DNA from: a virus
Lineage: Duplodnaviria > Caudoviricetes
DNA length: 64,000 bases
Virus record (IMG/VR): IMGVR_UViG_3300027753_000007
Coordinates: 13,056 to 77,055 of that record
Reading direction: 5' to 3' (one strand)
This document shows, one piece after another, positions 1 to 64,000 of this stretch. Positions within the stretch are counted from its first letter, which is position 1, and the number at the start of each line of letters is the position of its first letter. A program made the translations under genes and the position numbers. Under the pieces are notes generated by a model. That model searched no databases. It saw only the letters and a program-made list of their open reading frames with translations, and was not told where the DNA came from.

Positions 1-8544: not shown

Positions 8545-8751
8545 TTAGTCCAAAATCACCGCGTTATCGAGGTTACTCAGCTTGTAATGCCTGTTGACAT
8601 TTTCCTGACCAGCAACATACACGTTGCCTGCTTCGATTTTAGACACGGTTCGGAACACCAGACCAGGAGCAAACGATCCCATTGCCTTTGCAACAACAAG
8701 TTCCTGACCCACTTCAAACTTACGTCCGCGCTTATCAACCAACTTAGTCAT
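8545..8751 (-). CDS. Small hypothetical protein
   Basis: 68-aa ORF with AAGGAG RBS. Confidence 0.65.
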   Translation of the reverse strand: MTKLVDKRGRKFEVGQELVVAKAMGSFAPGLVFRTVSKIEAGNVYVAGQENVNRHYKLSNLDNAVILD

Positions 8752-8762
8752 CTTCGTTCTCC

Positions 8763-9845
8763 TTAGGCCGCAGCCAGTTCACGTTTTGCAATAGTCTTAC
8801 GGATCAGACCGTTCTTGCTGAGAAGAGTCTCGTCAGCAATCTCAGCCCACGCACCCTTAGTCGAGGCAATCATTGCCAGGTCTGCAACCTTCAACACGGT
8901 ACGCAGTGACAGTTCGTGCAAGTAGTCCACGTTTTCGTACACGTAGTCAACCACATCCTGCTTCTGAGCCTCAGTCAAGTTATGCTTATTAAGCATGCCA
9001 GCACCAACCACGTGCTTCACACGCAAGAGCTTCTCGCGCAAAGAGTCGATACGCAAGTCCATGTAATGTACACGCGACATGATCGCTTCCAAGTGACCAG
9101 CGATCTTTGCGCTACGGCAATGATCGAATTTCGTGTTGGTCAGGAAGATGATCGAACCTTCGTAAACAAACGAGGTCGGGATGGGGTCGCCACCTTCGTC
9201 TTTGAACACGCGATCCTTCATCCAGCAGATGCGGCGCTTGGGCTTGGTGTCCATTGCAGCCTTCAGCATGTTCAGTTGCAACTCGTCCCAAAAGGCGCTG
9301 TCGCAATCATCAAACACTAGTACCTGGCCAGCCTTCTTGTTCTCGTAAAGCTTCTTGTAAAGACCAGGGGCAGACGTGCCGCCAGTCACTAGCTCGTAAT
9401 GCTCGGGCTCCTGACGGATCACGCGCATCATGTTCTTCTTCTCCAGCGTCTTCTCAACGCCGTAGGACTTGCCGATACCAGCAGGACCAGAAATCACCAG
9501 ACCGAGGATCTTGCCGTCTTGTGCGGCAGCGGTCATAGTGTCTACGAAGCTAAAGGTCTTCTCAAAGCGATTGATGATTTCCTCATCAGTCTCTTCAAAT
9601 TCTTCTACGACCTTGTCCTTGCCCTTCGGGGCATGGTACTCGCCGGCCAGCTCGCCGAACATCTCAAAGTCATCTTGTGCGACCTTGACCCGAGCCTTGT
9701 CACCAGCGCCTTCAATCGAACCATCATTCACAACAGTAACAAAGCCGCCGTTGACGCCCAGCTTCCATTCTTTAGCAAGCTCAAAAAGCCCTTCAACGGG
9801 CTGGTTGCGGTACGTGCCATTAGTGATCTTAATCTGTACAGTCAT
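8763..9845 (-). CDS. AAA+ family P-loop ATPase
   Basis: ISGPAGIGKS Walker A, VLVFDDCD Walker B, IFLTN sensor, AIMSR arginine finger. Confidence 0.85.
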   Translation of the reverse strand: MTVQIKITNGTYRNQPVEGLFELAKEWKLGVNGGFVTVVNDGSIEGAGDKARVKVAQDDFEMFGELAGEYHAPKGKDKVVEEFEETDEEIINRFEKTFSFVDTMTAAAQDGKILGLVISGPAGIGKSYGVEKTLEKKNMMRVIRQEPEHYELVTGGTSAPGLYKKLYENKKAGQVLVFDDCDSAFWDELQLNMLKAAMDTKPKRRICWMKDRVFKDEGGDPIPTSFVYEGSIIFLTNTKFDHCRSAKIAGHLEAIMSRVHYMDLRIDSLREKLLRVKHVVGAGMLNKHNLTEAQKQDVVDYVYENVDYLHELSLRTVLKVADLAMIASTKGAWAEIADETLLSKNGLIRKTIAKRELAAA

Positions 9846-9880
9846 TTGTAGTCCTTTGTGTTTTGCTTCTCAGTATCATA

Positions 9881-9909
9881 ATTATATGATCTATTTGGTT
9901 GGAAGTCAA
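9881..9909 (-). promoter_or_regulatory. Sigma70-type promoter
   Basis: TTGACT-17-TATAAT. Confidence 0.8.
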
Positions 9910-9964
9910 ATCTAAAACATCTTAGAAATCAAAGACATATAAACTAATTTGGTAATTGTAAGGA

Positions 9965-10039
9965 AATCAAAGACTTACAAAACATCTTTTTCGCTCTGTA
10001 AGTCTTTGATTCTATTGCGGTTCTTGTAAGTCGTTGATT
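9965..10039. promoter_or_regulatory. Cluster of IHF-consensus boxes
   Basis: AATCAAAGACTTA at 9965 (+); reverse copies at 9999-10011 and 10027-10039; matches WATCAANNNNTTR. Confidence 0.65.
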
Positions 10040-10059
10040 TTAGATTTACTGTTTGGACA

Positions 10060-10314
10060 TTATTTTGGTAGGTTGGTATTTAGGTTGGCTAAAAAATCTT
10101 CTTTATAGCCCCTTGCGCTTGCCAGTTCCCATTCTTCTTTGTTGCTGCGCCAAACTGCTTGACCGTGGACTTTTAGCCAGCCTGTTGCTAACAATACGTC
10201 AAAGTCAAATTTTCTTAATGCATCTCTACACTCATTTAAGCCTGCGCCGGTCATCTCACGCGCAAACTTCACTTTCTCTGCCTGGCCCATGTCTTCTTTA
10301 TATGATGGTTGCAT
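10060..10314 (-). CDS. EF-Ts N-terminal (UBA-like) domain protein
   Basis: VKFAREMTGAGLNECRDAL...WLKVHG resembles EF-Ts VKELRERTGAGMMDCKKAL. Confidence 0.75.
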   Translation of the reverse strand: MQPSYKEDMGQAEKVKFAREMTGAGLNECRDALRKFDFDVLLATGWLKVHGQAVWRSNKEEWELASARGYKEDFLANLNTNLPK

Positions 10315-10765
10315 CGTCCATACCTGCTACACGTAATTTCACAATGTTGTTTAGCTGGAAGTTTTTGCTGTCTAGTGCTTTATGAAAGCCCAGCCATTGA
10401 TTACGCAACATGGCAAACTGGTTTACAATCATGGAAAGATCAACAACGTCAGGGTCACCGTCAATATACTTTTCAGCATCTCTACTGCTAAGTGCCCGTT
10501 GGTAATGTTCAATGAAGTGTCGAAACTTTTCTGATCGTTTCTTTCTTAGTTCAATGTTCAAGAATTCTAATATGGCTTCTATTTCTTGTAACTGGTTGTA
10601 GCGTAATTCAACTACGCCAGGCAACTCCGCAGAAATCCTTTCAAGGGGTTTTCCACGGAGCTGCAAGTCGTGTAGTCGAGCATCGCCCAATTCAGTTTCA
10701 AAGTAATCCATAGCATCTGGGATATGTGCCATGTCATTGCTTACTTTGTTATACCAGCCTGCCAT
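10298..10765 (-). CDS. uvsY: UvsY-like recombination mediator
   Basis: AEKYIDGD...RNQWLGFHKALDSK.FQLNNIVKLRVAG; near uvsX; start likely ATG 10765. Confidence 0.7.
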   Translation of the reverse strand: MAGWYNKVSNDMAHIPDAMDYFETELGDARLHDLQLRGKPLERISAELPGVVELRYNQLQEIEAILEFLNIELRKKRSEKFRHFIEHYQRALSSRDAEKYIDGDPDVVDLSMIVNQFAMLRNQWLGFHKALDSKNFQLNNIVKLRVAGMDDATII

Positions 10766-10766
10766 A

Positions 10767-11054
10767 TTATCGTACTCTAGCCAATCCGTTTTCCATTGCC
10801 CTAACAAACAAGAGTGCTCTCGAAGCTGTGCGCGGAACGCGCGCCTTCAATTGCATTGCTCTTGTGTTGACACCAAAGTTCTCAATTAGCAAATTATGTA
10901 GCTCAGAAATTATTGCTGGCTGCACAATTTCACCTATTAAAACTTTATCTTGCAATACAGTTGTGCGCATTTCAAGCAGTGTAGCTTTAGCACCTTCCAT
11001 ATCTTTCGCTGTTGCGTGTGTCTTTAAGTCTTCAATTAATTTATGCATTACCAA
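10767..11054 (-). CDS. Hypothetical protein
   Basis: Packed in the uvsX-uvsY operon. Confidence 0.65.
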   Translation of the reverse strand: MVMHKLIEDLKTHATAKDMEGAKATLLEMRTTVLQDKVLIGEIVQPAIISELHNLLIENFGVNTRAMQLKARVPRTASRALLFVRAMENGLARVR

Positions 11055-11272
11055 CCTCCATCCTCATCCTCGTCCTCATCCCAGGATCCGAGTCGGCTTT
11101 TAATTGCAGCCCTTAGTGCTTTATCTAGGTCTGGATGTACCTCAATGCCGTCAATGAAACCAAATTCATCGCATACTGCTATAACGGCATCTGCTGCATC
11201 CATGCGATCCTTTGCACCAATAAACGGCTTTAGTCTTGCCCATAGTTCAATGATAAATTCGTCTTCTGTCAT
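11048..11272 (-). CDS. Small acidic hypothetical protein
   Basis: ATGA overlap with the uvsX stop. Confidence 0.7.
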   Translation of the reverse strand: MTEDEFIIELWARLKPFIGAKDRMDAADAVIAVCDEFGFIDGIEVHPDLDKALRAAIKSRLGSWDEDEDEDGGW

Positions 11273-12402
11273 TCTGTCTCTTCCTCTGTTGATTCTTCTG
11301 GGTCAACATCGCTATCAGCTTCGTCTCGAGCAGTTACCTTTTCGGTTATATTATACGTTGCTGCTTTTTTAATGCTTACAAACTCTTTCATAACCTTGTC
11401 GAGACATCCACCATCATTCTTATTCCATGCCTTCTGGAACTTCTTAACTTCTACTCCATCGACAGGTGAAATATAGATGTAGCTGTTGCCTGATTTTGTT
11501 AAAATTCCCATCTCCAATAGCATATCAAACATACCGGAGTATGGATCCATGCCAGTGTCGTAAGGAATATTTATCTTAACCTGCTCAAAAGGCTTCGCAT
11601 AGCGACTCTTTGTAACTTTACATGCCGCGCGTATACCGTTCACTTTTGAAACCTTGTTGCCATCTTCGTCCAGCTTCAGTTTCAGTTTCTTCATTGCGAC
11701 TACAATGCTTGAGGCATAGATGAATCCTTGTCCACCGCTGATCTTGTCGTCAGGATCAAACATATCCTGCGAGGCGTATGTGTGATTCGTAGCAATAAAG
11801 CCAATGTTCCATTGTGCAATTCTTGCGACAGTTGCGCGAACCAATGCAGCTAGTGCCTTCGGCTTACGACCCATGTCACCTTTCATATCACCGCGTTCAA
11901 ACTGTGCTGTGTCTGTTGGAGTGGATAGCATACCTAGCGAATCAACAACAAACATAACTTTTGGTCGGTCTGCTTGGTCAACGCTTGCATACTGCTCTTT
12001 GTAGTCTTTAATGAATTCATGCACGATGCTTGCAACTTCATCTACCATGCTAATACTTATACGCATTAGCTTGTCTTCGGCGGTGTCTACACCAACAGCC
12101 TTCAGCCATGCCTCATCTAGTGCATTTTCTGAGTCAAGCAATATGACAAAGATGCCTTGTGCTTGTGCGTTGCGCACAAGATTTCCTGCTGCTATGTAGC
12201 TCTTACCTGCGCCAGATTCACCAGCGAAACAGGTTACCTTACCGAGGGGGATTCCGCGGTCGAAATCGCCTGAGATAAGATAGTTTAGACAATAGTTGCC
12301 TGTACTGACCCATGTGTCGGGATCGTGAAAGCCCGCGCTAATGCCGTCAATACTTTTCGTAATATTCTTTCTAAATTTAGTAGGGTCAAATGGTCTTGAC
12401 AT
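11269..12402 (-). CDS. uvsX: UvsX/RecA-like recombinase
   Basis: FAGESGAGKS Walker A, LDSENALD, VVDSLGML, GDMGRKPK, ISGGQG. Confidence 0.93.
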   Translation of the reverse strand: MSRPFDPTKFRKNITKSIDGISAGFHDPDTWVSTGNYCLNYLISGDFDRGIPLGKVTCFAGESGAGKSYIAAGNLVRNAQAQGIFVILLDSENALDEAWLKAVGVDTAEDKLMRISISMVDEVASIVHEFIKDYKEQYASVDQADRPKVMFVVDSLGMLSTPTDTAQFERGDMKGDMGRKPKALAALVRATVARIAQWNIGFIATNHTYASQDMFDPDDKISGGQGFIYASSIVVAMKKLKLKLDEDGNKVSKVNGIRAACKVTKSRYAKPFEQVKINIPYDTGMDPYSGMFDMLLEMGILTKSGNSYIYISPVDGVEVKKFQKAWNKNDGGCLDKVMKEFVSIKKAATYNITEKVTARDEADSDVDPEESTEEETE

Positions 12403-12423
12403 GATATAATTCTCCTGTAATAA

Positions 12424-12449
12424 AAGTGGGGAGGGGTTACCTCCCCACT
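12424..12449 (-). terminator. Intrinsic terminator after the SSB gene
   Basis: AGTGGGGAGG-taacc-CCTCCCCACT-TTTA on the minus strand. Confidence 0.85.
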
Positions 12450-12457
12450 ACACTCAC

Positions 12458-13438
12458 TTAGCTATTAGTCTGGCGACTCTTCAGTCGAGCTAACATATCC
12501 TTCACCTTATCGTTAGGGGCTGTTTCTGCTGGAGCCGTAGTGACTTCAGCATCTACTGCCGCTTCTGGTGCCGGGGTTACAGGAGCTGGTGCTTCTGCTG
12601 CTGGCGCTGATGCCTTTACTGGCGCAGCTGGAACAGCATCATCTTCTTTCCACTCTAGTCCGTATGGACGATAGTAATTAGCCCACTTAGCTGGATCATA
12701 CAGTTCACCGGCCAAAGACGCTTCAAACATCTCACGGATTGCATTAATGCCGTCAGCCGTTGGGCGTGCTGGCATCCAATCTTCAAGTTTGAACAAACCA
12801 AACTTTTCGAGCTGCTCTGCTTGTTCTTCGCTTAGAGCTGTTTCCTGTCGCGCCCACTTAGACGTACTGTAATCGCTGTATTCGCCTTTCTTTGTGCGCT
12901 GAATACGGAAGTCAGTACCGTTTAAGTAGTCCGTCGGTGAATTCAACATATCAGGATCACTTAGCGACTCTTTAATAATGTTAAAGATCTGTGGTCCGAT
13001 GATGAACCTACGGATTGGGTTCTCGGGAGCTGCTTCGTTTAGTGGGTCTTGGTTTACAAAGCCTTGGAAGAAATATGAACGCTTCTTCCAATAACGCCTT
13101 GCTGTTTCCTTCATCTCAGTATCATTCCACCAAGGGCGGATTTCTGCTGTTACTGGGCAAGTGTCGCCCCACATCTCTACGCATGGTACTTTAATGGTGA
13201 TAGACCTATTCTCGTCTCCACCCTTCACACCTGCGAATGTGAGATTAATCAACTGCCTTTCCTTCCAGAAAAAGACGTTATCTGGATCGGCATCAGGTAG
13301 CAAACGAACGCTTACGCTTTCGCCGACTGGGATGTTCCAAAAGGGGTATGTCAAGGAAGGTTCGTTACTCCGGGCTCCGCCTGCCCTCTTATCTTCCATT
13401 TGCTTTAACTTCGCGCGGATTTCTTCTAATGTTGCCAT
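12458..13438 (-). CDS. 32: Single-stranded DNA-binding protein, T4 gp32-like
   Basis: MATLEEIRAKL, VRLLPD, CPV..EIRPW, YWKKRSY, IRRFIIGPQIF, YSDYSTSKW; Ala/Pro tail. Confidence 0.9.
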   Translation of the reverse strand: MATLEEIRAKLKQMEDKRAGGARSNEPSLTYPFWNIPVGESVSVRLLPDADPDNVFFWKERQLINLTFAGVKGGDENRSITIKVPCVEMWGDTCPVTAEIRPWWNDTEMKETARRYWKKRSYFFQGFVNQDPLNEAAPENPIRRFIIGPQIFNIIKESLSDPDMLNSPTDYLNGTDFRIQRTKKGEYSDYSTSKWARQETALSEEQAEQLEKFGLFKLEDWMPARPTADGINAIREMFEASLAGELYDPAKWANYYRPYGLEWKEDDAVPAAPVKASAPAAEAPAPVTPAPEAAVDAEVTTAPAETAPNDKVKDMLARLKSRQTNS

Positions 13439-13547
13439 GATTGGTATTCTCCTATTTATATTTCCAAAATGCGTTCCTTGGGTGCCCTACAACAACTGCA
13501 TTATGTCTGTTGCAAGTTTTTTAGGTTACTGTATAACGCATTGCACT

Positions 13548-13576
13548 ATTATACTATACCCTAAGCAGTTTGTCAA
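13548..13576 (-). promoter_or_regulatory. Sigma70-type promoter for ssb-uvsX-uvsY
   Basis: TTGACA-17-TATAAT. Confidence 0.85.
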
Positions 13577-13639
13577 CAATAAATTCATGTTTTTAAAAGA
13601 ATTATTATCAACTGTTTTATTTATCACTCACAGAATAAT

Positions 13640-13659
13640 AAGGCCGTAAAAACGGCCTT
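13640..13659 (-). terminator. Hairpin terminator
   Basis: AAGGCCGT-aaaa-ACGGCCTT. Confidence 0.75.
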
Positions 13660-13685
13660 AAAAGTATAGTTTTATTTTTAGTCTT

Positions 13686-13820
13686 TTAAAAGAATAAATT
13701 CCAAAGTTGATCTATAATTACACCGCTTACAAAAGAAACACCAAAATACTTCTTTGCCCATGCCCATAATATAGCTTGTCTTACTTTGATCCATGCACTC
13801 TTTACTTTATCCATGTCCAT
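13686..13820 (-). CDS. 44-aa hydrophobic protein not in the ORF track
   Basis: MDMDKVKSAWIKVRQAILWAWAKKYFGVSFVSGVIIDQLWNLFF; fills the gap between gene and terminator. Confidence 0.55.
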   Translation of the reverse strand: MDMDKVKSAWIKVRQAILWAWAKKYFGVSFVSGVIIDQLWNLFF

Positions 13821-13824
13821 AATT

Positions 13825-15144
13825 TTATTTCCTAAAAATATCGTCGGATGTATATTTGTCTAATTTTGCTGCTAGAGATTCTGTTAAACCTTCAATTACG
13901 TCACCACATTCTTCCACTTCAACTTCTGTCTCATCTTCCTCATCAACTTCCTGTGCGTTTTCTAGCACGTTCTTGATGATTGTCTTTTCAAACTTGTTTA
14001 GCTCGTTGCCTTCAATTAGCTTGCCAGCAACACGGTTCATAAACTTAGACAAGTCATTTTCGGTCACTGCGCGTTCTGCTATGCTACGTAAGCGATAGCC
14101 CATCTTTTGGATTGGGTTGTCAAACTCTAACACATCGGCTTCCGATAGTTCGGTTGTGCGCTTGACCAGGAATGGCGTCTTACTTGTCTCCACAAGCTTA
14201 TCTTTCCATGCTTGTTTCTCTACTACAAATTTCTTAACCAAGGGAAGTACCTCACTCATTTTTTCGTCAAATTTTCTAACGGTGAACAATTCTTTTAATT
14301 CATCTGTATCTTCGTCTATAGCACCTTCAGATTCTTTGATGCTTTCCTTTACGCTGTGGTATGTTTTTGCGCCAGTTAGCTTACCTAGCTGCCGTTTCAA
14401 ATCAAACACATTTTCTCTGACCAATGCTACAACGTCTTCGCTGTTCTCGTTAATAAGCTTGTTAGTCTTTGCATAACGCATAAACTCATTTAGCTTGATT
14501 AGGTTGCCTGAGGATTCAATAATGTACTGGCCGATAACGTCCTCAAACGAACCACCTTCGTGCATATGACGAGCCATTGCTCTTGCACAAGGTAGGCAGT
14601 TATGAGGGAAGCGGCGCCGCTCACCGTTCTGCTCCAGGAAGATAGCACTAATGCGACGGCTACGGGATCCGCGCACATCTTCGTCAACAGCAGTACGGTG
14701 GCGGGCCACAATCTTTACAGACTCCAAGGTCTGGTAACTGGTTTTGGTGCTGCCATACATTCTCGATAGGGCGGCTTCGCTTAATTCATCCATATCTTTA
14801 CCTTTATCTTTATATTGTTTAGCTTGGTACGCATAGTCCTTAGGCGTAATTTGCTGTCCAAAGACTTTTACTTGGGATTTCAACATATACGAAGTAGCTA
14901 GATTCTTCAATTGTTTCATTATAGAAGCAAGAGTATCTAGATCAATGTGCTTATTTTTATTAAGTTTGATTTCGCGGTTGTCTTCATCTACTGTAACCAT
15001 ATAGTTTGGTTCAGCTACAAAGAATCTGCGGGCTTCTTTGGGGTCGCTTGTCTCACGACCATCTGGTGTGAACATAACGATCTTATGACCGTGGCCCTTG
15101 ATTATAGCAAATACTTTTTCGGAAACTTTATCGTAGTTAATCAT
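13825..15144 (-). CDS. Probable virion structural protein
   Basis: 439 aa, late promoter at 15166-15172, adjacent to terminase; x-x-E motifs (LSEA, IKES). Confidence 0.6.
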   Translation of the reverse strand: MINYDKVSEKVFAIIKGHGHKIVMFTPDGRETSDPKEARRFFVAEPNYMVTVDEDNREIKLNKNKHIDLDTLASIMKQLKNLATSYMLKSQVKVFGQQITPKDYAYQAKQYKDKGKDMDELSEAALSRMYGSTKTSYQTLESVKIVARHRTAVDEDVRGSRSRRISAIFLEQNGERRRFPHNCLPCARAMARHMHEGGSFEDVIGQYIIESSGNLIKLNEFMRYAKTNKLINENSEDVVALVRENVFDLKRQLGKLTGAKTYHSVKESIKESEGAIDEDTDELKELFTVRKFDEKMSEVLPLVKKFVVEKQAWKDKLVETSKTPFLVKRTTELSEADVLEFDNPIQKMGYRLRSIAERAVTENDLSKFMNRVAGKLIEGNELNKFEKTIIKNVLENAQEVDEEDETEVEVEECGDVIEGLTESLAAKLDKYTSDDIFRK

Positions 15145-15180
15145 TTAGTGCGCTCCAATATATTGTATTTATCTATTTGG

Positions 15181-16755
15181 CTAAATAATGATGGGAAGCG
15201 GAGCCTCACCTTCCTCCTCAAACATGCCACCCACATCACCACTCATTACGGACTGTGTCTCATCGTCCCACGTAGCAATATGCTGTGCCATTCTAACCAA
15301 TATAAGCATTGCTGAGATTAGATCATCAGTTTCGCCTACGTTAGCTTTATATGTGTTGCCTGTAGCAATAAAATACTTTAGTTCGTGTATTAGATTCTTG
15401 CTATAAATCTTTAGCTTGTCTTGTTCGATCAGCGTCTTCATCTTCGTACATGCTTCAAGCTTCGTTGTGTTCGTAGTGAGATAACCTTTTCTCTTGTTTC
15501 TATTAGCAAGGTTCCTGTTTGGATCATGCATAAACGTGCCAGGGAAGCGTTCCTCACCTGTGTCACGTATAACAATCAACGCACCTTCACCTAAGCTATT
15601 TGATTCTACAGTCCAATACAATTCTGATTCTGGAGCCCGTTCGCGTATCTCTAGCAGCATAGCACGTAGCACCTTGACCTGATCTTCAATCAGTGTTTGG
15701 TTGTTTTGCCATTCCGCAACCTGCTTCATTGACGGTAACTCCAACACCTCAATAGCAGCATTATCGCCACCAGTTCCCATTGACGGATCAAGTGCGAGGC
15801 AGTATGTTTTGCCATTGCGGATCTTGTCGTACCAGCGTACTTGTCCTGTCTTCTCAATAGGATCAATGCCGCTGCCACTTAGCAACGTTAGTTTAGCGGA
15901 ACTAATGAGGGTCTCGGAGAAGGACACGAACATGCACTCATGCTCTCGTTGGAAACGTTCCTCACCAATCTTGTTGCGCTCAATGCTTGCCCATGCTTCA
16001 TCTCGATCTGGATGTGCTGTCCAGTCTGCATAGTAGCCTTTGAATCCATTTGCACCAATACCCGTGTCGTTACCAAACTGATCCAGTGTCTTTTGTGAAC
16101 CGTACCAAATCTCAGCAAACTGGTCATCGTCAACGTTTGGTGTTGAAGTGATGATACACTTACCACCTGTTGACAAAGTTGGTGAAATTGAGGTCCAGAA
16201 CTCACGCGCAATACGTGGTGGCACGAACGCAAACTCATCCAAGTACACAAGCGATAGGGACATACCACGACCAGTCTTCTCAGTAGTAGCCTGTGCCACA
16301 ATACGTGAACCGTTGTCGAATGTCATGCTGCCTTTGTTGTATTCTGATCCGCCAGCTCGTATATGGTCGGGAATTGACTCATAGCAATAACGTATACGCT
16401 GCATAATTTCACTTGCGCCGCTGCGTTGGTGTGCCGCAATGAGGATTGTTGAATCTGGGACAAACATAGCGTACCATAGCAAATAGCCTGCGGCTAGTGT
16501 CGTCTTACCAAGCTGGCGACCAATCATTGCTATGGATGATCTGTAGTTGTGGTATACTTCGCACAACTCAATTTGGTAATCGAAAGGATCGAACTTCATA
16601 CGACCTTTAGTGGCGTGCTGTATGTACATGAAGTTAGACATAAAGTACATAGGACCATTTAACGGGTCACTACATTTAGCTAGTTCATCTAGCATCTCGG
16701 GCGTATAAGATACTAACGCTCCGGGTTTCTTTACAAATTTATTATCTGTGTACAT
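15181..16755 (-). CDS. 17: Terminase large subunit, T4 gp17-like
   Basis: FDYQ, GRQLGKTT Walker A, GRGMS, VYLDEFAF Walker B, LALDPSMGTGGD nuclease, ETDDLI. Confidence 0.95.
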   Translation of the reverse strand: MYTDNKFVKKPGALVSYTPEMLDELAKCSDPLNGPMYFMSNFMYIQHATKGRMKFDPFDYQIELCEVYHNYRSSIAMIGRQLGKTTLAAGYLLWYAMFVPDSTILIAAHQRSGASEIMQRIRYCYESIPDHIRAGGSEYNKGSMTFDNGSRIVAQATTEKTGRGMSLSLVYLDEFAFVPPRIAREFWTSISPTLSTGGKCIITSTPNVDDDQFAEIWYGSQKTLDQFGNDTGIGANGFKGYYADWTAHPDRDEAWASIERNKIGEERFQREHECMFVSFSETLISSAKLTLLSGSGIDPIEKTGQVRWYDKIRNGKTYCLALDPSMGTGGDNAAIEVLELPSMKQVAEWQNNQTLIEDQVKVLRAMLLEIRERAPESELYWTVESNSLGEGALIVIRDTGEERFPGTFMHDPNRNLANRNKRKGYLTTNTTKLEACTKMKTLIEQDKLKIYSKNLIHELKYFIATGNTYKANVGETDDLISAMLILVRMAQHIATWDDETQSVMSGDVGGMFEEEGEAPLPIII

Positions 16756-16760
16756 AATAG

Positions 16761-16767
16761 TATTTAT
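16761..16767 (-). promoter_or_regulatory. T4-type late promoter (ATAAATA)
   Basis: Motif recurs before late genes at 15166, 16761, 19104, 19612, 22457, 25417, 26279, 27842, 49498, 55722, 63520 (minus) and 49514 (plus). Confidence 0.8.
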
Positions 16768-16794
16768 CTAAAAAGAAACACACCTTTCATAATA

Positions 16795-16822
16795 AAGAAA
16801 GGGGCATTGCCCCTTTCTTTTT
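16795..16822 (-). terminator. Intrinsic terminator
   Basis: AAAGAAAGGGGC-att-GCCCCTTTCTTT. Confidence 0.8.
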
Positions 16823-16841
16823 GATACGCTCACATAATTTG

Positions 16842-18461
16842 TTATCGGTTCGGATACTTTTTCTTGTATGCTGCTGAATTCTTAATTTCGGCGTCCCTTG
16901 CATCTGCTGCGCTTAGTTTCTTAGGTGCTTTCTTTTTCGCTGCAATATCTTTCCTTCTTTGGGTAGCAGAAACGCTTTTGTTTGACTTTCTAATAAACGT
17001 TGACATTTCGTGTGAATATCTATTTAGCACTTCCATTCGATCTTCAAATTGCGAGGGTGACTCCGACTCTTTAACCCAGCCAACAAGTTTCTTGAGATAT
17101 TGTGCGCGTCTATTAAATGCTATCACACTTGATGGATGCTCGCTAACCAACGTATTACGAACATCTGCAATCCATGTATCAATCACACTGTCAGACATAT
17201 TAGCACAGAAGTCAGTATATTCCTTCTCTATTGCCTGTTCCATCATCTCTTGCTCTAGGCGTTTGAAATATGGGAGTTTTGCAATAAATTTATACGTTGC
17301 AGTCCTTATATACTCTAGCGCATCATTGCGCAGAGCCTCTAGCGCGTTGGCCATATCGCCTTCAACTAGATTTTTTTTTCGATCTGCTTTTACGTAGTCG
17401 GCATATTCTCTAATATATTTTTCGTGTAATTCGCTTGTTGCTTCATCTACTTTTACACTAGTATACATAGGGTTGTCGCCATGCTTGGCTCCGCCTGGAC
17501 CAGCTTTGCGTGTTGGTGAGGATGTAGCACCCTTAGGGAAATAATCCTGTCCATCAGCAGTATGTTGGTCTTCGTAGCCGTTGCCGAGGTCTTCTTCAAT
17601 TTCTTCTTCCTCTTCGTTAAAACGATATCCGCTCCTTGCATACTCATCTTGGAAATCAAATTCATCAAAGTCTTCGTCGTCGCCAACGTCAACAATACGG
17701 TCATCAGGAGCATCGAACTCGTCGTCTTCTACAGTGTCGTACTTGCCCCTTGGCTTTGCTTCTTTAGGGCTGGCTAGATAATCTTCTTCTACTTCAAAAT
17801 CATCTTCGCGCACTTCCTCTACGTTCTCGTCACCTGGCGGGAACTTGCTAAGAAACTTAGCAGGTGCACTTTTACAACGCTTTGTAAATTCAAGCATAGT
17901 TGTTGAAGAACGCAAGTATTCGTGTAGTTCGTCGAGTGCGCCGTGCATAGCTTCCGCTTTTGGGTGTTCATCTGGAATCATTGATCCAAGCTGATCTATA
18001 ACATTCTGTGACTCGTTTTCGATAACATCTTTTATAACATCTTTGCCTGCGAGGCCGCTTAGTGCGTCTGCCATACGCGCCCGAATGTTAAAACCTTCGC
18101 GCACTTCCTCTACGTTCTCGTCACCTGATGAGAATGGGGACATTGTGCCTTCCTCATTATGTAGGCCAGCAAGCTTACGTAGATCATATAAATCCTTGTC
18201 CATATCATTTTCCTCAATTGCATCGCGGCTGAAGTTAGTAGCTAGTTCGCGTTGTTCTCTTGATAGTAAATCTTCTGATTCAAACTGGTCGAAATCAGGA
18301 CGCTTAAATTCACCAGTTACATCCTTCAAACCATGCTCACATGCTTCGCAGCCTTCTCCAAAGCAGTCTTGACAGACTTCGTAAGAGCCAGTGTGCTCGT
18401 TATCGTCGGAGTCAAATAAACCTTCGATGATCTTCCGCATTTCTCTAATATCTTTGCTCAT
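16842..18461 (-). CDS. Acidic prohead-core/internal head protein-like
   Basis: MRKIIEG, LRKLAGL motif, many x-x-E sites, basic C-terminus. Confidence 0.6.
   Translation of the reverse strand: MSKDIREMRKIIEGLFDSDDNEHTGSYEVCQDCFGEGCEACEHGLKDVTGEFKRPDFDQFESEDLLSREQRELATNFSRDAIEENDMDKDLYDLRKLAGLHNEEGTMSPFSSGDENVEEVREGFNIRARMADALSGLAGKDVIKDVIENESQNVIDQLGSMIPDEHPKAEAMHGALDELHEYLRSSTTMLEFTKRCKSAPAKFLSKFPPGDENVEEVREDDFEVEEDYLASPKEAKPRGKYDTVEDDEFDAPDDRIVDVGDDEDFDEFDFQDEYARSGYRFNEEEEEIEEDLGNGYEDQHTADGQDYFPKGATSSPTRKAGPGGAKHGDNPMYTSVKVDEATSELHEKYIREYADYVKADRKKNLVEGDMANALEALRNDALEYIRTATYKFIAKLPYFKRLEQEMMEQAIEKEYTDFCANMSDSVIDTWIADVRNTLVSEHPSSVIAFNRRAQYLKKLVGWVKESESPSQFEDRMEVLNRYSHEMSTFIRKSNKSVSATQRRKDIAAKKKAPKKLSAADARDAEIKNSAAYKKKYPNR
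17804..18127. repeat. 33-bp direct repeat (17804-17836 and 18095-18127) flanking an in-frame segment
   Basis: CTTCGCGCACTTCCTCTACGTTCTCGTCACCTG occurs twice, encoding GDENVEEVRE. Confidence 0.9.
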
Positions 18462-19085
18462 TTACTTCTTACCGCCTAGCACACTAAAGCCGCCCTTCTC
18501 ACCAACGTCATCCGCTGCTACGCCTGCACGATCTGTAGTCTGCTTAGGCATTAGTGGATTTTCGATGATGGTTGGCTCGCGTTCATCGCGCTCATCTGCA
18601 AGCTCTTTTAGGAACTTGTCGTTATAGGCTTTACCGTACAATGGCTTTTCACCATCGTCTTCGTATTCTGTGCCCATAACTGGTTTGTAATTGGCTTTGA
18701 ATGTTGGGTCAAGGCGTGCCAGCATTTCTTCTGTGTACGCATCTCGAGGATCCTTTGCATTATATACAGCAATGCCTTGTTGGTTTACACCAACCTTATC
18801 GCACAAATATACACGTAGCATATCTGACGCTGCTGGATATCCTAGCACGACTTCGACAATATGTACTTCTGTATTACGCACATTTGGGAAGTCCAATGGG
18901 TTCTCTTGGATTGGTGTGCTTTTCCACGCACCAATTGACCGTAGGTCATACTTAGTCAACGCCTGTTCAAGCGCATCCTTCATATCACTCGTAAACTCAT
19001 TTACAGCAAACTTGAGTTTATATGTATACTCTTTTGCTGATTCCGTTAGATAATAATCTTTAAAATTTTTGCCCATGAAAAGCAT
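18462..19085 (-). CDS. Probable virion structural protein
   Basis: KNFKDYYLTES N-terminus; late promoter at 19104. Confidence 0.6.
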   Translation of the reverse strand: MLFMGKNFKDYYLTESAKEYTYKLKFAVNEFTSDMKDALEQALTKYDLRSIGAWKSTPIQENPLDFPNVRNTEVHIVEVVLGYPAASDMLRVYLCDKVGVNQQGIAVYNAKDPRDAYTEEMLARLDPTFKANYKPVMGTEYEDDGEKPLYGKAYNDKFLKELADERDEREPTIIENPLMPKQTTDRAGVAADDVGEKGGFSVLGGKK

Positions 19086-19135
19086 CCTCGTTTTATATCG
19101 TAGTATTTATCAATTACGCAAGAAAAAGGCGAGAT

Positions 19136-19606
19136 TTATCGTTCGCGAATATGTTTGAGCAATTCGTTGCGGTCGAATTCAGCACCTGAGGATGTTGGGT
19201 CTGCGACTCCGGCGGGGTGGCTTCTCTTGACATCTAAATCTAGTTTTGCCTTCTTCAATTGTAGCTCAACCATTTTTATTTTGCGATTGGTTTTAGAGTC
19301 CCTCGCTTCCATTGCTGTCTTTAGCATGGTAGCAGCGGCTTCCATCATCTTCGCAGCATGAGCATCGTGGCTGCTAAGTGCCAGTTCCTTACATTCTTCG
19401 TACGTTTCAAATGCAGCATCAAAGATTTCGTCCATCTCTTTGTCGTGCATGTGGAGGTCGCCAACAGTCGCTAATGCGTGTTCAATTTTCTCAGTAACCG
19501 TAATGGCGTTCATTACTTCCGATTCAACATTGGTTGTTGGTTCGGTTTCAGGTTCATCTTCTTGCATTGGGGCAAGGTCAAATACTTCTTCCAGTCGCTT
19601 TGTCAT
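19136..19606 (-). CDS. Helical late protein, possible small terminase subunit
   Basis: All-helical, late promoter, near terL and gp4; function inferred from context only. Confidence 0.35.
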   Translation of the reverse strand: MTKRLEEVFDLAPMQEDEPETEPTTNVESEVMNAITVTEKIEHALATVGDLHMHDKEMDEIFDAAFETYEECKELALSSHDAHAAKMMEAAATMLKTAMEARDSKTNRKIKMVELQLKKAKLDLDVKRSHPAGVADPTSSGAEFDRNELLKHIRER

Positions 19607-19624
19607 ACTAGTATTTATACACTT

Positions 19625-20065
19625 TTATCTTTTGTGGTTCACAAAAATGTCACTTTCATTGATAATCTTGAAAGTTAGACCGTGTTTTTTGCACCAGGAT
19701 GCCGCAGCTTTCCATTTAGCAGCATTGATAGCGAGACTTACTTTATCGTAGCGGGATTTAGCTTCCGCTACAAATGTTTGTGAAGCTGGTTTGACCTCAA
19801 TCAGTTCTTGATGACGATTACCCTTGGAATCTTCATACACCATCAAAAAGTCAGGCACGTACATGCTGCCTTTGCGTGTTACAGGATTCAAATATGGGAT
19901 TCGGATGCTCTCACTTGCCCAGCTAATAACGCTAGAGTGCTTATCCGCCATACGCATAAACGCAAGCTCCCATGTGCTGCGATAGACGATAGGATATGTA
20001 CCAACATATTTTCCGGGGTTTGTTGGTGTGAATTTTCCGTTTAGTGCTTTACGTCTACTAGCCAT
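19625..20065 (-). CDS. 4: Head completion nuclease, T4 gp4-like
   Basis: GKFTPTNPGKYVG, YRSTWE, WASE, YVPDF, IEVKP, NAAKWKAA. Confidence 0.88.
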   Translation of the reverse strand: MASRRKALNGKFTPTNPGKYVGTYPIVYRSTWELAFMRMADKHSSVISWASESIRIPYLNPVTRKGSMYVPDFLMVYEDSKGNRHQELIEVKPASQTFVAEAKSRYDKVSLAINAAKWKAAASWCKKHGLTFKIINESDIFVNHKR

Positions 20066-20517
20066 TACGGGATCAAATACCTTGATCGTAGGCTCAATGA
20101 ATTATCTACTGCAACTGAACCTGATAATTGGTTTGTCGAATCACGCAGTTGGTTGATGTATTTATATGTCTCAGCGGATAGCAATGAAAGTTGGCTGCTG
20201 TTGGTGCTCTCAATTAGAGACATTACGCTAACGCCTTGTGCTTTTGCAGCGTCAACAAACACCAGTGCCATAGCCTTTGCAGCTAGCGGTGATGCACCGA
20301 GGCGTTCTAAGTGGCCTAGTGCTGATTGGTAGTCGTGTATATTTACGGATGCTGGTGTAAGGCCCTTTGTTAGGAAGCGTTGTACGTCTGCGGCCATAGG
20401 TGTTTCGCCACCTTGGCCATCTGAAACTAGATTGGAAAGTTTTCCGCCTGCTTGCTGTGCCTTGACACCTGCGCCAAAGAACCGTACTAACGATGTGCTG
20501 ACGCGATTAACGGTCAT
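20065..20517 (-). CDS. Hypothetical tail/baseplate protein
   Basis: Translationally coupled within the tail operon. Confidence 0.55.
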   Translation of the reverse strand: MTVNRVSTSLVRFFGAGVKAQQAGGKLSNLVSDGQGGETPMAADVQRFLTKGLTPASVNIHDYQSALGHLERLGASPLAAKAMALVFVDAAKAQGVSVMSLIESTNSSQLSLLSAETYKYINQLRDSTNQLSGSVAVDNSLSLRSRYLIP

Positions 20518-21782
20518 TATCCACCACCGCCACCTGTACCGCGTGTTGGTGGATCTTGGGATGCGTTTGGTGTAGCTTCCGATGGTGTGGTTGTTGTAAT
20601 GCCGCTAACTACGCTAGTCACCGCACCAGACACAGTAGACTGGAAATTATTTCGGGCAGTATTGTAAACGCTGCGGCTAATTTGATTCGCCGTGGTTCGT
20701 AATGCCTGCACTGGGTCAGGATTGAGAGATACCGTGCCTCCGAAAATGCTAGCGGATACTACTGTGCCAATGGCATCTGGGATTGCTCCTACTATGCCGC
20801 TAATGGAATCTTCAACTCTTGCTACGTTCTCTTGTCCTATAACTCTCGTAATTGTTGATCCGAGAGGACTAGAAAGGAAATTATCCACACCCGCAAAGTT
20901 TGTTGAAGAGGTTCCGTCGCAATTGACAGTTGGTAGTTGTGGCTCTGGTGATCCAAGATCACGACCGTTCACTGGGGTTCTGATGGTTATTAGGTTCGCC
21001 ATCTCCCAGAAGTCTCCGTACTTATAACGGTCTAATTCGTCAGCGTTTAGCGGTTGATTCACGTTAGAGTAAATTACGTCTTCGTATTCAAAATCCATAC
21101 TCATTTGTACTAAGCCAGACACATCTTCATAGTCTAGTGTATCGTGTGTAAACTGCCTAATACGTGGACGAATTATAGTTGTGCGGGAGAACCTACCGCC
21201 GTGTACTTGGTAAATGTCAATACTTTCTATTAGGTATTTGTTGTCACCAACACGCGCTAAATTATAACCAAAATTATCATTAAACTTGTCAGTAATAATG
21301 TCGTTTAAGAATTCAGTACGTTCAAGTCGGCGACCATCTGAGCCAGCAGTCTTTTGTTTTGCTAAACCGTCTTTGAAATAGTATTCATAATACATTTCCC
21401 ACAGTCGAAGGGTTCGACCTTCGACTGAATCATGGAATGTAATTGTGATGGGATTAAAGTTTAATCGTTTTTGCGATATGCGTTTCTTATTATACTGGTT
21501 TAGTATATCAGTGTCCATTGTCATTGACGGCATTATAATGGATTTGACCATTGTAGATACCATGCTTTGATCGGCGTCTGTTAAAAAGCTCCTTACAAAC
21601 TCTCGTACTTCTCTGTTTTGATCAAAGTTAACACGGACAAAGAATTCAAACTTATGGCGAGGCGTCCCATTGCTGAGATCTGATTTATTAAGACCAAAGG
21701 CTTCAACAGCATGATGGGTGTCGCGTAAGCGAACCGTTTGCCCAAAGATGCTGCTGAAGATGCCCTCAAACTGCGCCGCCAT
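20517..21782 (-). CDS. Tail tube-like / tube initiator protein
   Basis: gp19-fold features: VKSIIMPS, NQYNKKRI, PITITFHD, FTHDTLDY; follows the tube gene. Confidence 0.65.
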   Translation of the reverse strand: MAAQFEGIFSSIFGQTVRLRDTHHAVEAFGLNKSDLSNGTPRHKFEFFVRVNFDQNREVREFVRSFLTDADQSMVSTMVKSIIMPSMTMDTDILNQYNKKRISQKRLNFNPITITFHDSVEGRTLRLWEMYYEYYFKDGLAKQKTAGSDGRRLERTEFLNDIITDKFNDNFGYNLARVGDNKYLIESIDIYQVHGGRFSRTTIIRPRIRQFTHDTLDYEDVSGLVQMSMDFEYEDVIYSNVNQPLNADELDRYKYGDFWEMANLITIRTPVNGRDLGSPEPQLPTVNCDGTSSTNFAGVDNFLSSPLGSTITRVIGQENVARVEDSISGIVGAIPDAIGTVVSASIFGGTVSLNPDPVQALRTTANQISRSVYNTARNNFQSTVSGAVTSVVSGITTTTPSEATPNASQDPPTRGTGGGGG

Positions 21783-21795
21783 ATTAGGCCCCTAA

Positions 21796-22416
21796 TTAAC
21801 CTACGGTTGTGCCGCCAGTAAAGCCATCCAATATATTCGGCATTGGATCACCACCGACTGTTGTACCATCGTTATCATTCGGACCAGATAGTAGTGTTGC
21901 GTTGTCATAACGAACCGTTAATTGCAACTTCATGTATTCAGCACCACTCTCATAGTTATACTCATTAGCAACTACGTTAGTTAAGAAGCATCCTGTTAAT
22001 TCCCAAGACTCTAATTCTTCAGCGTTTGTGCCATCTAACGTATGAATCTGCATACCAAACTTATAGTTCGTACCAGCAACTGGACCAATCTGTTCGTAAT
22101 GGTTCATTTGACGCTGTACCTGAGAATATACGGCAGATGCAATAGCACCTGTAATATCGTCCCTAACTACTAGGTCAATTGGTTGCCAGGCATGCTTACC
22201 CATTACATATGCAATGGAGTTGTAAGAATGTACTGCGGCTTCCTCATGCGTTATGGAAGGCCTTACAACAGACTGTACGTTAGCTGTAAGCTCGCGAAGA
22301 TTATTATTAGTTCCAAAGTTATTAAAAATAACGCGGAAGCGATATGCCATTCTTGGCTGTAGCATACCTTGCTTGACGCCATCAAGTGGCACGCCAAATT
22401 TACTTAAATCACCCAT
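21796..22416 (-). CDS. 19: Tail tube protein, gp19-like
   Basis: QPRMAYRFRV, GKHAWQPIDLVVRDD, WELTGCF, LTVRYDNA; follows the sheath. Confidence 0.85.
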   Translation of the reverse strand: MGDLSKFGVPLDGVKQGMLQPRMAYRFRVIFNNFGTNNNLRELTANVQSVVRPSITHEEAAVHSYNSIAYVMGKHAWQPIDLVVRDDITGAIASAVYSQVQRQMNHYEQIGPVAGTNYKFGMQIHTLDGTNAEELESWELTGCFLTNVVANEYNYESGAEYMKLQLTVRYDNATLLSGPNDNDGTTVGGDPMPNILDGFTGGTTVG

Positions 22417-22540
22417 CTAAATGTTCTCCTAATTGAACAATTGTGTATTTACTAATTATTTATCACTTTCTAGCAATTTTTATTCCAGGCATAAAGAAAG
22501 CGACATAAAGCCGCTTTCTCTATTCGTGTGAGCCCAATAA

Positions 22541-25381
22541 TTAGGCTAAGCTTTCACCTGTATTACGAATCCTTATTGGAATGTAAATGAACTCAACTGC
22601 CTTGACTGGCTGTATAGCAATGTCAATCCATAGCTCGTTGCGGTCGATTCTAGCTGGTGTGTTATTTGATTCATCACACACTACTAGGAACGCATACAGA
22701 CCACGGAGTGTTACAAGTTCAGCTAGGAAGCTATCGAACTGTGCCTTAACAGCATCGCGCGTTGTGGTATCATTTGGCTCAAATAGGAATGGCTGACCTA
22801 GTACCTCAGATTGGAACCTAACAAAGTTAGTCAACCTAGCTACATTGATCCTATCCAATGCCGATTCAACTGGATTACGTGTCTTTTGACCATATACAAC
22901 TAGTCCGCGACCAGAGATATAAGCAATTGGATTCACCTTATTGGTGTACAATACATCTCTCTGACCTTGGTTTAGTGTAACTGGTGTGTACTCGTCTTCA
23001 CTTGTTAGGTAACCAACGCTTGCAGCGTTAGAGACTAGACCGCGTGAGAAGCCAGCTGGAGCAAACCACTGATATGCAACCTGGTCGTTATAGGCCATTG
23101 TGCGTAGTACAATGTGGGATGCTGGTGCAACCACTTCGCTGCCGTCAACATTTGCTGTCAAGCACGATGGGTAGTAGACACCTAAGTAAGCACTATTGGT
23201 TACCAAACCATCATCGCCTGTGCTTGCAGCATTGTTAGCATTTGTTGCCCAATTCTGCAGGTCAGTTGTGTTTGAGGATAGGTGGAATGGTGAGTCACCA
23301 ATAACGAACGCTGTCTCTTTACGATCTACGTTCAATGCAAGCATCTCGTCCATTAGCTCTGGGAAACCAGGAGCAGCAATTAGGTTAAAGAACACTGTCT
23401 CAGCGCGGATATCTTCATTGGAAGCAATTACGCTTGCCATTGCATCAATCACAATACGCTTCACTGCGTCTTGACCCATATATGGGCTACCGTCGGCCTG
23501 TAAGCCACTTGCCGATACCCAGCGGTCTACGTTAGCTGATGAGTATGTTGTTGCGTTTTGTGTCCACACCTTAACATTACGACCGCTTGCGCGTGTATTA
23601 AATAGCAATGTACCAACTGGGTATGCAGCAGGAAGCGGCGCATCTCCATCTAATGTAGCCGTAGATGCAGCAGTTCCACTACCTGGAACATTTGCAGCGG
23701 CGCGAGCATCAGCAAAAATGATACCGTTTGGAGTAGTTTGATCAGCGTTGTCGATCAATACCCACTCGGTGCTCGCAAGGACATACCTACGTATTACCGG
23801 ATAACCAGTTAGTTGATCTGTTTCAACCCATAGCTCATCACCTGCTAGTGCAGTTCCATCTAGCTGTGTTGTTGGTTCATCGGATTGTACAAGAATCAAA
23901 TTAGGATCAATGTCATTCCATGCTGAACCAATCTTCTCCATTATGTCAACCGTAAAGCTAGGATCATACCAGTATGTTCCGTATGCTGCGGTTGTTGTTG
24001 GAGCCGTTAAACTTACAGCTAACGTTGAGTCATATGTAGCTAACTCGACCATATTAGACGCTAGTACGCCAAGGCCACCAGAACCTGTATAAGCTACAGC
24101 ACCTACACAAGCGGTTGTCAGACCCATATCTGTAAGAGGAGTTCCAACACCGTTATATAAATAAATATCTTCACCTGCTGTGTTAGTTAATACTATAGCA
24201 CCATTAGCAGATGTCTTACTTGCGACTACATTAGCTGGTGGTGTTGCATTGATTAGTTGAACTAACTGGTCAATAGTTTCGTCACCAGCCAACGTAATGA
24301 TTTGGCCGTTTATATAAAAAGTATCAGAACCAGTTAATGTACCTGTTGTAAAACCAGTTACTAAGCCAGTTATTGTAGTTGTCGATTGACCGTTGTGACG
24401 GTAAAAAGTTAATGTTGCTACTGGAGTTGCAGTCTCACCAGTATGATCATTATACAAACCAATTAATGTCCCTGCTGCTACAGAACTACCAGCATTAGCG
24501 GTGTAAAAATTGGCGCCGCGTCCATCGCCGCCGCCTATGCTATATTCATACCAAGTAGGTGAGGTTTGTGTCACAAACTGACCTAATGTCGAATCCCACA
24601 TCTTAATAGACGTACTTAATCCAGCGTTTGGTGTTGTGGTCTTAACCCAACGATCTTGAATACTAGGTGTTGGAGTCGGAACAGACGTATGAGGGGAAAC
24701 AAACACAGAACCAGCAGTATTCACTACCGACCAAGCATCGCCACCAATCATAAGCCAGGCGCCGCCAAGGCGTTCAAAATATGTTATTGTAGAGGTAGAA
24801 AATGAATCATTAATAGCAGCCAAAAAATCACCATTAACAAATCCTGAGGACGGTAGTGTGTCACCGTCGTTGACTACACCATCGTAAAACGTTACTGTCT
24901 GCTCTTCCCAAACACCAGTACTGGTAGCAGAGTTCCAAGAGAACAAACCAGGGACAAAGTTATTCATGTCAACCCAGTATGTGCCATTAGCTGGATCACC
25001 AGCAGGCTCAGTTGCAGTAGGTTCTAGTTCAGCAAGGTCAACGTCTGCACGTACTACGTATGCTCTGTTAGCAACGCCTAAATACGAGTATGCAGCTAAC
25101 AAGCCGTACTCATTTAGTGCATAACCATGCTGTGAGGTTCCACCAACTTCATTGAAGTCTGGGTTACCGAAGGTCTGTAATAGCTCTCTTTGACTACTAA
25201 TCAAAAATAAGCTGTCTGCGCTTGCAGCAGTTGTGCCGGACGCCACGGCTGTACCGTCTGGCGTAGCCTTATCCTGCTTTGTCGCAATAAAAATCATTGG
25301 GACTGTACCCGGTCCTGCTGAAGAGTAAAAACTCTCGTCGGTTACCGTTACACTTACTCCTGGGCTAACAATCGTTGCCAT
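22541..25381 (-). CDS. 18: Tail sheath protein, gp18-like
   Basis: SPGVSVTVTDES N-terminus; WFAPAG, LYTNKVNPI, GQKT, DRINVARL, FEPND, AVEFIYI C-terminus. Confidence 0.95.
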   Translation of the reverse strand: MATIVSPGVSVTVTDESFYSSAGPGTVPMIFIATKQDKATPDGTAVASGTTAASADSLFLISSQRELLQTFGNPDFNEVGGTSQHGYALNEYGLLAAYSYLGVANRAYVVRADVDLAELEPTATEPAGDPANGTYWVDMNNFVPGLFSWNSATSTGVWEEQTVTFYDGVVNDGDTLPSSGFVNGDFLAAINDSFSTSTITYFERLGGAWLMIGGDAWSVVNTAGSVFVSPHTSVPTPTPSIQDRWVKTTTPNAGLSTSIKMWDSTLGQFVTQTSPTWYEYSIGGGDGRGANFYTANAGSSVAAGTLIGLYNDHTGETATPVATLTFYRHNGQSTTTITGLVTGFTTGTLTGSDTFYINGQIITLAGDETIDQLVQLINATPPANVVASKTSANGAIVLTNTAGEDIYLYNGVGTPLTDMGLTTACVGAVAYTGSGGLGVLASNMVELATYDSTLAVSLTAPTTTAAYGTYWYDPSFTVDIMEKIGSAWNDIDPNLILVQSDEPTTQLDGTALAGDELWVETDQLTGYPVIRRYVLASTEWVLIDNADQTTPNGIIFADARAAANVPGSGTAASTATLDGDAPLPAAYPVGTLLFNTRASGRNVKVWTQNATTYSSANVDRWVSASGLQADGSPYMGQDAVKRIVIDAMASVIASNEDIRAETVFFNLIAAPGFPELMDEMLALNVDRKETAFVIGDSPFHLSSNTTDLQNWATNANNAASTGDDGLVTNSAYLGVYYPSCLTANVDGSEVVAPASHIVLRTMAYNDQVAYQWFAPAGFSRGLVSNAASVGYLTSEDEYTPVTLNQGQRDVLYTNKVNPIAYISGRGLVVYGQKTRNPVESALDRINVARLTNFVRFQSEVLGQPFLFEPNDTTTRDAVKAQFDSFLAELVTLRGLYAFLVVCDESNNTPARIDRNELWIDIAIQPVKAVEFIYIPIRIRNTGESLA

Positions 25382-25457
25382 GTTGTACTCCTATTATTAA
25401 GAAATCCTGTTACAGGTATTTATCAATACATCATGCAAAAGGGCGTGTTATAAACTT

Positions 25458-26273
25458 CTAATTTTCGACTATCGCTTGTATAAGCTGTTCAAAATTTGTT
25501 TTGACAACTTCTTGGGCTTTTTTATCGTCTCCTAATTCGTTAACCATTTTCTTATAAAAATATATTAGGTCTTTATAGATACGTTCAGTTGTGGTAGAAC
25601 TGTAGATTCCTACTTCTGGATCTGCATATTCATTTCCTTGATCTTGCTCATCTTGTTGTTCTTGTTCAGCTTCTTGGGCTTTTTTCTGAATGGCTCCCAT
25701 ACCATTTGTTTGTACCGCGTGTTTCATTACTGCTTTGATGATGCCTGGGACTTTATCGCGTGGGACAAATGGTTGGTCATCCTCAAGATTTTCTAAAACG
25801 AGAGTACCTTGATTCAAACCGTGCCACATAGATTCTAACGATAGGTTATCGCCATCTTCGGAGTTCTCATCAAAATTGAACCCGTACTGGAAACCCGCTG
25901 CCAATTTGTCGGTTTCATCTGAAACTTCCGCACTCACTTTTTGGTTTGCTATCTTATTTAGTATGACATCGCCACTCTTGCCGTATCCTTGATCATAGAA
26001 AAACTTCTTCAAGGTTGCAAGATCAGTTGTCCAGTTTGCTTCAGGGCCTTCCTCATCTAAATCTTGTGCTGATTTAGCAAATGGACGAAAAGCCCTATAC
26101 AATCTGTTCATCTCGGACTCGAGTGCATCTTGAGCACCCGCTTCACTACGAGATTGTTTGCTTATAGGGTTTAGTTTGCTGGCTTTAGTTTTTAGACGAG
26201 TCTTCCAATCGACCATATCTGCTTCAAGCAAATCGGTAATTGGCTGCTCGTGGGATAAATCTTGTATTCTCAT
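25458..26273 (-). CDS. Late protein, possible internal head protein
   Basis: MRIQDL..DLLEA N-terminus; late promoter at 26279. Confidence 0.5.
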   Translation of the reverse strand: MRIQDLSHEQPITDLLEADMVDWKTRLKTKASKLNPISKQSRSEAGAQDALESEMNRLYRAFRPFAKSAQDLDEEGPEANWTTDLATLKKFFYDQGYGKSGDVILNKIANQKVSAEVSDETDKLAAGFQYGFNFDENSEDGDNLSLESMWHGLNQGTLVLENLEDDQPFVPRDKVPGIIKAVMKHAVQTNGMGAIQKKAQEAEQEQQDEQDQGNEYADPEVGIYSSTTTERIYKDLIYFYKKMVNELGDDKKAQEVVKTNFEQLIQAIVEN

Positions 26274-26294
26274 ACAAGTATTTATCTAAAATAA

Positions 26295-26921
26295 TTAGAA
26301 TCCGTACTTGTTTACGAGGGTTTGAACCGCTAATTCTAAGTCTTCTAACGTGCCATCATTGTGTATTACTTCGTCTGGCGTAGTATTTACCCAAGACCAT
26401 TCGCTTGCATGGACGTTAGAATACATGGTGTCCATCATGTCTATAGCTATTGGACAACCGTCGCAAGCGTCCATTGCTGTAGTCCACCATTCGGGTTTCG
26501 GGCCGCGATCCACACGTATTACAATGCCACCAGCTTTCCGTATAACAGCAACCTCGTTGGGAAAACGTGCATCGCTAATTACAAGACCTGTTTTAGGTGC
26601 CCGTCTAAGCAGGCTCAGTACCCAAATATCTTTGTGGAAGTGGTTTCGCATAACATCTGTGCCCATTAACTGTAACGCTAAACGTGGACTAAAATTTGGT
26701 ATGCCTAATTTATCTGACCACCATTCATCTGTTTGCTCACGCATCACCCTATGTTCAGCAGTCTTGCCTTCCAACATGGCGCGGTCCCAGCAAAAGAGTG
26801 TTGCGCACATATCTTTTAACGTGCTTGCAAAACTATCTTGATGAAAATTGTGGTTGTTGTGCAGAATTTCTGCAACGGTGTTTTTGCCTGATCCTATTGA
26901 TCCAAGTATTCCTATAATCAT
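26295..26921 (-). CDS. 1: Deoxynucleoside monophosphate kinase, T4 gp1-like
   Basis: IIGILGSIGSGKNT, SFASTLK, PRLALQLMGTD, ISDARFPNE, HASE. Confidence 0.9.
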   Translation of the reverse strand: MIIGILGSIGSGKNTVAEILHNNHNFHQDSFASTLKDMCATLFCWDRAMLEGKTAEHRVMREQTDEWWSDKLGIPNFSPRLALQLMGTDVMRNHFHKDIWVLSLLRRAPKTGLVISDARFPNEVAVIRKAGGIVIRVDRGPKPEWWTTAMDACDGCPIAIDMMDTMYSNVHASEWSWVNTTPDEVIHNDGTLEDLELAVQTLVNKYGF

Positions 26922-26927
26922 GTTGCT

Positions 26928-26956
26928 ATTATACAATACTATCTGAGGTTTGTCAA
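26928..26956 (-). promoter_or_regulatory. Sigma70-type promoter
   Basis: TTGACA-17-TATAAT. Confidence 0.85.
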
Positions 26957-27066
26957 GTCCGTTCCCAAATTAAAAACAATAAAATTATAGATAAACACAC
27001 ACCACTTATGCTGCCGTACCATGCAAACCAGAATAAGATGAGGGTGCCGATGGCAATTAGGATCAT

Positions 27067-27819
27067 TTAACCAATGCGGAAAGGTATGCCGTCTCGCCCA
27101 GTTACAAAGTTCAATAGCTCTTGTTCTAATCTTTCCATTTCTGCTGTAGCATCTTGTTTTAGCTCATTGCCGTTTAGCGTAATCGAGCCGCCAGGACCAG
27201 GTAGGCCACTCGGGAATTTACTACGGGCTTCGCCTAGCATCTGCTTACACTTAGCCAGTGCAAAATCACGCACCCAAGGGCCAGTGTAGTCATCAGTTAG
27301 TATAATATCTGTCGGTTTGCGCATCCAAACCTTAGCTAGGACGTCTTCTTCTGCTTTAGGTCTGCGAACTAGACTCAGTTTGTGGGTTGAAGGTTCCCAC
27401 ATAAAGTTTAGTTCAGAACCAAACACCCTACCAATCGTCTCTTGGTATTGGGCAAAGAAGTCCCACGTAGCAAGACCACCTGTGCGGCCTGCTTGTAACA
27501 AATAGATGTTTGAGAACGCTGCCTCAAACGGATCAAAGTTTGTGCCGCCAGTGGAGTTAGCACCAACGCCTCTGCGATATAGCTTTTCTACTTCCTGCAC
27601 TTCGTCAGGCATGGTGTATACGTCTACGTCAGGTTGCATGGTGAAGAAAATATGAGATTCTTCTACGCCGCCTGTTGTCCTTTGACGGACACGTTCTACA
27701 GCCATATCAATAGCTAGATCATAATGCTCTGCATCTAGCTCAACCTCAACCATTTGCCCACCCAATAGTAGACGAATCTGACTGATTAATTTTGTTCTCG
27801 GTGTAATTGTAGCGGACAT
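27067..27819 (-). CDS. 13: Neck protein, T4 gp13-like
   Basis: LLLGG..VEVEL, WVRDFALAKCKQMLGEARSKF..LPGPGG..LNG. Confidence 0.85.
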   Translation of the reverse strand: MSATITPRTKLISQIRLLLGGQMVEVELDAEHYDLAIDMAVERVRQRTTGGVEESHIFFTMQPDVDVYTMPDEVQEVEKLYRRGVGANSTGGTNFDPFEAAFSNIYLLQAGRTGGLATWDFFAQYQETIGRVFGSELNFMWEPSTHKLSLVRRPKAEEDVLAKVWMRKPTDIILTDDYTGPWVRDFALAKCKQMLGEARSKFPSGLPGPGGSITLNGNELKQDATAEMERLEQELLNFVTGRDGIPFRIG

Positions 27820-27872
27820 AAATACCTCGTTCTGTTACAGGTATTTATCATTATCCATGCAATTACGGGCGG

Positions 27873-28331
27873 CTAATTGTGCGGTCTTGGTCGCGGGGTG
27901 TCGTCATTGTGACGGTCACGTGGGACTCGACGAGGATGCTTTTTGGGTGGTGGAGGTGGGGGTGGCACATGGCGGCGAGGTGGTGGGTGACGCGCTGGGG
28001 GTGGAGCAGGTGGCGGCACGTGGCGATATGGTGGCGGAGGGTGGCGTACAGGTGGTGGTGGCGGTGGTGTATGCCTGATTGGCGGTAGATCATAATAGCG
28101 GTGATGGACGTAATTCGGTGGGGCATAATAATAGCGGTAGCCCATATCACCGTACACTCTGTAACCATTGTAGTATGAATCGTTATAATAGCCTAAGGTA
28201 TAATGAATGTATCCTGTTGGATGAAGATGTGAACCGTATGAATGACCTGCGTGGTAATCTACTACGGTGTATTCCCAACCTGCACAACCTGATAATGTTA
28301 ATAATGCAAGAGCTATAAATAATTTACGCAT
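27873..28331 (-). CDS. Lipoprotein with Tyr/His-rich middle and Pro/His/Arg-rich tail
   Basis: MRKLFIALALLTLSGC lipobox; RH(V/P/T)PPP repeats. Confidence 0.75.
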   Translation of the reverse strand: MRKLFIALALLTLSGCAGWEYTVVDYHAGHSYGSHLHPTGYIHYTLGYYNDSYYNGYRVYGDMGYRYYYAPPNYVHHRYYDLPPIRHTPPPPPPVRHPPPPYRHVPPPAPPPARHPPPRRHVPPPPPPPKKHPRRVPRDRHNDDTPRPRPHN

Positions 28332-28395
28332 GTCCTTCTCCTTATGTTCTACTATTATTTACCATTATAGTAGCATAGAATTCCTTAACGTAACC

Positions 28396-28572
28396 TTAAC
28401 AGGTGCTCTTATTTATGGAAAAGTTTACTATATCTTTTTTGGCGATTCTGCCTTTTTCTTCGAAGAAAATATAGCTGCTTTTTGAATCTAAAAACTTGTC
28501 AACAAACACTGTTCCATCCTTTAGCTTGATGCGAACACGCTTTCCTTTGTACGTTGACGAGTGGGTGGTCAT
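28396..28572 (-). CDS. Small basic hypothetical protein
   Basis: MTTHSSTYKGKRVRIKLKDG; start overlaps the upstream stop. Confidence 0.55.
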   Translation of the reverse strand: MTTHSSTYKGKRVRIKLKDGTVFVDKFLDSKSSYIFFEEKGRIAKKDIVNFSINKSTC

Positions 28573-29069
28573 TATTGTGTCCACCCACAATCTTCGTCAA
28601 CCATTGCGCTTGTTTTATCGACCCAAGTTTCCCAGGATTCTATCTGCTTCGCGGTGCAAATTATTTCACCAGTGAGGCACACGTTCAGATTACGGATCAT
28701 CGTCTCTTTCATAAATTGTGATTGCTCGCACCTAGTCGTTGGACGGGTGTAACCGGAGCTAAGTTCATACTCGAGAGATGCCTGAGATACAAGCCACACC
28801 AGACCAATCAATGCCGTCAGCACAAAACCACCCAGTACCACATTATTACGGGTTGTAAGCTTGTGTGGTGTTTCGTCTGGCTTATCTTTACTGCCCACAA
28901 TGCTCATCCTTATCAGACCAACGCAGGTGCAAATCAAAAATAGAAAAACAACACCCCACCTTATAGGATTTGGCAACGCCATACCTAAGATCTTAGCCAC
29001 CGCACCTATTATTGTTATCGAGATTAGTGTGCTGGCAGCGTAAAAGAAGCCCTTCCAAAACTCGTTCAC
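28572..29069 (-). CDS. Membrane protein with about three TM segments
   Basis: Hydrophobic helices followed by a Cys-containing C-terminal domain; AGGAG RBS. Confidence 0.7.
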   Translation of the reverse strand: MNEFWKGFFYAASTLISITIIGAVAKILGMALPNPIRWGVVFLFLICTCVGLIRMSIVGSKDKPDETPHKLTTRNNVVLGGFVLTALIGLVWLVSQASLEYELSSGYTRPTTRCEQSQFMKETMIRNLNVCLTGEIICTAKQIESWETWVDKTSAMVDEDCGWTQ

Positions 29070-29078
29070 AACCCTCTC

Positions 29079-30230
29079 CTATTTTACAATCTTCAGGATT
29101 ATCATATCCGCGCTTGTGCGGGCCTTTAGCTTGTGATCGACTGCCTTGATGTCCTCAAAGAACGTGCGCAGGGCGACCTTGCCAGCCTTTTGGAACTCTT
29201 TCAACTGTTCCTTAGGCTTGCGCAAACTCTTGTTGCGAGACTTGTCTTCAGAGAAGTTGGTGATGCTCGAACCCTTAACACCGAGACCTGCATCGTCTGC
29301 TGCTACATAGCGTCCCAGCTTGCGATACTTGGTATTATAAATCCAAATCATCTGCGCGCCGACGATATCCCGCGGGTTGAGACTTGCAAGCCCAAGCTCA
29401 TCGTCTTTTTCCTTGTACTTCAGTTTCGCAACCAGTTTGTCCACGCTTACAGCCTTCTTCTTACGAGGAGCCTTCTGCGCCTTCTGTACTTTGACCGCAA
29501 CATTGACCGCAGTCATAATGCTTTCCAGCAATGCAATCATCTTCTTCAACTGCGCCTTGCTGAGGTTACTGTAGCCTTCCTTCAGGTCAGCGTCTTCACC
29601 AGCCAACGCTGCCTTCAATTCTTCGAGGTCGTCTTCGTAGAACTTTTTGATCCAGCGGGTGTGACCAGCCTTCAAGCCACCGACGGTGATGGCGGTCGTA
29701 GGATTCATCTTATCTGTAATATTTGCCTTCGGGTCAGTAGCCAGCATGTCTAACCAACCGTCAAATTCTTGCGCCACGCTTGCGGCCTGGTCGCGCATCC
29801 GATCTTGGATCGTAGCCTTCGGACGAGAGCTAACAACCTTACTAGCCGCCTTAGCAGCCGCTTTCTGTTCAGCGCGGATTGCCCGTGCCCGAACCATCAG
29901 TCGTTCGATGCCTGCGGGGAAGCCCACTGCGAAACTCTCAGGCAGTTCGCCACCAGCGTTAATAATCAGCGCCAGCTTGCCCACAGTCTGAAAATCCTTG
30001 TCACTAAGCAAACCCAAAAGCTTGTGATCCAGCTTCTGAGCCTTGGCGTATTTGAGCATTTCCTTCTTCAGTTGCTTGTCAGCAACGTCATACTGGGCGT
30101 AATGCAATGCGCCGTAGAAGAGGCGCGTAAAGTCTTTGTTAGTGGATACCACATTGGAGAGATCGGGACCTACTAGAATCTTCCGACCTTTCGCTTTCAA
30201 ACCTTTCTTCTTACGTCTTAATGAGATCAT
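29079..30230 (-). CDS. Basic hypothetical early protein
   Basis: 383 aa, first gene after a strong sigma70 promoter; GC-rich codon usage. Confidence 0.75.
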   Translation of the reverse strand: MISLRRKKKGLKAKGRKILVGPDLSNVVSTNKDFTRLFYGALHYAQYDVADKQLKKEMLKYAKAQKLDHKLLGLLSDKDFQTVGKLALIINAGGELPESFAVGFPAGIERLMVRARAIRAEQKAAAKAASKVVSSRPKATIQDRMRDQAASVAQEFDGWLDMLATDPKANITDKMNPTTAITVGGLKAGHTRWIKKFYEDDLEELKAALAGEDADLKEGYSNLSKAQLKKMIALLESIMTAVNVAVKVQKAQKAPRKKKAVSVDKLVAKLKYKEKDDELGLASLNPRDIVGAQMIWIYNTKYRKLGRYVAADDAGLGVKGSSITNFSEDKSRNKSLRKPKEQLKEFQKAGKVALRTFFEDIKAVDHKLKARTSADMIILKIVK

Positions 30231-30260
30231 TGTGTCTGTTCCTTTGCTAACTATACCTAT

Positions 30261-30289
30261 ATTATACGATAAGATGACCCAAATGTCAA
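30261..30289 (-). promoter_or_regulatory. Sigma70-type promoter
   Basis: TTGACA-17-TATAAT; near-duplicate of the promoter at 48484. Confidence 0.85.
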
Positions 30290-30307
30290 GAACAAAGTTC
30301 CTAACAA

Positions 30308-30508
30308 AATCAATAACTTATAAAAAAATGAATGAGGTAACCTATTGAATTATATAGGGTTCTCACACCGAGAATCAAAGACTTACATCGATCTGGAAAA
30401 CCTAGCAGCACACTGATGCACGATCCGTAATAGAATCGCACAGAGCGCACTCCTAGTATCAGAATCAAAGACTTACGTGTTCCTGTGCAGCCCTAAATCA
30501 AAGACTTA
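30308..30508 (+). promoter_or_regulatory. Four IHF-consensus boxes
   Basis: AATCAATAACTTA at 30308; AATCAAAGACTTA at 30373, 30463 and 30496. Confidence 0.65.
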
Positions 30509-31159
30509 CTTCTTGTTTCGCTTGCTCTTAGGTTTACGCTTGTAAACGGTGTCAAGGCCAGGTTTGCCCCAATCGTCAATGCCTAGTAATTCAACAACCT
30601 CATATCCAAGCTCAAACAAGAATTCTGCGGCCACCTTGTCTTTTTCTGGATGGATTGTCTCCAACACAATGACGGGGGAGCAGCGGTCGATTAATTCCTT
30701 GCCGCCTTGTAACGCTTCTAGCTCATGACCTTCCACGTCCAAATGTATCAGTCCAACATCACCAATCAAGTCATCCATCAAAATTACATGGAAATCATCT
30801 CCTGGTGTTACGAAGAAGCCGCCGCTATTGGTTCGGTCAGCGGTATACATATTTACACGCTTACGCTTGTTGCTGAAGCATGCCTGTATTTTGGTTACGT
30901 TTTCTTCATGGACGTTTGTTGTGAGACAAAAGAAGTTTCTACCTTGCGGTTCAACTGCATAAATATGTCTAAACATATATGCATACTGTTTCGTATAGAT
31001 ACCAGCGTGGGCTCCAGCATGGATGCATGTGTCAAAGTTACTGACATGTTTCCTTATCCGCTGCGGCAAATCCATTTCGTTATTTAGCCACATCCACGCA
31101 CCAATATCATCTTTTGGCCAAACCCAACTATCTCTCATCTCTACATCATGTTTATACAT
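30506..31159 (-). CDS. FkbM-family SAM-dependent methyltransferase
   Basis: CIHAGAHAG, YAVEPQ..NF, LIHLDVEGHE..ALQG, PVIVLE; GGAGG RBS supports the start at 31159. Confidence 0.85.
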   Translation of the reverse strand: MYKHDVEMRDSWVWPKDDIGAWMWLNNEMDLPQRIRKHVSNFDTCIHAGAHAGIYTKQYAYMFRHIYAVEPQGRNFFCLTTNVHEENVTKIQACFSNKRKRVNMYTADRTNSGGFFVTPGDDFHVILMDDLIGDVGLIHLDVEGHELEALQGGKELIDRCSPVIVLETIHPEKDKVAAEFLFELGYEVVELLGIDDWGKPGLDTVYKRKPKSKRNKK

Positions 31160-31209
31160 TGTTATCCTCCGTGTGTATTTACTATATATGGAGTCCAAGC
31201 GACACTGAA

Positions 31210-31228
31210 AAAGGGCATTTCTGCCCTC
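31210..31228 (-). terminator. Intrinsic terminator closing the NAD/radical SAM operon
   Basis: AGGGCA-gaaa-TGCCCT followed by a T tract on the minus strand. Confidence 0.8.
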
Positions 31229-31242
31229 GTTCAGCCAAGATG

Positions 31243-31392
31243 TTAGTCTTCCTGGGTTTCTAGTGCTTCTGTAACCAGGCACATCTGTCCGCAGGCGGCA
31301 CCTGCTTGGACTTCGGCTTCGGTTGCGATTGCTACTGCACCTTCAAAACCAGCTTCTTCAATTTCATTCACAATTTCATTTACCTGTTTCAT
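31243..31392 (-). CDS. 49-aa acidic peptide carrying the RlmN C-terminal AACGQ motif (not in the ORF track)
   Basis: MKQVNEIVNEIEEAGFEGAVAIATEAEVQAGAACGQMCLVTEALETQED; own AAGGAG RBS. Confidence 0.8.
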   Translation of the reverse strand: MKQVNEIVNEIEEAGFEGAVAIATEAEVQAGAACGQMCLVTEALETQED

Positions 31393-31402
31393 TTCATTCT
31401 CC

Positions 31403-32263
31403 TTAGATTGTGTTCTCGTATGTAAATAATGTCTTCAATGAATTTTCATCGGAGACAGGGTTTTCGTTTATTGGCGACACCTTAATGAACACGGTCTTAG
31501 GATCAAACTGTGTTCTTAGGTGGTTGGCGTCAAATGGTGTGCCTTCAGCAAGAGCAAAATTCAGCGTTGCTTTCCAAGGGCGGTTTGGGAACCTGTAGTA
31601 CCAAGATGCTGCCAACTTGCCAATGTCTTCATTGGACATAACTGTAATAGACTGTAGCCACTTGCGGTATTCGTCGTCTGTGCTGTGGATACTAAATTGC
31701 AGCTCTAACCAATCGTTTCCGTATATTTCTTCAAGCACCATCAATTGATCTACCAGTTCTACTGACCTTGGAATACCAATAGTGGAAACTTGGATGCGAG
31801 CTTTCGGGAACATTACCTTGATGCGATTAACTGCCTGCACAACTTCATCTATGTTCATCGCAGGCTCGCCCATCCTCGTAAACAACACCCTAAAAATTCC
31901 GCTGTCGTTTGGATCAAGACCACCGTTGATCTTTTGTGCTTCCGCAATCGCATACGTTACTTGGTCTACCATTTCTTGGGCAGTAAGATTACGCCAGTGT
32001 TGCTTATCCGTCAAGCGGTTGACCGCACAAAATTTGCATTTGATTGGGCAACCAGACTGTGTGCTAATGCCTACCGTCCACTTCTCCTTCCAGTTTTGAA
32101 TCGAGAAGGCATTAGCATCCACTTTGTTGTCTTTGCGGTGGGTATTACGCACCTCAGTTTGACCAGGTAAGCAGGTCGAGGTTGTTTCAATCAGCAAATT
32201 GTCATTCAATTGCACAACTGATACAAAACCGTTTGTGAACTGTTTTGTTTTTAGAGCGTTCAT
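31403..32263 (-). CDS. RlmN/Cfr-like radical SAM protein, C-terminally truncated
   Basis: STQSGCPIKCKFC (CxxxCxxC), RNLTAQEMVDQV, MGEP, VSTIG, FSIHS; no AACGQ; TVGIS where RlmN has TLCVS. Confidence 0.85.
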   Translation of the reverse strand: MNALKTKQFTNGFVSVVQLNDNLLIETTSTCLPGQTEVRNTHRKDNKVDANAFSIQNWKEKWTVGISTQSGCPIKCKFCAVNRLTDKQHWRNLTAQEMVDQVTYAIAEAQKINGGLDPNDSGIFRVLFTRMGEPAMNIDEVVQAVNRIKVMFPKARIQVSTIGIPRSVELVDQLMVLEEIYGNDWLELQFSIHSTDDEYRKWLQSITVMSNEDIGKLAASWYYRFPNRPWKATLNFALAEGTPFDANHLRTQFDPKTVFIKVSPINENPVSDENSLKTLFTYENTI

Positions 32264-33765
32264 TACGCCACCTCGCTTTCAACCTTTGCAGTGTGTACAC
32301 GTTCCTCAGGCAGTTTTGCGTTTTCGCGCACCTGCTCAAAGTTCATGTCTCGCACAAGCTTGCCATGATCGTATACAGTCTCAAGCATTGCCTTGTAACC
32401 GTCAGCTACGTATTCAGCAACTTCCTCAACTCGCACTGTCTTGTAGTCTGTACCGTTGTACAGCAATTCCAAGCGACCAGCTTTGGACTTCTTAAAACTT
32501 GAAGCGAGGGGCTTCCAGCTTGTTGCATCGTAGATAGTCGGATCTTTGTACACATCATGCCACACACCGTCAACATGAACCGCGCAAGCCTTCATCGCAA
32601 ACTTGAGGGTGTCCCTGTTATTTTTTTGCAGCAAGCCGCCGCCCATACCAAACGCAATGTTGCTAATGCTAAACTGTTCAGCTTCCAGCTTCTCAACAAT
32701 TGCTCGCACATCGTTAATGTCAATGCCGTCACCTTGGATCACGCGCACACCGTCAAGAACTTTAAAGCCTTTCTTGTTGTACGTAAATCCAAAGATCCTG
32801 GACAACCTGCGCACCAATTCGACAGGGGTCTCAACTGCATCGCCGCTGTCAGGACGGATGACCCAAGTCGCGCCGCTTTCGCGTAACTGCTTCTTAAACT
32901 TGGGAGCAATCGTTTCCACAAAGTTCATAATGTCGTAACTGTCAGCGACCGTAGCGAAAATTGCGCCAGGTTTTGCAAAGTTGTCAAACATACGCTGCAC
33001 CAGTGCCTCTTCGCCGTGGCGTCCAAAGCTTGTGGTCGTGCTATGTTCTGTAGCAGGAATGCTGTAGCCAGCCATTTGCGTGTTATAGCCGATGTTCGCA
33101 GCCATAATACCCACTGTCGTATCGCTTCCGAGGAAGTTTACAAGGTGAGCAGCACCTGCAAATGCAGCGGTTTCCAAACTACTCACACCACGTGAACCAA
33201 AGTCATGCAGTTTAAAACCGATTTCTGCATCAGCGTCGTCGGCTGTGCGCTTCAGTGCGTTGTAGATGATCTTTTTAATGTGGTAGGATGTCGTTGCAAC
33301 CGTTGTAGGTGACCAGAGCCTCATCAGCTTGGTTTCCATGTATGTGACCAGCGAGAATACGCGCGGATCTTCCACGGTCGTCTCAACTGTCACCAACACG
33401 TTGCCCGTAGGAACCACTGTGCCTTCTTGGACTGCTTTGATTCGCAGCGGCATGTAGCCGTCGTAGTCGTCAACTACTGCTCGTAGCGCAACCTCAAGCT
33501 TGTCAATTTCTACACCAAATAGGTGTTCACGCTGGAAGGCGATGATGTTGTCCACTTGTTTGTGGGTCATTCTTTCCAGGAAGTATTCTTTGAGGATTAG
33601 CTGCAATCCGAAGAATACCACTTCTTTATAATCGCCGCCTCTGCTCTCAATGTAGCTCATCAGCTTGTCAGCACCTTCTACATACTGTGCAGGGTGCGAA
33701 AATTTGTAGCTGTCTGTATCGCCAGCAACGCCATATGTTTCTCTAATTTCATTTAAAATGCTCAT
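32263..33765 (-). CDS. nadV: Nicotinamide phosphoribosyltransferase (NAMPT)
   Basis: DTDSYKFSH, LHDFGSRG, SIPATEHS, DSYD, IRPDSGD, IQGDG, FGMGGGLLQ. Confidence 0.95.
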   Translation of the reverse strand: MSILNEIRETYGVAGDTDSYKFSHPAQYVEGADKLMSYIESRGGDYKEVVFFGLQLILKEYFLERMTHKQVDNIIAFQREHLFGVEIDKLEVALRAVVDDYDGYMPLRIKAVQEGTVVPTGNVLVTVETTVEDPRVFSLVTYMETKLMRLWSPTTVATTSYHIKKIIYNALKRTADDADAEIGFKLHDFGSRGVSSLETAAFAGAAHLVNFLGSDTTVGIMAANIGYNTQMAGYSIPATEHSTTTSFGRHGEEALVQRMFDNFAKPGAIFATVADSYDIMNFVETIAPKFKKQLRESGATWVIRPDSGDAVETPVELVRRLSRIFGFTYNKKGFKVLDGVRVIQGDGIDINDVRAIVEKLEAEQFSISNIAFGMGGGLLQKNNRDTLKFAMKACAVHVDGVWHDVYKDPTIYDATSWKPLASSFKKSKAGRLELLYNGTDYKTVRVEEVAEYVADGYKAMLETVYDHGKLVRDMNFEQVRENAKLPEERVHTAKVESEVA

Positions 33766-33795
33766 TGTAAACTCCTTACAAATATGCCTGTTCTA

Positions 33796-33993
33796 TTACA
33801 GGGCTTTTACGTTACCTAATTCAACTTTCACTTCAACATTTTTAAACGTTGCTATTGTCTGCTCGCTACGTTCAGGATATGTCATTCCTACGTTAATACT
33901 AACACCTAACGTTTTAAGACCTTGCGCATTATAGTGGGCTTCAATAATCTTCGTTAGCTGTTCTTTGCTTACTACAATTGTTGCAATAGTCAT
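33796..33993 (-). CDS. Small hypothetical protein
   Basis: Operonic overlap with neighbours. Confidence 0.6.
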   Translation of the reverse strand: MTIATIVVSKEQLTKIIEAHYNAQGLKTLGVSINVGMTYPERSEQTIATFKNVEVKVELGNVKAL

Positions 33994-34517
33994 TTCTGTT
34001 CTCCTTTCTCATGTTCTAATATATGCTTTTCGCCAAGCTCTATAATTGCTGCGCGCCGCGCATCACTTAAATCTGTTGGAGATATTGCAAAATCTACGTG
34101 GGATACAAAAACACTGAATACACCGTGTTCATCTCGTTGCCAATGTCCGCGATGAATTCGATATGCACAGTATTCTTGCACCTCATCATATTCAGTTCCG
34201 TCTGGACGAACCTTTCTTTCTACAATTGGCTTCGGAATATTTACGATGAATCTTATGACTGAACCTGGCTCACACATCTTCGACATTACTTCGTGACCAG
34301 CCTCAACCGAATCGTACGTTGGAAGCGTTAACCATTGCAAAAGGCGTAAATACTTCGCTAACTTTTCGCCGCTTGTCTCGGTTAATCCTAGAACCGCGGC
34401 TTCTGCTTCTGTCCAGCGTTTTGCAGTAGCATCATCAACTCCGTGCAAATGCCGCATGAGGTGTGCCTGATTCTTCATAAAAGTTTTTAGTTCTTGTACG
34501 TTCATTTCTTGCTCCAC
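33990..34517 (-). CDS. Hypothetical protein
   Basis: Operonic overlap with neighbours. Confidence 0.65.
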   Translation of the reverse strand: MEQEMNVQELKTFMKNQAHLMRHLHGVDDATAKRWTEAEAAVLGLTETSGEKLAKYLRLLQWLTLPTYDSVEAGHEVMSKMCEPGSVIRFIVNIPKPIVERKVRPDGTEYDEVQEYCAYRIHRGHWQRDEHGVFSVFVSHVDFAISPTDLSDARRAAIIELGEKHILEHEKGEQK

Positions 34518-34849
34518 GTATATTGACTGGGATTCTGCGCTTCCAATATTAGTTGCATTTCTACTTCGCGAGCCTTACGTTCTGCTTGCTTCTGTCCCTC
34601 AGTCTTAAACAATGTGTCTGTGGTGTTTGCCAAATTGTGTTTAAAATATAGCTTGTCAGCTTCACGCCTCGTAGCAAACACTTCTTCCTTCTTCCAACGT
34701 TCCAAGCTTCCTTGCATTACGTTGTCGTTAATATGCATCATCAGTTTGTATTCTTTCAATATGCTACGTATGTTCGTAGTGTGACCTACCACACGTGCCT
34801 TAACTACACCAAGTGCCGTCACTGCATATACCGTTTCACCAAATCTCAT
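34502..34849 (-). CDS. Hypothetical protein
   Basis: ATGA coupling to the NMNAT-Nudix gene. Confidence 0.65.
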   Translation of the reverse strand: MRFGETVYAVTALGVVKARVVGHTTNIRSILKEYKLMMHINDNVMQGSLERWKKEEVFATRREADKLYFKHNLANTTDTLFKTEGQKQAERKAREVEMQLILEAQNPSQYTWSKK

Positions 34850-35892
34850 TGGTCAGCCCTCGTTGTAAGCATGTTGATGATTGACTTGTGGTCCTCAAAC
34901 AGCGAGTGAGACATGTTCTTAACTGTGTCTAGCGCGAACCACTTTGCTGTTTCCGCATCGTCGCCGCCTTTCACTTTTGGCAGTGAGGGCTGGTCGGGTA
35001 GGTCAAACAAAAACGCTTGTGTAATTGTGCGACCACGTAATGACCTGCTAGGGTGGTCAAACAGTTTGCGGGCTTTGCATGATCCGCGCAACACTGCTTC
35101 CGGCACCTTCAATCTGGTTTCTTCCTTCAGTTCGCGTATTGCGCTATCAAACGCAGTCTCGTCTTGACCGAGGAAGCCGCCAGGAAGTGCCCAGAGACCC
35201 TTGCCTGGTTCTGCGCGCCGCCTAATAAGTAGGATGTGTCCGCCCTGTATTACAACTGCGTCTGTGGTGAAAAATGTCACAGGATATGGCGTGTGCGCCC
35301 ATGCAGTTTTGTACGTGCGGATGTAATTGAATTCTTTAACAAGCTGGGCGTATGCCTCAGTGTCTTTGAAGGTCATCAGCGTCTCGTAAACTGACACTGG
35401 CAGTGCCGATTTTATGTAGCTAAAATGTCCTTCAAAATATAGTTCGCGTATCTTCGTTGCGTCAATTGCAGTGCCGCCAGCCTCAGCGTATGCACCAATA
35501 GTCGTAAAGTCCCAGGTCGGGAAGCTTTTTAGGTAGTAGCTGGAATCATCTTTTTCATGACCGAGGATTGTAATGTCCTCGTCGTTTGTTTCCCAGTTGT
35601 GGACTGCGGCTTGGACAGCCTCCAGCCATTTTGTTTCTTGGTATAGGTCATCTTCAACAGATGCTACCCGCACTCGCCAATTTCCTTCGGCTTTGGTGCC
35701 CCAAAGAGATTCTATTTGGGCTGTGCGTTCTTCAACTGTAAAGGGATTTTTGATTGTGCGCGGCTCATTGGACGAGCCTAAGACCACAAGAACCTGGTCT
35801 GCAATTTCTAAAGCTTTGTTTATGTTTTGGACGTGCCCGTTGTGTAGTGGCTGCATCCTGCCGATGAATACGGCTAATTTGTATTTACGCAT
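34846..35892 (-). CDS. Bifunctional NMN adenylyltransferase / ADP-ribose Nudix hydrolase (NatV/NadM-Nudix-like)
   Basis: GRMQPLHNGH (HxGH), DATKIR; Nudix box GGFLGQDETAFDSAIRELKEET, RSLRGRTIT, GGDDA. Confidence 0.93.
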   Translation of the reverse strand: MRKYKLAVFIGRMQPLHNGHVQNINKALEIADQVLVVLGSSNEPRTIKNPFTVEERTAQIESLWGTKAEGNWRVRVASVEDDLYQETKWLEAVQAAVHNWETNDEDITILGHEKDDSSYYLKSFPTWDFTTIGAYAEAGGTAIDATKIRELYFEGHFSYIKSALPVSVYETLMTFKDTEAYAQLVKEFNYIRTYKTAWAHTPYPVTFFTTDAVVIQGGHILLIRRRAEPGKGLWALPGGFLGQDETAFDSAIRELKEETRLKVPEAVLRGSCKARKLFDHPSRSLRGRTITQAFLFDLPDQPSLPKVKGGDDAETAKWFALDTVKNMSHSLFEDHKSIINMLTTRADQ

Positions 35893-35981
35893 TTCGATAC
35901 CCTCCGTATCGTCTTTGCAGTTAGCTTCTAACCGCGTACAAAAAGTCTATCTCTTTGTACTTTTATTTACCTACTATCAAC

Positions 35982-36010
35982 AGTATAACACCATTAAACA
36001 GTAATGTCAA
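35982..36010 (-). promoter_or_regulatory. Sigma70-type promoter of the NAD operon
   Basis: TTGACA-17-TATACT. Confidence 0.8.
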
Positions 36011-36013
36011 GTA

Positions 36014-36247
36014 TTATTTCAGTTCCCTGTATTCTTTGCGCCATGCCGCAATCTGTTTCTTGGTGGGCATTTCAATCCTGCGCTGGGTGGAGTCAATTTG
36101 GTGATAGCAGTTATCGCAAGTTATGTTACCGTACCATTCATCGTTTAGGGAGCGCCGGGCGTATCTTCCTTTGCCGCAGTTCCAGCACTTCGTGCCTTCA
36201 TCAATATCAACTAATTCATCTAAATCTAAATGCAGTTGGTCGCTCAT
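36014..36247 (-). CDS. Small zinc-ribbon protein
   Basis: CWNC...CDNC. Confidence 0.6.
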   Translation of the reverse strand: MSDQLHLDLDELVDIDEGTKCWNCGKGRYARRSLNDEWYGNITCDNCYHQIDSTQRRIEMPTKKQIAAWRKEYRELK

Positions 36248-36260
36248 TGTTGTCTCCCAT

Positions 36261-36533
36261 CTACTTCTTATTTTCTATCCATTCACCAGGTACGTTAGTA
36301 ATATTCCGGGTTCGGAAAGTTCTGTTGCACTTCGTGCAAATCTCCTGTTCATAAGTGTAAATAGTGTGGGGTTGCCAATCTTCTTCGGTACGCCTCGTTA
36401 TAATTATCCGATGGTTGCAAGAAGCTTCTCGCTCGGCCTGTTCTCTGTCAGTGATTTCTGCAATCTTCGCTTCAAGAACTTTGATCTGGGCCATCGTTTC
36501 TAACAGGATTTCTCTATCGGTTTTCATCACCAT
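36261..36533 (-). CDS. Hypothetical protein with CNH...CTKC motif
   Basis: AGGAG RBS, follows a sigma70 promoter. Confidence 0.65.
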   Translation of the reverse strand: MVMKTDREILLETMAQIKVLEAKIAEITDREQAEREASCNHRIIITRRTEEDWQPHTIYTYEQEICTKCNRTFRTRNITNVPGEWIENKK

Positions 36534-36559
36534 CTCCTATCTACTTTCTCATTATCTAT

Positions 36560-36647
36560 AGTATAAGCGAAAATACATCTTTTGTCAAGCACTAAATCTT
36601 CAAGGAAATCAGTAACTTACAAGAACTGTAAGAAAATCAATAACTTA
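36560..36647 (-). promoter_or_regulatory. Sigma70 promoter (36560-36588) with upstream IHF-like boxes (36607, 36635)
   Basis: TTGACA-17-TATACT; AATCAGTAACTTA and AATCAATAACTTA. Confidence 0.75.
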
Positions 36648-37103
36648 GCTGTTAATTATTACCCAACATTTGTTGGTGAAATCTTCCATCTTAACCCAGC
36701 GGTAAGGTAATTCATCGTATGCTTTCACATCTTTGTATCTGTTGTCTAACACAAAATCGCCTCGATTTGTCCTAGCTACGCACACGGCATGGCCAACACC
36801 TTTGCCTGGTCTACCCTTTTCATCTTCTGTAAAGCAAATTGCCACAGCAAGATTTTCTCTGTCCCACTTTGTCTCAGCAACCAACCGTTTAATTTTGGTT
36901 AGGGCGTAATCATCGCAGTCGCCGCGGCCTTTACCTTCAACCACAGTCCAATAGTCCTCTTGTTCATATAGTTTTGAATCTACGACGTATCGGATGTCTT
37001 TATTGACTGCTTGTTGGATTCGACACAAGGATTCCCACAAATCAGTCGTTAGGGTCTGGCTCACTCTCCTCCTCTGGACAAATATTGTCCGTGTCTCGTT
37101 CAC
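36645..37103 (-). CDS. Transglutaminase-like cysteine protease (BTLCP/LapG-like), catalytic part
   Basis: EDYW, GDCDDYALTK (Cys), GHAV (His), VLDN (Asp); no signal peptide. Confidence 0.85.
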   Translation of the reverse strand: MNETRTIFVQRRRVSQTLTTDLWESLCRIQQAVNKDIRYVVDSKLYEQEDYWTVVEGKGRGDCDDYALTKIKRLVAETKWDRENLAVAICFTEDEKGRPGKGVGHAVCVARTNRGDFVLDNRYKDVKAYDELPYRWVKMEDFTNKCWVIINS

Positions 37104-37233
37104 AAAATTCTTGATATTGTCGAGGTGTGCTAGTCACTTCCCCTGTAGTCATTGTGCCTGCCGTCGGTAGGCTGGTCGTTGCTGAACACGATATTAAAAA
37201 TGCTGCTACTAAGATTAAAATATATCTTTTCAT
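37042..37233 (-). CDS. Lipoprotein corresponding to the BTLCP N-terminal part
   Basis: MKRYILILVAAFLISC lipobox; TSTP..YQEFCER...IC resembles the BTLCP N-terminal P..FC..C motif. Confidence 0.7.
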   Translation of the reverse strand: MKRYILILVAAFLISCSATTSLPTAGTMTTGEVTSTPRQYQEFCERDTDNICPEEESEPDPND

Positions 37234-37793
37234 ATTTCTTCTTTCTCAAAAAATTCTTCGTACACGATATTTATCTCATCGTCAGTAATCGTTGTCCCTT
37301 CCATCATGTACATCTTCAGTCGTGTTTTATCATCAAAGCCCAATGTGTTATTTTGAATCACTACGCCTTGTTGATCGCTGCGATCCTGATCGACCCTATA
37401 AATTTCAAATGTTCGTACATCGCCAATCACCAGTTCAAACCTTGTGCCGTTGCCTTTGTTTGTGTTCATGCCTACAAAGTTTTGTAGCTCACGCCATGGG
37501 TAAATGGTGGGGTTGAGTAGTGCTATTTTTGCTGGTGGGAAAATTCGTGCTAAGTGGCGTGCCCAAAATCCACCAAGCTGAACGCCTATAAACAAAATGT
37601 TATAGTCGTTGTGGTCTGCGATTTCTTTGCGAACTAGGTCGGTTAGGAATATATGGGCTAGGTGCGGATTGTTTGTAGGATACGTAGGTGTGAACCAGAC
37701 GCTGTCATCGTTAGAGCACGTTTTAACGATCTGCTGTACCGCTGCGGAGCCTTCCGCTGTTTGCGCAAACTCATGTAAGACAAAGACTAACAC
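37230..37793 (-). CDS. YqiA-like alpha/beta hydrolase, nucleophile motif degenerate
   Basis: IGVQLGGFWA in place of GxSLGG; ALLNP. Confidence 0.6.
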   Translation of the reverse strand: MLVFVLHEFAQTAEGSAAVQQIVKTCSNDDSVWFTPTYPTNNPHLAHIFLTDLVRKEIADHNDYNILFIGVQLGGFWARHLARIFPPAKIALLNPTIYPWRELQNFVGMNTNKGNGTRFELVIGDVRTFEIYRVDQDRSDQQGVVIQNNTLGFDDKTRLKMYMMEGTTITDDEINIVYEEFFEKEEI

Positions 37794-38017
37794 TAGTCCT
37801 GCTCATCATCTATGTATTCCATAAAATGGCGCATTTCTGCCTTAGAACCGTGTTCTAAAACATCTTCATAATCGTCCCAAGCATCATCCTCAGGCTCGAC
37901 TACATTCTTGTACTTCTCTTTCCTTGCATACTTAGTCTTGTCTGCATGGGTAGCTGGTTTGGTTTGCTTATCCATATACTTCTTGACATAGTTGCGATCT
38001 TTCGGTTGGCGTTTCAT
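37793..38017 (-). CDS. Small hypothetical protein
   Basis: Basic N-half, acidic C-half; operonic. Confidence 0.65.
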   Translation of the reverse strand: MKRQPKDRNYVKKYMDKQTKPATHADKTKYARKEKYKNVVEPEDDAWDDYEDVLEHGSKAEMRHFMEYIDDEQD

Positions 38018-38018
38018 C

Positions 38019-38294
38019 TCATCCCCATTTTAATCTAAAAACAAATGCATCTTTTCCGTCTTTGAACCAGAAAAATTCATGATCTCTGCTGTAAGCACCT
38101 TTGCAGTTTTCTTTCGCCCATGCTAAAATTTGGATATAGTTACTCCGCTCGGCGGTAGAAATCCGATCTTCAAATTTTTTCACAGGAACTGACGTCCATG
38201 TCATCTCATCCACATAGCAATATGGCACGTACTTCTTTCTTTCATTCTGTGTGCGCTTCAATCTATCTAATGTGGATTTAGCTAATTGTCTCAT
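38019..38294 (-). CDS. Hypothetical protein
   Basis: WAKENCKG..FWFKD..DAFVFRLKWG. Confidence 0.65.
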   Translation of the reverse strand: MRQLAKSTLDRLKRTQNERKKYVPYCYVDEMTWTSVPVKKFEDRISTAERSNYIQILAWAKENCKGAYSRDHEFFWFKDGKDAFVFRLKWG

Positions 38295-38330
38295 CGTATT
38301 ATTTATCGTTCAAACTACGTGATATAACAT

Positions 38331-38359
38331 ATTCTAACATAAAACGGACACAATGTCAA
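38331..38359 (-). promoter_or_regulatory. Sigma70-type promoter
   Basis: TTGACA-17-TAGAAT. Confidence 0.7.
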
Positions 38360-38415
38360 GGCAAAAAAAGCGCGACCGAAGCCGCGCCTAAGTTCTTATT
38401 ATTGTCTTATCTTTT

Positions 38416-38805
38416 TTATGGTGTTGCGTTCAACTCTTTTAGCTTTATATTCAATACATCTAGTTCAGCTAATTCCGTAGCTGTTAGGTTTTCTCTACCT
38501 CTACTTAGTAAAATGTCTCGTTGCACAACTAACGTAAATATTTTTCCGTCTTTAATCTCTTTTATTATTTCGTTATATTCTCGATCTCTGTCTTCTTCAA
38601 TTGAACTTATAAGTGTGCCTACTTTATTTTCTAATCCAAGTAATTTATCTCGTTGAGAACCTATGTGCCTTACATATTCACTTTCATTAACGTATCTGTC
38701 TTCTATCCACACAAAGCTACCTAGCAATACAGATAATATTCCTATGGTGGTGGCTGCATATTTTATGAGTGCCCTTAAGTCTATTTTTTCCAATGTTTCT
38801 TCCAT
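38416..38805 (-). CDS. Single-TM coiled-coil protein (lysis-accessory candidate)
   Basis: One N-terminal TM helix plus heptad repeats, near the lysozyme. Confidence 0.55.
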   Translation of the reverse strand: MEETLEKIDLRALIKYAATTIGILSVLLGSFVWIEDRYVNESEYVRHIGSQRDKLLGLENKVGTLISSIEEDRDREYNEIIKEIKDGKIFTLVVQRDILLSRGRENLTATELAELDVLNIKLKELNATP

Positions 38806-38842
38806 TTCACATCCCTTTCAATTAAAATATATGTATATAATT

Positions 38843-39451
38843 TTAACGATGAGCTTCGTGTGAGATTTCCATAGCCTTAATTAGTTCTTCCAGGCTTGGA
38901 AATTCATTTGGGTCTGATGTGTCGAAGCCTAAGAGGTTTAAATCCCCCATCGCACTTTGCATTACTCTCTGTGCCGCAGTATGTGCTTCGACGTATTTCT
39001 TGCCGATTGGTAAGTTTGTGTCAGTTAGTTCTGCTAATCTGTATAGACTGAGACTATATACGAGATGTGATGTAATCTTTTCGCGTTCTACTTCTTTAGC
39101 CGGGATACAGGTTGTCTCTTTAGAACAAACCCCAGCATTGCTAACGGGGCGTTGTTGCTTCGTTAGCTCTGCCTTTAAATATTCTACTCTAGATGTTAGT
39201 TGATCTTTTTCTACTTTGAGGTCAATTATTTCACTTTGCAGCCGGCGCCGTTCGGATTCAGGAGATAGTCCTGAAGCATTTTCAGCTTTCTTCTGCTCAT
39301 ATACCACTAGCATTTTGTCCAACGCTGTAACCGATTCTTCTTGAGGCGGAGTATCTAGCTGTTGACCAAACATAGTAGTTGAAATTGTCAAAAGCAACAT
39401 TGTTATTAAAAGTAGGAGTAGCTTATTCATCATATGTTTTCCTATTACCAA
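38843..39451 (-). CDS. Secreted coiled-coil protein
   Basis: N-terminal signal peptide, heptads, CxxxxxC. Confidence 0.65.
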   Translation of the reverse strand: MVIGKHMMNKLLLLLITMLLLTISTTMFGQQLDTPPQEESVTALDKMLVVYEQKKAENASGLSPESERRRLQSEIIDLKVEKDQLTSRVEYLKAELTKQQRPVSNAGVCSKETTCIPAKEVEREKITSHLVYSLSLYRLAELTDTNLPIGKKYVEAHTAAQRVMQSAMGDLNLLGFDTSDPNEFPSLEELIKAMEISHEAHR

Positions 39452-39561
39452 TTTTATTTATTCGTTTTCAATCCACAATTTTGTACACAGTTTTATATTT
39501 TCAGAGCTGTGCTCTGAGACTATTATTTATCTTTTATAATGGATCTCATTAAACACTAGTA

Positions 39562-40167
39562 TTAAGCGGCTGCCCTACGCAACCACCCTTTCTTGTATTT
39601 TGCCATTGCTGGTTTTGCAGCAATTAGGTCTAAGTAAAATTGAGCATGGAACTGGCGAATCTCAGACATTAACATTTCGGAGTTAGTGCAATTGATCGCA
39701 TTAAAAGTGTTAGGGCCAACCTTGCCGTCTACGACTAAGTTGTTGCCACAAGCATTTAGTGCTCGCTGTACAATTTTACCAGTTTGTATTGCGCCCATAT
39801 TTACAGTCATGTCAAATACGCGGGCTGCTACTGTGTAGTCGTGTATAGTTTCGTAATTATATTTGTCCCAAAAACCCGACTTGTACAGTGCAATAGCTTG
39901 CTCCGTAGTCATGTTTTTAATGTCGTCAATATCAATGTCGCCATCGTGATCTAAGTCACCATCTAACCAGCCGTCGCCGTCGGAATCGCCGCGACCTTTC
40001 AAATAGCGTATGGACATGCCCCAGTTTGTGGCGCCACCTGGATCAACGGGATCGTTACTAAAACCACCTTCGTGTTCCAGTGTAGTGATGATAGCCTTAT
40101 TGAAATGGCTAGGATCATTCATTGGTGGCGTAGTCTTAATGGAATTAATTAGATCTTGTAGGCTCAT
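39562..40167 (-). CDS. GH108 lysozyme with peptidoglycan-binding domain
   Basis: HEGGFSNDPVDPGGATNWG, FDMTVNMG, VDGKVGPNT, KGWLRR; Asp-rich DxDxDG insertion. Confidence 0.9.
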   Translation of the reverse strand: MSLQDLINSIKTTPPMNDPSHFNKAIITTLEHEGGFSNDPVDPGGATNWGMSIRYLKGRGDSDGDGWLDGDLDHDGDIDIDDIKNMTTEQAIALYKSGFWDKYNYETIHDYTVAARVFDMTVNMGAIQTGKIVQRALNACGNNLVVDGKVGPNTFNAINCTNSEMLMSEIRQFHAQFYLDLIAAKPAMAKYKKGWLRRAAA

Positions 40168-40211
40168 ACGTGTTTCCCTGTGTTAGTAGTTATACACGTA
40201 TTTACCAGAAT

Positions 40212-40976
40212 CTATGAATCTAGGGTGCCATCTTCCTTAACCAAAAGCTCTAAATATGTACTTAGGTTGTGGTCACCTGCCCATAGTACAGAGAATGATA
40301 TTCTTCGCTTCAACAAACGCCTTATCCCAGCGTGTTTGTAGCTCAATAAGAATGGAATGTTTGGGGGAATGAGGCGAACCCAATCCCATTGCACAACGAC
40401 GCGATGGTAGTTCACGCCTTGGTAGATCTCAGTGGGGATAGTGCCACCAAAGATGCGAGGTTGACCAAATGTGCATAGGTCAGTTGGTTTGCGCACAACT
40501 GCTAACATGGCTGCTAATGCTCCACCAAGGCTGTGACCCGTATAAAGGACACGCTTGGTTGGTGGGACAAGGGCTAGGTCGGCTTCGATTTCAGGCAACA
40601 CTTTTTGTATGGCTGTTGCAAACCCCTTGTGTGCTTTTAGACCTCGGAAATCCGTCTTCCAAAATGTAAAATCAATTTTTAGATCGTGAGCCTCGCCCCA
40701 TTCCGTTGCACGGAACGCAACAACCGCCACGTCGTCAAATTCTGCAAAGTAGCCTTGGACGCCAAGGCTGTCATAAAATTTTATTTTTGTCGCACCCATA
40801 TCCGTGAGGTCTTTTATCACGGTGTCTACGTTACGCCAAGCAAGCTTGGCTAGGTATAGGCATGTTATGTGGTATTTTTGATTTAGACGATCTGTTAATG
40901 TTTTGCCGTATAAATCTTCCAAGACAAAGCTGTCTAGTTTTAAACCATAATCCATTTGTAATGCTCCTTTAAACAA
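40212..40976 (-). CDS. Class 3 lipase
   Basis: VAFRAT, HKGF, YTGHSLGGALA, TFGQPR, DWV..IP, HAG, DHNL. Confidence 0.88.
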   Translation of the reverse strand: MFKGALQMDYGLKLDSFVLEDLYGKTLTDRLNQKYHITCLYLAKLAWRNVDTVIKDLTDMGATKIKFYDSLGVQGYFAEFDDVAVVAFRATEWGEAHDLKIDFTFWKTDFRGLKAHKGFATAIQKVLPEIEADLALVPPTKRVLYTGHSLGGALAAMLAVVRKPTDLCTFGQPRIFGGTIPTEIYQGVNYHRVVVQWDWVRLIPPNIPFLLSYKHAGIRRLLKRRISFSVLWAGDHNLSTYLELLVKEDGTLDS

Positions 40977-40984
40977 TGTATACG

Positions 40985-42949
40985 CTATTTATCGAAGCCG
41001 TAGAATTTTGCCCATGCTCTAGTATTGAAGGAACGACCCATATATTTCTTAAACAGTTTTCTAATGTCTTCGTCAACAGGTTCAATAAACGCTGTCATAA
41101 ACTTTTTGAGTTCTGTTCCCATGTCAAAACTTGTTTTTAGTTCTATAAAAGGTTCAAACGCATCTCGCGCAATCATTTCCGACCAAAAGTATACATAGTA
41201 CATTGACTCGTATCCTGAATCAAAGCTAAAGGAATGATGCATACGCGATAAGATTCTGTTTTCCCATTGGTGATAACGTATGCCGTCTACGTGAAATATA
41301 GGCACCGTTGTGTCGTCTACAAAATCAGGTTTGTCCTTGTAGGAATAATGGAGGGTAATGTCGGCTAGGGCTTTCTTAATATAGCGTTGCATATAGCAGC
41401 CCGAACCAGCGTAACGTGATTCTATTTGCGTTGCAATCATTTTAGCTGTGGGTGGTCTACCAGTCTCATAGTGGCGAGCAAGCACCTTCAATGAGGCTGG
41501 GTGCCAGGCAAAGTTTTCAAAAAATTGACTTGGGAATTCTATCGCATCCCACGACAATGATAGCGATCCTCCGTACGTGGAATATGGACTAGTATTATAT
41601 AGGCCATGCAATAGGTGACCAAACTCGTGCAGCATAACAATGAGGTCTGAGTGACCCATAGTCTTTTCATAATTTAGCGCATACACAAGTACCTGCGGTT
41701 CGTCAAACACACGGAAGGAATAATTATTCACCCATGCCCCGTCGTGTTTTCCTGGGCGCCGTAGTATGTCTGCGTAAAATCCACCAAGCAGTTTATCGTC
41801 CTTATAGGCTTCAAAAAACATAACGGACTTGTGCGGCTTTGACGGCGGTGATGCTTCCACAAATTTTATATCCAGCAATGTGCCAAAGTATTCCAACATC
41901 CTCCGAAACGTTGGGATTGTTTCTAGGTAGTCAGACATAGGTTTCTGTTCGAGGAATTCCTCCCTCCAGCGTTGAGAATAATGATCGAGGTCCCAGCGTT
42001 CCAGTTTTGAGATTTCACCCTTCGCCAGTTTGCTAAGTTCTCTGTATTCTCGCTTTAGTTTCTTGTTCGTTTTGCTAATCATGCGCTCTAGTATTCGTAT
42101 GATCTGCACAGGATCGGTGACCGACATTCCTTCCAATGCTAACGAGGCGAAGTTTTTATGACCAAGCAATTTTGCTTTCTTGTGCCTTGAATGGAGGATG
42201 TCTGTTATTAGGTTGAAATTATCTTCTTCGCGTGTACTATAATCGCTTGCCATAGTCTGCGTTGCAAAGAATAGCTTTTGTCGCATTGTGCGGTTTGTGC
42301 AATCCCTAATAAGTTCATCTATAGTGTTTTCTGCATACCGTATCAACCAACCATCAAGCCCTTGTTCTTTTGCGGCGGTGTGCAGCATCTTTTTTGTGCT
42401 TTCATCCACACCATCTAACATACTCTCGTCTGTAACGTGCAACTGCCATGCTTCCTCACAGATTTTATAATTCAACTGGAAGGCTATGGTCTGCTCTGTA
42501 AGCTGTTTTGAAACTTTTTCCAGCTCTGCTTTTTTCTCCTGTGAAATGCTGGCGCCGGATTGTGTAAAGTAAAGCAACTGGTGTTCCACAATTGCTTTTT
42601 GCTTTTTAGTTAGTTTGGATTTCTTTAGCGAGGACAATGCAGCGAACATCCTTCCATCTTCAATAATTTTACTAGTTCGTGCCGCGCTGAATATTGTAAA
42701 CTGTTTTAGCGCGGTACTGGATTCCTCGCCACTGACAATAGCGTAATAAAATGACACGATGGAGTTTGCCTTTGTGATTTCATTATCAGCAAGCAAAAGA
42801 GGGACAACCAAATTGTCCCATGTATATGTTTCATTGTTTAGCGCGGTTTCTATCTGTTCGTCTGCTGCTAATACGCATCGTACAGCTTCTTCTAATTGTT
42901 CCGCTGGAGAAAGTTTGAAATTTGGTAACAGTAGTCTTGTTTTCTTCAT
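40985..42949 (-). CDS. prlC: M3-family oligopeptidase A (PrlC/OpdA-like)
   Basis: RPGKHDGAW, HEFGH zinc motif, WDAIEFPSQFFEN, GY..YY.Y.WSE. Confidence 0.88.
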   Translation of the reverse strand: MKKTRLLLPNFKLSPAEQLEEAVRCVLAADEQIETALNNETYTWDNLVVPLLLADNEITKANSIVSFYYAIVSGEESSTALKQFTIFSAARTSKIIEDGRMFAALSSLKKSKLTKKQKAIVEHQLLYFTQSGASISQEKKAELEKVSKQLTEQTIAFQLNYKICEEAWQLHVTDESMLDGVDESTKKMLHTAAKEQGLDGWLIRYAENTIDELIRDCTNRTMRQKLFFATQTMASDYSTREEDNFNLITDILHSRHKKAKLLGHKNFASLALEGMSVTDPVQIIRILERMISKTNKKLKREYRELSKLAKGEISKLERWDLDHYSQRWREEFLEQKPMSDYLETIPTFRRMLEYFGTLLDIKFVEASPPSKPHKSVMFFEAYKDDKLLGGFYADILRRPGKHDGAWVNNYSFRVFDEPQVLVYALNYEKTMGHSDLIVMLHEFGHLLHGLYNTSPYSTYGGSLSLSWDAIEFPSQFFENFAWHPASLKVLARHYETGRPPTAKMIATQIESRYAGSGCYMQRYIKKALADITLHYSYKDKPDFVDDTTVPIFHVDGIRYHQWENRILSRMHHSFSFDSGYESMYYVYFWSEMIARDAFEPFIELKTSFDMGTELKKFMTAFIEPVDEDIRKLFKKYMGRSFNTRAWAKFYGFDK

Positions 42950-42964
42950 ATCCCTCCGTATAAA

Positions 42965-43261
42965 TTATGTGCTCCTGCTTCCCCGTTCAGGACCCCCCAC
43001 TTAGTGCGCCAAACCTAGCCGAACTAGGATGGCACCCACCGTAAGCATACGCGGCGACAGCCGCAAAGTTACACTCTTACGGTCCAATGCCATTGTATGT
43101 CTCGCAACCTGGGCGACAGGTGTGCTTTTTGGTGACACATTGAAGACATAAAACCGACCAAGCTCACAACCAGAGCTGTCGCTCTGCACATAAAAAGGTG
43201 GGGTGTAAAGGCGCTGAGAAGAAGCAAAGGACTCACACACTGAGTTGCGCCAATACACCCC
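42965..43261 (-). ncRNA. Candidate structured non-coding RNA
   Basis: Several nested helices: GGGGTGTA/TACACCCC, CAGAGC/GCTCTG, TATGTCT/AGACATA, ACCGTAAG/CTTACGGT, GCGGC/GCCGC, CCTAG/CTAGG. Confidence 0.5.
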
Positions 43262-43267
43262 GATTCA

Positions 43268-44314
43268 TTACTGGTCGTCTCTCCAGTCCCAGTATTCATC
43301 GTAAGCATCCTGAGATGCATACTGACCATTATCATCGTAACGATAGCGACCTTGGCTATCTCTGTAGACCGCACGAGGTTCGTTAGCCGCCTGCGAGTCA
43401 TTGTAGGCACGATACGCTTCGCTGCTCGCATACTGACCACTGTCAGAGTAGCGGTACTGTCCGTAATCGTCTACATACACTTCTCGAACAGAAAGCGTTT
43501 CGTCATCTACGTCATCCTCTTCATCCTCGTAATCATCTTCATAATCGTCTTCGTAATCGCCCCAAGACGTGTCAACCACATCTTCAAACGCATCTTCGTA
43601 CTCGTCGCCGCCGTCGTAGTCGCTAGTGTGTTCACCAATAACCTCATAGCGCCATGTGCGACCCTTTGAGTTGTTGTAATCCGAAGGGATGGACACCACA
43701 TCAGCGGGGTTAATCTTGAGAATCATTACACGCTCACCGCCAAAAGACTTGAGGTAGGAGATAGAGCAAAAATGCAAGCCCTGCGAGCAGGTGCGATCCT
43801 TGTCTTCATCCACCTCGTTCCGAGCCATAGAACACACCTGGCCTACGCTATTGTCAAACGTGCCACTGTAAACGTCCTTATAATCCCTGCGAACTTTCTT
43901 GTAGGCGAGGAAGTGACCGTCGGGCGTAATGGGCAGGTTGCAAACTTCCAGGAAGCCATAAAGCTCGTCCACTGCGCGCTTCGAAGGATTCTTCTTCAAA
44001 TTGTGCAGGAAGTTGACTAGCGGCTCAACAGGGAAGTCGTCTTCCAGCATACGCAGCAACCGATCTGTCAGCGCATTGTGGAAGGGCTTACCATCCCAAT
44101 AAACATCGCCATTCTTCACCTCAAGGAGACCTTGGGCATAGTTAGCGAGTTGACGGGTCAGATCGACAAGGTCAGGAATCGCATCCCAATCCTGTGCCTT
44201 TATGGCATTTACGATCTGTTCAAACTTCGGATGCAGACCACGCTTGATAATGTGGTGAGTGTTCTCAATCACAATCGTCAGTGTGTCTTCATCAACCAAA
44301 ATATACGGAAACAT
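43268..44314 (-). CDS. rIIB: rIIB-like protein
   Basis: NPSKRAVDELYGFL, PITPDGHFLAYKKV, TCSQGLHF, INPADVVSIPSDY..KGR..RYEV; follows rIIA. Confidence 0.92.
   Translation of the reverse strand: MFPYILVDEDTLTIVIENTHHIIKRGLHPKFEQIVNAIKAQDWDAIPDLVDLTRQLANYAQGLLEVKNGDVYWDGKPFHNALTDRLLRMLEDDFPVEPLVNFLHNLKKNPSKRAVDELYGFLEVCNLPITPDGHFLAYKKVRRDYKDVYSGTFDNSVGQVCSMARNEVDEDKDRTCSQGLHFCSISYLKSFGGERVMILKINPADVVSIPSDYNNSKGRTWRYEVIGEHTSDYDGGDEYEDAFEDVVDTSWGDYEDDYEDDYEDEEDDVDDETLSVREVYVDDYGQYRYSDSGQYASSEAYRAYNDSQAANEPRAVYRDSQGRYRYDDNGQYASQDAYDEYWDWRDDQ
43301..43480 (-). repeat. Duplicated 23-aa motif in the rIIB acidic tail
   Basis: VYVDDYGQYRYSDSGQYASSEAY (43412-43480) and VYRDSQGRYRYDDNGQYASQDAY (43301-43369). 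Confidence 0.85.
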
Positions 44315-44341
44315 CTTTACTCTCCTGTGTGCATTGTGTAC

Positions 44342-44370
44342 ATTATAGCACCATATTGTGCCGTTGTCAA
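44342..44370 (-). promoter_or_regulatory. Sigma70-type promoter for rIIB
   Basis: TTGACA-17-TATAAT. Confidence 0.85.
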
Positions 44371-44380
44371 GTAGTATTTA

Positions 44381-46660
44381 CTACCTGTTGTCAATCATCT
44401 TCACATAATCAATCATTAGTTGCCATTTGTCTTTCCCAATGCGATTGTAGTAATCGTTGCCCAACTTGACCACACTCAACATTGGGTATTTGGTTTTTAT
44501 CTTATCTACCAACTTCTCCACGGCCACTTCGTTTGAGTCCAGGCTATATTTGTCAAAGTTCTTCTTGGGGAAGAGCTTGCGCATTGAAGCAAGGATGTTA
44601 TTGAAGCGGGATACTGCGGTCCGCATTGCGGCATCATTCTTCTTTGCGTCGCGGCACTCCAAATACATAGTAGCCAACTGTCCAAAAGAAGTATTTGGGC
44701 TAACCGCTACATAATTCTCTAATGCCTTGACTGAGACATTTGTAAAATCGACCAAATCAATAATCTGTGACCTGTTCTCTACGAGCAGGGCAGCATTGCG
44801 AAGCTTGTTCCAATCCAGCTTGTCAAACTTAGCTTCAATATAATCGAAGAAGTTTTTCCAATCCGTCTTTTCCTGGATAGCCTTTGTGGACGTCTTCAAC
44901 ACACCGTAAAGGTGGTCTGTCAAATTGAATCCACACAGTTCCTGGACTACGTCCTTGTATGTCTCTACAAACCCTTCCGCGCTATAGCTGTGGTTTTCAC
45001 CAACAATAGTCTTATTCATCAGCGGCACATAAAGGAATGTCGTATCAACTGACGGCTCAAGATCGGCAAAATCATCTTCTGCCTTAACTAGTGTCCACAT
45101 CCTTGAACCATAGCGACCGTTGTCCCTTTGTTCAAAATTCAAAACACCGATCTGTCTCTCGATCTTGCCGGCTGCGCCTTTTACGTTTCCAGGCATGTCG
45201 CTGGTTCTAAAAACTTGGCTTGCATGCGGACGACCAAGCATCTTCAATGCCTTCTTGAACGCCGCTTCAGGATCAGCCTTCTTATCAGTGGGCTTTATAA
45301 CCACAAATTCCATTCCGCGCATCTTCGGGAACATTTTTGCGTTATATGCCGCCTTAATCCTGCGGTTAGCATCGCCAACGCCATCATGCAGAACAACATA
45401 CGTCTCCGCTGGGCACCAAACGAGGCAACCAGATGTGTTTTCAAAATACTGTGCACCGTTGTTGCTCATCCGCAGACCATCACCGTTGCGTGAACTGATG
45501 TGGTGGATTTGGTTGCTAACAAACCTCAGATCAGGAAACTTCTTGATAAGGGTCGGGTACTCAATACCTGCCTTATAGTCCGTGTAACCGATCTTAGACA
45601 TGCTGTCAACCTTCTTGGGGTTGTCCTGTATCCAGCGTATAATGGCTGGCCTAAAGAAGTCCGCGTTCGTTGCCATCAATTCGTTAAAAAGTACACCACG
45701 TTCCCACGGGGACTTCTTTGTCTTCAGTTTTTCTTCGAGGTAGACGACCAATCCTGCGAGGATTTCCTCGCCCTTGCGTTCCAGCGTCTTCTTTGTCAGC
45801 GGAACGTAACTCAACTCTTCCCTCGAAGCAGCAATGTCCAGTTCGCCAATTTCAAATTCAATCGCTACGCCAAGGTTGTCGTAAACATTCTCCAACTCCT
45901 TGCTGAGGTTTGCGTTTTTGGCGTTGATCGGATAGGCCACGTTACCCATAACCGCCACAGAGTCGGGGCGGCTCCAGCTACTCTCCGGCTTCAAAATATG
46001 CACGCCAGGAACAATGTTTTCCTGCGAGTATTCTTGCTTCTCTACTGTAAGATCTACACCCTCAAAAGTTGGGGTGACCTTGAACCATTTGAAGACGCCC
46101 CGTGCTTCGCGTTCAAAATAGCGCACATCGTCGCGCTCTACGGGGAAGGACACCTCTACGCCGTTGCCTTCGGTTGTCTTTTCTTCGGTCAACCGCGCAA
46201 TGTTTGGGATGCCTTGGTCGCCAATAAAGGCGCTGTAAACCCGCTTCATGCCATCCTTAATGGCTGTGACACTGAAGTTGGTCGTGTAAGAGAAAGGTGA
46301 CTTGCTACCAAGACCCATGCAGCCCACAAAATCGTTGCTGTCTTGCTTGGTGCTTTCAAAATAGGTTGTGTAGATGTTGATAACGCCGTCATTATCCAGA
46401 CCAACACCGTAATCACGGATGCTGAGGGTCGGGTTCAACCTCGTAGGAAGGTGAACAGTGAACGGAACGTCTGCTTTGCCTGCGGCAACGTGACTGTCAT
46501 AAGCATTACAGCCCAGCTCTCGCAGGATTGCTTGGTACTTATTGGAGTACAGGCCGCTGGATAGGATCGAAAACGCCTTTGCGGAGTTCTTGATGCGGAA
46601 CTCGCCTTGGGTTTGCAGCCCACTTGTCAATACGGGAGTCGATTTGACTTCTAACTTCAT
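44381..46660 (-). CDS. rIIA: rIIA-like protein (GHKL ATPase N-domain)
   Basis: LSSGLYSNK..AILRELGCNAYDSH, IRDYGVGL, GCMGLGSKSPFSY, VMGNVAYP, SREELSY. Confidence 0.93.
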   Translation of the reverse strand: MKLEVKSTPVLTSGLQTQGEFRIKNSAKAFSILSSGLYSNKYQAILRELGCNAYDSHVAAGKADVPFTVHLPTRLNPTLSIRDYGVGLDNDGVINIYTTYFESTKQDSNDFVGCMGLGSKSPFSYTTNFSVTAIKDGMKRVYSAFIGDQGIPNIARLTEEKTTEGNGVEVSFPVERDDVRYFEREARGVFKWFKVTPTFEGVDLTVEKQEYSQENIVPGVHILKPESSWSRPDSVAVMGNVAYPINAKNANLSKELENVYDNLGVAIEFEIGELDIAASREELSYVPLTKKTLERKGEEILAGLVVYLEEKLKTKKSPWERGVLFNELMATNADFFRPAIIRWIQDNPKKVDSMSKIGYTDYKAGIEYPTLIKKFPDLRFVSNQIHHISSRNGDGLRMSNNGAQYFENTSGCLVWCPAETYVVLHDGVGDANRRIKAAYNAKMFPKMRGMEFVVIKPTDKKADPEAAFKKALKMLGRPHASQVFRTSDMPGNVKGAAGKIERQIGVLNFEQRDNGRYGSRMWTLVKAEDDFADLEPSVDTTFLYVPLMNKTIVGENHSYSAEGFVETYKDVVQELCGFNLTDHLYGVLKTSTKAIQEKTDWKNFFDYIEAKFDKLDWNKLRNAALLVENRSQIIDLVDFTNVSVKALENYVAVSPNTSFGQLATMYLECRDAKKNDAAMRTAVSRFNNILASMRKLFPKKNFDKYSLDSNEVAVEKLVDKIKTKYPMLSVVKLGNDYYNRIGKDKWQLMIDYVKMIDNR

Positions 46661-46692
46661 CTTTTCTTCCTCTGTTCTCAGTGTGTAATTAC

Positions 46693-46752
46693 ATTATACA
46701 AGAAGATATGCCATTTGTCAAGAACTAAATCACCTTATATATCAACTACTTA
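46693..46752 (-). promoter_or_regulatory. Sigma70 promoter (46693-46721) with IHF-like box at 46740
   Basis: TTGACA-17-TATAAT; TATCAACTACTTA; shares TCAAGAACTAAATCACCTTATATATCA with the 48056 promoter. Confidence 0.8.
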
Positions 46753-47041
46753 TCGACTTTCTGTGCAGATTTCGGACTGCTGTGACCTCACAAGCCGCAA
46801 ATCTCGCGGTTGCAGCAAGGGATTTTTTGTCAATTACGTGTTCAGACCAACCATCATGCATATTCAATTGTATGTTGTTATTGAAGTGTTTTGGTATTAA
46901 TTCTATGTAATCAAGATTCCCCAAATTAGATTGGAACAATAATTTGTCTACAAATCCAGTCACGGTGGCAATTGCTTCTGTTTTCTCGTTCGCTTCCACA
47001 AAGAATTGTAAGTGCTTGTTCGTGACGTAAAAAGTTTTCAC
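46742..47041 (-). CDS. Hypothetical protein
   Basis: Likely GTG start at 47041 overlapping the upstream TGA. Confidence 0.55.
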   Translation of the reverse strand: MKTFYVTNKHLQFFVEANEKTEAIATVTGFVDKLLFQSNLGNLDYIELIPKHFNNNIQLNMHDGWSEHVIDKKSLAATARFAACEVTAVRNLHRKSISS

Positions 47042-47400
47042 TTGTCGTGTTTCTCCAACACGGTCAAAATATCTCGGGCAAGCTCGTACTGACTCTCGCA
47101 AGTAGCCATACTGACTAATTCCTTCAACGGAATGATGATTGCTTCCCGTGCCAACACATCACGGGGGCTAACAGCCCCAATGCCTTCTTGTTCCAGCACC
47201 CTATATTCTTCTGAATTATGGGATTCCACATCATAGCCACTCAACACAGAACACTCTATCCTGTGTCCTGCCATTACATCCTCAACTGCGTCTTTCGCTT
47301 CTTTCAAGCCCAGACCAGTTAACTGACGGAGAGCCTTAATCGCAGCAACCTTATTGGTCGTTCTCCTGCCGTGTATTGGGTAGAGTGTAATGTTGCTCAT
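47038..47400 (-). CDS. Ribosomal protein bL12 C-terminal-domain-like protein
   Basis: NKVAAIKALRQLTGLGLKEAKDAVE matches the L7/L12 KVxVIKxVRxxTGLGLKEAKDLVE motif. Confidence 0.8.
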   Translation of the reverse strand: MSNITLYPIHGRRTTNKVAAIKALRQLTGLGLKEAKDAVEDVMAGHRIECSVLSGYDVESHNSEEYRVLEQEGIGAVSPRDVLAREAIIIPLKELVSMATCESQYELARDILTVLEKHDK

Positions 47401-47711
47401 GCTTCTTTCCTGTACCAGCCTCTGGTAAATGTGTATCCTTCGCTCTCAAGGGCCCGTGCCATGTTGTCTCGACCAACGGGATTAGCCGTGACCAGGTAAA
47501 CGTTTGGTGGCAACAAATTGCGCTTGATTGCCCAATTCAAAATTGTGTAACCTGTTGCCTCAGGTTCACCAAGATCATGATCTAGGTAGAGGTGAGTCAA
47601 CACACCCTCATGCTGCATAAGTGCCAAACAGGCGTCGGTGCTGGTTCGAGCAATGTCGTCCATGCCCTCTGGTTCGCGCAGGTCGTCAATCAGCAAATGA
47701 AATTCCTTCAT
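47397..47711 (-). CDS. Stand-alone receiver-like domain (cyclic-phosphate-processing receiver-like)
   Basis: LLIDDLREP, LYLDHDLG, TGYTILNW, TANPVGRDNM. Confidence 0.75.
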   Translation of the reverse strand: MKEFHLLIDDLREPEGMDDIARTSTDACLALMQHEGVLTHLYLDHDLGEPEATGYTILNWAIKRNLLPPNVYLVTANPVGRDNMARALESEGYTFTRGWYRKEA

Positions 47712-48028
47712 TCTCCTCTCCTCGGAATAGCGTTAGCCGCTGCTTCGTCCCAGTCTACAAACCGTGCCATCAAAAAGGCTTCCACAGCCTCAACACTGTC
47801 AAAAATGTCAGTGCCAGTGCGATTGCTTGTGACCACAATATATCTAGGTCCCCAAATCATCACCTCGCCGTCGAGGGTGCGGGCTTTGCAAAAAGATAGG
47901 GTGCGGACCATCTTGCCATTAGCAAGCTTTGTCGCCTCGCCTCCACCTAACACGCCATAAACCTCATTCAGTCCATTGTCGTTTAGGAAGCCTTCAAGGC
48001 GGTCCTGTAAATCGCTACGTGCGCTCAT
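47708..48028 (-). CDS. Hypothetical early protein
   Basis: First gene after a sigma70 promoter; AAGGA RBS. Confidence 0.7.
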   Translation of the reverse strand: MSARSDLQDRLEGFLNDNGLNEVYGVLGGGEATKLANGKMVRTLSFCKARTLDGEVMIWGPRYIVVTSNRTGTDIFDSVEAVEAFLMARFVDWDEAAANAIPRRGE

Positions 48029-48055
48029 GTGTGTATCCTTTGTTTCAGTGTCTAT

Positions 48056-48084
48056 ATTATACTAAAAGATGAACCAAAAGTCAA
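48056..48084 (-). promoter_or_regulatory. Sigma70-type promoter
   Basis: TTGACT-17-TATAAT. Confidence 0.8.
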
Positions 48085-48112
48085 GAACTAAATCACCTTA
48101 TATATCAGTAAT

Positions 48113-48454
48113 TTAGCTCTCGCCATCAACTTTTTGCGCCTCATTCCACATCTTTTCAACATGCGCGTAGTCAGGATGCTCGGGAAGGATAAAGAGAAAT
48201 CCGTCCTCGAACTGATGGAGGACGCAAGAATGCCATCCCTCCAATCCATCATGCAGGCGCTGCGCCCAGTTAATCGTCTCACCGTGGTTGAGAAGCCAAA
48301 GTGTGTCTGGGTCATTGTGATCCTGGCCCATTCCCCACTGCCAGTACGCATCGCCACCAAACTTGACGGGGCGCGGGTCCTTACCCTTCCACACTGAAAT
48401 CTCAGTGAAGTGGTGGTCAAACTGGGTAAACTTCATCTTGAACGGTGCGGGCAT
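48113..48454 (-). CDS. Hypothetical early protein
   Basis: AAGGA RBS, follows a sigma70 promoter. Confidence 0.7.
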   Translation of the reverse strand: MPAPFKMKFTQFDHHFTEISVWKGKDPRPVKFGGDAYWQWGMGQDHNDPDTLWLLNHGETINWAQRLHDGLEGWHSCVLHQFEDGFLFILPEHPDYAHVEKMWNEAQKVDGES

Positions 48455-48483
48455 CTGTATGTCCTTTGCTTTACCATACCTAT

Positions 48484-48582
48484 ATTATACGATAAGATGA
48501 ATCAAATGTCAAGAACAAAAAGCCCTTGCAAATCAATGACTTACAAGGGCCCGAAAATATGTGTATGGTAATCAGTAACTTA
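48484..48582 (-). promoter_or_regulatory. Sigma70 promoter (48484-48512) with IHF-like boxes (48531, 48570)
   Basis: TTGACA-17-TATAAT; AATCAATGACTTA and AATCAGTAACTTA. Confidence 0.8.
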
Positions 48583-48690
48583 CGTCACCGACTAATTGTA
48601 TCTTTTTAGCTAAATTTCAGTATGAAAAGCACCAAAAATACGTTTGCAAGTGTAATACCAGCCGCAGCTATTATACCAGCAATCTCTTCT

Positions 48691-49128
48691 TTAGTCATTC
48701 CCTGAAAGGTCTCTCTCATAAACCTCTTCATCGTATCCTCCTGTGTTATACTCTTTTAAATCTTCAATCATTTGCTGCTCTGCAACAACCTCAGGGCGTG
48801 TTAAAGAATCGGCTTTTTTCATATAGCCTGATTTCCTTGGGTTGGAACAATATCTACAGTATCGTCTGCATGGGCATTTCCACGATTGTTTGCGGAAGCT
48901 GCCGACTTTCTCTTTTGGGAACACCTCGTCGTATGTGTCGTATTCCCAACGATTAACCTCTACACCCTCTCCAGCTAAATCATAATAAAAACGATATTTT
49001 AATGCTCGTTTTGTGCGCAAATGTCTACGCGGATCATAAAACGTATAACGATTATATTGTATCTCTAATCGTATCTGTTTTTGCTGATACTTGGTCGTAA
49101 GGTATCTTCTCTGCTCTCTCTTTTCCAC
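48691..49128 (-). CDS. Basic hypothetical protein with Cys cluster
   Basis: KCPCRRYCRYCSNPRK; GGAGG RBS. Confidence 0.7.
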   Translation of the reverse strand: MEKREQRRYLTTKYQQKQIRLEIQYNRYTFYDPRRHLRTKRALKYRFYYDLAGEGVEVNRWEYDTYDEVFPKEKVGSFRKQSWKCPCRRYCRYCSNPRKSGYMKKADSLTRPEVVAEQQMIEDLKEYNTGGYDEEVYERDLSGND

Positions 49129-49204
49129 AGTGCCTCCATATTCCCAAATTGTCCGCCGCTCTTAACGGCGTTACATGGGCTTAGTTAGCATGTGGCATTC
49201 TCCT

Positions 49205-49474
49205 TTACTTAATTATAAGTGTATTTATTACATCTATATTACTGTCATAAATTCTTGCAGTAATAACATGACCTTGCATTTTATCTACTACTGTTAAAGA
49301 CAATTTTTCACCGTCTAAAACAACATTATACACTAGTTTATCCTTCCCGTCAACCGAAATTACAACAAATTGTCCTTTTTGCAGTGTTACACCTGTATCG
49401 TACGTGTAATCCGCAAAAACTGGGAAAGATAAGAGTAACATTAAGATTGCGGCTAATCCTTTCATCTTTTTCAC
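49205..49474 (-). CDS. Small secreted protein
   Basis: Signal peptide MKKMKGLAAILMLLLSFPVFA. Confidence 0.7.
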   Translation of the reverse strand: MKKMKGLAAILMLLLSFPVFADYTYDTGVTLQKGQFVVISVDGKDKLVYNVVLDGEKLSLTVVDKMQGHVITARIYDSNIDVINTLIIK

Positions 49475-49627
49475 TCCTATGTCTGTATCTATCTATGTAT
49501 TTATCGTTCCTTGATAAATAACTGCGCAGAAGCAATAATTCTGCTTGGTAAGCCTGTTTTTCGCGAGGCAGACGACCACCAATTCATAATGCAATGTCGC
49601 ATTATGATACAAGATAAGGAAATTAAA

Positions 49628-50248
49628 ATGGGACGTCCATTAAATAAGAAGTTTTTCGGTGCTCCTGGCTCCGGATATGAAGTTGTGTGTTTGGCTGACG
49701 TAGGTGCTGGCAGTGTAACATCGTATATTGTAGAGCAGCGTTCAAACAGCAAATATCGTGTTGCAGAAGTTGCTACACCAGCTAATACCGCAATTTGCAA
49801 ATTAGTTGATGCAACCCCAGCAGCAACTGGTGAAATGCAAGTTTTGGTAACACCAGAAAATGCCGTAACACCTCTACAGGCTACTGTAACGTTTACGGCC
49901 GCTGGTGGAACAGGTGCACTAGCAACAGTAGCGATTGCTGAGGCTGGTTATGGTTACTGGACTGCTGGCACAAACGTGGCTATCGGTGGTACCTCAGATG
50001 GTACTATAAACTATACAGTAGCTAACGGTTCACTAGCAACAGTTTCAATTAATACTGCTGGTACAGCAAATACAAATGCTACAGTTGATATTGCTGATGC
50101 ACCAGCTGCTAATCCACCAACCCAATCGGCACGTATTATTAATGCTCACCAGGTTAAAACCTTTGAAGGTAATACATATGTGTGGCCAACCAATTCCCCA
50201 CTAGGTGGCGCTCGTGGTGACTATCCAGAAGCTGATATCGGTAGCTAA
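49628..50248 (+). CDS. Probable virion structural protein
   Basis: Late promoter ATAAATA at 49514, AAGGA RBS, start MGRPLNKKFFG; Thr/Ala/Gly-rich. Confidence 0.7.
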   Translation: MGRPLNKKFFGAPGSGYEVVCLADVGAGSVTSYIVEQRSNSKYRVAEVATPANTAICKLVDATPAATGEMQVLVTPENAVTPLQATVTFTAAGGTGALATVAIAEAGYGYWTAGTNVAIGGTSDGTINYTVANGSLATVSINTAGTANTNATVDIADAPAANPPTQSARIINAHQVKTFEGNTYVWPTNSPLGGARGDYPEADIGS

Positions 50249-50272
50249 AGAACTTAGCTAAGTTGATAATGG

Positions 50273-50300
50273 AAAGCCCCTTAATTGGGGCTTTCTTTTT
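50273..50300. terminator. Bidirectional terminator
   Basis: AAAGCCCC-ttaatt-GGGGCTTT then a T tract. Confidence 0.8.
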
Positions 50301-51375
50301 ATAGTAATTCCAGTATTTCTAATAATGAATCGTCATCTCGGCGGCGCGATTCTAACGTTATATCATACTTGGTCGTGAGGAATGGATTCTCAGTTGAGGA
50401 TAAGATGTCCGAAATAATTACATCGTCATCGTGTGTAATAATGAAGTTACCAAAATCAAAGAACTCTTGTTTGGATTTTCCACCAAACTTAATAATTCCG
50501 TCAGGCTCATAGGAGTATACTGTAACTGGTTTTGCTTGCTGTACATCTTTATACAGCTTGATAAATTCGCTGTCTCCAACAGGCTCTGTCTTTGGTACCT
50601 TTGGAAGTGTCTTGATGAATTGGTACTTGCCAGGTACGAACGATACTAGTGAACGACCTCCGACGGTGATTGTATTCTCGAAGAACGCCTCAGAACTGTA
50701 TACATAGGTGTGGCGTATTGGACGACGGTGAACTGGTTTGCGAGCTGGTGTGCCTTTACCGCCGCGACCCGTGCCTTCACCTGCTGTAAAGATAACAGTA
50801 GTGTCACCACCTGTAATAAGGTTGCCATTGGAATCATAGGTTCTAGTAGCAGTGGTTAGTGTCTCACCACCAATAATAATATTGCCACTGGAGTCATAGT
50901 TCCTAGTAGCAGTAGTTAGTGTATCGCCACCAATAATGATTGGGCCAGTGGATACGTAGTCCTTGGTAATAGCAACCAGCGTCTCGCCGCTAATAATAAT
51001 GATACCAGAGGAGTCATACGTAATATCTGCTTCGACCGTAGCCGTGCCACCCATTGTAATATCGGTGCCTGGCGGTACTGGGACTAGGAGCGGTTCTAGG
51101 ACACCTTGTACACCAACTGTTAGTGGGGTTGCCCAATCTAAGGCACCTTGTGTGGCTAGGGTTAGTGAATCTGCTAATGCAAAGCCACCTGCTCCTGTTG
51201 CTTCAGGATAAACGTAAATCGTAGGATCGGTTACCGATATCCAGCTATAGGTTGATGTGCCGCTAGCGGTTAGACCGCCGGATGTTGTGTACGAATACGT
51301 GCTTGGTGGTAAGGCGCCCGATGCACCAATGCTTGTGCCGGAGCCAGTAGGAAATGAACCAATGCCCGTAGACAT
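50299..51375 (-). CDS. Probable virion protein with internal 20-aa repeats
   Basis: Thr/Gly-rich; located in the late structural cluster. Confidence 0.65.
   Translation of the reverse strand: MSTGIGSFPTGSGTSIGASGALPPSTYSYTTSGGLTASGTSTYSWISVTDPTIYVYPEATGAGGFALADSLTLATQGALDWATPLTVGVQGVLEPLLVPVPPGTDITMGGTATVEADITYDSSGIIIISGETLVAITKDYVSTGPIIIGGDTLTTATRNYDSSGNIIIGGETLTTATRTYDSNGNLITGGDTTVIFTAGEGTGRGGKGTPARKPVHRRPIRHTYVYSSEAFFENTITVGGRSLVSFVPGKYQFIKTLPKVPKTEPVGDSEFIKLYKDVQQAKPVTVYSYEPDGIIKFGGKSKQEFFDFGNFIITHDDDVIISDILSSTENPFLTTKYDITLESRRRDDDSLLEILELL
50794..51018 (-). repeat. Four tandem 60-bp (20-aa) repeats
   Basis: Y(D/V)SxGxIIxxGxTxxxxTxx units: YDSSG, YVSTG, YDSSG, YDSNG spaced 20 aa apart. 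Confidence 0.85.
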
Positions 51376-52367
51376 TATACGTGTCCTAGACCAGCGTTAA
51401 GTGCTGGACTTCCTGAGCCTAAGCGGTAGTCGTGGTTTGCCTTGTCCACAAACAATGGATCACCAACAACGTTATGAGCACCAATACCATAATCGTGATT
51501 TGCATCTACATTATGGTATGTGCAATCTATCGGCACTGTCACGTTATGTGTAAGATTATAATCAATAGTGACTACAGCTGGAGTTGCTGTCCAGATGCCA
51601 GAATTGTAATCTGTTATAATATTGTTAAAAGCAACACAACCAGCGCCGCCCATATATATAGCAGTTGCAACAGTATCTAATGAGCCATCAAAAACATTGT
51701 GGTAGGCGCACCCTATATATGCAGAAACAGTATTGGTTCCTAAGGAATTATAAAATATAGAATATTGCATAGTTCCTGCACTTGATATTTCTGCACTAGA
51801 GGCTGTGTTGCTATGCACTGTACAACCGTATATTAACGAAGTCGAATTATTAATCGACAACGTTGTTGTTGTGGTGTTATATGCGACAATAGTATCAACC
51901 AATGCACAACTTATTCCATTCATACGTAAGGCATTAGTACCAACACCATTTATAATTTCGCAATTATATATTCTTACATAATTTAAACTATTAAATTCTA
52001 TACTAGTGCCTGTTGCACCATCAATAATAAAATTATGAATATGATTTCCAGAGCCCGCAGTAAGTCCATAAAACCCGTTAGTAGTAGGTGTTATTGTAAC
52101 TTTTCCGTTGTCGTTTGGCGTTGTTGTATAACCCACAAAAGCAATGCCGCGACCCGTGTTTCCTACGCCAGCGTTAGCCTTCAATACAACGTCTTCGCTG
52201 TATGTTGTGCTGGCCTTTACGTATGTTCTATCGAATGGGGCTGAACCGTTTCCAGCGGTCATTGTGTCTGCGGCTTTTTGTATGGTGGCCCAAGCGTTAC
52301 CTGCGCCTTCAGCTAATCCAGTGTTACCGTCGTTTCCTACTGCTCCATCTACATAGTATGTTGTCAT
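51375..52367 (-). CDS. Right-handed beta-helix (pectin-lyase-like) protein
   Basis: YYVDG..GND.N.G..AWATIQKA start, Asn-ladder repeats, GDPLFVD...DYRL..GSPA end. Confidence 0.75.
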   Translation of the reverse strand: MTTYYVDGAVGNDGNTGLAEGAGNAWATIQKAADTMTAGNGSAPFDRTYVKASTTYSEDVVLKANAGVGNTGRGIAFVGYTTTPNDNGKVTITPTTNGFYGLTAGSGNHIHNFIIDGATGTSIEFNSLNYVRIYNCEIINGVGTNALRMNGISCALVDTIVAYNTTTTTLSINNSTSLIYGCTVHSNTASSAEISSAGTMQYSIFYNSLGTNTVSAYIGCAYHNVFDGSLDTVATAIYMGGAGCVAFNNIITDYNSGIWTATPAVVTIDYNLTHNVTVPIDCTYHNVDANHDYGIGAHNVVGDPLFVDKANHDYRLGSGSPALNAGLGHV

Positions 52368-52374
52368 AGTAGCA

Positions 52375-52989
52375 TTAGTCTCGCGTTATGGTTACTGGAT
52401 CGTTTGCTCCGCCGGCGGATGTGATGGTCTGTGAAATAGCTGGTAGTGCGGTTCTGCTTGTTGGATCGACAACGAGTGGCACACCGGAGCGCAAACCGTG
52501 TATTTGGTGTAGCTCATCGAGCCACGTGCTTTGTGATGTGCCGAAGCCTGCGTTGATAAGGTCCACAATGTTAGACGTGTTACTATTGATCGTAATGTTA
52601 TTTGGCTGTCCTAAAATAACATCAGCTGCGACATATGCGTTGCTACCGTCGGCAGCAAATAGGTTTCCAGATATAAGTAGGCGGTATGAGCCTGGAGCTG
52701 GTTTGATTTTCCAGCCGTTTTGTAAGAAGAATGTACTACCAATGTTGCCCGTTGGGGTTGGCTCACCACCAATCGCTGTTATTGCTTGTAGGTACGCTGG
52801 GTTGTCTTGGTGTTCTACCAGACCAAGATTACATATCCACTCTTTCCAAGCACTATAGATATCACTCTTAACATCAATAGCAGTCTCGCCTTTATTTATG
52901 AGAATGAGTTTATTTGGGCCGTCAAAAGTTACTTTGTGATAAAGCTGCCAATATGCCCACTCATAATTATAATAAACTAGGTTTGGCAT
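52375..52989 (-). CDS. Probable virion structural protein
   Basis: Coupled within the late cluster; beta-rich. Confidence 0.6.
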   Translation of the reverse strand: MPNLVYYNYEWAYWQLYHKVTFDGPNKLILINKGETAIDVKSDIYSAWKEWICNLGLVEHQDNPAYLQAITAIGGEPTPTGNIGSTFFLQNGWKIKPAPGSYRLLISGNLFAADGSNAYVAADVILGQPNNITINSNTSNIVDLINAGFGTSQSTWLDELHQIHGLRSGVPLVVDPTSRTALPAISQTITSAGGANDPVTITRD

Positions 52990-52995
52990 GGTAGT

Positions 52996-54600
52996 TTATG
53001 CTCTGTCAACCCATGTAACACTCATAATAGCGTCTGTGGTTCCGGCTCCTAAGTTCTCTGCTGTAATTGTAACTGTTCGAGATGCAGTCCCATCAGCATT
53101 TAGATATACCTCTGCGTTGGAGTTCTCAAACACTACTCCTTGCCCGGCAGATGCAATACGAGAAAGAGTTAGCGGTCCTGACACATCTACAACTGCATCC
53201 AGCGAGACTCTCATAGCTCCCTCCGGTGTCGCTAAATTAAATGTACCGCTCGAATATGTAGAACCCGCATATATTCTAAAAACTACTAATTCATTTGTAG
53301 ATCCATAGTATGCAGAAATAGCGTCAGATATAATTCTATTAACTTTACCACCCATTGTTGGGGCTGAATCAAACGCAGCAATGAGCGTTTCACCACTACC
53401 GGATGTAAGCGATACTGGCGGTGATACATATGTATGTGTATCTTCGTGTGAATCTTCAACATCAGAACCATCTGTATACACCATTGCACAAATTAATTTT
53501 GTTGATGTTGGACCCGATGTGGTTGATGTATTAGTGTTTTCAATTGATAACGGTAACGATCCTGAACCACACCAAGGGCTTACGTTGTTATTTGCATTTT
53601 CAACTTTGTGTACATTTATTCGCGAACCATCAGGTCCGTATACTGAGAATCTAACAATACCTGACCCTAACCACTGATAGTCAATTGACCAGATATTTGC
53701 CTTAGTTACATCGATATTCATTGTACTCTTATTATAAACACCCGAAGAACCATCCACTCTATCTTCTGACCATTCTGTTTGATTAACGACTGTATCAATG
53801 GTTGATCCTGTTGTAGTAGATCTAGTAACACAAGAAAGCGTTGTACCTTCTAGTTGGAAGAATGCTCCGCTTTCTTCAGAAAAGAAACCCCATCTGCGTA
53901 CATTATCTGTTTTGCCTGCATCACCTTGGGCTAGAGACATCATCCCACCGCGTCCCATGCCTGGAATATACGGATAGAAAATATTAGTCCTGCGAATTAT
54001 TGAAGAACCAGGATTGCCATCAACCTCTAAATCAACAGCCGCCTCATTTGGCAACCATGTTGTGCTACCGCCACTAACAATTATGTCACTTAGTCCTCTG
54101 TGGTCTTTACTGTATTGGAATTTAAATGAATCTTCAACTTTGGGACTTGAAGTACGAGTTAGACCGAACACATCAAGCTGTTGGTTACCATCTTGGAATC
54201 TGACAAATGCCGAACCAGTATTGTCTATATTTTGTCCCTGGTAAGGATTGTCTGCACTTACTATTGACGTTTGGTTTGTATACAGTTCTTCTACGGAAAC
54301 CACGACACCAGTTATAATACCATCAAATGTTAAGGTTTCACCTACAGAAGGTAATTGGACTGGAGAATTATCTGTTGCGATGATTCCAACTGTACCTGTA
54401 CCTGATACAGCACCATCTGAACGTACAACTGTACCCAAATATCCACTACCACTACCAGTTGCTAATTCCCTAAGTAGTATTGGTCCGTTTGTTATGGTAT
54501 TTAATACCACTGAAACAGCATACAGTGATGTTACCGCCGGCCCAGTACTCTCTGGCGGTATCTTAATTTGATTGTGTGCTCCGAATTGAGATGTTGTCAT
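52996..54600 (-). CDS. Probable virion protein with lectin-like C-terminal region
   Basis: Ser/Thr-rich; RRWGFF, IDYQWLGSG..RF segments; late promoter upstream. Confidence 0.55.
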   Translation of the reverse strand: MTTSQFGAHNQIKIPPESTGPAVTSLYAVSVVLNTITNGPILLRELATGSGSGYLGTVVRSDGAVSGTGTVGIIATDNSPVQLPSVGETLTFDGIITGVVVSVEELYTNQTSIVSADNPYQGQNIDNTGSAFVRFQDGNQQLDVFGLTRTSSPKVEDSFKFQYSKDHRGLSDIIVSGGSTTWLPNEAAVDLEVDGNPGSSIIRRTNIFYPYIPGMGRGGMMSLAQGDAGKTDNVRRWGFFSEESGAFFQLEGTTLSCVTRSTTTGSTIDTVVNQTEWSEDRVDGSSGVYNKSTMNIDVTKANIWSIDYQWLGSGIVRFSVYGPDGSRINVHKVENANNNVSPWCGSGSLPLSIENTNTSTTSGPTSTKLICAMVYTDGSDVEDSHEDTHTYVSPPVSLTSGSGETLIAAFDSAPTMGGKVNRIISDAISAYYGSTNELVVFRIYAGSTYSSGTFNLATPEGAMRVSLDAVVDVSGPLTLSRIASAGQGVVFENSNAEVYLNADGTASRTVTITAENLGAGTTDAIMSVTWVDRA

Positions 54601-54673
54601 TATAAATTCCTAACTTGTTATCTATTATTTATCATTATCCTGCGCATGACGGCGGAATCGAATTACCTTACTG

Positions 54674-55243
54674 TTAGTTTTTATCATTTCGTACAAATCT
54701 TATTTCTGGGGCACGGCGTGTCAACGTATCAAATTCGCCGCCCATATTGTCCATCACCTGCAATAGCTCATTTTCTGTGGGGATATGAACCACTACCTGT
54801 ATATCTACCCCCACGAACTCCTTTTCAATAATTGGATAAATAAGATTCCATAAGTTATGATCGTGATCTTGGGTGATAAGTGGCATCGAAATGACATTTT
54901 GTTTGAGATCTTCTGCCTTACGTTTTACGCTACGCACAATCAACTGTAATGCATCAAAATCAATTGGACCACCTGGTTCCTCTTGCCATATACCTGCGGC
55001 AATATGTTGACCGCCTGAGGTCTGTGTCCAAACAACGTCACCAACTGCGGGTGGATTTGCATCCATTCCCTCGAGACTGTCCATTGGTTGGAACATCTGA
55101 TTCTTTGGGGCAAACGAAGAAGAAAAACATGCCTCTGCTTCTTTCTGGAAATCTTCTGTGTTCTCATTTTTGTTATTAATGGTATAAAATATAACTTGAT
55201 GCCCAGAGAATACAAAATTCCCCATTGTGTATAGTATTTTCAT
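54674..55243 (-). CDS. Macrodomain-like protein (divergent)
   Basis: MKILYTMGN, GDVVW, IDFDAL, ISMPLI, WNLIYPIIEKEF resemble small phage macrodomains; start ATG 55243 overlaps the upstream TAA. Confidence 0.55.
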   Translation of the reverse strand: MKILYTMGNFVFSGHQVIFYTINNKNENTEDFQKEAEACFSSSFAPKNQMFQPMDSLEGMDANPPAVGDVVWTQTSGGQHIAAGIWQEEPGGPIDFDALQLIVRSVKRKAEDLKQNVISMPLITQDHDHNLWNLIYPIIEKEFVGVDIQVVVHIPTENELLQVMDNMGGEFDTLTRRAPEIRFVRNDKN

Positions 55244-55674
55244 TACGAAATCTCTTGTTGTGTAAATGCTGTTGGCATTAATGCCCCTAGCTCGTCGTAA
55301 CGACCACCCTCCATAAACCATTTCTCTTTGGTGATAATTTTTGTATGATCCTGTGGATTTAAGTCCCAGTAAAATGTAAATGATGCCCAATTCTGTTGTA
55401 TGTTAGCATCTAACTGTGGATCAATGATTGATTTTATAGCTTCTAATTCTGGCGTCAGATCAGCACCGCGCTTCATATACTTAATGATTTTGAACATATT
55501 GCCGCGCATTTGCTTGCGTTTGGTCCATTGGTCACCCCTGCGCTTTGGAACAATTAGCCACTGATTTCGGAATGTTGCCATTTCTACAAACTCGGCTTCA
55601 TCAAGATTACTCTCTTTGTTGGTAAGACCCTTTGCCATATTTAGTAGTTGTTCATCTGAAAATTGTTCGCTCAT
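55243..55674 (-). CDS. Hypothetical late protein
   Basis: Late promoter at 55722. Confidence 0.65.
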   Translation of the reverse strand: MSEQFSDEQLLNMAKGLTNKESNLDEAEFVEMATFRNQWLIVPKRRGDQWTKRKQMRGNMFKIIKYMKRGADLTPELEAIKSIIDPQLDANIQQNWASFTFYWDLNPQDHTKIITKEKWFMEGGRYDELGALMPTAFTQQEIS

Positions 55675-55752
55675 AATAATTCCTATAATTAAAGAGATAA
55701 GGGAGTAATACTACTCCCTTGTATTTATCATTAATATTTTCCGTGATTAAAG

Positions 55753-55773
55753 AAAAGGGAGCGTTGCGCTCCC
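55753..55773 (-). terminator. Intrinsic terminator
   Basis: AAGGGAGC-gtt-GCGCTCCCTT region with T tract on the minus strand. Confidence 0.7.
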
Positions 55774-55802
55774 TTATCTTTCCATTGCAATATAATTATT
55801 GC

Positions 55803-58800
55803 TTATACTGGGTTTGAGCCATTGTAGTTACGTTCTAGAGCCGCAACCGCCGATATTGTAATACCAGTAGCGTTTACAATGCTACCTGAGGCGATAACGA
55901 ACTGTGCCGTTGGCTGACCAATAGCAACCAGTGTTACTGGTGCTGCCGTCGATACTGAACCTGCACCACGCTGGACGTTTGTATCATATGCATACGTAAA
56001 CGTAATAGATGTTGTGCTTGAGGCTACTGATCGTACTCCGCCGTGTGTTGAACCACCGACCGCATTAATGTATCCAGTGATCGGATTAGCTGTTGGAGTT
56101 GTTGCATCTTCAACAATAATCGCGTTCGCTGTACCATAGTCTCTGCCCAAATTGTCACCTGCATCATCATTCGTAAAGAACAACCAATATTTGGCTTGGG
56201 TATCGTTTGTTAGGTTCGGGTTGAATACCAACGAACCAGATGATGTGAACGGGAAGTTCTGAGCTGTGCTAGTGTGATCAAAGAATGTCGCGTTGTTGAT
56301 GTCGTTTGAATCAAGGTCATCTATGAACAAGTTCAAGCCGCTACCTGTTGGAGAAGCAAAACTCATCAATAGATCGTTAATGTTACCAATGAAACCTACA
56401 AGACCTAATGAACCTGCTGGAACAAACGTTCCTGCACCTTGGTCAATGTCTGACGATGAACGTAGTTCAGATTGAATAAACTGGAATACGTCCTGTAGTC
56501 CACCACCGTTACCAGTGACCTTCCAATTAAAGGATAGATCATCTGGACCAATTGTGCGCTCAAAGCCTTTCTCAACCGCAACTATTGTGCCAGCTGCTGG
56601 AGCACCGGTTACGTTAGAAGCAAATGTCTCATATATAACAACAGTTGTTGCAGATGTACGCGATAGTACCGTGTATCGACCATCAATTGTTCCTGTACCT
56701 GTTATCTCAATCATATCGCCTGATTGTACATTCACAGTAACATAAGCGTCATCTTTGTAATCAAATCCGAGAGTGTTGCCGCCGGTTAACGCAATTGTGT
56801 TAAGGCCGGTAACAGTTATATCGGTAATTGGGGTTGTTGTTTGTGTAGCAGCCGAGGACTGTACGGTCTTATTCTTATACTGTAAGTACATTCCTGCTTC
56901 TACTACATGATACTGTGTTCCAATTGTCTTACTTGTTGTTGGGAACTGTTGATCTGTAGTATCTACAACTAATGTCGTTGTTCCAGCAGTAATAATATCG
57001 TAAGCTCCATCACCTTCATGCACATGTAGTAGATGAGGTTCTGAGGTACCAGCTGTTATTGCGATTTCTGTTGAATCACCGTTAGTTCTTGCCCATGCAT
57101 CTGCTAGAGTTGCGCAAAGATAAAATGTGCTGGATGAAGCTACCGAAACGTAATATACTGTTCCGTCTACTAATCCAGAAATTACTGTGCCGCCGTTAAT
57201 GTCATATATTATGCGATCACCTGTGCGTAAGTTATGATTTGCTTGGGTAATTATGTTTCCAGCAACTGCTGTTGACGCATCGAAGCTAATGTCATAAAAC
57301 TGTGTGATAATAAGAATATCACCAGCAGCAACGCCGGCTGCTGTAAAGTCTTGAGCAGTATGAGTTAATGTGCCTGTTACACCAGACGTATTAACCAAGC
57401 CCGTTGCGGTTGCTTCAACTAGTGTACCAGTTGTTTGTGCTGGGAATAGCAGACTTGAGTAAATTTCAAAGTCTGTGGCTGCGTTAGTTGCTGCCCAACC
57501 TGTACCAAATGTAAAGTCGTTACCTGAGACCGACTCAAATTCAGTAACGGTTAGCGTTGTTGTTGCAACATTTGTAATTTCATAGTAACCAATGTCAACA
57601 TCAGCTTCTGTTATGCGCAAAATGTCACCTGCGATTACGCCTGCTGCCGCAAAATCACCTACGGCAGTCGATGTAAATGTATTCAAGTTGATAGTCTTAC
57701 TTCCATCTGTGCCTGAGGATATTGCTACTGGGGTTGTTGCAAACCTATATGGGTTTGTACCTAGCAACTCAGCATCAGATAATGTAATGGCAGTATCAAC
57801 CGTGTGAGCCAATGGGAATCGGTTTACAATCGTTTGGATTGTTGTTACACCAATATCTGAAATCTGTGATCCAGCATATGTTCGTCCCTTTTTGCGTACG
57901 AACAGTTTTAGATATGTTGTAAAGTCGTCTGTTGGGGTATTATCTGCTGATGCGTCAGTGTATACACGTAACGCCTCGTTTACAGGACCTAGGAACGTAA
58001 AGTCAACTTTTGGTGTTACAACAGATGTCTGTTGGTAATATACCTGAGCATCTGCATCCACGCTACCCAACGTAATAATACCCGTCTCACGAGCAAGATC
58101 ACCTGTACCAACGTCTGTTTTTTCTGCCCAACCAGCTGTACGTACTTTCTTACGTGTATAAGAGTTGAACCAATCCCAATTATCATGGGATGTACCACCA
58201 CCAATTTCAAACTGTTCCGACGTAATAGCTTCGTATGGGAATTGGTGCCTAATTAAGTCATCGTTATATTCTGGAGTCAATGTAGTTATTAATGAGTCAA
58301 CGCGCCATTCTTCCTTACCGAAAGAATAAATAGCCTGCTGTGAGATTCCGTCTTTTACGTCACCGAGACCATCACCAGATGTGTCGTTGCCTAAAATTGC
58401 TTCGCTTGTTGATGCACCGTTAGTGAATATACCAACGATCAATCTGTTATGTAGTACAGTTGTGCCTGTACCATCATCAGCTAGTGTGATGGCTGTACCA
58501 GCAACCGCATTTGCGTAAGTTGTTGCTAGTGAAATGTTACCAGCATCTACTCGAATAACGTAATATACGTTAAGGTCTGTTAAATTGCTGTCGATTGTTC
58601 CGCCTGCGACTGCTACTACTGAATCACCAGTTACATAACCGTGTGTTGCGATTGCAATCACGTTACCAGTAATACTTGTTGCTTCTGTATAGGACGTTGA
58701 CTGAACCGTTAGGCTTGTTGTTTCTGCACCAGCAACACCATCATCAATCATTGCTAACGAAATCGGGTTATTTGCGCCTGCAGTTGGTGTTGTTCTCACA

Positions 58801-59045
58801 TAATAGTGTCCGCCGTTAACGTCATTTTGTATTGCTACAACATCTCCAGCGACAACACCATCAGTATTAAAGTTTTCAGCTCCGCCTGGAGTAAGTGTAC
58901 CTGCTGTGTCAACATATACATTAGTATATGTTACACCTGTATTCCTTTGGGTATCACCAACCGGGTATATCGAAACTCTCTGCGATGCGCTGTTAAAAAT
59001 AACATCATATCTCGATAGTAGATCAGGATCTGTAATAATTGCCAT
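55803..59045 (-). CDS. Large Thr/Gly-rich virion protein (fibre/appendage-like)
   Basis: 1080 aa; two H(G/N)xxTGD beta-modules (THGYVTGD, NHNLRTGD); late promoter upstream. Confidence 0.65.
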   Translation of the reverse strand: MAIITDPDLLSRYDVIFNSASQRVSIYPVGDTQRNTGVTYTNVYVDTAGTLTPGGAENFNTDGVVAGDVVAIQNDVNGGHYYVRTTPTAGANNPISLAMIDDGVAGAETTSLTVQSTSYTEATSITGNVIAIATHGYVTGDSVVAVAGGTIDSNLTDLNVYYVIRVDAGNISLATTYANAVAGTAITLADDGTGTTVLHNRLIVGIFTNGASTSEAILGNDTSGDGLGDVKDGISQQAIYSFGKEEWRVDSLITTLTPEYNDDLIRHQFPYEAITSEQFEIGGGTSHDNWDWFNSYTRKKVRTAGWAEKTDVGTGDLARETGIITLGSVDADAQVYYQQTSVVTPKVDFTFLGPVNEALRVYTDASADNTPTDDFTTYLKLFVRKKGRTYAGSQISDIGVTTIQTIVNRFPLAHTVDTAITLSDAELLGTNPYRFATTPVAISSGTDGSKTINLNTFTSTAVGDFAAAGVIAGDILRITEADVDIGYYEITNVATTTLTVTEFESVSGNDFTFGTGWAATNAATDFEIYSSLLFPAQTTGTLVEATATGLVNTSGVTGTLTHTAQDFTAAGVAAGDILIITQFYDISFDASTAVAGNIITQANHNLRTGDRIIYDINGGTVISGLVDGTVYYVSVASSSTFYLCATLADAWARTNGDSTEIAITAGTSEPHLLHVHEGDGAYDIITAGTTTLVVDTTDQQFPTTSKTIGTQYHVVEAGMYLQYKNKTVQSSAATQTTTPITDITVTGLNTIALTGGNTLGFDYKDDAYVTVNVQSGDMIEITGTGTIDGRYTVLSRTSATTVVIYETFASNVTGAPAAGTIVAVEKGFERTIGPDDLSFNWKVTGNGGGLQDVFQFIQSELRSSSDIDQGAGTFVPAGSLGLVGFIGNINDLLMSFASPTGSGLNLFIDDLDSNDINNATFFDHTSTAQNFPFTSSGSLVFNPNLTNDTQAKYWLFFTNDDAGDNLGRDYGTANAIIVEDATTPTANPITGYINAVGGSTHGGVRSVASSTTSITFTYAYDTNVQRGAGSVSTAAPVTLVAIGQPTAQFVIASGSIVNATGITISAVAALERNYNGSNPV

Positions 59046-59135
59046 TTAAATGTTCCTCTCCTCAAATTTATGCGTAAGGGCCTTGCTTATATTTATATTT
59101 ATCTAAACTTGCGAAAAATATTCTGCTTGTGTTTA

Positions 59136-60986
59136 TTATAGTGGATTATTGTATGTACGGTCTGCGGTCTGTTGGATTGGGATAGACTGATTTGACGCTG
59201 CAAGATTTTGCTCGATGCGGACCTCTTTATAATCAAGATGAAATACGATAATTGCAACGTTTGGTGTGAATGATGCATCGTACGAGTATGTAAACGAGCC
59301 GTTGATAGTTAATCGAAAAGTTGCGTTAGTACCGCCACCGCCCGTTACAGACACAGGATTCGTAGGATTAACGCTGTATAAACCTACAATGACGATGCTG
59401 TCTACCGAAACTACTGTGCCGCCAGAGACAGTAACATTAAGCTGTGCTGCTGTGCCTGTGCCACCAACTACGGTTAGTGTCTGAGCACCATTAGTATAAC
59501 CAGACCCACCATTAATAATAGTGGCCTTAGTAACACTACCAATAATCTGCTCAGAACCTGCTAGTTCTTTGCTGAAATTAGTTGTATCGTCGAGATTTAT
59601 AATACGGACCTCGGAGTCTGTTTGTATGCCAGTGAGGGTTAATGCTACACCGTTATTTAGGGTAACTGTTCCAGTTGAACTATTAAGTACGCTTGGGGTT
59701 GTCCCGCCTGATATATTAAGTACCAGGTTACCAGTACCACCAGTTGGATTAAAATGTATTGCTGCATTTGCATCGCCCGTTGTTCCACCGTTGGCATCTG
59801 TACCAGAGGAATACCCTGTCCAGGTATTACCAGTGAAACTATATGTGCCAGCAGTATTAATCTCCATACCATGACCGGTACCTACACTTATAAAGTCAGT
59901 ATATGTTATGTTCTGTGGATTATTAGATAACATTGCTGGTGAATTGGTACTATCTGCAAATGTGCAGCTAGTAAATGTTGCAGAGCCTTGTGTAACTAAT
60001 CCACATCGTCTCCAAGCCGTGCTAGTAAGGGTACTATTTGACTGGAATATAAACGTATCCATATCTGCAAATGAGCAACTATCTATTGTCACAGTCGCAT
60101 TATCAACAACCTCAAGTCGGCCTGGACTTGCTGTACCAAGAGAGTTAAACGAAATTGATGACCAATCGACAACTGAACTTGCGTTGTTAATTTCAACCTT
60201 ATTAAAATTTGCTGTTACCCATTTGGTATTATCAACAGTGATAACTTTGTTTGAATCCTTAAAGTCAACCGCCGTACCTGCTAATCCAAGAGACATTAAT
60301 CCCTTCCACAAGAAACTGGATGGTGTTATAGTCTGGAACAGTCCCCAACGATTGTATCCGTTCGTTACATCGTTATAATCGTTTGTTGTACCCATACCTG
60401 TAAACGTGGCGTATCCATCTGCAAGAGCGCCAGCAGTTGCCCGAATAGCGCATCGGCCATATCGAATTGCGTCTGAAAGATAAGGGTTTCCTTTCGATGG
60501 TACTGTTACAGCGTTGAATGCCCAACCAGCATATTGTTTGACTGTGGTTGGTGTACCAACAGTGAAAGAGGCTGTTGGTAGAACTGCTGGATCACCAGTC
60601 GCAAGGTTAAGCCAACCTCCATAAACGTAGGTATCGCTGCCACCATGTGTATAAGCATAAAAGTCGGCGAGGCTGCTACCGATCGCTGTGCGAATACCGC
60701 CATTGGATTCAAGGTCTAATGAGTTTGGTGTTGCATAATACATCCAATGCAAAATAGCACCATCTGTTGGAATAGTTACACCAGACCCAAAGTTCGCCAA
60801 TAGTATCCCAACACCCGTTTTAACTGTGGTTGATATGCACTGAGTTCCTTGAATGAACAAATCGGTTTCATTTTCCTCGACAGTGTTGGACACACTGGTC
60901 CAACCACTCGCGGTTGACTCATTCCACACAACGCCTTCCGCCAGGTCAAATGTTGCAAGGTCGGTTGTATATACAGGAACGGCCAT
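59136..60986 (-). CDS. Thr/Gly-rich virion protein with beta-helix-like region
   Basis: 616 aa; repeated TFTxCxF units; IINGGSGY..LTVVGGTG module also seen in 49628-50248. Confidence 0.6.
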   Translation of the reverse strand: MAVPVYTTDLATFDLAEGVVWNESTASGWTSVSNTVEENETDLFIQGTQCISTTVKTGVGILLANFGSGVTIPTDGAILHWMYYATPNSLDLESNGGIRTAIGSSLADFYAYTHGGSDTYVYGGWLNLATGDPAVLPTASFTVGTPTTVKQYAGWAFNAVTVPSKGNPYLSDAIRYGRCAIRATAGALADGYATFTGMGTTNDYNDVTNGYNRWGLFQTITPSSFLWKGLMSLGLAGTAVDFKDSNKVITVDNTKWVTANFNKVEINNASSVVDWSSISFNSLGTASPGRLEVVDNATVTIDSCSFADMDTFIFQSNSTLTSTAWRRCGLVTQGSATFTSCTFADSTNSPAMLSNNPQNITYTDFISVGTGHGMEINTAGTYSFTGNTWTGYSSGTDANGGTTGDANAAIHFNPTGGTGNLVLNISGGTTPSVLNSSTGTVTLNNGVALTLTGIQTDSEVRIINLDDTTNFSKELAGSEQIIGSVTKATIINGGSGYTNGAQTLTVVGGTGTAAQLNVTVSGGTVVSVDSIVIVGLYSVNPTNPVSVTGGGGTNATFRLTINGSFTYSYDASFTPNVAIIVFHLDYKEVRIEQNLAASNQSIPIQQTADRTYNNPL

Positions 60987-61420
60987 TAGTTAGTAGCTCC
61001 CATGTTTGCTGCTCCCTCTCTCACATATGCAATAACTTGTGCAGCATCCATGCCCGCTGGAATAAGAGCGTTGCTACTATCAGTGGCAACAACCGCAACA
61101 CCTTTTTGTTGGTATTCTTTTAACACTTTATCAACAGCAGGTGTTAACCAGATTCCTGCGTATCCAGGTTCGATCAACACAATCACCACAGGAACATTAG
61201 GGAGTTTTTCAATAACAATATGAGACTTATTAGGTTTCATATCCTCACTCATGTCACCTTGCAGCCAAGCACAATTAAATGTGCGGCAAGATTGCGGTCT
61301 AGTATTATATATGGTGCAACCAATTGCGCAATTGGAACAGGTTGTTCCTACGGGTTTTGCTAACTCCGGAACATGCGTAACTGTACAACATAATGTGCAA
61401 TCACCGCAACTACGTTCCAT
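60986..61420 (-). CDS. YkgJ-like cysteine-cluster (Fe-S/Zn) protein
   Basis: CGDCTLCC, C..C..GC.IY..RP..CR.F.C.W. Confidence 0.75.
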   Translation of the reverse strand: MERSCGDCTLCCTVTHVPELAKPVGTTCSNCAIGCTIYNTRPQSCRTFNCAWLQGDMSEDMKPNKSHIVIEKLPNVPVVIVLIEPGYAGIWLTPAVDKVLKEYQQKGVAVVATDSSNALIPAGMDAAQVIAYVREGAANMGATN

Positions 61421-61938
61421 TATTCTTCCCCGCTATCGTCTTCCTCATCAAAGACCTCAGATTCTTCAATGTGCGTTATCATTCCACGCTTGTCGCGGTG
61501 CACATTCTTGATAGTCTTTTTGCTGGGCATTTGTAGATTTACAATTGGTGTTGGGATTTCAATATTTTTGATCTCGTCAATTTTGCCTTCCAGCATTGCC
61601 ACTGTATCTGAGAGGGACGTAATAGCTTCAATTAGTTTTGCGTTAATGTCGTTGGTTGCTTCAACCAGCGTGTTTACAGATTCTAAAATTTTCTTATTGG
61701 TTTTATTAGCAGCACCTAGTAGCTTTTTGCTTTCTTCGCGCTGTTCATTAAGTAGTGTTTTAACGGACTCCATCACGCTCTCAGTTAACACTGGTTGCGG
61801 TTGTTGCACTGGAGGCATAGGCACCTCTACGTTAACCTCTGGCAAACGGGTCAGCGAATCATGTTTTACGCGCAAACCTCCTTCAGTTACGATAGGTTCT
61901 TTGTCTTCTGCGTAGTAATCTTTAAACGATTTTGGCAT
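61420..61938 (-). CDS. Coiled-coil late protein
   Basis: KSFKDYY..IVTEG N-terminus similar to 18462-19085. Confidence 0.55.
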   Translation of the reverse strand: MPKSFKDYYAEDKEPIVTEGGLRVKHDSLTRLPEVNVEVPMPPVQQPQPVLTESVMESVKTLLNEQREESKKLLGAANKTNKKILESVNTLVEATNDINAKLIEAITSLSDTVAMLEGKIDEIKNIEIPTPIVNLQMPSKKTIKNVHRDKRGMITHIEESEVFDEEDDSGEE

Positions 61939-61950
61939 GATCTTTTCCTA

Positions 61951-62346
61951 TTATTCTAATGTAAGTCGTAGGGTGACTTTAATTTGGTCGCCGTTAGTAG
62001 TAATATTATATGGTCCGTTGGTGAAAAGTTCAGCCCACATCAAGTCACCTGCTGTATCGCGGGTTACAAAAATGCCGTAAACATTACCTACTGCACCAGT
62101 AAATGTCCATGTAATTTGTGGATATGATGCAGTGGATGGGTCGCCAGTAACAATACCCCAGCTACCAGCAGTTAACGGTACGGCTGCATATCCGCCGCCT
62201 ACTACTTCTGTAAAATCTATCACCGCGCTTGCTTCGCTTGGTGTGACATTGTTAGAATATAGCCTAACGGTCAAATCCTGTGGATTATTTTGATTTAGTA
62301 TGTATCCCAGCATTACCGCTTCTGCTGCGTCAGGTACTATGAGTGC
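61951..62346 (-). CDS. Small virion structural protein
   Basis: MALIVPD..start; ASYPQITWTF, GDQIKV; late promoter upstream. Confidence 0.6.
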   Translation of the reverse strand, partial: ALIVPDAAEAVMLGYILNQNNPQDLTVRLYSNNVTPSEASAVIDFTEVVGGGYAAVPLTAGSWGIVTGDPSTASYPQITWTFTGAVGNVYGIFVTRDTAGDLMWAELFTNGPYNITTNGDQIKVTLRLTLE

Positions 62347-62410
62347 CATGATTTTCTCCAATAAGGTCGTTATTGTTATTTATCACTTCTGCAAACTCTC
62401 GGAGGTGAGA

Positions 62411-63136
62411 TTAGACTTTGTTTTGGGAGGATATTATATTGATGTATTGTATTGTCTTTTTCAGCAATCGTCTCGTTACAGGTTGTGTGCGGTCGTTACC
62501 AAATATAACAAGATGAGAATATAAAACAGGTGCTACTTTATGTAAGTAAGGAAGGGGATGATCGTGCTTTAAGATTTCGATAGCTTTGTCTTTGCTGTAT
62601 TTTTGGAGTAACTCGTCCGCTATATTATAAGCATAAGCCTCAAGCTCATCCTTGTCACCAAAGTATTCTTGTGCTTGGCGTAGGTCAGCGTCATCTGCTT
62701 TACTTTTATATTTGGTTTTACCGCCCACATTGAAACCTCTGGCGCGATATTGGTTCATGTGAATCAATTCATGCACCAACGTTCCTGATAGGTAATCGGT
62801 CACAACGCGGTAAAATGCTTCTCGGTCTTCTGGGTCGTCACCGAGGTAGTTATCACCTGGAGCGTGGATTATTTTTAGCTGGATTGGATCTGGTGCATCG
62901 TCTTGATCCAGCTCAGGGCGGTATGCACCACCGATGGATATTTCACCGTCGGGTAGTCTATCATCTTTTATAACATCGAAGGATACACCCCAGTCCGCTA
63001 GGGCTTGTTCAAGCAGGCGGGCTACTATTACGTAAGACAAACGTTTTTCCACGTTCATAATACGTTCTTTCGTGCTAGCCATTGCCTGTAGAATGTCGCT
63101 ACGTAGGACTGGTTGTGTGATCTCAAATAGGCGCAT
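62411..63136 (-). CDS. Protein with HExxH zincin motif, possible head-packaged metalloprotease
   Basis: MRLFEI N-terminus; LVHELIHMNQ; downstream ELEAYA. Confidence 0.65.
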   Translation of the reverse strand: MRLFEITQPVLRSDILQAMASTKERIMNVEKRLSYVIVARLLEQALADWGVSFDVIKDDRLPDGEISIGGAYRPELDQDDAPDPIQLKIIHAPGDNYLGDDPEDREAFYRVVTDYLSGTLVHELIHMNQYRARGFNVGGKTKYKSKADDADLRQAQEYFGDKDELEAYAYNIADELLQKYSKDKAIEILKHDHPLPYLHKVAPVLYSHLVIFGNDRTQPVTRRLLKKTIQYINIISSQNKV

Positions 63137-63492
63137 TAATATTTGACTGCGTGACCTTCAAGTAGAAGCTGGTTATTTAGGTTCATTAGCTCACCGTCTT
63201 TCTCGCACCATACCCATGCTAATAGACGACCATATTTGCCTTCGGCGTCCATTTTTGTCTGCACATAAATTCGATCTGCTGCTTCTAATATTTCTGTTGC
63301 CCGTGCTTTCGCTAACAAGCCTTTCTCTCTTTCAGGGCCCCTTGTTTCAAAGGTATTAATGTCGAGGAAGCGCAAGCGTTTGCGCATGGTGGTGTGGAAA
63401 CCTACATCTATATCTACGTCAATGGTGTCGCCATCAACGATATTAATTAGACAGGCTCGGTATACGTAATTTGGTTTTGCGAATTCGGACAT
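63136..63492 (-). CDS. Thermonuclease (SNase-like) protein
   Basis: IVDGDTID, RLRFLDINTFE, KYGRLLA, GHA. Confidence 0.85.
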   Translation of the reverse strand: MSEFAKPNYVYRACLINIVDGDTIDVDIDVGFHTTMRKRLRFLDINTFETRGPEREKGLLAKARATEILEAADRIYVQTKMDAEGKYGRLLAWVWCEKDGELMNLNNQLLLEGHAVKY

Positions 63493-63549
63493 AAAACTTC
63501 TCCAATACAGTGTTATCTGTATTTATCAAAAAGTTTTATGAGAGGGTTA

Positions 63550-63864
63550 TTAGGTTTCTAGGGAGGCATTCACTCGCCGTTCATCGTCCCCGAACTCTAC
63601 AATCCTACCGACATTTTTGTTGATGTGTTCGTCTAACGCAGTGCCGCATTTGTCGCAGCGCAAGGTGTCAAACCGCCCATGTCTACGCCCGCGAATAAAG
63701 TAGAACCAATCAATAATAATCCAGCCTACAGTTTCCTTGAACAAAAATGGAAAGACAGCATGAATCATACCAAGTACAAATACCTGCAATCCTGCGAAGG
63801 CAATTCTTGTTGCCACCCGCATGTGTTGCCAATAACTTTCATTCAGTTGTTTTAGATGTTCCAT
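63550..63864 (-). CDS. Small hypothetical protein
   Basis: HL..ESYWQH...IHAVFPFLF; CDKC. Confidence 0.6.
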   Translation of the reverse strand: MEHLKQLNESYWQHMRVATRIAFAGLQVFVLGMIHAVFPFLFKETVGWIIIDWFYFIRGRRHGRFDTLRCDKCGTALDEHINKNVGRIVEFGDDERRVNASLET

Positions 63865-64000
63865 TATTTCACCTTTTTCAGTGTCACAGCCTTATCCCGC
63901 TTACGTGTAACTACGGTGTTGGGTCTTGGGTGATACCCACCAAATGGGCGCATACATTCCAAATCGTCAGATGTCAATTGTGCTAGTAATTCGCGGTCTT
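63864..64000 (-). CDS. Partial CDS (3' end)
   Basis: DRELLAQLTSDDLECMRPFGGYHPRPNTVVTRKRDKAVTLKKVK-stop, overlapping the next ATG. Confidence 0.5.
   Translation of the reverse strand, partial: DRELLAQLTSDDLECMRPFGGYHPRPNTVVTRKRDKAVTLKKVK

Follow-up and report, generated by a model that had tools for sequence, protein, structure and literature searches.

Layout of the operon

The window, that is, the whole 64,000-nt stretch of marine phage DNA analysed here, carries a putative NAD+ salvage operon on its minus strand, to which all coordinates of operon features below refer. A sigma-70-like promoter upstream of the operon (TTGACA, 17 nt, TATACT, with TG; 35982..36010) scored 11/12 in a consensus scan, as a pattern match only. 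The first gene encodes an NMNAT-Nudix protein of 348 aa (34846..35892; Pfam CTP_transf_like and NUDIX), and a NAMPT of 500 aa is encoded at 32263..33765 (Pfam NAMPT_N and NAPRTase). The NAMPT stop codon overlaps the start codon of an RlmN/Cfr-type radical SAM core gene of 286 aa (31403..32263), base 32263 being common to both ORFs. The core ORF ends in TAA, and 10 nt past this codon begins the ORF of a 49-aa acidic peptide with a GAACGQM cysteine loop (31243..31392), which was characterized by its ORF, profile alignments and co-folding. The peptide gene has a ribosome-binding site of its own, AAGGAG (31399..31404, read from the sequence), which overlaps the TAA of the core and lies 6 nt ahead of the peptide ATG. 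A terminator-like hairpin with a U run (31204..31235; -19.5 kcal/mol, z -4.1) marks the probable end of the operon, in agreement with the original prediction of a terminator after the peptide; it was found by RNA folding and was not among the listings of a simple terminator scan.

Judged from its sequence, this arrangement, with Nampt and Nmnat on one strand between the promoter-like site and the terminator-like hairpin, appears to be an operon of the NARP2 type, which about 1.1% of sequenced phages carry (bioRxiv 10.1101/2024.02.11.579819). An FkbM-type methyltransferase gene (30506-31282) was considered as a further part of the module and rejected, as it lies beyond the terminator and had 0 counterparts in 76 related loci.

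The radical SAM core and the cysteine peptide

The 286-aa core was assigned from its ORF, Pfam, family models, PDB sequence matches and fold. It belongs to the radical SAM superfamily (PF04055, 36.5 bits against a cut-off of 29.5), and its best family model was RlmN (TIGR00048), followed by Cfr. The TIGR00048 score was 66 bits (cut-off 290) and the alignment spanned model positions 101-233 only, which places the core outside RlmN proper. RlmN entries 6fz6, 4pl1, 5hr6 and 3rf9 were the top matches of a PDB sequence search, and when the core structure model (pLDDT 91.9) was submitted to Foldseek, RlmN filled ranks 1-10 (E 3.5e-13 to 2.4e-10), with Cfr (4e-7) and then PFL-AE (1.7e-5) behind it, which identifies the fold as RlmN-type. 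The CxxxCxxC cluster motif of the translation (Cys72, Cys76 and Cys79; 32027..32050) was invariant in alignment A1. HMMER and BLASTP comparisons aligned core residue 59 to RlmN residue 116, which leaves the core short of about 57 RlmN residues at its N-terminus, as had been predicted of the N-terminal part; the family alignment also revealed a conserved insertion of about 25 residues ahead of the Gly65 strand. Homologues of the core (n = 216) ranged from 260 to 304 aa. The pI of the core varied from 4.9 to 10.1 across the family, and charge as a guide to the substrate yielded no conclusion. A single 166-nt metatranscriptome contig fell within the core gene; DNA carry-over is possible, hence it was not counted as expression evidence.

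Modelling predicts that the 49-aa peptide supplies, in detached form, the C-terminal helix-strand-loop of an RlmN-type enzyme. Its Cys34 (codon TGC, 31291..31293) aligned to the cysteine of the RlmN AACGQL loop, as the counterpart of RlmN Cys355. The run A32-A33-C34-G35-Q36 was invariant across 34 aligned peptides, and conservation extended over the whole length of the peptide. A second cysteine, Cys38 (31279-31281), is clade-specific, the form CGQMC occurring only in close relatives of the window. Compared with RlmN by hhalign, the 34-peptide profile matched residues 333-364 of 388, the Cys355 segment (P 1.6e-4), which supported the claim that a methyl-carrier-type cysteine sits on a separate peptide with an AAGGAG of its own. 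Profile-profile comparison with a fused phage family gave residues 249-291 of 311 (P 1.2e-3). The homology between peptide and RlmN is short and was recovered by profile-profile comparison only; RlmN was not recovered at E up to 10 when the PDB was searched by HMMER with the lone peptide or the 34-peptide profile.

Co-folding of core and peptide gave a score of 0.83 in three runs, against 0.00 for the best of 3 controls, on a mark passed by 58/80 solved complexes and 2/110 mismatched pairs. The runs shared at least 89% of contacts, with a partner pLDDT of at least 67. In the resulting model, peptide residues 16-20 would pair with the last strand of the core (258-262), peptide residues 26-44 would contact core residues 79-81 and 131, and the cysteine loop would be placed at the cluster site of the core, with a predicted interface of 155-170 contacts formed by buried strand addition. 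The co-folding check proposed with the original prediction was therefore passed; however, the halves of a split gene can pass via resemblance to solved RlmN, so the co-fold demonstrates likeness, not proven binding.

Conservation of the split and loss of the resolving cysteine

The split RlmN-like pair is confirmed as a real, conserved family trait and not a sequencing error. Contigs from two other marine samples (runs X5 and X6), which cover the 64,000-nt stretch in part and are informative for the covered parts, span the core-peptide junction with 0 differences, and a third run covered the junction at depth 38.9. The two-gene layout with the peptide gene on the strand of the core was found in 69/76 phage loci and in 29/30 'genome' loci. 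Separate start codons and ribosome-binding sites for the peptide gene were found in dozens of distant phages, GGAG-type sites of a similar kind preceding many of the homologous peptide genes; in some phages the gene lies 1-3 kb away from the core or upstream of it. A C-terminal CGQ loop on the core chain was found in 0/179 cores, so the carrier cysteine is not on the same chain in this family. A peptide-profile search of 1.84 billion representatives returned 128 clusters, nearly all of 30-180 aa, and none of these was a C-terminal peptide-core fusion. That the stop codon arose through misassembly, or through a recent nonsense mutation in a fused gene now decaying, has practically no chance of being true: the existence of fused relatives, and nothing further, speaks for it, whereas the identical junctions, the narrow length range of all 216 homologues and the separately initiated peptide genes speak against it. 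The predicted system of a 286-aa core and a 49-aa peptide was accordingly found as confirmed ORFs on the minus strand and as the layout of a whole family; separate fused families also exist.

Variants of the layout were found as well. In P0243, peptide and core are naturally fused in permuted order, and in Vibrio phage D479 two copies of the peptide module stand in tandem within one ORF. Locus L068 was rejected as a fusion: no stop separates its peptide frame from the second radical SAM gene, yet the peptide has its own start and ribosome-binding site. No paper describing a split RlmN-like system, or one from phage, turned up in full-text literature searches. The mechanism is open to direct test, as the module has cultured carriers, namely Vibrio phage D479, Pectobacterium phages Arno18 and Wc4 and Yersinia phage P778.

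Methyl transfer via the enzyme's own S-methylcysteine, with a second cysteine for release, is known in textbook form from RlmN and Cfr. At the column of this second cysteine (RlmN Cys118, Cfr Cys105) the core has Gly65 (codon GGC, 32069..32071), as aligned by HMMER and BLASTP (TVGISTQSGC vs RlmN TLCVSSQVGC). Gly65 was invariant in alignment A1 and glycine occupied the column in 177/179 split-family cores, with a counterpart of Cys118 in no family member, which bore out the predicted absence of the resolving cysteine. The family alignment contained no fourth conserved cysteine in the core besides those of the cluster; Cys31 (TCLP) was rejected for this place, being Phe or Tyr in distant family members. 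In RlmN, the C118A mutation abolishes m2A formation and leaves a covalent adduct trapped (PMC5130265). Since RlmN needs Cys118, and the core has Gly and no fourth conserved cysteine, canonical methyl transfer cannot be assumed: the adduct must leave via another group, or it persists.

An adduct that persists would suit a consumable peptide, a single-use co-substrate that would finish the reaction bound to a nucleotide, RNA or protein through a stable peptide-S-CH2-substrate thioether, the split keeping the sacrificed part cheap. We regard this as unlikely, though it has several points in its favour, namely the nearly uniform glycine of the split cores vs Cys in 76/76 members of a fused two-cysteine phage family, the adduct trapped by RlmN C118A (PMC5130265), the tandem module of phage D479 and the strong ribosome-binding site that the peptide has to itself. 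However, a fused family of the type of Bacteroides phage Versailles also lacks Cys118 (Thr at this column in 18/18, with an invariant C-terminal cysteine), and such an enzyme would destroy itself at each turnover. The loss of Cys118 is therefore not dependent on the split, and the idea of a peptide left attached to its target, put forward in the original prediction, is somewhat weakened, as it is by the natural fusion P0243. The modelled interface, a buried strand addition, would also be more in keeping with a stable subunit than with a reagent that exchanges.

The retention of the loop cysteine alone in both the split and the Versailles-type families, with Cys118 gone, might also indicate a different chemistry, in which this cysteine would be an H-atom donor or redox residue (cf. 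spore photoproduct lyase and radical SAM epimerases) and the enzyme would not be a methylase. The low core score, far under the RlmN and Cfr family cut-offs, and the conserved insertion ahead of the Gly65 strand are in line with such a change of function. We nevertheless hold it to be quite improbable, as the A-A-C-G-Q loop motif is identical to that of RlmN and the fold match to RlmN is far above that to any other radical SAM enzyme.

The original prediction also offered a RiPP-like product, that is, a precursor peptide modified by the radical SAM enzyme and released in bioactive form. A small peptide gene next to one or two radical SAM genes does recall the PqqA/PqqE and MftA/MftC clusters, and the repeated module of D479 may be compared with some multi-core precursors. 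The peptide is, however, conserved throughout instead of being divided into a leader and a variable core; it corresponds to the C-terminal segment that the core lacks and, by prediction, completes the fold of the enzyme. It is also predicted from its sequence to be intracellular and acidic, without signal features, and no protease, transporter/exporter or recognition domain was found among the genes co-conserved with the module. A RiPP-like role is thus very improbable.

Association with NAD+ salvage, proposed role and comparison with known systems

The recurrence of the module within operons that contain NAMPT and NMNAT-Nudix genes (NARP2-type) is new here. NMNAT-Nudix homologues adjoin the RlmN-like gene in 21/77 loci and NAMPT homologues do so in 22/77. 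For the split family, NAMPT lies within 4 kb in 20/76 loci (~26% as a raw share); the place in an NAD+ salvage operon, pointed out originally for the window, is a link that recurs. The association takes two gene orders on one strand, dispersed over the split-family tree, which is a quick tree with rows L057 and L059 (wrong paralogue) excluded. NAMPT was missing from 8/22 checked records without an adjacent NAMPT copy. At other loci a MoaA-like second radical SAM gene accompanies the module, and its nearest solved relatives act on nucleoside triphosphates. The link to NAD+ could stem from a common counter-defence island, not from a common pathway.

Considering these results, we have proposed a model in which core and peptide form one two-piece class-A (RlmN/Cfr-type) enzyme with RlmN-like chemistry that serves counter-defence by acting on an adenine nucleotide; taken jointly, these propositions seem to us somewhat more probable than not to hold. 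The 286-aa core would house the [4Fe-4S]/SAM site, and peptide strand 16-20 would join core strand 258-262, as in the co-fold model, bringing the AACGQ loop with Cys34 to the cluster/SAM site. By analogy with RlmN, Cys34 would be methylated by SAM, the S-methyl group would be converted to a thiomethylene radical through the 5'-deoxyadenosyl radical, and this radical would attack an sp2 carbon of the substrate. Of the possible targets, an adenine nucleotide taking part in NAD+/ADP-ribose metabolism or signalling would be the most likely, ahead of host tRNA or rRNA. As the module lies inside NARP2-type operons of many unrelated phages, we infer a counter-defence role.

A more specific form of this model is doubtful at present: the module would be the third part of many NARP2-type operons and would perform radical chemistry on an NAD+/ADP-ribose adenine nucleotide, with a C-methylated nucleotide or a peptide-CH2-nucleotide adduct as product. 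If this were true, the C-methylated product would be an NAD+-type molecule beyond the reach of defence NADases or sensors. With either product the module would represent a novel form of counter-defence in phages, and it would be the first class-A radical SAM enzyme to combine a cysteine arm that can detach with a substrate other than RNA.

This large, conserved phage family departs from RlmN and Cfr on two counts, with the carrier cysteine placed on a separate peptide of 40-50 residues and the releasing cysteine gone. It thereby poses a mechanistic alternative, either a new way of adduct resolution or a covalent peptide adduct as the product, and its recurrent placement in NAD+-reconstitution operons is the first concrete lead to a target.

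Among known systems, RlmN (the C2-methyl synthase of 23S rRNA A2503 and tRNA A37; TIGR00048; PDB 3RFA, 4PL1, 5HR7 and 6FZ6) is the closest in fold and gave the best sequence and structure match to the core, which shares its CxxxCxxC, MGEP, STxG and SxH motifs. The AACGQ(L/M) cysteine loop after a G-F/Y strand is likewise common to both. In the phage pair, however, this loop is on the separate 49-aa peptide, Gly replaces Cys118, the N-terminal domain is absent, and the cysteine is followed by a short acidic tail, whereas that of RlmN is basic. The phage pair also differs in its NAD+ salvage operon and in a core score far below the RlmN cut-off. Cfr (the C8-methyltransferase of 23S rRNA A2503; PDB 9P0P) is also a class-A methylase and was the second-best family and fold match; the differences from it are those from RlmN, and the phage pair gave no indication of C2/C8 chemistry or of a link to antibiotic resistance.

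The fused two-cysteine phage family (~310 aa; Salmonella phage Arash, Stenotrophomonas phage ANB28, Aeromonas phage Ahp1 and Vibrio phage 166E36-1) resembles the split family in being phage-borne, in lacking the RlmN N-terminal domain and in having 25-30% identity to the core, and NAMPT lies within 4 kb in 25/85 of its loci (29%). It differs in being a single chain that retains the Cys118 counterpart throughout and carries a C-terminal GGGCGQLW loop in 75/76. Among its neighbours are RtcB and a nucleoside deoxyribosyltransferase-like gene, together with a weak match to the Macro domain. The Versailles-type family (~330 aa) shares with the split family the absence of Cys118 and the one invariant loop cysteine, and the quick tree placed the two families together (SH-aLRT 88). 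In contrast, it is a single chain with the loop ITCGNA in place of AACGQL and occurs in smaller gut phages; NAMPT was found near its genes in 0/47 loci. We presume that phrog_24834, which the core matched at 3e-23, models this family.

The operon of the window shares its NMNAT-Nudix and NAMPT genes with NARP2, which was published as a two-gene pathway in a paper where the word 'radical' is absent (bioRxiv 10.1101/2024.02.11.579819). Here, in contrast, the genes of the radical SAM core and its peptide lie within the operon, an arrangement shared by about 20 other loci, and this recurrent placement suggests that further, unstudied parts often accompany the two genes of the published NARP2 pathway.

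An RlmN-like core in a minus-strand operon

The radical SAM gene at 31403-32263 (-) encodes 286 aa, ends in TAA and is RlmN-like. Radical_SAM was its sole Pfam match, RlmN was the top NCBIfam model (66 bits against a cut-off of 290) with the Cfr models second, and a PDB sequence search returned five matches at E up to 0.01, namely four RlmN entries and then Cfr. With the AlphaFold2 model (pLDDT 91.9), Foldseek ranks 1-10 were all RlmN chains (E 3.5e-13 to 2.4e-10), after which came Cfr (4e-7) and the next-ranked family (1.7e-5). Alignments to RlmN placed Gly65 of the core in the column of the resolving cysteine, Cys118, and paired RlmN residue 116 with core residue 59, so that the first ~57 residues of RlmN have no counterpart in the core; both features had been read from the sequence in the original prediction and were borne out.

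Every feature of the module and its operon lies on the minus strand. The 49-aa peptide ORF (31243-31392) starts 10 nt after the core stop, its AAGGAG ribosome-binding site (31399-31404) overlaps the core stop codon 6 nt before the ATG, and a terminator-like hairpin with a U run follows 3' (31204-31235; -19.5 kcal/mol, z -4.1). Upstream, the end of NAMPT (32263-33765; Pfam) overlaps the start of the core, and three small ORFs of 65, 175 and 115 aa with no Pfam match (33796-34849) separate it from NMNAT-Nudix (34846-35892; Pfam) within the same operon, with a promoter-like site found by pattern scan at 36010-35982. The peptide layout and the NAD+ salvage setting are thus as originally proposed. 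The source record is a 77-kb IMG/VR virus with a completeness estimate of 21%, from marine metagenomes.

Directly past the operon terminator lies an FkbM-family methyltransferase gene (30506-31282, -; Pfam Methyltransf_21, phrog_8156), whose true start is probably an internal ATG near 31159; tblastn of the neighbours found no counterpart among the 76 related loci. Elsewhere in the window are an amber-suppressor-type tRNA with anticodon CUA (7270-7345, -; labelled tRNA-Pyl by ARAGORN) and a 152-aa ORF (27873-28331, -) with a lipoprotein-like N-terminus (LTLSGC), long proline runs and repeated RH-PPPP units. Radical_SAM also matched a 145-aa ORF (48691-49128, -) weakly (15 bits, E 8e-4); this second match is possibly an NrdG-type activase, and a 759-aa ORF (44381-46660) lies near it.

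The split layout and the detached peptide

The split layout is a family trait and, as had been argued from the window, not a sequencing error. Contigs of two further runs crossed the stop/start junction with zero differences, and a third run, possibly the source, covered the whole stretch at depth 38.9. The 216 core homologues at E up to 1e-10 were 260-304 aa long, apart from a single one of 320 aa whose extra length is an N-terminal extension only. Of 76 phage loci inspected (71 IMG/VR and 5 cultured-phage records), 69 had a same-strand peptide-type ORF of ~40-55 aa with the conserved core G-F/Y ... A-T-x-A-E ... G-A-A-C-G-Q-L/M. It was also present in 29/30 loci from species genomes; these 30 are mostly metagenome bins, and one is identical with the 425,361-bp contig of an IMG/VR jumbo phage. 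Most often the peptide gene lies directly after the core, but it may also sit 1-3 kb downstream, or upstream. Among 1.84 billion representatives, the peptide profile found 128 clusters, nearly all of 30-180 aa, and none was a C-terminal peptide-core fusion. One of the clusters, the metagenomic protein P0243 (315 aa), is a natural permuted fusion of N-terminal peptide module, linker and core, still with Gly at the Cys118 column. In the phage of locus L074, an intein containing a LAGLIDADG homing endonuclease enlarges the core gene (2759-4561) to 600 aa.

On profile and model evidence, the peptide is the putative missing C-terminal segment of an RlmN-type enzyme. A profile of 34 peptides aligned to residues 333-364 of bona fide Klebsiella RlmN (388 aa; hhalign P 1.6e-4), a stretch ending in the AACGQL motif, and to residues 249-291 of a fused phage family (311 aa; P 1.2e-3). 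HMMER alone detected no peptide-RlmN homology in peptide and profile searches, and the case for homology therefore depends on a short match, located where it would be expected, and on the fold prediction. When the peptide was co-folded with the core, cluster and SAM, the score was 0.83 over three runs (best of three controls, 0.00), passing a mark reached by 58/80 solved complexes and 2/110 mismatched pairs, with contact agreement between runs of at least 89% and partner pLDDT of at least 67. Core strand 258-262 was predicted to pair with peptide residues 16-20, and peptide residues 26-44, including Cys34, to reach the cluster/SAM site and touch residues 79-81 and 131 of the core there, the placement that the original prediction had proposed to check. 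Because RlmN structures are solved and the partners are halves of one fold, this pass may derive from the predictor's exposure to solved RlmN; it demonstrates likeness and leaves binding as a prediction. Peptide pI values fall in the acidic range, mostly at 4.1-4.5.

Three phage families and the resolving cysteine

In RlmN, SAM methylates Cys355, the 5'-deoxyadenosyl radical generates a thiomethylene radical that adds to adenine C2, and the covalent adduct is resolved by a second conserved cysteine; the C118A mutant is left with a trapped adduct and yields no m2A (PMC5130265). A fused family (Salmonella phage Arash type, ~310 aa, 272 IMG/VR loci) retains both cysteines, at the Cys118 column in 76/76 and in the C-terminal CGQ in 75/76. 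A second fused family (Bacteroides phage Versailles type, ~330 aa, 47 loci, L082 and L194-L240), which appears to be uncharacterised, has Thr at that column, and its one invariant cysteine of the C-terminus sits in ITCGNA. Split-family cores have Gly in 177/179 and CGQ in 0/179. In a quick tree each family formed one clade (SH-aLRT 96, 100 and 95); the Versailles-type and split families were joined against the Arash type and RlmN with support 88, a tentative grouping given a single long-branched outgroup and no bootstrap. The grouping suggests, tentatively, that loss of the resolving cysteine preceded the split.

In the split family the carrier loop is preserved exactly, and the aligned cores contain neither a Cys118 counterpart nor any other conserved cysteine. 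The adduct may be resolved by a different group or may itself be the product, or the loop cysteine may serve other chemistry. In the window's own clade a second peptide cysteine four residues past Cys34 (CGQMC) could be a local resolving residue; it is missing from most family members. The proposal of a consumable peptide fits the separate peptide and the absent Cys118 counterpart, but two fused forms, the Versailles-type family (also without Cys118) and P0243, speak against a role that is purely sacrificial. In Vibrio phage D479 (locus L001, 3830-4081), the peptide module is tandem-duplicated in one ORF, its nearly identical copies both ending in a GAACGQMAIL loop, which is a mild argument for dosage.

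Recurrent linkage to NAD+ genes

A full-text literature search found no published description of a split or phage RlmN-like system; such a module is of high interest for radical SAM enzymology and phage counter-defence. Its recurrent NAD+ link is new here. After the peptide, NAMPT (22/77 loci) and NMNAT-Nudix (21/77) were the commonest split-family partners by neighbour clustering, and tblastn placed NAMPT near the core in 20/76 loci; these are raw counts, uncorrected for a matched large-phage background, and give an approximate enrichment. In the NAD+-linked loci all genes lie on a single strand, and two arrangements prevail: NMNAT > NAMPT > core > peptide, seen in the window and about nine other loci, and NMNAT > core (> extra genes) > peptide > NAMPT, seen in about seven. 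A NAPRTase-family gene occurred elsewhere in 14 of 22 split-family records without adjacent NAMPT.

Other partners were also seen. In about 20 loci a second radical SAM gene (~295 aa) lies between core and peptide; the best match of its model (pLDDT 90.6) was MoaA, across about 290 columns, ahead of viperin-like enzymes with CTP and then BlsE, all with nucleotide or nucleoside substrates. A different additional radical SAM gene, accompanied by a small class-I methyltransferase, is present in eight loci. Neither arrangement was found within the window.

The NAMPT association is scattered over the core tree, requiring at least 4-8 changes, and a common counter-defence island instead of a common pathway remains an alternative explanation. 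By tblastn the Arash-type family had the link in 25/85 loci; the Versailles type had it in 0/47. NAMPT and NMNAT were the only frequent same-strand neighbours of the Arash type, rarer ones being a nucleoside deoxyribosyltransferase-like gene, a weak Macro-domain match, RtcB and a metallophosphoesterase. NARP2, the phage Nampt and Nmnat pathway, is reported from about 1.1% of sequenced phages, and the paper describing it makes no mention of a radical SAM gene (bioRxiv 10.1101/2024.02.11.579819). In Vibrio phage 166E36-1 (locus L083), a fused two-cysteine gene (1438-2364) directly follows an annotated nicotinamide phosphoribosyltransferase (1-1346), a pair that mirrors the NAMPT-core arrangement of the window.
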